A DNA stretch of 32,000 nt from assembly GCF_000400465.1 (NCBI RefSeq), contig NW_008806275.1:588156-620155 (forward strand). Direction: 5' to 3'. This DNA is from Wallemia ichthyophaga EXF-994. Its lineage: Eukaryota; Fungi; Basidiomycota. This document shows positions 1-32,000 of the stretch, piece by piece. The notes under the pieces are model-generated. The model did no database searches. It saw nothing but the letters and a program-made list of their open reading frames with translations, and had not been told where the DNA came from. A program made the translations under genes and the position numbers. Every line of letters starts with the position of its first letter. Positions within the stretch are counted from its first letter, which is position 1.

Positions 1-2521
1 AGTAGTCTTATGTGTGGCGCCACTCACTCTTTCCTTCTGCTGCTGCATTCTAATGAATGGGTTTGTAGACTCCTTTTCTTGTGAACTAGCTTGTGGTTGA
101 GGTTGTAGTTGGGGCGGCTGAGGTGAAGGTGGAGCTGGGGCCGGAGCTGGAGGTGCTGGAGCTGCTTGTGGCGATAGAGAGGGTACTGTAGGAGCAGCAG
201 GAGCAGCAGGTATGGAGAGCTGGGGGGATGGGACAGCGCGCGGCACGCTAGCCGGGGTCGGGATAGGAGCTGGTGGAGCAGGAGCAGGAGCAGGTGTCGC
301 CGCCTCTGCAGCCTGTCTAGCATCGCCCTCAGCGCGCAATCTAGCCTGGCGCTCCTTAAATTTCTTCTCCGCTTCTTCTAACTCCTTCTCTTCGTCCTGG
401 AGCGCTTTCATACGCGCCTCCTTAGCTTTCCTGCGCTGCTCCAACAGTTCGTCTTCCGGATCGGCGGGTGGAGCAGGACCAGGAGCAGGTGGTGTTGGGA
501 CGGCAGCTTTGCTCGTCTGCGCACCCGGTGCAGGACGTCTCGAAGGGGGTGGAGGGGGTGGTTTCTTACCAGCGGGCTGACTCTTTTCTGGAGCTGGAGT
601 TGGCTCAGCTGCTTTAGCTGGTTCAGGGGCTGGTGCAGCTTGTGTGGCTGCATTACGCGCGCCCTTCTCCTCCTCCACCCGCCTCAACCTCTCCTGCTCT
701 CTTTTCAACCTAGCCTCGTCCTCCATCTGGGCACGTTCGCCCGCCTCTTTCTTCTCTCGCTCGAGACGTTCCTGCACGCTCTCGGTCTCGCCCGTCGACG
801 TCTCTTCGCCCCCACCCACACCGAGCGCTTTGAGACGCTCCTGAACGCGTTTCTGTGCTTCGTTCTGAATAAAATTCTTGCGCGCCTCGGCTGACATGCC
901 ACGTAAATTCATGCTGCTGTTGCTGTTGCTGCCAGTGGGCTGAGCGGACTGCGCAGGCACGGGAGGTGGGCTCTTGGCTGAGGTGTCAACCTCTTTCGGC
1001 TGAGCTGGGGGTGGTGGTGGTGGTGGTGTCTTGTGTGCCACGCGTGGTGGCTTGTCGTCGTATGTGCTGCGCATGTATCCACGAGCTGGTACACTGTCCC
1101 TTTCACCTTCATATTCTCGATCATAGTCTCGGTCGTAGTCGCGCTCACGCTCACGGCGTCTTGCGTATGGCGAGGAGGACGAACCACGGCGGTAATACTC
1201 GTCGCGCTCTTCTTCCTCGCTATCGCGATACCTCCTATAACGGTCGTTGCGGTGATCCCTATAGCGTACCGCTTCCCTCTCTGTTTCTTTCTTGCGCCCT
1301 TGTGCCCTTTCCATCCGCTTCTCCACTTCAGGTAGTCGCTCATGCATCAAATATAGCAACTCCCTTTCGAGCTGACGTCTCTCCTGGTCTTTCTCGCGCG
1401 AGGGTCTTCCTGAGCCAACGAAATCTAAATCATCTTGCACTCTCCTGATGGAATACTTAAGATCATCCATATCACGCTCCAGTTCATCATCATCTTCGGT
1501 GCGGTGGCCGGAAAGTGTCGTCTCCTTGTCTAGCCTGGCGGAGGTGTTGGCGAGCTCGCGCTTCATGTCTTGTAGATCAGAAGTGGGGGAGTTATCTGAG
1601 TGTCGGACGTTGCGTCTGTCGATATGGCGTGATGAAGACTTGTAAGTAGACGAAGCAGCCTCGTTGTCGTCGTGCTTATAAATCGACGCGTCAGATCTAG
1701 CAGATGGGAATTGAGGGGAAGTGATACGTTGGTGGTTATCGTGTTTGAGAATATCTTTGAGTATGTCTACCTGTAGATTGAGATCTTTGGAAGAAGGAGG
1801 GATGAGTTCATCGGGTAGCTCGTCTGGGATAGGGTTACCATTGAGGCCTGTGATGGTGTAAGCTAAACAGTCAAAGTAAGTTTAAAACGGATAACTCACG
1901 CCTATAAACCAAAGCCATAGCGACGTGGAACTCAGCCAAGTTTAACTTGCCTCTATTCTCAATGTCAGCCAAGTTCCAGATCATCATGAGGTCATCGGAA
2001 GCCAGACCAGATTGACCAAAGACGTCTCTAGCCTGGTCACCCGAAATGAAGCCTGTTGAATGAGAATCCCAGGCTTTAAAAATTTGGTCATAGTTGCGCT
2101 TCTCGTCGCGAGACAATTTCCAGGGAATCTTGGGTGGAGCGGGAGCGTGCTGGAATGATTGGGGGAGGCTGTTTCCAAAGGGACTAGCATTAGGGAGAAG
2201 GGATTGGGTCATCATATTAAGCTGATTGTAAGATTGGGGAGATTGCCAACCAGTTGGCTGCGGTTGGAGAAAGCTGGAAGATTGCTGGGGCTGGGGCTGT
2301 GGCTGAATAAAAGAGGTTTGCTGGGGCTGTAGAGGGTAGCCAGTGGGCTGTGGTCTTTGAAAGCCAGTAGGCTGTGGCTGTTGCCAGCCAGTGGGTTGAG
2401 GCTGCTGCCAGCCGGTTTGTTGAGATTGTAGGGGAGATGGCTGAGATGGCTGCTGCCAACCAGTCAAATACGGCGTCTGCGTCGGTGGCGGTGGGTATCC
2501 CGAATTGAAATTATTGTTCAT
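1..2521 (-). CDS. PAN1: Pan1/Cin1-like endocytic scaffold (EH domain, QPTG repeats, coiled coil, Pro-rich region, NPF motif); 3' end lies outside the window
   Basis: ATG at 2521. QPTG/QQTG repeats precede an EH domain (PWKLSRDEKRNYDQIFKAWD...LNLAEFHVAMALVYRR|LNGNPIPDELPDELIPP) that is completed across intron 1899..1848 (GTGAGT..ACAG, 52 nt). The frame then stays open to position 28 through R/E-rich coiled-coil and Pro/Ala-rich segments and STNPFIR. A probable next donor (GTGAGT) starts at 27. Confidence 0.85.
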
Positions 2522-2562
2522 GATGATGGTCGTGTGCTGTTAGTGCTCCACCACCAACAAAA

Positions 2563-4870
2563 ATGGAGATTGACAAGGAAAATAAAATGGGAATAAAGCG
2601 TAAAGGTTAGTGGTTGTGCTTTTAGGCTGGTAGATCTTTATTGAATACCCTTAGACACGTCTAACGCGACAATAACGCCAAACAAGAAGCAAAAGAGATC
2701 AATTATAGAGTACAAGAATAAGCTTGTTTTTAAGCAGAAACCTTTAAATCTTAGTAAGAATACAAAAACATTACAATCACTCCTAGATTTCCATCAATTC
2801 CTTTCGAGCTTAAATGATAATCTTAATCAAATACCTTCAAATCACTTGCAATTAATCTCAATTCTAACACATGAATCTGACAAACAACTCAATGACCTCA
2901 TTAAACATGTTAAATCTCAAATTAAACCTTCAAATTTCAAGTTTGATATCACCCAATCTGCTTTACAATCTGCAATAAAAGAGGTTGCTCAATTCAAGAA
3001 TTATGGTTTAGAGGGCGATGACCTACCAAACACTTTAAAGCTCTTCAAATGGGAAGTTAACAACCTCGATCACCTTCCCCTTGACTCTCTCGATTCACTT
3101 AAACAAAGACGTTTTGATAGAGAGTTTTCTCAGCAAAAGCTGTTCGAGTCAATTGAAGGTGTCGATAGATGTGATCTAGAAACTTTCTTATCGCATGCTG
3201 CTTCTGTCCCGACTCCAGCTCTCGACAGATCCAAGAAAGAAGACGAAAAGCGTAGGAAGGATGAGGAGAAAGCCGAGGACAAGCGTAAAAAAGACGAGGA
3301 GAAGCAGCGCAAAGAAGCTGAGAAGCAAGAAGAAAAGCAGCGTAAAGAAGACGAGAAGCAAGACGAAAAGCAGCGCAAAGAAGACGAGAAACAGAAAAAG
3401 GAAGATGAGAAGAATGACAAGATAGCAGCCGCTAATCAGAAGAAAGAAAAACAGTCAAGCGCATTTAAAGGGTTCTTCAGTAAAGTCGCTACACCCAAAA
3501 AGCACCTGTCTCCATCTAAAGATGTTTCAGATTTTCACAAGACATTCAAACCATTCCATCTCAAACAAGGTTTTGAAATGGCACCAATCAACGCCTTCAA
3601 CCCAGCTCAATTTGATGATTTATGGGATACTATCAACAAAGCAACACCAGATGACATAACACTCTCATCTTCTCTATCAGAAATACCTAAATGGAAAATA
3701 ATAAAAAAGAATCCAGCTGTTGCCAGCAAACACGTTCCATCCAACACCAAGATAGCACCTCCAGTAGATTTGAGACTGATCATGCAACAGCTATCAGAAG
3801 CAGAGGTAGGCGGCGATGAGGACCAAACAACCGACATACTTGAATCCTTCAAAACAAGATTCAGGGGTAAAGTCAAGCACAAGCTTCTCGAGTATCACGA
3901 AGACTATAGACCTGGCTGGTGGGGGACGTGCACCAAGTCATCTTCGACAATTGGTCCACGTCGGCCACTAGCTAAAGATGCACTACAATTTGACTACACT
4001 TATGACTCTGAAGTGGAGTGGGGTGAGGAGGAGCAAGACGAAAAGGGCGAAGAGATTCAATCTCAGCCTGGTTCTGACGATGAGAAGGACAAGGACAACG
4101 ACTCAGATGCTGACAGCTGGCTTGTTAGCGATACTGAAGATGTTGGATTAGAGGGTGTTGATCTCGATAATGTCGACAATGTTGATAGTGTCAATAGTCT
4201 CAATATACCACCAGACCTCAAAACTGATGATCCTATTGATAATGCTATCGCGGCAGAGAAGCGCAACGAGCGTGCGAAAGCCAAGAAGAAGAACAAGTCG
4301 AAAAAACCGAACCAGCCATCTAAACCTTATATTAGTGGGTTGAAGTGGGAGTCTGAGGATGGTCAGATAACATATCCGCCGTTCATGACATACCAGATAA
4401 GGTTCTTTAATGGTGTGTGGGAGTATTTGATAAATGAATAAACTGACACGTGATCAGATGCACAAGTATCGGTGAATCCAAAAGAGTTTGTTAGTCAGTT
4501 CAAGCCAACATTGGTGACGCAACAACAACAACAACAACAACAACAGCCGATGCAAGCAGAATCAAGCGCAACAGGAGAAAAAGTCGACGGCGACTCGAAA
4601 ACACCCTCGAAAGAAACATCAACAACGCAAGGGAAAATAACGAGTATACCAGAGACACATATCCAATTGTTTGCATCTGTAGTGGAAAATTCAACAAAAT
4701 CGCGTATATTGCTAGTAGAGGAGCTGCGTCAGAAGTTCAGTGAGGTGCATAATGGGCCAAAGATTCCCAAGACGGCGATAGAGTCTATGTTAACGACAAA
4801 TGCGCGAAGAGAAGGCAAGAAAGTCAACTCGCTTTGGCATGTAACAGATAATATAAAACATGACGTGTAA
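2563..4870 (+). CDS. RLF2: Chromatin assembly factor 1 large subunit (Cac1/Rlf2/CHAF1A), about 737 aa
   Basis: Exons 2563-2605, 2655-4412, 4458-4870 (introns of 49 and 45 nt, frame preserved). K/E/R-rich coiled coil. CAF1A motif KHKLLEYHEDYRPGWWGTCTKSSSTIGPRRPL..DYTYDSEVEWGEEE followed by an acidic ED tract. C-terminal winged-helix-like segment. Confidence 0.9.
3235..3420 (+). repeat. Imperfect coding repeats of the CAF-1 KER region (EKQRKEDEK-like units)
   Basis: Recurrent AAGACGAAAAGCAGCGCAAAG-like units encoding KEDEKRRK/EKQRKEAEK/EKQRKEDEK. Confidence 0.75.
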
Positions 4871-4952
4871 ACATGCAAAAAGATAAATTGAAGCTATTTA
4901 TTAGGTTTTCAGCTCTCACTTGAACTGAACTCAACTAATAACGCATATAGCC

Positions 4953-5241
4953 ATGGATGCGAGCGGTGTGTTTGGGAATGATTATATAACCAACAAGGAG
5001 ACCTTGCTGGATTTCGACGAGAAGGAGAGCACTACTACGATAATGCTCCCGAGTACAAGCCAAGGCATCGATAAGGATAGGCCAAAGTTGGTGAATCCAA
5101 ATGAGGAGCTTGGGAGTGAGTCGGCTTGGATTTGCTGTGAAACAAGATTAATGACGCTAATTTCTCATTGCAGATGAAGAAGTACTCAAGCCACACCTCA
5201 AGGATTTACTGAGAGTGATGCTAATCGCAAACGTAGAATGA
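4953..5241 (+). CDS. Small hypothetical protein, 76 aa, spliced, family not recognised
   Basis: ATG in good context (GCCATGG). Canonical intron 5116..5173 (GTGAGT..GCTAAT..TGCAG, 58 nt). Spliced product MDASGVFGNDYITNKETLLDFDEKESTTTIMLPSTSQGIDKDRPKLVNPNEELGNEEVLKPHLKDLLRVMLIANVE*. Confidence 0.45.
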
Positions 5242-5559
5242 TGAAATATCTATACCAATCAGCGTGTAATTCACATGTACACAAATACCTTTTGTATAAT
5301 TGGGATATTGCGCTAGAGATGGGACTGGGAATTGGACACACCAACGAGTCGCGTACTCACAATACTATCCATACACACCTAAATCCCACGCATTCAAGCC
5401 GATCCGATAAAAGCGAAGAGAGTCAGACAGGCTGCGCATCTGGCAATGACGATTGTATGTCTAAGTCGAAGTGGTCACGAGGTTTGATCTGTGGGATATT
5501 TAAAGGGAGACACTTTGGCATACGACAATCAACTCAACTAGTACAAACATAATCATATA

Positions 5560-5859
5560 ATGTCAGAGTGAGTATTCGTATGTATCCACTACACCCCCCA
5601 CTCACACCCAATCTCCAGACCAGCAAGACGCGATTTTCTCGACCAAACAAGGTCCACCATGAAGCCAGACTCGCAAAAGACTTACACAGAATCAGCTTCT
5701 GATAACGTCAAGTCCATGTCTGACAATGTTGCATCGAAAATGCAGCCAGAGGATGACAAGTCCATGCCACAACAAGCTCACGATTCTATGACCGAGGGCG
5801 CCGACACTAAGAGACGTGGATCACTAATGGACAAATTGCAAAACGCATTCCAGAAGTGA
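5560..5859 (+). CDS. HSP12: Heat-shock protein 9/12 family (Hsp12/Hsp9), 82 aa
   Basis: Exons 5560-5567 and 5619-5859 (51-nt intron GTGAGT..CTCAC..CCAG). MSEPARRDFLDQTRSTMKPDSQKTYTESASDNVKSMSDNVASKMQPEDDKS parallels the yeast Hsp12 pattern MSDAGRK..LKPDSQKSY.E..K...D..A..VQPEDNK. Confidence 0.88.
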
Positions 5860-6142
5860 ACACATTCCACATAACATAAATGTACGACATGCCACCACTC
5901 CAGTTTAACGACTACGAATACGAATAAGAATTTTAAGAATTTTAAGAATTGTAATTGAATTGACATACGTCTAATGTGGAAACTTTTTATATCATTTTGT
6001 CTATCTTTGTTAGAAGTTTGAGTTAAAAGTAATGAGAAGTAAAAACTCAGGATATGAGGAAGTGTAAGAGGTAAAAGTTGAAGATATTGAATGGGTATGA
6101 TAACTTTGTGCTTGGTTAGTAACACTAGCAGTACTAGCCACA

Positions 6143-7357
6143 TCAGCAAATAGGCTTGAACGTCATTATTTCTTCGAATAATAGTTCTATGAGATCTGTC
6201 AGTTTGCTCACCTAAAATGCTCATAACCTACGTTTTAACTCTTCCTTTGAAATAACGTCTTTGCGATGATCAAATTCGAAGAAAGATGCATCTAGTGGTG
6301 GTGCCGATGGTTCGTCCTCTGGGTCATGATATGCAGATAAATAAGGATGTGAGAGGCATTCCTCAACAGACATTCTAGATTTGGGGCTGAAAGTAAGAGT
6401 CTTTGCTAAAAAGTCAACAGCTTCTGGGCTGGCGTCTGGGAAAAGTTGGCTGAATGATCTCTTCTTTCTAAAAGGCAAAGCTCTGATATAATCTCTGGAG
6501 CGTCTAGAGCTGATTGCATAGAATTCATCGAGCGTTGGTGTACCAAGGACATCCAAAATCAGTGTCAACTGGTGATGATAGTCTCTACCAGGGAATAATG
6601 GTCTACCAGAGAGCATTTCGGCGAGGATGCAACCTACGCTCCAAATGTCAATAGCGGAGGTATATTGCTTGAAAGTAAGCATAATTTCAGGAGCTCTGTA
6701 CCATCTCGTAGCGACATACTCCGTCATGAAACCCGTCTCACAGCCAGGCTCAGCCGTTTGTGTCGACCTAGCCAAACCAAAGTCACAGACCTTGAGATCG
6801 CAATTTGCGTTGAGAAGCAGGTTCGATGGTTTGAGGTCTCTGTGGATAACATCAGCGCTGTGCATAGCCTTGAGAGCTCTACAGGTTTGATAAACAAAAT
6901 ACTGAGCGTGATCGTCGCTCAAGTCCTGAGTTCTGATTACTCTATGTAAATCCGTTTCCATCAGTTCTTGAATGAGGTAGACTTCTTTGAAATTTGGATA
7001 ATCCTTTGGCTTTATCATGTCTAAAACAGAAATTATATTCTCAGAGACATTTTGCTGCTGGAAGTATTTGAGCAGCTTAAGTTCTCTAAGCGTACGCAGG
7101 AGGAACATCTGATGCATCAATGGCTCAATCTTCTTGATGGCTACTTTATGGCCGCTCGGGCGGTGTATAGCAGAGCAAACAACGCCGTAAGCGCCTTCGC
7201 CGATGACATCCAGCCTGAGAGTAGATGAGTTGCGTGTAAATGAATATAAATCCACTCACACTTGGTATTTAGTCCCAACGCTGAATTTAATTCTTCTTTG
7301 CTGCGATTGCTGCTGCTGTAGTTGCTGCTGGCTTTGGCTTTGTTGGGTGGTGGCCAT
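6143..7357 (-). CDS. Fus3/Kss1 (ERK-type, TEY) MAP kinase, about 374 aa
   Basis: Exons 7357-7260, 7214-6232, 6186-6143 (two 45-nt introns). Motifs GEGAYG, VAIKK, HRDLKPSN, DFG, TEYVATRWYRAPE. C-terminus KEELKQLLFEEIMTFKPIC*. Confidence 0.95.
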
Positions 7358-7375
7358 TGTTCGGGTGCAACAGCC

Positions 7376-10216
7376 ATGAGCAATTCCCGCAGAGCATATC
7401 ACACAGAAGATATTTATACAAAGCAGGACTTTATCAAAGAAAACGAGGATTCGGATTTCGATAGCTTTAGCCCGTATAATCAGCAGCAACAGCAGCAGCA
7501 GCGAGAGCAGCACCAACGAGAGCAATTCCAGGATGGTGATGTTCCTCTCAATCCATTAACCCAGCGTATTCCACATACCGCTGGTAAAATATTCTCAAAC
7601 CCAATAAAGCCAAAGATCAACCCAGATCTTCTTCCTTCCCCGGTTGACTCTTTGGCGAGCCAGATACAGCAATCAGACGCTAATTTAAACGCTGACTATA
7701 TCCTATCTACATTGGATGTTCACCAGACTTCTCTCCCTTCCGCTTCTATCCCCTTCAACTGCACAGACAACGGCTACTCATCTCCTAACCTACTCCGTTT
7801 ATCCACCTACGCGATACCAGCCACTAATGACCTCGCAAGAAGCTGCCAGCTGCCACTTGGCATGGTTATAAGCCCTTTCAGCGATAGACCCGCGTCCCAG
7901 ATTCCCCAGATTCACTCTTTTTCCAACTCTCAGTCTGGTCCACCACGCTGCACGCTTTGCAGGGCATACGTAAATCCTTCAGTCAAGTTTATAAATGGCG
8001 GTAAATACTGGCAATGTAATTTGTGTTCCACCCACAACGCTGTAGACGACGATTATTTCTCTGCACTCGATCCACACACCTACACACGCTTAGATAGGGA
8101 GCACAGGCCTGAGTTTAACTTTGGCAGCGTTGACTTTGTTCTTCCAAGACCTTACTATGCACTCCAACCCCCTCCACCTATCGGTTTCGAATCTGCCTAC
8201 ACTGAGACACCACGCCCCCCAACCCAACTTTCAAGACTGTTCTTGATAGACGTAGGATTGCAATCACGCCAATCTGGTCTCCTCCACACGCTCTCACTCA
8301 CCATAAAAGACGCGCTCTACTCCTCCCCCACTCCCCTCAACACTCCTTATGTTGGTTTCATTACGTATGACTCTACACTCCACTTCCACGATATGTCAGC
8401 TGAACGTGAGGTGCCATCGCTGATGATAGTCCCTGACACCGACGAGCCCTTCAATCCGCTAGCAAGAGGACTCATAGTCGATGTGAATGCATCCAAGCAC
8501 AACATCCTCTCATTCCTTGCCAGTCTTCCTACAATGTTCCGTGATACGAACCCACGAGGTTCCATACTAGGTTCAGCGCTGACGGCCGCCATGGATGTCT
8601 TACGGGAGGTAGGTGGCGAGGTGAATGTGTTCCAGTCGCAGCTCCCCACTGACGGACTTGGTGGACTGACTGAGCGCGACCCCGCACCCGGCGGCACGGC
8701 CTCAGTCAGTGAGCGCGACCGTTCTCTTTACACGAGCGCGAGTACCTGGTGGTCGAACCTATCTGAGTCTCTCACGGACGCCGGTGTCGGAGTGAACATG
8801 TTTATGTTCCCCTACAAATACACCGACGTAGGTACTCTCGCCGCCCTCGCGCAGTACACTGGGGGTGAGTCGTACTTCTACCCCAAATTCGATCCGGCGC
8901 GCCACGCGCTCAAGGTGCGGGCGGACCTGACGCGCATTGCTACGCGTGCACTGGGGTATAATGCAAGTGTAAAAATAAGGTGCAGCAAGGGTTTCCACAT
9001 CTCACAGCACCACGGCGCTTTCCTAGACCGCAGCTCAGATCTGACCATGGGGTGCGTGTCGGCCGACAGCTGCATGAGCGCTCTCTTCGCTCACGATGCA
9101 TCCTCCCTCACCAAGGGGTGGGGTACAGTGGCGGCTAATGCGCTGCAGTCCGCCAAAGAGAAGGATGAGAGCGGTGGTCATGGGCAGGCGGATGAGGTGC
9201 ATTTCCAGGTCGCAGTGCTCTATACCGGTGCAGAAGGCGCGAGGAAGGTACGCGTACTTAATACCATGGCTAAATTGTCAGATGTAGCTGCAACCGTCTT
9301 TCGTCATGCCGATGTGGATGCCGGGGCTGTACTTCTGTACAAACAGGCTGCCGCTCACGTCATTAGTCGCCCCCTCGGCAGTATTCGCGATAAACTCATC
9401 GATCGCTCTGTGCAGGTGCTCGTGGCTTATCGCAAGCACTGCGCTCAGTCGAACAAAGGCGGTCAGGTGGGTTTGTCGCTTTCTTAGTTGATTAATCTAA
9501 TTTGTTGCCTTCTTCCTCCTACAGCTCATCCTGCCAGAAAGCTACAAACAATTTCCAATTCTTACACTTGGGATGATTAAATCTAAGTGCTTGAAAGGTG
9601 GCGCGGTGGCTTCGGATGTGCGCTCACATGCTATTCGACAAACTCTGAGTGGTACACCCTATAAACTGCTCCAAGCTATGTATCCTCGTGTTCATCCTCT
9701 TCATAAAGGGGTCGAGAGTGTGCCAGAATTCATCCGCGCAAGCTACAAGCGCCTAGAACTTCATGGAGCATATCTGATTCGTAGGTGGTATGAAGAAAAA
9801 CGACGTCATCTTAACTCAGCAACCCAGATAACGGTGAATTAGCAATCATATGGCTCGGTAATCATGTCGATAAGCAGATTGTCAAAGAAATATGGAATGT
9901 CGAATCCAAATCACAGATAGATCAACGATTGGGAGTATTACCTGATTTAGACACACCACTCTCTATAGCATTGCGCTCAGTCATCTACAGAGCTTCATAT
10001 CCTAACCCACCATCATCGATACCCGTCTTGATCGCTAGGCAGGATGTGGATCCTACTGAAATTGAAGTTGGAAATATGTTGATAGAGGATGATAATAATG
10101 ATGGCATGTCTTATGTGGATCATATTTGCCATATCCACAAACTCATCAATACACAACTTCTCGGTGAAACTCGTATGGCTGATGCTGCCGATGCGGCAAC
10201 ATGGCGTACTTGGTGA
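7376..10216 (+). CDS. SEC24: COPII coat subunit Sec24, Sec24C/D (Sfb3/Lst1)-type, about 911 aa
   Basis: Exons 7376-9466, 9525-9780, 9828-10216. Zinc finger PPRCTLCRAYVNP..WQCNLC, vWA trunk, beta-sandwich, helical domain GQ|LILPESYK, gelsolin-like C-terminus. GYNASVKIRCSKG fits the Sfb3/Sec24C subtype better than Sec24p. Confidence 0.93.
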
Positions 10217-10351
10217 GGTCGGTATATTTTGTCCAATTTTCACTTTACTCCGAAAATAAATGCTTTTGCACAGAATGCACTGCAAATAATGAAAGTATAA
10301 ATGAATTTACAACGAAGGGATAGGTATACATAGCAACGGAAATACTCGCCA

Positions 10352-10371
10352 GTGTGTGTGTGTGTGTGTGT
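10352..10371. repeat. (GT)10 microsatellite in the convergent SEC24/RAS1 3' region
   Basis: Directly visible GT dinucleotide run. Confidence 0.9.
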
Positions 10372-10652
10372 TGATTGATTGTGTGGTGTTGGTTGTGAAA
10401 CATTGTGAGCATCATCGTGAAAGATTTCAAAGTGTAAAGGTTAATGAAGAGCCCGAGAAAAATAAGCATTGGAGTGTGTGTTCCAACCCTTTGATTAACG
10501 TCTTTTTGAAGGCATAAGATAAGACAGAAGTGAGTAAAACTTTGTAAAAAGAGCTAGTGTAGGATAAGTGAGCCAAAGAATAAGTTGCAGGATGATTTTG
10601 TTTAGGAATATCGGACTTGTTTCTTGTGTTGTTTGTTTTCATGTTTTGTTGA

Positions 10653-11484
10653 TTAAAGTACAACGCATCCACCACAACAACCAGCTTCTTTTGGTTTACC
10701 GTTGTCATGTTGCATACTTTCCATCTGGTTAGGTGTAGTTGGATTCTTTACACCAGTTTGATCCCTATGATATAATCTAATCTCTCTAACGAGATTGTAA
10801 AATGCGTCATCGACGTTAATGCGCTGTTTCGCAGAAGTTTCAATAAATCTGCAACCAAAGTTTTTAGCCAATTGGCGACCTTCATTAGAGCCAACTTGAC
10901 GCTCAAATTCCAAATCTGCTTTATTAGCAACGAGGACCATAGGGAAGAAGTCCTTATCCTTTACGCGGAGTATTTGCTGATGGAAGGTCTCAATTTCTAG
11001 TAAGTGTGAGTAATAAAAAAACGCTCTCAAAGCAAACGCAGAAACACACCTTCAAAACTGTTTCGACTTGTAATTGAGTAGACTAGTAAAAATCCTTCAC
11101 CTGTACGCATGTACTGCTCTCTCATAGCAGAGTACTCCTCTTGGCCAGCAGTGTCCAACACGTCAAGTAGAGCTGGCTCTGCGTCTATTTGGCATTGCTT
11201 CCTGTAGCTATCCTCAATCGTTGGATCGTATTCATCTACGAAGTGTGATTGAATGAATTGAATCGTAAGGGCAGATTTGCCGACGCCTATTTGAACGCGT
11301 AAGAAGGATGTTAGGCTAAACCGCCAATAACACTTACCACCACCACCGACAACGACTATAACAATTTAAGCAATCAGTCTTCTACGTAAGCCAATCTACT
11401 AACCTAACTTGTATTCCTTTGGTACTATTTGAATATGTAAGTCAATTTTCACATCTCATTATCAATTTACCCACCTCCTGCCAT
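10653..11484 (-). CDS. RAS1: Ras GTPase, 209 aa, C-terminal CaaX (CVVL) with upstream Cys pair
   Basis: Exons 11484-11475, 11424-11404, 11355-11338, 11286-11050, 10996-10653. [27 protein letters not shown], effector loop [26 protein letters not shown], tail GCCGGCVVL*. Confidence 0.96.
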
Positions 11485-11610
11485 TATTTATTTTCAATTC
11501 TAGAAGTCTTGTTGCTCGGTCCAACAAGCGAGTACATGTAAATCCAGAAGATGAAAATTGTTTAAAATTTAAATTAATTTTACTCAATTTTAACAAAACT
11601 CATTTTCGAA

Positions 11611-13047
11611 TTAATTCGTCGCCTTCTTCTTGTTGTTCTTCTTTGGTCTCAGTGCTGCTTGCGACAATTGCTTCGTTTCTTCATCTGGTTGCTTTTCTGA
11701 CTTGATTACGTCTGGCTTGTACCATGATGGTGGGTGCGTTAATCTTATTGGTCCATTCTTCGTTATTCCAACTGTGAAGAAGAATTGCGCAACTGTCTCA
11801 TCTGTCTTGTCAACGCATACATCAAATGGTGTAAGCAAATTGTGTTGTGCTGCTTCTTGTACACCCAATCTCGCTCTCTTCTCATCCTCTAACATACGGA
11901 TGTTGAATGGGAATGATCCTGACTTCTTTTGGATCTCAGAGTATACTCTTCTGGCGGTGGCCAACTTAAGAATGTAAGTCTGGTCTGTACGCTTGAACAC
12001 TGTGGTTTGGTAGCTTGATTCTTTTGGCTGTTGAGGGAATGTCAGAAAATTTTCACTCTGAACCTCACCCTAATCACCTTATTTTCCTGGTTCGTAGAAA
12101 CGAGCACATCCACACCATAAACCTCACCTTCTTCGAAAGTGTGAGTACCTAAATCTGACTTTTGTTGTGGGTTTCCGTTGAGAATGATTCTCTTCTTTCC
12201 GTCAATAACATTTTGAGTCATTTGACATGAGAGCATGCCTGAATAAATTGTGAGTTGCGTGAGGTCTGAAGAATGATTGCTCACCTTCAACTGGTGCAGT
12301 TTCGAAAGCTTTTGTGGCCTTGCTGACGGTGTCACTCACTGTCCAGTTCTTCTCGCCAACCTGAAGTTGTGGGTTTAGAAGGGCAATGAGATAGCCAAGA
12401 CTCAGCAAACCTTCATTTGACGGATAGAAGCTTCAGCTGCGTACCAAGCGGCTTGGATAACGTCTGCTTTACGACCGGATACAGGGTTTTGAGCAGTAGC
12501 GCCAACTACGATGGTTTCAGCAGCGATACTAGCGAAGCCATCGACTAAGAAGTTCGTTGTGAGTATGAGACATTAGATATAAAGATAAGCTTACTGTGTG
12601 CACCCAATTGAATCTTAACAACATCACCATCCTTCAAACTGACAGAGTTAGTGTCTGGATCAGAAGCAAGTGGGGAAAAGTGTGAAATGACGTTGTTAAC
12701 GTTTACGCAGGTTGGGAATGAAACACCCTTTGTTGGAATTGGTTTTTTGTTGTTGAACACCTTTCCAGCTTCTTGATTGATGAAAGCGTCTGTGGAAGTG
12801 CAAAGGTCAATGACTTTGGCATCTTTTACAGACTTTATAACAATTTGATCAAAAGCGCGCTTTACAATGTCTGCAGCAACTTTGTGTCTAATGTACTGTG
12901 AGCTTTTCCTAATCAAGTAGACAGACGCTTCAGCCTACTTTGTGATCCTACAAGAGGCTTTAGTGGTAAAAATTAGTTCCACATTTCAACCCACGTAATA
13001 TCGTTAAGTCCTGTAACGTCTTCAACTTTCTTGTCTTGTTCGCTCAT
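11611..13047 (-). CDS. PA2G4: Proliferation-associated 2G4 / curved DNA-binding protein Cdb4 (Ebp1; M24 'pita-bread' fold, non-catalytic), about 380 aa
   Basis: Exons 13047-12995, 12947-12939, 12887-12595, 12544-12411, 12360-12285, 12238-12078, 12027-11611, all frame-consistent. GVSFPTCVNVNN..HFSP, LKDGDVVKIQLGAHIDG, FEEGEVYGVDVLVS, FPFNIR, VAQFFFTV, Lys-rich tail. Confidence 0.9.
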
Positions 13048-13455
13048 TTTAGATTTGAAGAGAGAGGATTGCAATTTCAGCTATTCGTCTCCAAAAATTC
13101 ACATTTTACGTCAATAAATTCTTCAACTCTTTCTATTAATTCTCACTGCCTCGCCAAGCACGCTTTACTTGCTGAACTTTCTTTTGATCTATCTCACTTC
13201 ACGCACTCATTCTAGTCCAATTTCGGACCAAATTGACCATTACCAAATATAATGCGAAGTTACTTTTGAGGCTAAAACGTGATTCATTGATCGCATCCAC
13301 CATTTTCGGTCACTATTGGCCAGGAAGACTTGATTTCGTCCAAAGTGTTCCTGCGCTTGAATAGAGAAATAAAAACATCCCAGATGAAGAGCTTAGAATT
13401 TTTGAATTGATACACAATAAGAGTTTTTACCACAAATTACCTACTTATTTCAGTT

Positions 13456-13536
13456 GGTTTTGTAGTGTAGCGGTTATCACCGTGGATTTTGATACAAAAA
13501 CTTCCATTAACCCCGGTTCGAATCCGGGCAAGACCT
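13456..13536 (+). tRNA. tRNA-Gln(UUG) with a 9-nt intron
   Basis: Acceptor stem GGTTTTG/CAAGACC, D arm GTGTAGCGGTTATCAC, anticodon stem GTGGA/TCCAT with TT-TTG-A, intron TACAAAAAC after position 37, T arm CCCGG-TTCGAAT-CCGGG. Closely resembles yeast tQ(UUG). A T-run follows the 3' end. Confidence 0.95.
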
Positions 13537-13793
13537 TTTGCCTTTCCTAATTTCCTCTTTTTATTATTTGTTAGGAGATATCTGCGTTTTTCAAGAGTAT
13601 AAATGACTTCTTAGTTTGATGACCTGAGCAATACACCATGTATTAGCGATGTGACAGGACATCAGAAGGAGCAAGATGTAAAAGTTGGTTGAAGTTGACG
13701 CGCAATCATACATTCGATAAGAGCAACTTGAACGAACTCGAAAACAAGAATTTTGTATGCAGATTACAGCGTTGATAAGGTCTATCACTGCTA

Positions 13794-15166
13794 ATGATCA
13801 AGCCTCGGCTCAACTACAAAGGCATTCGCGGATCACTGGAACAAATTGCGCAAAATAATGTACACCGCAATGCCAAAGTGGATCTAAGCAACTACACGAA
13901 CATCTACAACACATCCTCCATGCTCGAGCACACGCTAAATGCGACGAAACACACGCAAGCAACGACCAAGTCGAAGGAGCTGAAAAGGGAAATAAAGGAG
14001 CTGGAAGGAAGATTAAGAGATACTAAACAGGATTTGTACGAGATAGCTTCGCAGATCCCCAACGAATCGCACCCGTCTTCTCCGACGAACAACGTTGCAG
14101 TAGAGGTGGACAGCGGAGGTCCACCACCAATACGCGCCACTCGCACACGTGATCATCTCGATATTGCTGCTCGACTTAACGGGACTCTCCCACTGTCCGC
14201 GGCTAATGTGTCCGGTAATGGTTTCGCAATTCTCAAAGCTGAGTTGGCGGTGCTGGAACATGTACTCATACAGCACGCTCTGCATGTGGCTGTTGGGCGC
14301 GGTTACACTCTCGTCACTGTGCCCGATATTGTCAAAATGGACATCGCAAATAGGTGTGGATTTGTGCCGCGCGATACAGCAGCGAATCAGACATATACAG
14401 TTAGCAGTAGCGGTGCTGGAAACAGTAATGGTAATGCACGAGAGAGTAACAGTGACAGTAACAGTAACAATAACAATGGCCCTAACACACTCTGTCTCGC
14501 AGCTACTGCTGAAATACCTCTGGCTGGGCTGCATTTCAACGATTTGCTCAAACACAAAGAGCTCCCCATCAAGTATGTCGCTTGTGGGCATGCCTTCCGA
14601 GCGGAAGCTGGAGCTCGAGGACGAGACACGCGGGGATTGTATAGATTGCACCAGTTCACCAAGGTTGAGTTATTTTCCCTCACAGATGCTTCCTCGAGTG
14701 ACGCGATGCTGGATGAGATAGTAGACATTCAGAGGGAGATTGTACAAACTCTCAATGTACCATATAGGTGGGTGCGACAAGGTCACTGCGATGTTCACTC
14801 TTAATCCTACTCACACTCGCTCACAACAGAATACTGGATATGCCGACTCAGGAATTAGGTGCGAGTGCGTATAGGAAATACGACGTCGAGGCGTGGATGC
14901 CGGGACGTGAAGAGTGGGGAGAGGTGTCGTCGGCGTCTAATTGCATCGACTACCAGGCGCGCAGACTGCTCATAAGGTACAAGACGGGCGAAGGGAACGT
15001 GTTCGTGCATACGCTTAATGGCACGGCAGCTGCCATCCCTCGTCTCATTCTCGCCCTGGTTGAAAACGGGGTGGAGAGCGACGAAAGCGCAAACTTACGT
15101 CTGGCTCTGCCGAAATCGCTGCGGAAGTACTGGATTGGCAGCGATAAGCGCATTAGATGGCAGTAA
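13794..15166 (+). CDS. DIA4: Seryl-tRNA synthetase, mitochondrial (Dia4-type); true start uncertain
   Basis: Exons 13794-14767 and 14830-15166 (62-nt intron). LCLAATAEIPLAG, FRAEAGARG..GLYRLHQFTKVELF, YRKYDVEAWMPGR..WGEVSSASNCIDYQARRL, HTLNGTAAAIPRL. Confidence 0.9.
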
Positions 15167-15297
15167 GAAGGATCACACAAGAATTGTCCATAGTATTAAA
15201 AAAGCTTAAACATAGTTACATAACATAATTATTGGAAAAGAACGGATTGTCACAAATTACAAGTAGAGATTAGTAGTTTGAAGAAAAGACACTATGT

Positions 15298-16050
15298 TTA
15301 GATGAGGAGAGCACCAGCGAGAGAGGCAGCAGCGACCATTGAGCCAGCAAAGACGTGTGAAACAGCACCAGAGTCGTCATCGTTTTGGGCGTTGTTGCCG
15401 CTGTCAGCACTGGTATTGTCTGAGGAAGACGATGATGGTGTAGAGCTGGATGAGGATGAAGATGACGAAGTCGAGGATGAGCTTGAAGACTCAGATGAAG
15501 AGGAGCTAGACTGATCTCCATCATCGTTGTTTGAGTCATCGCTCTCCGCCGCTTGACCTTGAACATCTTCACCGAGACAGTCAGAATTGTCAGAGTCTCT
15601 AACGGTCAACTCAGAACTGTAATTGACATCACCAGATTCGTCGTTTACTGCCAATGAAATTTCTTTGCCACCTGGAACGTTGACCTTCCAGTTGTATGAG
15701 CCGCTTTCACCGTGTTGTGGAGGGAACGCTTCGATTGGTTCACTGCTTGCCTATTAGAGAGTTTTAGATGATTTCAAATGTACAACTTACGCTCCTACTT
15801 CTCCAGCTGGGATAACAGTGATGTAGATGTCACCTTCACCTTCAGTCCATTTGATCTGTGTTGATTTGTAAGTCTTTTTTTTTTTTTCTCTAAAGAGTAC
15901 TAACAGCAATGTTGCGACATTGGGTGAGTTGTGGTGGTGATGTGATCTTGGCTGCTAATGCGGAGCTACGTAATTGTCAGCTATTCGTCGACAGCTGTCA
16001 GCAATCTATACTCACGCGAGGAGTGCGGAGGTGGCTGCAATGAACTTCAT
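15298..16050 (-). CDS. Secreted, probably GPI-anchored Ser/Asp-rich cell-surface protein, 201 aa
   Basis: Exons 16050-16016, 15965-15905, 15855-15799, 15750-15298. Signal peptide MKFIAATSALLASALA, a two-Cys domain (LTQCRNIAIKWTEG..YNWKVNVPGG..SDC) of a type common in basidiomycete secreted proteins, Ser/Asp stalk, hydrophobic C-terminus SGAVSHVFAGSMVAAASLAGALLI*. Confidence 0.85.
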
Positions 16051-16265
16051 ATCTAAATACTTTGTGGTAGCGGTTTAAGAGGTGTATTGAATCATTTAAG
16101 CATTTCAAATCTTTAATTTTAGTGCCAAATATCTCGATTTGGAAATATTTTTGCATTCTCGGAAAGTTTTCATCATTCATATCTTTCCATATCCGATCTA
16201 AAACATTTGCAAACACGGGCAGAAAGAAAACTAATCGTTCAGATCTCATAAATGATTGTTAAGCG

Positions 16266-17751
16266 TTACATAATATTACATGATTTCTTTGATTTTCTGT
16301 CCTTTTGAGCTTTTTGAGTGACTGCCGGTGCGTGTGGGGTATGTGAAGGCACGCCCGCACTAGGTTGATTTTGGCGCTGCCTTTGTCTCCTCTCGTTTTC
16401 ATCTTGTTGCAATTGCATTGCCAGCGCTAGGCTATATTAAGAATTTGCGCAGTTAATATTGCTGTGCACATTAAAAACCTAAAACACTCACTCTGAGTCA
16501 GCCCGGGCTGTATTCTGAACACGTGACAGCTCGTAAGCGAGTACCGCGTCATCCCATCCTTCATTCTGGGCACGCGTAGTGACGCGTTGCTCAACAGTGA
16601 GAGTATCGTTTGTACCGTTTGTATCGTAAACATCATGAGCACTATTGGCGTAAGCAGCACTAGCGCCAGCATAATCGCCACCAATTACACCGGATGGGTT
16701 GAAATTGTCATTGAGGAACGCCGAGCCGCTGCCGTCGACATCCTCTAACGATTCCCATATAACATCCGCTTCCTCGGCCAAGGCACCATCTGTAACAAGT
16801 GTATAGAGCTTGTGATGACGTTTATCTGCTACGCATTAGATGATAATTGAGACAGTGAGACACCAATTTATACCCACACAATACAGATAGATGAGAGTTG
16901 CGAAATAAAGCAACGTATTCGCCGCTACTGAGACATTCTGTGAGGACGAATAAGCCGGTGAGTGTCATTTGTGTGCGTGAACTGTCGATAAATTGCGCAA
17001 GGATGCGTGCTTTTCTAACAATTTCTTGCTGCTGAGATGATAAATCACCTTCATTTGTATCACGGTTGATGGAGTTGGAGTTGGGGAGCACTCCAGCTAG
17101 GTGGTCACCCTCGGCTATGACCTGTGTGGCATGATCGTAGTTTTCGAAGTCTTGGAGAATGACGTCAGAGTTGGGCGATTGCCGATCGCACACCCAGCCA
17201 TGGACTAGAGGGACGTCGCAGAGGGCAAATAGATCAATTGCGCCCTTGTGTCTGACGGAAGAAGGGTTGAGAGCGTACGGAGAATGAAAGTGGGGGTTTA
17301 GATCGAGACCGTATCTCGTGTGGGGGAGGACATTGAGAGCGTCAGATATGGAGTAAGGGGAGTCTTTGGGGATATGCTTCCTAAGGAGGAATTCAGCAAT
17401 GATTGAGGATATGTAGTCGTAGTCGACGCTTGTTCTGCTCGCTGGAGAGAGCTGTAAATTTCCACGCATTATGAGAATATTGACCAAGGCTAGCAAGCTA
17501 CAAGGGCCATTCTCGTTTTGGGTGACCACCTTGACCCGAGTACCGGCAGCGTTGAAGACTGATTTCAGAGGCCATTCTTGAGGAGTTTCTGGGTGGAGTG
17601 GTACTTGCTGTGGTAGCTGCTCTTCCTGTTCTGGCTCCCCCTCCTTCACGTGCACCGCCTCCTCCGCACCGGTTACGCCTTTGAGGTTCAAATCACGCTC
17701 AACAGATTCAGCGAATTTATCAAAGCTATTAGAATAAGGATTGTTGCTCAT
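16266..17751 (-). CDS. MINDY-1/2 family K48 deubiquitinase (DUF544) with two MIU-like motifs and a CaaX box, about 457 aa
   Basis: Exons 17751-16878, 16825-16492, 16431-16266. Catalytic QNENGPCSLLAL and FRNSHL, LVHGWV, LYTLVTD, MIU-like DDAVLAYELSR and SDLALAMQLQQDE, tail KSCNIM*. Confidence 0.92.
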
Positions 17752-17830
17752 GATGATGATGGTTGTAAATTGCCAAGCTGCGTAATATTTTTTTTGTACG
17801 ATTCTTTATCTCTGACGACCATCAGCTAAG

Positions 17831-19555
17831 ATGACGGATTTCGTACAGCACGACCCATATTTCAGAGAATGGCACAAACGTAATAATACGCACGCATCTC
17901 TCATCTCCCCTGCTGCTGCTGCAGGCGGTATCATCGACGCTTCTTCCGCTCAAGCCTCGATCGACGATGATGAGGATAACAACCACGCTTCAGACAACGT
18001 CTCCATCGATAAGGCTGACGCCCCTCCTCCTCAAGGTGTGGCTCCAGATGCTAAGAAAGTTTACGACCAGGAGCCTGTCCCTCAAGCAGAGCGTGAGGAT
18101 GTCGAGAGGGCCATAAAAAAAGATACAGACAACAAAGACCAATCAGATGCCTCTGACGTCAAATCTGGTCTTGCTGCTGGAAGTGCTGCCGCTATTGCAG
18201 GTGCTGCAGGCGTCGCAGTTGCTGCTGCGTCTACCGACGAAAACCCAGAGCCAACCCCACAACACTCAGATCCACACCCGCCAACTGCTGCTCAAGTAGA
18301 CGCTCCAACTATCTTGCACGCTCCAAAGGATACCAAGGTCGTCACTGAAGTTACTAAAGACGAGAGCAAGATGAACACAAACGAGCCTGTGACCACTGAA
18401 GCTCCTGCCCCTACTGGTACAGCTGAGGACACTGTCGTTCCTGAGACGAAAGAGGAGCCTGTGACTGCAGCTCAACCTCAACCAACAAACACTACAGAAT
18501 CTACAATTGTTCCAGAGCCTGTTGAGAAAGACGAACAGAAGCAGAAGCAGGAGCAACCAAAAGAAAAGCTGAATGCTTTCGAGGAAACTCCAGTAACAAC
18601 GCCTAAAGAAGAGTCACCAGCTCCAATTGCAGCTCCAGCTCCCTCCGTTCCAGTGGGTTGCTGTGCTCTCTATATTAATATATCTAACAATCCACCTAGT
18701 CTAAAGCTAATCATCCAGCTCTTCCAAAGGGTGTCGTCAATCTCAAGGCAGACGGACCTCGCAAACCAGAAGGAATCTCAACACCGGCAGGAGAACATGT
18801 GCCAATCTACCCTGGTGATACACCAGATACACCAGATATTAGTGGAAAGCCAAACCCAGTTACTGTAACAGTACCATTGGAGACGGTGCAATTGACAGAT
18901 GCAGAAGGAACACATATACCGGTCACAGAGGAAGGTGGAGATACGACAGCTGTTGAGAATGCTAAGGATCCAAAGCCAGAGCCTATATCTAAGGATAAGG
19001 TGGATGCACCAATTGAATCAAAGCAGAAGTTGCCAGAAGAGGCCCACAATGCAGCAACATGGACAACCTTGCCTGGACCAGAGGAGGTTCCAACGCCACT
19101 CCGTCTTTCACAACGTAGTCCAGAAACGCCTTTAGCACCCTCACTTGAGGAATCACCACATTCAGCAGAGGAGCAGAAGAAGCAGAAGAAAACAGAGGAG
19201 GAGAAGAAGAGATCAGACAAGGCGGAGGAAGAAGCTAAAGCAAAAGAAGCTCAAGAGTCAGGTGAAAACAAAATAGTACCACCAAAAACACCAGAGAAGG
19301 CTAAATTCCAACAAGACCAAAACAGCCATTTGGAGACACCAAATGCGGGTCAAAGTACAGCGCCTTCAATGAGTCCAGGAAATAGCTCAATCAAGTCAGC
19401 AACGAATCTTCCAGGTGGATATCAGCAAAGCCCAGAGAAAGCAGGTAAAGAGGAAGAGGGAGAAGGACAACAATCTTCATCGATAATGAAGAGTTGTTTG
19501 ATAAGTGAGTGTGATCTATGGTGGTGGGTTCTACTAACAAAGGAAAACAGTGTAA
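17831..19555 (+). CDS. Unrecognised acidic, Pro/Glu/Thr/Ala-rich, probably disordered protein ending in CaaX (CLIM), 543 aa
   Basis: Exons 17831-18652, 18700-19504, 19551-19555. Introns GTGGGT..CTAAC..TAG (47 nt) and GTGAGT..TACTAAC..CAG (46 nt) join the 345-aa and 293-aa ORFs and give the tail SSSIMKSCLIM*. Confidence 0.85.
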
Positions 19556-19641
19556 TTCCCCTTTGTTACTTCAATTTCATGTTAACGTCTTTAATAATTA
19601 TGCATATGAGCCATATGAAGAGTACTTCTGTGGGGTGTTAC

Positions 19642-19669
19642 TGTGTCCTGTGTCTTGTGTCCTGTGTGC
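19642..19669 (+). repeat. Four imperfect 7-nt tandem repeats (TGTGTCY)
   Basis: TGTGTCC TGTGTCT TGTGTCC TGTGTGC in the 152-nt spacer before TAF5. Confidence 0.75.
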
Positions 19670-19707
19670 TCTGTTGTTGATTCCAAACTTTCTGTTACCA
19701 AACGGTC

Positions 19708-22277
19708 ATGAACTCAGACACAACGAAACCAGAGAAATCTGAGAATCAGTAGGTTTTTAAGATAGATTATCTGCAAGGCACCTAACAATTAAAATCAAAG
19801 CCACGATATCGTTGTACGTTGGAGTCGTTGAGTGGAATCGCCGACGCTAATCACAGCCAATAGCTTGAATATCTTCGGCGGAAGGGATTTAGTGGCGCAG
19901 AAGAGGCACTCAAGAGTGATTTGACCAGTAAAGGGATAAATGCAGGCACAAACAACCACACACAAACGCTGGAAGAGTTGGCACGTCAATCTGCAGACTC
20001 AATAAAGAATCATAACCAAGATGATAATATTCCACCTGGTCCTTCAAAGGATAGCGTGTTGTTGGATTTAGTGAAATTGGCTTCAAACGATCACCTCGGT
20101 AAAGTAACCACGGATAGACTGCTTCTGACTGATCCAACCGAGCGTGAAAGAGGCTTTAGAGACTTGGATCGATGGGTTGAAGGTAGCCTAGACGTCTACA
20201 GACCTCAATTACGCCCAATTCTCTTCCCAATTTTCGTACACACTTATTTAGATCTCATCAGCCTTTCGTTCCAGAAATCTGCTAGAGCTATGCTTCACAG
20301 ACACGCTCACAGTCTAATCCCATACCACGCAGACGTTATAGCCCATCTTGGCAGTCTGACCCTCCCAGCTCACGTGAAGTCTGATCCATTGGCTATCAGA
20401 TGGAGATCACAAAAGTATATCGTCAGACTGGGTAAAGCTGCATGGAATCTGTTGTTGGGTTGGCTATCCGACGCTTTAGTTGGTGGCCCAGGTGGTTCTT
20501 CTACAGGTGGTACCGCTGAAGCTAAAGGTAGATCACTCATGTTGAAAATTGTCAATGAAAGACTAAGAGTTGATGGTGAGACATTTTCACTTTATCAGAA
20601 TTTCACTAACCACCGATACTCACGAATGCAGTCGTCGAATCCTCTACAAAGATTAGTCAAGAAATGATAGAAGAATCAACAGGTCTGATCTCTGATCTCA
20701 CAATCACTTATCCTACCATACCAGGCCAAAGAATGGCAATTGCACAATCCGCTCAAAGTTTCAATAACATTATCGGTGAATTGAAGCTAGGCTTACCACC
20801 ACTAGACGATGGTTTGAGGGCGGAAGTTGACAGACAGGTAGCAGTTAATGACGCCATGGAAAGAGAGGAGGGCATGGAAATAGATCCTCAACAACAGAAA
20901 CCACAACAACCACCACCACAACAAGAACAACCTCAACAACAACCACAATCCCAGCAACCTTCTGATCAAGGTGCACAATCTGCAGAAGCAACCCCTACAC
21001 CAAATCCACCAAATGCATACGCACCAGGCGCTGCTCCTGCCGGTACACCTCAAGATGCAACAGCTCCGCCACCACCAGCAGCAGGGGAAATTAGAGACGA
21101 AAATCACTTGCTCGCACCAACAAGAGCTGATCTCCCACCTCTGCCGGTATTCAGAACTGCAGATGTAAGGAGGGAAGTGGAAAAAGTCTTTGACAGCAGA
21201 AAGAGAATAAATTTGGGTGTCGAGTTGGAGAAATCAACTAATGGTGTTGAAGAAACTATAAAGAGTAAAGTAAATTTGCCTTCAATCTGTGCTTTCACGC
21301 TACAAGACGTTGGTGATGAGCTGAATTGCTCAACCTTTTCCCCAGACTCATCAATTTTAGCTGCAGGTTTATCTGATTCAACAGTCAGACTGTGGAATCT
21401 TCGAAATGAATCATTTACTGGATTGAGAGATGATTTCGATAGAGAGCATCCACCTTCATCTATGAAAAAACTCAAATTAGATACCGGTTTGAAGGACATC
21501 AAGTTTGTTGGACATTCTGGACCAGTTTTTGGTTTGTCTTTCGATCCTTCATTTGGCACTCCTGTTCAGCCAAGACACCTCATCTCAAGCTCTGCTGACT
21601 CCACTGTCAGACTGTGGTCGTTGGAAACCTACTCAAATCTTGCTGTCTACAGAGGACACAGAGATCCTGTGTGGGATTGTGAATGGGGTCCATTCGGTAT
21701 CTATTTTGCAACGGCTTCCAGAGACAGAACAGCAAGATTGTGGTCAGCTGAGAGACCTAATGCTCTGCGTATCTTTGCTGGTCATTTGGGTGACGTTGAA
21801 ACAGTCAAATTCCACCCTAATTCGCTCTACCTTGCTACTGGTTCACAAGACAGAACTGCTCGTTTGTGGGATGTTCAACGTGGTGCTTGTGTTAGGATAT
21901 TCATTGGTCATCAAGCTCCTCTCTCAACTATGGCTCTCAGTCCAGATGGCAAGTACTTGGCTACTGCATCTGATGATCTCTCCATATCTCTCTGGGATTT
22001 AGGAAGTGGAAAACGTATAAAAAAGATGCTGGGTCATACTGCTCAAATCAACAGTCTCAATTTTGACGCAAATTCAAACCTCCTGATCAGTTCTTCATCA
22101 GATTGCTCGATAAGATGCTGGGATATTCTCACATCAAACACTGAAAGACCTGATAATAGTACTTCTGATCTACTTGAAACATTCCACTCAAAAAACAGTC
22201 CAGCTTATCATGTCAAATTTACACCACGTAACTTATGTTTAGCTGCATTAGATGGTGGAAATATTGCAGCCGATTAA
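19708..22277 (+). CDS. TAF5: TFIID/SAGA subunit Taf5 (LisH-like N-terminus, NTD2, WD40 repeats), about 803 aa
   Basis: Exons 19708-19748, 19801-19813, 19864-20575, 20632-22277. DIVLEYLRRKGF, LRPILFPIFVHTYLDLI, LPSICAFT, GHSGPVFGLSF, LWSLETYSNLAVYRGHRDPVWD, FAGHLGDVETVKFHPNSLYLATGS. Confidence 0.95.
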
Positions 22278-22333
22278 TAATAAAGTATTCAAATTAAAAT
22301 AATGCATCTTCTCTTTATACAATAAACATTTAC

Positions 22334-25300
22334 TCAGGTTCTAATTTCAGCGCTTGATGATGGTGGTGGTGTAGATGACAGATGGCGGACATTCCTATCG
22401 ACCATCAAGCCATTTTCAGTCCAATGTTGGACGAGACGATGGTTTGTACCGAATGCATATCTGAGCACTTCGTTGTATTCCTCCACAAAAACTATATCTA
22501 GACCTTCTTTGACTGAATCTGGTACATTGGCATCTACATCCGCTTTCACGGCGTGTGGGACCAAAACTCTAGTGACTCCCGCGCGTTTGGCAGCCAACAA
22601 CTTCTCTCTCAAACCACCGACTGCACAAATTTGTCCAACCAAAGTAATTTCACCTGTCATTGCCAGATTTGAATCCACCTTCAATCCAGTCAAGAGTGAA
22701 ATAAATGCCGTGGTGATTGCCGAGCCAGCACTTGGACCATCTTTACCAATAGCTCCTTCTGGCATGTGTAGGTGTAAGTCTTTCTCATGCAAAATATCCT
22801 TATCCAGACCGAGTTCTTTGGCGTTGGACTTGACGAATGACAAGGCAATTTGAGCTGATTCTCTAATAACTTCACCAAGTTTACCTGTTAATTGTAATGA
22901 ACCTTTACCGGCGTATGATCTACATTCAATTGGCATCACTGCTCCACTACCATTACCGAGATAGCCAAGTCCTGTAGATACACCTGCAGGTGGAAGCTGA
23001 GAGTATAGTCGGTCTTTTTGGTAAATTGCAGGTCCGACGTAATCGCTCAGGTTTTCTGGGGTTATCTTAACATTAACATGCGAAGGTATTTCTAGTGGCT
23101 TTCTTGGTTGCGAAGTTACTCTTGTAGATTCATCAGATTCAGACGCTTCCGGCTTCTGCTCTCTCCCTTTTCCTTCTTCATTCTTCGTAGTGTTCTTATC
23201 AGCCTTTCCATTAGACTCCGCACTAATCTTGGCCGGTTCAGCTGATGAACTGAAGAAGTCTGCCAACATGTTTCGCTTGCTTGTCTTCTGTGATTCTGTG
23301 CTTGTAGTTTCTGTCGTTGCACCTGCATTCACTTCGTTTGGCTTGGGCGTTTCAGAAGGTATAGTCGTGGTCTTGGACATATCTTCCGCGTGCTCTTCGG
23401 GCAAGTTTTCTTCTCCCAAGTCCTTGACAATACCGAGAGCAGCTTTGCGGTAGATCTGTGCTGTGTAAGTCGTGTCAAACAAACAAGGTCATCTCGTCAC
23501 TCACCTTCTCAATGTGCTTTTTGAGATTACGTACACCGGACTCTCTAGCGTAAGATCTAATCAAGACCTCAATAGCTTCAGGCGAGAGCTCGACATTGGC
23601 GTCCTTCAGTCCAGAAATCTCTTTAGCTTGAGGAGAGAGATATCTCTCAGCGATGGCGGCCTTCTCATCTGCGACATAACCACTGACTTCTATTACCTCC
23701 ATTCTGTCGAGGAGAGGTGCAGGTATAGTGTCCAATACGTTGGCAGTCGTTACGAAGAGAATCTTAGACAGATCTAATGGAACATCGAGATAATGATCGA
23801 GGAACTGATTGTTTTGCTCAGGATCTAACATTTCCAAAAGTGCCGATGAAGGATCACCGTTGTATCCTTTACCGACTTTATCAATCTCATCAATCAATAC
23901 GAGTGGATTCTCCGTTTGAACCTTCTTCAAAGCCTGTACGATCTTACCTGGCATTGCACCGACATAAGTACGTCTGTGACCTTTAATTTCGGCAACATCA
24001 GTCAGTCCACCGACTGAGAATCTGAAAAATTGTCTACTAAGAGCTCTTGCAACAGATTTACCAATGCTGGTTTTACCAACACCAGGTGGACCGACAAGGC
24101 AGATGATTTTACCCTCGACTGAGCCTCTCAATTTGCCGACAGCAAGGAACTCCAAGATGCGATCTTTGACATCCTTCAAGCCATAGTGATCCTCGTCGAG
24201 TACATTGGTAGCATGTGGAAGGGAGAAATTCTCTGTTGAATGCTGTCCCCAAGGAATAGATGTGAGCCAATCCAAGTAGTTTCTAGTGACAGCAAATTCC
24301 GACGATGCTTGCTCGAGTGTTGACAGTTTGCTGATTTCCTCATCCATCACTTTACGAACGGGATCAGGTATAGACGTTGAAGATGATCTAGACTTGAATT
24401 TTTCCAGCATCTTATCTTTTCCATCAGACTCCAATCCTAATTCTCTCTTAATGCCCTTGAGTTGTTCCATCAAGTAAAATTCTCTTTGACGTTTCTGTAT
24501 TTTTGATTCAACATCTCTTGAAATTTTAGACTGCAATTGCGCATTAATTAGCTCGCGCTTGAGGACGGTCAGAGCCTTGCTCAATCTATCCTCGACATCT
24601 TGAGCCTGGAGCACAGCCTGAAGTTCATTAATTTCACCTTGTGAAACAGCAGCGGCAAAATCAGCGAGTTTGTCAGGTTCCTCGAAAATGTTAGACGCCG
24701 ACTGTGACACGCTAAAGTTAGCGATCTGATCTCTGAATAAGGGGTTAAGCTGAGCAATATCCTTGAAGACGTTGATCAGTTCGCTCATGAGTGCTTTCGT
24801 CGTCTGCGAGTGTGGTTTTGTCGCAGGAGGTAACTTCAAGTGAGTGACGTCTACGAGAGAGATATTGAAAGGTTCCAAGAAGGCAGTCTGGAGAGGATGG
24901 CTCTGTTGAGCTTTACGACGTTCTTTGTGAGCCTCTTCCAATTGTTTCTCTTCTTCTGGGACGGCTTGCTTGACTTCTACAGGTAATTGGTCTCGTGCGT
25001 CTTCGACTGATGGTAACTGTGGCTTTGGAGGTTTAACACCTGGAGCGTAGAGTTCGTCGATTCTGATACGACGGTGGGGGTACAATACAGCTGTTAAGCT
25101 TTCCTCTTCGTCTTTATTTGAGTTGTTCTCCTTGTCGTCATCAGATTTGCCGGTGCGAGTTGGAAATGCGGAAGTGATTTGCGCAAACACACCAACCGAT
25201 TCGCAGTCATCCATGCTATCGATTACATCAGATTCGCTGTCTGGATCCTTGTGCAGGAAAGCACCAAGATAGGGCTGGCCTCTGGACATCATTTCCTTGA

Positions 25301-25797
25301 TGGCGGCGACGACCTGAGGGTTCTTAATAACTACAGCTTTGTAGAAGCCTTTGTGGGAGAGTTAGAGAGAAGGGAATGGGATTGAGGATTACGTAAGACT
25401 TACCAGGGAAAAGAGGTCTACGGTTAATGGGTAAAGCGAGGACTCTGGGGAAGTAGGAAGGCGGAGTGTTCTTGGTAAGAGATGTTGGATTGCTGTTGTT
25501 GTTGTTGTTGCCACTATCGTCTTCATTGTCACCGTTGCTGTTACCGCCACTGTGCTGACCATTGTGAGAGGAGCTGCTGTTGCCACGCTTTGTATCGTCG
25601 GCGTCGGCGTCCAAGTTGGATTTCTTATCCAAGCTACTGGATTCGGGAGCACCACCCCTTCTCTGGGTGGAGAGTCTGGCTCTGGGTTTATCGTTGATCC
25701 AGCGTGGACCAAGATTGAGGGAGGAAGAGAAGGATCTAGAAGCTAATATTCCAAGCTGTGATCTTCTGAGTAGCCTCCTCGAAGATAATCTAAGCAT
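22334..25797 (-). CDS. PIM1: Mitochondrial Lon protease, about 1119 aa
   Basis: Exons 25797-25404, 25348-23505, 23455-22334. Arg/Ser-rich presequence, RRPLFPG|FYKAVVI, Walker A GPPGVGKT, Walker B LIDEID, catalytic KDGPSAG and GGLREK. Confidence 0.96.
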
Positions 25798-25898
25798 GTT
25801 CTTTAATTATAATTCGGCGATGATGTTGGTTGTTGAGGAAGTGGTTGTTGATTTCGGATTGTGACTGAGATCGTTTACGCAGTTTTTAATTGAGATGG

Positions 25899-25945
25899 CT
25901 GTGGGTATTTAATAGCTATCTACTTAATCAAGTATGATTGCTTAC
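25899..25945 (-). other. Probable 5'-UTR intron of PIM1
   Basis: Minus strand GTAAGC...CCCACAG, 47 nt, matching the local intron size. The branch point is weak. Confidence 0.4.
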
Positions 25946-26127
25946 CGTTTAGTCGTCTTACAAGTGCTGACGAAATTACGGTATGAGGAGAGATAAATAG
26001 AGATTAAAGTTGATTCTCGCATGTGAATCTCTCGGGATCAATTAGCATCTATTTAGAAACTGAAAGTATTTAATATTTTGTGCATTCAAATCACTTCTTG
26101 ACCATCAACAATCTATATTATCACCCT

Positions 26128-26232
26128 GTGAGTACCTTAGGTTGTGATAATAACGTAGGGAATTTAACAATAATTCAAAAAGATTCGTGAGTTTATTTGA
26201 GGCGTAAATCTCTTTTCTAAATTAAAACGCAG
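26128..26232 (+). other. Probable 5'-UTR intron(s) of MAF1: 26128-26182 and 26187-26232 around a 4-nt exon, or one long intron
   Basis: Two GTGAGT donors (26128, 26187) and acceptors AAAG (26182) and CTAAA..CGCAG (26232). Intron sizes would be 55 and 46 nt. Confidence 0.45.
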
Positions 26233-26270
26233 TGGACGCATCCGACGCAGCCAACACGCAAACAACGCAT

Positions 26271-27566
26271 ATGAAATTTCTGGAGCTAATAGATTTAGAT
26301 TTACTGAGTAATAGCCTTTCATTCACCTCCAATGAATGTAAAGTGCGTACAAGAAGTGAGTATCACGTTATCCACTGCTGTGTTGTCTAAACGTGCGTCA
26401 TACTCGGATCAGTTGAAGCGTACAGCTGCAAACAAGTAAAGAGTGATAAGAAGCTGTACAAGTTACTGGAAAATACGTACGTCAATGACCCTCCACCACT
26501 TACCCAATTCGGTAATATGGATGTCCCCTCAACGCGTAAAACTCTCTATTTGCTCATTTCAACGCTTAATCAAGCATTCCCTGATCATGACTTCACTCAA
26601 CTTCGTCCAGATGAGTTTGTTAAGGAGCCTTCTAGCAGTCTGGTCGTTAATAGACTGAGTAATATGCTCGTTAGGATGAAAGATGGCAATTCACGCTCAT
26701 ACGGTTACTATCCGTCTTCTACTCCCACTGCTGCTCTAGGTTCAAGTGCAGATAGCTTCCATTCTAATCACTCCATGTCTGATCACGATAACGACTACTC
26801 TGATCATCATCAATCTCACCTCATTGCTCAGAATACCGTGCGTAGGGTTCAATCAGGTGGTAGCGTAACAATGCAAGGTTTCAAGGCTATTTTAGATGAT
26901 GTCATCCAAATCAAAGACTGTGACGTTTTCTCGTACTCGCCCGACGCCAGTTCAGACCCCCACTCGACGTTCGACGACTACGACGATGACGACATGTCTT
27001 CTATCGGCGGAAATGAGGACACGCACTTCGATTTAGATATGGAAGAAATCGATAGCAATCACGGAAACAGTCTGTCCTCAATACCTCCATACCTTCTTGA
27101 TCAAGATAAAAGGGAGCCATCTCCATCACTCTCTGTGAAGAGCACCGGTCAATCAACAGTTGGTGATTCGGGATCCGGCTTGTTGTGGTCCACGCATTAT
27201 TTTTTCTACAATAAGAAACTCAAGAGGATGGTGTTTCTGACGATATGGAGTAGGAAGTCGGGTATATATTCACAGGGACCGCATCACCTCCCAATCAGTG
27301 ACGCTAACCCATTCTGGCTGTCCAACTCACTGCCTCCGCCTGTTAAGCTGGAGGATGAGTACGACGACTTAATGTTGTCATCTTCTGCACCTTCCAAGCC
27401 AACGAGAAGATCGACGAGGACGACAACGCGCAAGACAAAGGCCAGTGCTGGTGGAGCGGGTGGAAGCAAGCCAGTACAGGTACCAAAGAATAAGAGAAGG
27501 GCTGCGAATGCCGGGGTGAGCAAGTCGACCAAGCTGTTATCGAATGCGAAGAAGAGTAGAAAGTAG
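26271..27566 (+). CDS. MAF1: Maf1, repressor of RNA polymerase III, about 412 aa
   Basis: Exons 26271-26355 and 26413-27566. MKFLE..., IEAYSCKQVKSDKKLYK (box A), STRKTLYLLISTLNQAFPDHDFT (box B), CDVFSYSPD..DP and LWSTHYFFYNKKLKRMVFL (box C). Confidence 0.95.
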
Positions 27567-27775
27567 TTGAATCTAAAAGGAGTATATGGAGTACTATGTA
27601 CAGTGTACTATATCGCGTTGGCGTAAACAAGAACAATTTTCACTTTCAAAGATCTCACAGGTTTCCTCAACATCTCAAACACAAACATGTACCAATCACA
27701 GAGACTGTAACTATAATGAGTATTTCTAAATAAAAGAAAAAGAAAAATGACTTCAGTTCATTTCTGCCGAGGCGA

Positions 27776-28522
27776 ATGACATCACCTTCTCTCCACGCCG
27801 TGATGGAATCTCAGAAGAAACACGCCGATGAATTTTGGAAATTATTCCACAAAGCCAAGATACATTCGGATGCACCATCTGAGGATGGTGAGGATGATGT
27901 AGTTAGTGTGTACACGGGCAGTGGAATTTCAACGCCAAACAGACGCAGGGATAGAAGTGAGGAGAGGATCGGACCAGAGAGGGATCCCATGAAGATATTC
28001 ACTCACGACATATCAACCAATATATTCCGCAGATTGAGTCAGCAAGATTTGAAGCAGTGCCACAGGGTTTGCAAGAGGTGGCGTAGGTCACAAGTAATCA
28101 ACTATAGTGGGTGGAATGCTATTTGGAGGTTGATTAGACTCAACTAACGAATCTTCTCAGTCTGGTTCGAGATTTACAGGCAGAGATTCTTCGACGGCGA
28201 GAGCACGCAGAGCTTGCAAGGAAAGTGGACACGAAGGGAAAGTAGACAAGATTGGAAGTTGATGTACAAATCAGCTAATCGTAGGCCATTCGAGAGCGCT
28301 GTCGTCGAACAGCTTGAACGGTCAATCACGCCTTCTCAGATACGCGAAGCGCAATGGGACGCTGAAGCAAACAAACCACCACCAACGAAGAACGAGCAGA
28401 GGGAGGAGTATAAGCTATTAAAGGGACGAAAGCCACGGAGTAAAGGCGTTAGAGGTGAAAATACTTCAAAAGGCGTAAGGGACGAATCGGGGTACACACC
28501 ACACGATCAACAATGTCATTGA
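27776..28522 (+). CDS. F-box domain protein, about 230 aa; start uncertain
   Basis: Exons 27776-28106 and 28161-28522 (54-nt intron with CTAAC branch point). F-box-like DPMKIFTHDISTNIFRRLSQQDLKQCHRVCKRWRR, then INYIWFEIY and KWTRRESRQDWKLMYK. Confidence 0.75.
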
Positions 28523-28908
28523 AATTCTGCCAGAATTGTAATAATTTATTGTATCCAAGGGTACGCTAGCTAATGAATAAATACAAGTTGCTCATTCTAC
28601 ACTCGCAGGAAGACAGAGAACGTAGAGTGCTGCTTTTTGCATGCAGAAATTGTAATTTTGAGGAGGCAGCGGTGGAAGCTAGAGTGTACAGGAATGATCT
28701 AATGACGCAATCTAAAGAGGAAGCAGGAGTCACGCAAGATTTAGGTAAAGATCCAACGCTACCACGCACTTCAATTGAGTGTCCAAAATGCACAACCAAT
28801 CAAGTTGTTTTCTTCCAAGATCAATCAAAGCGCACAGAGACGAGGATGACCTTGTTTTTTGTGTGTACAAGTTGTAATTACGCCTTTTCAAATACGTCGA
28901 GAGTATGA
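28513..28908 (+). CDS. RPB9: RNA polymerase II subunit Rpb9, 115 aa
   Basis: Exons 28513-28560 and 28609-28908 (48-nt intron). MSLKFCQNCNNLLYPR|EDRERRVLLFACRNC, DPTLPRT, CPKC, VFFQ, MTLFFVCTSC: two zinc ribbons. Confidence 0.95.
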
Positions 28909-28944
28909 ACTCACGTCATCCACCTTGCCTTGTACAGATCAATC

Positions 28945-29521
28945 ATGTTGTTTAAGTTATTCAAATTTATTCTCTTATCTCTGCTTGTGTATGCTACACT
29001 CGCTTTTTTTATTTTTGACGACTTGCTATTGGGATATCAAGGCAAATGGAGACACATCAAGTCTTATCTTCCCCGTCCGCCACAGAGGAGCTTCAGCGTT
29101 GATCAACTTGCAGATTTCAATGGCAGAAACGGTAAAGATATCTACTTGGCTGTAAATGGTCTAGTCTTTGATGTCTCTAGCAACCCACGCATTTATGGTC
29201 CAGGTGGTATGTATCACGCCGCAGTGGCTAAAGACGCTGCCAGAGCTTTTGTCACAAACTGCTTCAAGGATCAGCCTACCCATGACTTGAGAGGCCTCAC
29301 TGAGAAGGAATTGTCTCAGGTTAAAGGCTGGCAATCCTTCTTCGATAATCACCCCAAGTACATGCTGGTCGGTGGTATATTCTCTTTAATTACCCTATCT
29401 GACGATTCAACAGATTGGCACGGTAGATACCCCGGCCATCGACCCAGATGCGCCTATCCCTGAGGATTGTGGGTTCAAGCAGTCAACGAAGGACGATGGA
29501 AAGGTGAAAAGTGAATTATAG
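28945..29521 (+). CDS. Cytochrome b5-like heme/steroid-binding protein (MAPR family, CYB5D2/neuferricin-like), about 176 aa
   Basis: Exons 28945-29367 and 29414-29521 (46-nt intron with a weaker GTCGGT donor). N-terminal TM segment, FSVDQLADFNG..IYLAVNGLVFDVS..YGPGGMY..AAVAKDAARAFVTNCF, HDLRGL, GWQSFF, PAIDPDAPIPEDC, tail KSEL*. Confidence 0.88.
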
Positions 29522-30648
29522 TCAACGCAGTCCCAAACCGACTGAGATACTTAGGCTTATTATACAAATGAGAAGATATACCGCGTTTTGATTTTGTGTG
29601 TTGGGTGTGCTAGGTTCGTTAGGTATATTGTGAGCAGAAGCCGGAGTATGAGAAGATGATTCTGCATCCACATCCACATTCTGCCTTTCTTGCTCCGCGT
29701 GTTGCATACAATGTTCAGTCTCCGGTGAAAGCACATCGACGTCGATATTCCCAGCAAAGAAATCCGTCAGCAGACTGTCGTCCAAGCTACCAAACAGATC
29801 GCTCCTGACACCTGGTGTCGATTTAATCTTACTTCTGTCAAAACTGTCGATGAAATCCGCAAGCGTCAACTGCGAATGGCTGTCTATATCGCTGAGAGCA
29901 TTGAGAGTGAAATGTGTAAATCCCTCAATGACGCCTACGCCAATTTGTTTATCAGTGTGATGACTGTAGCTGTTTTGACCCTTGACTGAGCTGCCAATAG
30001 CTAGCACATCCTGTGAATAGAGGCTATTTGCCAATGTCGCAGCTTGGCAAGTATCGCTAATAAAGAGCATTTTGTTGTATCTCTTCTTAAGTCTCATCTG
30101 TTCAACTGCATCTGCAATATCCTGGCTATTTAGCTCCTCTGTGTCCTGGAACTTGAGAAACTCATCTCCACCATGTCCGGTGAGATAGAGAAGAACATTT
30201 GAGTTTTCGTCACTTAGAAGCCGTTTACTCGATGGTGTGTGCTCCTCGTGTCTTCCTGTTAGCACACGAAGGAAATTCTCCACTGTCACTTCGTATCCCC
30301 GGTAATCAACCTCGACACGCTCGCCATAGAGATCCATTCTGTGATCTTTGTGCGCGTACACAGACCCCGGGTAGCGGTTGCGCGCATTGCAGCTGATGTC
30401 ATCTGGCAGCATGAGGATTATGTTGCTGTCTGGGATCCCGAGTCGACGGATAGCACGGTACCTGGAGAGTGAGTGTGAGTGTGTGTGCGTTACTGCGTTA
30501 CTACTGCTCACATTCCCAGTGCATTAGCTAAGTGTCTGTAATTGAACCAATATCTAGACGCGGATACGAGTATGGCCCAATTATTCGTATGTCCATCGCT
30601 GTTCCCGCTGACGAGGCAGGCTAGAAGCAGGAATAAGAGTGGAAACAT
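29522..30648 (-). CDS. GPI8: GPI transamidase catalytic subunit Gpi8/PIG-K (peptidase C13), about 358 aa
   Basis: Exons 30648-30512 and 30461-29522. Signal peptide, HTNNWAILVSASRYWFNYRHLAN, LGIPDSNIILML, catalytic LTGHGG and DTCQAA, C-terminal TM. Confidence 0.95.
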
Positions 30649-30722
30649 CACCACGCATTTCAGACCTGACAGCACCCTCATCGCCGTCGCTCACAAAGTC
30701 ATTCTCTTGCTCATCCACGGTC

Positions 30723-31159
30723 ATGTCTTCCGTTACAAGAAATCTCAACGTAGAATTTGGGTGGGTGGTGGTGTGTACTGACGCGCACAACTAACCATGG
30801 CTTCTTCTTCAGAGGTGGTCTGGAAATACTCTTCAACCACCAACGCCAAATCAAGCTCGTGGTGAGCGCACAAGGACGCAATCCAACAGTGCGCGACTTG
30901 ATCAAGAAGCTGGCAGACGAGCATATCAACGAGCGCAGAGAGTTATTCATAGAGGGTGATACAGTGTGAGTAGGCAGCCGTGACTGCAACAGCATCAGCA
31001 ACAGCGAAAGCGTGCGTTCTAACACATCTTCACACTCGCAGCCGCCCAGGTATTTTGGTTCTAATTAATGACTGCGATTGGGAACTGCGCGATGAGCTCG
31101 ATGGCGAGTTAGAAGATGGTGATGTCGTTGTATTCATATCAACGCTCCATGGTGGCTGA
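30723..31159 (+). CDS. URM1: Ubiquitin-related modifier 1, 102 aa
   Basis: Exons 30723-30760, 30813-30965, 31042-31159. [20 protein letters not shown]|[25 protein letters not shown]. Confidence 0.96.
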
Positions 31160-31188
31160 ATAGGGCGCTTCTACTCGAATAACTCCAT

Positions 31189-32000
31189 TTACTCGAACAA
31201 ATTGAGCAAAATTGCAATAATAGCATCCACTAGCATCACAATTGCATAGATTACTCCTCCTATACATCCTGTCTTTAATGCCTTCTCAACTCTCTGGTAT
31301 GTACTCAGTTGGGTTTGATTGCTGAGTATGTTTGTGTATATATCTTGAGTCAACTGGGCCACTTTATCCCAACTGTACATCCTGCGCACTGTGAGGTGAT
31401 TGTCTTTTTTGCGTGCATTTCCTTCATGTACAGCCTGCCATTTTAGTGTAGACAGTGCCCTTTCTATAGCATCCACTACACTCACATCGCTCACGTCGTC
31501 GGCATACTCCACCATATGGGGCGGTAGCACTTCGGGGATACCACCCACCTTGGTACTGACGACATAGAGGCCCGTCGACGCAGCTTCTAAAAGGACGATA
31601 CCGAAGCTCTCTGTAAGACTGGTGTTGAGGTATATGTCGCCCCTGCGCATAACTTCCGATACGCAACTCGGTGGAACATTGCCCAGTATCTCCACGCGGT
31701 CTTGCAAGCCGTGTCTTTCAACCATACGTTCGAGCTCTGCCATCAGTGGACCGTCTCCACCGACAATAAAGTGTACATGAGCATAACGAGCGCAGATGAT
31801 GGGAGCCGCCGCGATGAGCAGGTCGACACCTTTTCGGTAAAAGAGGCGTGATATCGTGACGATAGTGATTGTGTGTTTGCTGGTGGAGTGCAAGCGAGGA
31901 ACGAAATGGTCACTGATGATAGCATTCGGTATGACGTGCATGATGTTCTGATCTAGCTGCCCCCTCAACATAGTGTTATCGCGCCCAGACATACTGACAC
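31189..32000 (-). CDS. GPI3: PI-GlcNAc transferase catalytic subunit Gpi3/Spt14/PIG-A (GT4 glycosyltransferase), C-terminal half only
   Basis: VIPNAI, ITIVTISRLFYRKGVDLL, FIVGGDGP, GDIYLNTSLTESFG..LLEAASTGLYVVSTKVGGIPEVLP, YSWDKVA, C-terminal hydrophobic segment. The N-terminus lies beyond the window. Confidence 0.92.
   Translation of the reverse strand, partial: VSMSGRDNTMLRGQLDQNIMHVIPNAIISDHFVPRLHSTSKHTITIVTISRLFYRKGVDLLIAAAPIICARYAHVHFIVGGDGPLMAELERMVERHGLQDRVEILGNVPPSCVSEVMRRGDIYLNTSLTESFGIVLLEAASTGLYVVSTKVGGIPEVLPPHMVEYADDVSDVSVVDAIERALSTLKWQAVHEGNARKKDNHLTVRRMYSWDKVAQLTQDIYTNILSNQTQLSTYQRVEKALKTGCIGGVIYAIVMLVDAIIAILLNLFE

What the first reader, a model, noticed from the sequence alone, without database searches (positions are those of the whole stretch)
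28480..28620. Same-strand CDS overlap: the RPB9 start codon lies 10 nt inside the F-box gene
Seen: F-box frame ..CAA CAA TGT CAT TGA (stop 28520-28522) and RPB9 frame ATG TCA TTG AAA TTC TGC (ATG 28513). RPB9 needs this ATG for its first zinc-ribbon CxxC and has a clean 48-nt intron. Known: same-strand CDS overlaps are typical of bacteria and viruses (translational coupling, stop-restart) and very rare in nuclear genes; long-read studies have reported polycistronic mRNAs in some basidiomycetes. Inference: either the RPB9 promoter sits inside the F-box CDS while the F-box mRNA polyadenylates inside RPB9, or a bicistronic mRNA is translated by termination-reinitiation.
Basis: partly seen in the sequence, partly recalled or inferred. 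Interest (0 to 1): 0.75.

Follow-up and report, generated by a model that had tools for sequence, protein, structure and literature searches.

The report
Two fungal genes overlapping by 10 bases
In the very compact genome of the salt-loving fungus Wallemia ichthyophaga, the RNA polymerase II subunit gene RPB9 really does start 10 bases before the end of the F-box gene upstream, but the overlap looks like a recent by-product of genome shrinkage, not a special translation device.

Summary
The window is Wallemia ichthyophaga. The F-box CDS (27776..28106 + 28161..28522) ends at TGA 28520-28522. RPB9 (28513..28560 + 28609..28908) starts at ATG 28513, so the two share 10 nt on the same strand.

- **Not an assembly error:** the junction is the same in seven other assemblies.
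- **Both gene ends are supported by homology:** the last 40 shared F-box codons show 16 synonymous and 0 non-synonymous changes against a sister species. MSLKFC aligns with RPB9 N-termini across fungi and plants.
- **The overlap is not conserved:** three related taxa have spacers of +8, +17 and +43 nt. A 12-nt deletion removed the ancestral stop in W. ichthyophaga.
- **Tight packing is general here:** RPB9 to Cyt-b5 is 36 nt, the Cyt-b5 and GPI8 stop codons abut, and other convergent pairs are 24-66 nt apart.

I found no motif or RNA structure that would support reinitiation, and ten AUGs argue against leaky scanning. The most likely reading is overlapping but separate mRNAs, with the RPB9 start site inside the F-box last exon. 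That is inferred, because no transcript data could be reached. Both public annotations merge these genes into chimeras, and no separate RPB9 model was found.

The parts
27776..28106 (+). F-box gene, exon 1. The first ATG is at 27776. A second in-frame ATG at 27803 matches the start of the relatives (M-D/E-x-x-K-K/R-HADEFW).
   Evidence: ORF and splice test; Pfam F-box-like aa 78-117; relatives L002 and L017.
28107..28160 (+). F-box intron, 54 nt (GTGGGT ... CTAAC ... CAG).
   Evidence: It is the only donor/acceptor pair that keeps the frame open. An intron lies at the same position in L002, L001 and L017.
28161..28522 (+). F-box gene, last exon, ending at TGA 28520-28522. The last five codons (DQQCH) are specific to W. 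ichthyophaga.
   Evidence: Against L002, pN is 0.067 and pS 0.73 over 114 codons; the last 40 shared codons have 16 synonymous and 0 non-synonymous changes. Homologues end at the same place.
28451..28465 (+). 15-nt block AGAGGTGAAAATACT inside the F-box CDS, 48-62 nt upstream of the RPB9 ATG. It is identical in three Wallemia taxa although synonymous sites are otherwise saturated. It is a weak candidate for an RPB9 core-promoter or start-site element.
   Evidence: Alignment A2; a run of five identical codons, shuffle P = 0.03, uncorrected.
28513..28522 (+). The 10-nt same-strand CDS overlap (RPB9 codons 1-3 plus 1 nt; F-box last three sense codons in part, plus the stop).
   Evidence: identical in seven other assemblies.
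28513..28560 (+). RPB9 exon 1 (MSLKFCQNCNNLLYPR), carrying the first CxxC of the N-terminal zinc ribbon.
   Evidence: Pfam Zn_ribbon_RPB9 aa 3-35; orthologue alignment A1, with C6 and C9 invariant.
28561..28608 (+). RPB9 intron, 48 nt. It contains the only AATAAA in 28480-29100 (28576-28581), 54 nt after the F-box stop. This is a possible F-box poly(A) signal, but the support is weak.
   Evidence: The intron position is conserved in L002 and L017. The AATAAA is not conserved in L002.
28609..28908 (+). RPB9 exon 2, carrying the second CxxC and the C-terminal TFIIS-type ribbon; stop at 28906-28908.
28909..28944 (+). 36-nt spacer between the RPB9 stop and the Cyt-b5 ATG.
   Evidence: the spacer is 62 nt in L002.
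28945..29521 (+). Cytochrome-b5-like heme/steroid-binding protein gene (exons 28945..29367 and 29414..29521). Its TAG at 29519-29521 directly abuts the stop codon of the convergent GPI8 gene (29522-29524, - strand).
   Evidence: Pfam Cyt-b5; C-terminal part of P0001; NCBI gene ranges 11746/11747; sequence.

Best explanation
This is a real but incidental overlap of two independent nuclear genes in a hyper-compact genome. In the Wallemia lineage the F-box gene and RPB9 have long lain head-to-tail with almost no spacer. In W. ichthyophaga a 12-nt deletion removed the ancestral F-box stop codon and most of the spacer. The F-box frame therefore now runs five extra codons, to a TGA formed by RPB9 codons 3 and 4.

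The two proteins are made separately, most probably from overlapping but distinct mRNAs:
- The RPB9 mRNA starts inside the last F-box exon, with a short leader free of upstream AUGs.
- The F-box mRNA ends inside the RPB9 gene or beyond it.

Read-through transcripts carrying both ORFs may well exist, but they are not the main template for RPB9 translation. The 10 shared nucleotides have no coupling function of their own.

Shown: the overlap, both gene models, its absence in relatives, and the packing of the neighbourhood. Inferred: the transcript architecture.
For: - **Both CDSs are validated**.
- **The junction is reproducible** in seven other assemblies.
- **Relatives have spacers, not overlaps:** L001 +8 nt, L002 +17 nt, L017 +43 nt. 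Alignment A2 shows that W. ichthyophaga lacks 'TAAATATCTAAC', which includes the stop.
- **The extra residues are unconserved:** DQQCH is found only in W. ichthyophaga.
- **Packing is general.** NCBI CDS ranges around the locus give convergent gaps of 56, 0, 24 and 66 nt. RPB9 to Cyt-b5 is 36 nt. CDS covers 73.6% of the 9.6-Mb genome (PMC3849046). Convergent pairs cannot be explained by translational coupling, so shortness alone is no evidence for coupling.
- **An AUG-free leader is available** before the RPB9 AUG in all four taxa: 156, 40, 31 and 44 nt.
- **RPB9 has a good start context,** A at -3.
- **Precedent exists.** Transcripts that start in upstream genes or end in downstream genes are documented in compacted microsporidian genomes (Williams 2005 and Corradi 2008, as summarised in PMC3629993). 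In Agaricomycetes, genes within read-through transcripts are also transcribed on their own (PMC4503453).
Against: - No transcript, cap-site or poly(A)-site data for this locus could be reached. No spliced F-box or RPB9 product from RNA assemblies is in the protein collection.
- No recognisable conserved promoter element was found inside the F-box CDS. Synonymous sites there are near saturation, and the single 15-nt conserved block is only weakly significant.
- The AATAAA in the RPB9 intron is not conserved, and AATAAA is not a regular feature after stops in this window.
- A stop-to-start distance kept within -10 to +43 nt across four taxa is also what a coupling mechanism would predict.
Confidence: 0.68

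Rival explanations
1. F-box and RPB9 (possibly also Cyt-b5) are co-transcribed from the F-box promoter as an operon-like mRNA. RPB9 is translated when ribosomes that terminate at the F-box TGA reinitiate at the AUG 7 nt upstream (termination-reinitiation or translational coupling).
For: - The stop and start lie within 10 nt here and within 8-43 nt in three relatives, a geometry compatible with reinitiation.
- No room exists for a promoter between the genes.
- Polycistronic transcripts are known in other basidiomycetes (PMC4503453), in yeast (PMC8573964) and in green algae (PMC7896298).
Against: - The overlap is not conserved, and the spacer length varies freely (-10, +8, +17, +43).
- The upstream ORF is 230 codons, and from general knowledge of eukaryotic translation, reinitiation after long ORFs is very inefficient without a dedicated element.
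- UGGGA is absent from the 200 nt before the stop in two of the four taxa.
- The RNA fold of 28400-28540 is no more stable than shuffled sequence, z = +0.86.
- Ten AUGs precede the RPB9 AUG in the spliced mRNA, so leaky scanning is implausible.
- A stoichiometric Pol II subunit would then be made at a fraction of the level of an F-box protein (inference).
- In the yeast study, second genes of highly expressed bicistronic transcripts show lower translation efficiency.
Confidence: 0.14
2. The genes are really one. Splicing joins the F-box exon to RPB9 exon 2 and/or to Cyt-b5, as in the public models (P0063 triple chimera; P0001 F-box plus Cyt-b5), so there is no overlap of independent CDSs.
For: - Two public annotation sets predict such fusions.
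- Both use GT..AG sites that keep the frame. P0063 uses donor GTAAGG at 28474 to the RPB9 acceptor at 28608. P0001 uses donor GTACAC at 28493 to the acceptor at 28937.
Against: - Both annotations were made ab initio or from protein evidence, without RNA evidence: GeneMark-ES (PMC3849046) and MAKER with Augustus and SNAP (PMC6738226).
- The two fusions disagree with each other.
- The donors are not conserved. L001 has no GT at either site, and in L002 the GT corresponding to the P0001 donor is shifted by 1 nt, so the fusion would go out of frame.
- The residues the fusions would splice out (VRDESGY...) are under strong purifying selection and are conserved in distant homologues.
- A 445-nt intron is far from the 61-nt genome mean.
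- The chimeras remove the first CxxC of RPB9 or the whole protein, although RPB9 aligns end to end with its orthologues.
Confidence: 0.03
3. The overlap is an artefact: either an assembly or sequencing error at the junction, or the F-box gene is a decaying pseudogene whose reading frame no longer matters.
For: Nothing positive. The five terminal codons are lineage-specific.
Against: - The junction is identical in eight assemblies from at least two haplotypes.
- pN/pS is about 0.09 against L002 over the last exon.
- The F-box domain is intact.
- The gene is present in four taxa and in other basidiomycetes.
Confidence: 0.02

Closest known systems
Gene and transcript overlap in compacted eukaryotic genomes (the microsporidia Encephalitozoon cuniculi and Antonospora locustae; nucleomorphs). 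Sources: Williams et al. 2005 PNAS and Corradi et al. 2008 Genomics, as summarised in PMC3629993.
   Same: - Intergenic DNA has shrunk to almost nothing.
- Transcripts must start inside the upstream gene and/or end inside the downstream gene.
- Gene order is conserved among relatives.
- The overlap arises as a by-product of deletion.
   Different: Wallemia is a free-living basidiomycete of 9.6 Mb with normal intron density (2.4 per gene), not an intracellular parasite or an endosymbiont remnant. Overlapping transcripts have not been shown here.
Polycistronic read-through transcripts in Agaricomycetes (Gordon et al. 2015, PMC4503453).
   Same: The phylum is also Basidiomycota, the genes are adjacent on the same strand, and read-through transcripts are likely. 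In that study the genes were also transcribed independently.
   Different: - That study required non-overlapping ORFs of at least 100 aa.
- It did not include Wallemia.
- How the ORFs are translated was left open.
- The F-box/RPB9 adjacency was not seen in the two non-Wallemia loci examined.
Viral termination-reinitiation at overlapping stop/start signals (calicivirus TURBS, influenza B M1/BM2 UAAUG, victorivirus AUGA). From my own knowledge, not tested against sequences here.
   Same: The start codon of the downstream ORF lies within a few nucleotides of the upstream stop, on the same strand and in another frame.
   Different: - Those systems need a conserved upstream element that tethers the 40S subunit or a structure. 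None is conserved here.
- The stop/start geometry is not conserved among relatives.
Polycistronic loci of green algae (Gallaher et al. 2021, PMC7896298).
   Same: These are nuclear, same-strand ORFs with very short inter-ORF distances, and both products are made.
   Different: The algal data favour leaky scanning past a weak upstream start. Here ten AUGs lie between the F-box AUG and the RPB9 AUG, which makes leaky scanning implausible.
Bicistronic transcripts in budding yeast (Wu and Cox 2021, PMC8573964).
   Same: It is a fungus without trans-splicing, and short spacers are associated with bicistronic transcripts.
   Different: In that study the second gene of highly expressed bicistronic transcripts has lower translation efficiency, and the authors propose that such transcripts modulate monocistronic translation. 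They are not proposed as the main template.

Membership tests
RPB9 (RNA polymerase II subunit 9) | N-terminal zinc ribbon (CxxC ... CxxC) and C-terminal TFIIS-type zinc ribbon | tested here: met
   Pfam PF02150 aa 3-35 (45.7 bits; cut-off 25.2) and PF01096 aa 72-109 (41 bits; cut-off 21). C6, C9, C28, C31, C74, C77, C102 and C105 are invariant in alignment A1.
RPB9 (RNA polymerase II subunit 9) | Full-length colinearity with orthologues, including the N-terminus at this ATG | tested here: met
   Identity of 48-61% over the whole length to nine orthologues from fungi and plants. The Met lies 5-6 residues before the first Cys, as in the orthologues. An in-frame stop upstream (ATGGGACGCTGA at 28354) precludes an N-terminal extension.
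F-box protein | F-box motif | tested here: met
   PF12937 F-box-like, 34.7 bits (cut-off 24.3), aa 78-117.
F-box protein | C-terminus at 28522, not earlier | tested here: met
   Purifying selection runs through the last shared codons. Homologues P0065, P0066, P0070 and P0073 end 5-8 aa after the RDxGGW motif.
Compaction-driven same-strand gene overlap (microsporidian / nucleomorph type) | Two independent, homology-supported CDSs share nucleotides in different frames | tested here: met
Compaction-driven same-strand gene overlap (microsporidian / nucleomorph type) | Neighbouring genes generally separated by very short or no spacers, whatever their orientation | tested here: met
   Convergent gaps of 56, 0, 24 and 66 nt and 29 nt between Urm1 and PIGA. 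Tandem gaps of 209 and 89 nt, 36 nt and -10 nt. CDS covers 73.6% of the genome.
Compaction-driven same-strand gene overlap (microsporidian / nucleomorph type) | Transcripts that start in the upstream gene and/or end in the downstream gene | not testable with these tools
   No RNA-derived sequence of this locus is in the reachable collections.
Termination-reinitiation / translationally coupled bicistron | One mRNA carries both ORFs, and the downstream ORF has no 5' end of its own | not testable with these tools
   No transcript data.
Termination-reinitiation / translationally coupled bicistron | Conserved stop/start geometry | tested here: not met
   Spacings are -10, +8, +17 and +43 nt in four taxa.
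Termination-reinitiation / translationally coupled bicistron | Conserved upstream tethering motif or structure | tested here: not met
   UGGGA is present in only two of four taxa, at -153 and -165 nt. The fold z-score is +0.86.
Leaky-scanning polycistron (green-algal type) | Upstream ORF with a weak start and few or no AUGs before the downstream start | tested here: not met
   Ten AUGs lie in the 683-nt spliced stretch before the RPB9 AUG.
Agaricomycete-type polycistronic read-through unit | Long-read transcripts that contain two or more complete ORFs | not testable with these tools
   No long-read data were reachable. Wallemia is not mentioned in PMC4503453.
Agaricomycete-type polycistronic read-through unit | Conservation of the adjacent gene pair across species | tested here: inconclusive
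   The pair is conserved in four Wallemia-like taxa. It was not seen in Schizopora (L011) or within the 175 nt held after the F-box stop on the ENA contig L010.

The most novel reading that the evidence does not exclude
F-box, RPB9 and Cyt-b5 form a conserved operon-like transcription unit in Wallemia. RPB9, a core Pol II subunit, is translated from the polycistronic mRNA by reinitiation after a 230-codon ORF. This would be a cellular, non-viral example of long-ORF termination-reinitiation in a fungus.
Probability: 0.1. Interest if true: 0.75.

Novelty: new member of a known kind. Interest (0 to 1): 0.36.

Why it matters
- **Compaction in a free-living fungus.** A free-living basidiomycete has gone far enough in genome compaction to produce true same-strand CDS overlaps and abutting stop codons. 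Such features are usually discussed only for microsporidia and nucleomorphs. Promoters and poly(A) sites must here lie inside neighbouring coding sequence. That makes Wallemia a culturable organism in which to study nested transcription signals.
- **Annotation errors.** The tight packing has defeated both published annotations, and RPB9 appears only inside chimeric 'hypothetical proteins'. This can produce false gene-loss calls and false domain fusions in comparative genomics. Urm1, a small gene nearby, is also missing from the strain annotation.
- **The origin of an overlap is visible.** Spacers of +43, +17, +8 and -10 nt in four taxa show how an overlap is born, by deletion of a stop codon.

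Tried and rejected
- **Spliced proteins could not be submitted.** I used contiguous ORFs instead.
- **No transcript-derived copies.** Neither protein search returned a spliced 230-aa F-box or 115-aa RPB9 product, and all cluster members are genomic ORF fragments. The three short Logan contigs L004-L006 retain both introns, so they give no transcript information.
- **Metagenome scan.** A JGI scan with RPB9 found only distant relatives, at most 49% identity, and no Wallemia.
- **RNA structure.** The fold around the junction is no more stable than shuffled sequence.
- **TURBS-like UGGGA motif.** It is not conserved.
- **AATAAA as a general poly(A) signal.** Only 3 of 10 stops in the window have one within 200 nt, and the motif occurs about 0.55 times per kb per strand. 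The copy in the RPB9 intron is therefore weak evidence.
- **TATA-like TATAAG at 28411.** It reads TACAAG/TACAAA in the relatives, so I rejected it.
- **Reduced synonymous divergence near the F-box 3' end as a sign of an embedded promoter.** There is only a slight, non-significant drop, from pS 0.82 to 0.65. One 15-nt block stands out at P = 0.03.
- **Synteny outside Wallemia.** It was not found.
- **Not used.** The bacterial promoter/terminator scan, the phage, plasmid and E. coli collections and structure prediction were not relevant.

Full report
**What the window is.** The best hit to the spliced F-box protein is an NCBI entry from Wallemia ichthyophaga at 100% identity. Over 14.2 kb the window is 99.7% identical to strain assembly GCA_004918305.1. 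The window carries 'GEDDVV', as does P0063. P0063 is probably the model from the reference strain EXF-994. W. ichthyophaga is a halophilic basidiomycete. Its genome is 9.6 Mb, CDS covers 73.6% of it, and introns average 61 nt (PMC3849046).

**Checking the observation.** The sequence reads ...CACGATCAACAATGTCATTGAAATTC..., with the ATG at 28513-28515 and the TGA at 28520-28522.
- **F-box gene.** Only one donor/acceptor pair (28107/28160, a 54-nt intron) keeps the frame open. It gives a 230-aa protein with a Pfam F-box-like domain that ends at that TGA.
- **RPB9.** The model is 28513..28560 + 28609..28908 with a 48-nt intron, giving 115 aa with both diagnostic zinc ribbons.
- **RPB9 alignment.** The protein aligns end to end, with no gap at the splice junction, to nine orthologues from fungi and plants. 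Its N-terminus MSLKFCQNC matches theirs.
- **RPB9 upstream limit.** The RPB9 frame is closed upstream, because the ATG at 28354 is followed by a stop after three codons.

So 28513-28522 is read in two frames on the same strand.

**Could the overlap be removed by an error or a missed intron?** No.
- **Reproducibility.** A 181-nt stretch across the junction is identical in three NCBI strain assemblies. The junction also appears, with one synonymous SNP nearby, in four Logan assemblies from separate runs.
- **Selection to the end of the ORF.** Against a sister species (L002, about 77% nucleotide identity, colinear over 14 kb), the F-box last exon has pN 0.067 and pS 0.73. The last 40 shared codons carry 16 synonymous and no non-synonymous differences.
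- **Family-wide C-terminus.** An exhaustive profile-free search with the last exon found 21 homologues. Full-length basidiomycete proteins of 258-293 aa end 5-8 residues after the same RDxGGW motif. The W. ichthyophaga protein ends 8 residues after RDESGY.

**What relatives show.** Three other taxa carry the same F-box to RPB9 tandem with the same intron positions, but none has the overlap.

| Locus | Source | F-box last-exon identity | Stop | RPB9 ATG | Spacer |
|---|---|---|---|---|---|
| L002 | Logan SRR25399871 | 88% aa (first exon) | TAA | follows | 17 nt |
| L001 | ENA ERZ27232351 | 74% | TGA | follows | 8 nt |
| L017 | Logan ERR3209814 (31% GC) | 54% | TGA 904-906 | 950 | 43 nt |

In alignment A2, W. 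ichthyophaga lacks the 12 nt 'TAAATATCTAAC' that hold the stop codon in L002. The F-box frame then reads on through GAT CAA CAA TGT CAT to the first available stop, a TGA formed by RPB9 codons 3 and 4. That TGA is also present, unused, in L002. The five added residues (DQQCH) are found in no relative.

The conserved feature is therefore a near-zero spacer. The overlap itself is a derived, lineage-specific accident of deletion. The adjacency was not seen outside Wallemia. In Schizopora the gene upstream of RPB9 is a kinase on the other strand. An ENA contig with an F-box homologue has no RPB9 in the 175 nt after its stop.

**Context.** The tight spacing is not special to this pair.
- **Downstream of RPB9.** RPB9's stop is 36 nt from the ATG of the next gene, a Cyt-b5-domain protein, and 62 nt in L002. 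That gene's TAG (29519-29521) directly abuts the stop codon of the convergent GPI8 gene at 29522-29524.
- **Wider neighbourhood.** NCBI CDS ranges over 22 kb give convergent gaps of 56, 0, 24 and 66 nt, tandem gaps of 89 and 209 nt, and start-to-start gaps as small as 29 nt.

Convergent genes cannot be translationally coupled, so the short distances are best explained by general compaction. It follows, by inference, that many 3' UTRs, 5' UTRs and promoters in this genome lie inside neighbouring genes.

**Mechanism.** No transcript data could be reached. No spliced product of either gene exists in the protein collections. The short Logan contigs retain both introns. A JGI metagenome scan found no Wallemia. 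The following therefore rests on sequence features and on precedent.

Against leaky scanning: ten AUGs precede the RPB9 AUG in the spliced F-box mRNA.

Against dedicated termination-reinitiation:
- **Geometry.** The stop/start spacing varies from -10 to +43 nt.
- **Motif.** No UGGGA-type motif is conserved.
- **Structure.** The junction RNA is no more structured than shuffled sequence, z = +0.86.
- **ORF length.** The upstream ORF is 230 codons.

For an independent RPB9 mRNA:
- **Leader.** An AUG-free stretch precedes the RPB9 AUG in every taxon (156, 40, 31 and 44 nt). This fits short leaders that begin in the last tens of nucleotides of the F-box CDS or in the spacer.
- **Start context.** The AUG has A at -3.
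- **Conserved block.** AGAGGTGAAAATACT (28451-28465), 48-62 nt upstream, is identical in three taxa against saturated synonymous sites. The shuffle P is 0.03, uncorrected, so this is only a lead.

The only AATAAA between 28480 and 29100 lies in the RPB9 intron, 54 nt after the F-box stop. It is not conserved, and AATAAA is not regular after stops in this window.

Precedents also point this way. Microsporidian transcripts start in upstream genes or end in downstream genes. In Agaricomycete read-through units each gene is also transcribed on its own. [quoted passage not shown]

I therefore put about two-thirds confidence on overlapping but separate mRNAs, and about 0.14 on true bicistronic translation. 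Read-through transcripts may coexist with the separate mRNAs.

**Public annotations.** Both published annotations merge these genes.
- **P0063 (424 aa).** This model joins F-box, RPB9 exon 2 and Cyt-b5.
- **P0001 (399 aa).** This model and its variants in the strain genomes join F-box to Cyt-b5, treating all of RPB9 as a 445-nt intron.

Both pipelines worked without RNA evidence. The two fusions disagree with each other. Their donors are not conserved in relatives, and they delete conserved residues. I regard them as artefacts of the missing intergenic space. No separate Wallemia RPB9 entry appeared among the 53 RPB9 hits.

**Comparison and verdict.** This works like the compaction-driven overlaps of microsporidia and nucleomorphs. 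It differs in that the host is a free-living, intron-rich basidiomycete. It fails two defining tests for a termination-reinitiation cassette, namely conserved geometry and a conserved element. It also fails the test for a leaky-scanning polycistron. Membership of the Agaricomycete read-through class cannot be tested here.

I rate it a new member of a known kind. It is real, cleanly documented, evolutionarily explained and of moderate interest. Its practical consequence concerns annotation, and existing or new RNA data offer a clear experimental path.

Noticed in passing
window 27776-29521; proteins P0001, P0057, P0058, P0063: Both public W. ichthyophaga annotations fuse the three tandem genes into chimeric 'hypothetical proteins'. 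P0063 joins F-box, RPB9 exon 2 and Cyt-b5. P0001 joins F-box and Cyt-b5 with RPB9 inside a 445-nt 'intron'. No stand-alone Wallemia RPB9 entry appeared in the RPB9 search.
   Followed up: yes
window 29519-29524: The stop codons of the convergent Cyt-b5 (TAG 29519-29521, +) and GPI8 / Peptidase_C13 (TGA, 29522-29524, -) genes abut with 0 nt between them. Each 3' UTR must therefore run antisense through the other gene.
   Followed up: partly
window 28909-28944: Only 36 nt separate the RPB9 stop from the Cyt-b5 ATG (62 nt in L002, where the spacer holds an AATAAA). This is a second tandem pair with no room for a promoter. The start contexts GATCAACAATG (RPB9) and GATCAATCATG (Cyt-b5) are alike.
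   Followed up: partly
window about 30980-31159 (+); L003 5408-5587; L002 13083-13450: A Urm1 (PF09138) gene lies between GPI8 and PIGA, ending 29 nt from the PIGA stop. It is absent from the NCBI gene list of the strain assemblies (L007 and L008 have nothing between 12967 and 13529). It is another small gene missed by annotation.
   Followed up: partly
L007 13529-14828 (-) and 14775-15247 (+); 15272-16417 (-) and 16447-17817 (+): In the NCBI models the divergent PIGA and HCNGP CDSs overlap by 54 nt at their 5' ends. The DnaJ and tRNA-synthetase start codons are only 29 nt apart. These are either extreme bidirectional promoters or mis-called starts.
   Followed up: no
window 28451-28465: The 15-nt block AGAGGTGAAAATACT inside the F-box CDS is identical in three Wallemia taxa despite saturated synonymous sites (shuffle P = 0.03). 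It may be a DNA- or RNA-level element for RPB9.
   Followed up: partly
window 28474 (GTAAGG) with acceptor at 28608: An in-frame cryptic donor in the F-box CDS could join it to RPB9 exon 2. This is the junction used by the P0063 chimera. It is weaker in L002 (GTTAGG) and has no GT in L001.
   Followed up: partly
window 27776 versus 27803: The F-box gene has two in-frame ATGs. The second (MESQKKHADEFW) matches the start of the relatives L002 and L017, so the first nine residues of the model may not be translated.
   Followed up: no
L001 541-572: In the ENA contig the sequence after RPB9 '...TTGTATCCAC' has no GT donor and contains a near-repeat (TTATTGTATCCACAT / TTATTGTTTCCACAT). It may be a chimeric end of a contig with 2.4x coverage, or a different exon 1 end.
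   Followed up: no
window 13456-13536 (+): A tRNA gene (Rfam RF00005, 52.6 bits). ARAGORN could not assign the anticodon, and at 81 nt it probably carries an intron.
   Followed up: no
L007 56-4502 versus L008 56-1843 and 1933-4502: The same DNA is annotated as one 1342-aa TAF5-like protein in one strain and as two genes 89 nt apart in another. This looks like another merge caused by short spacers.
   Followed up: no
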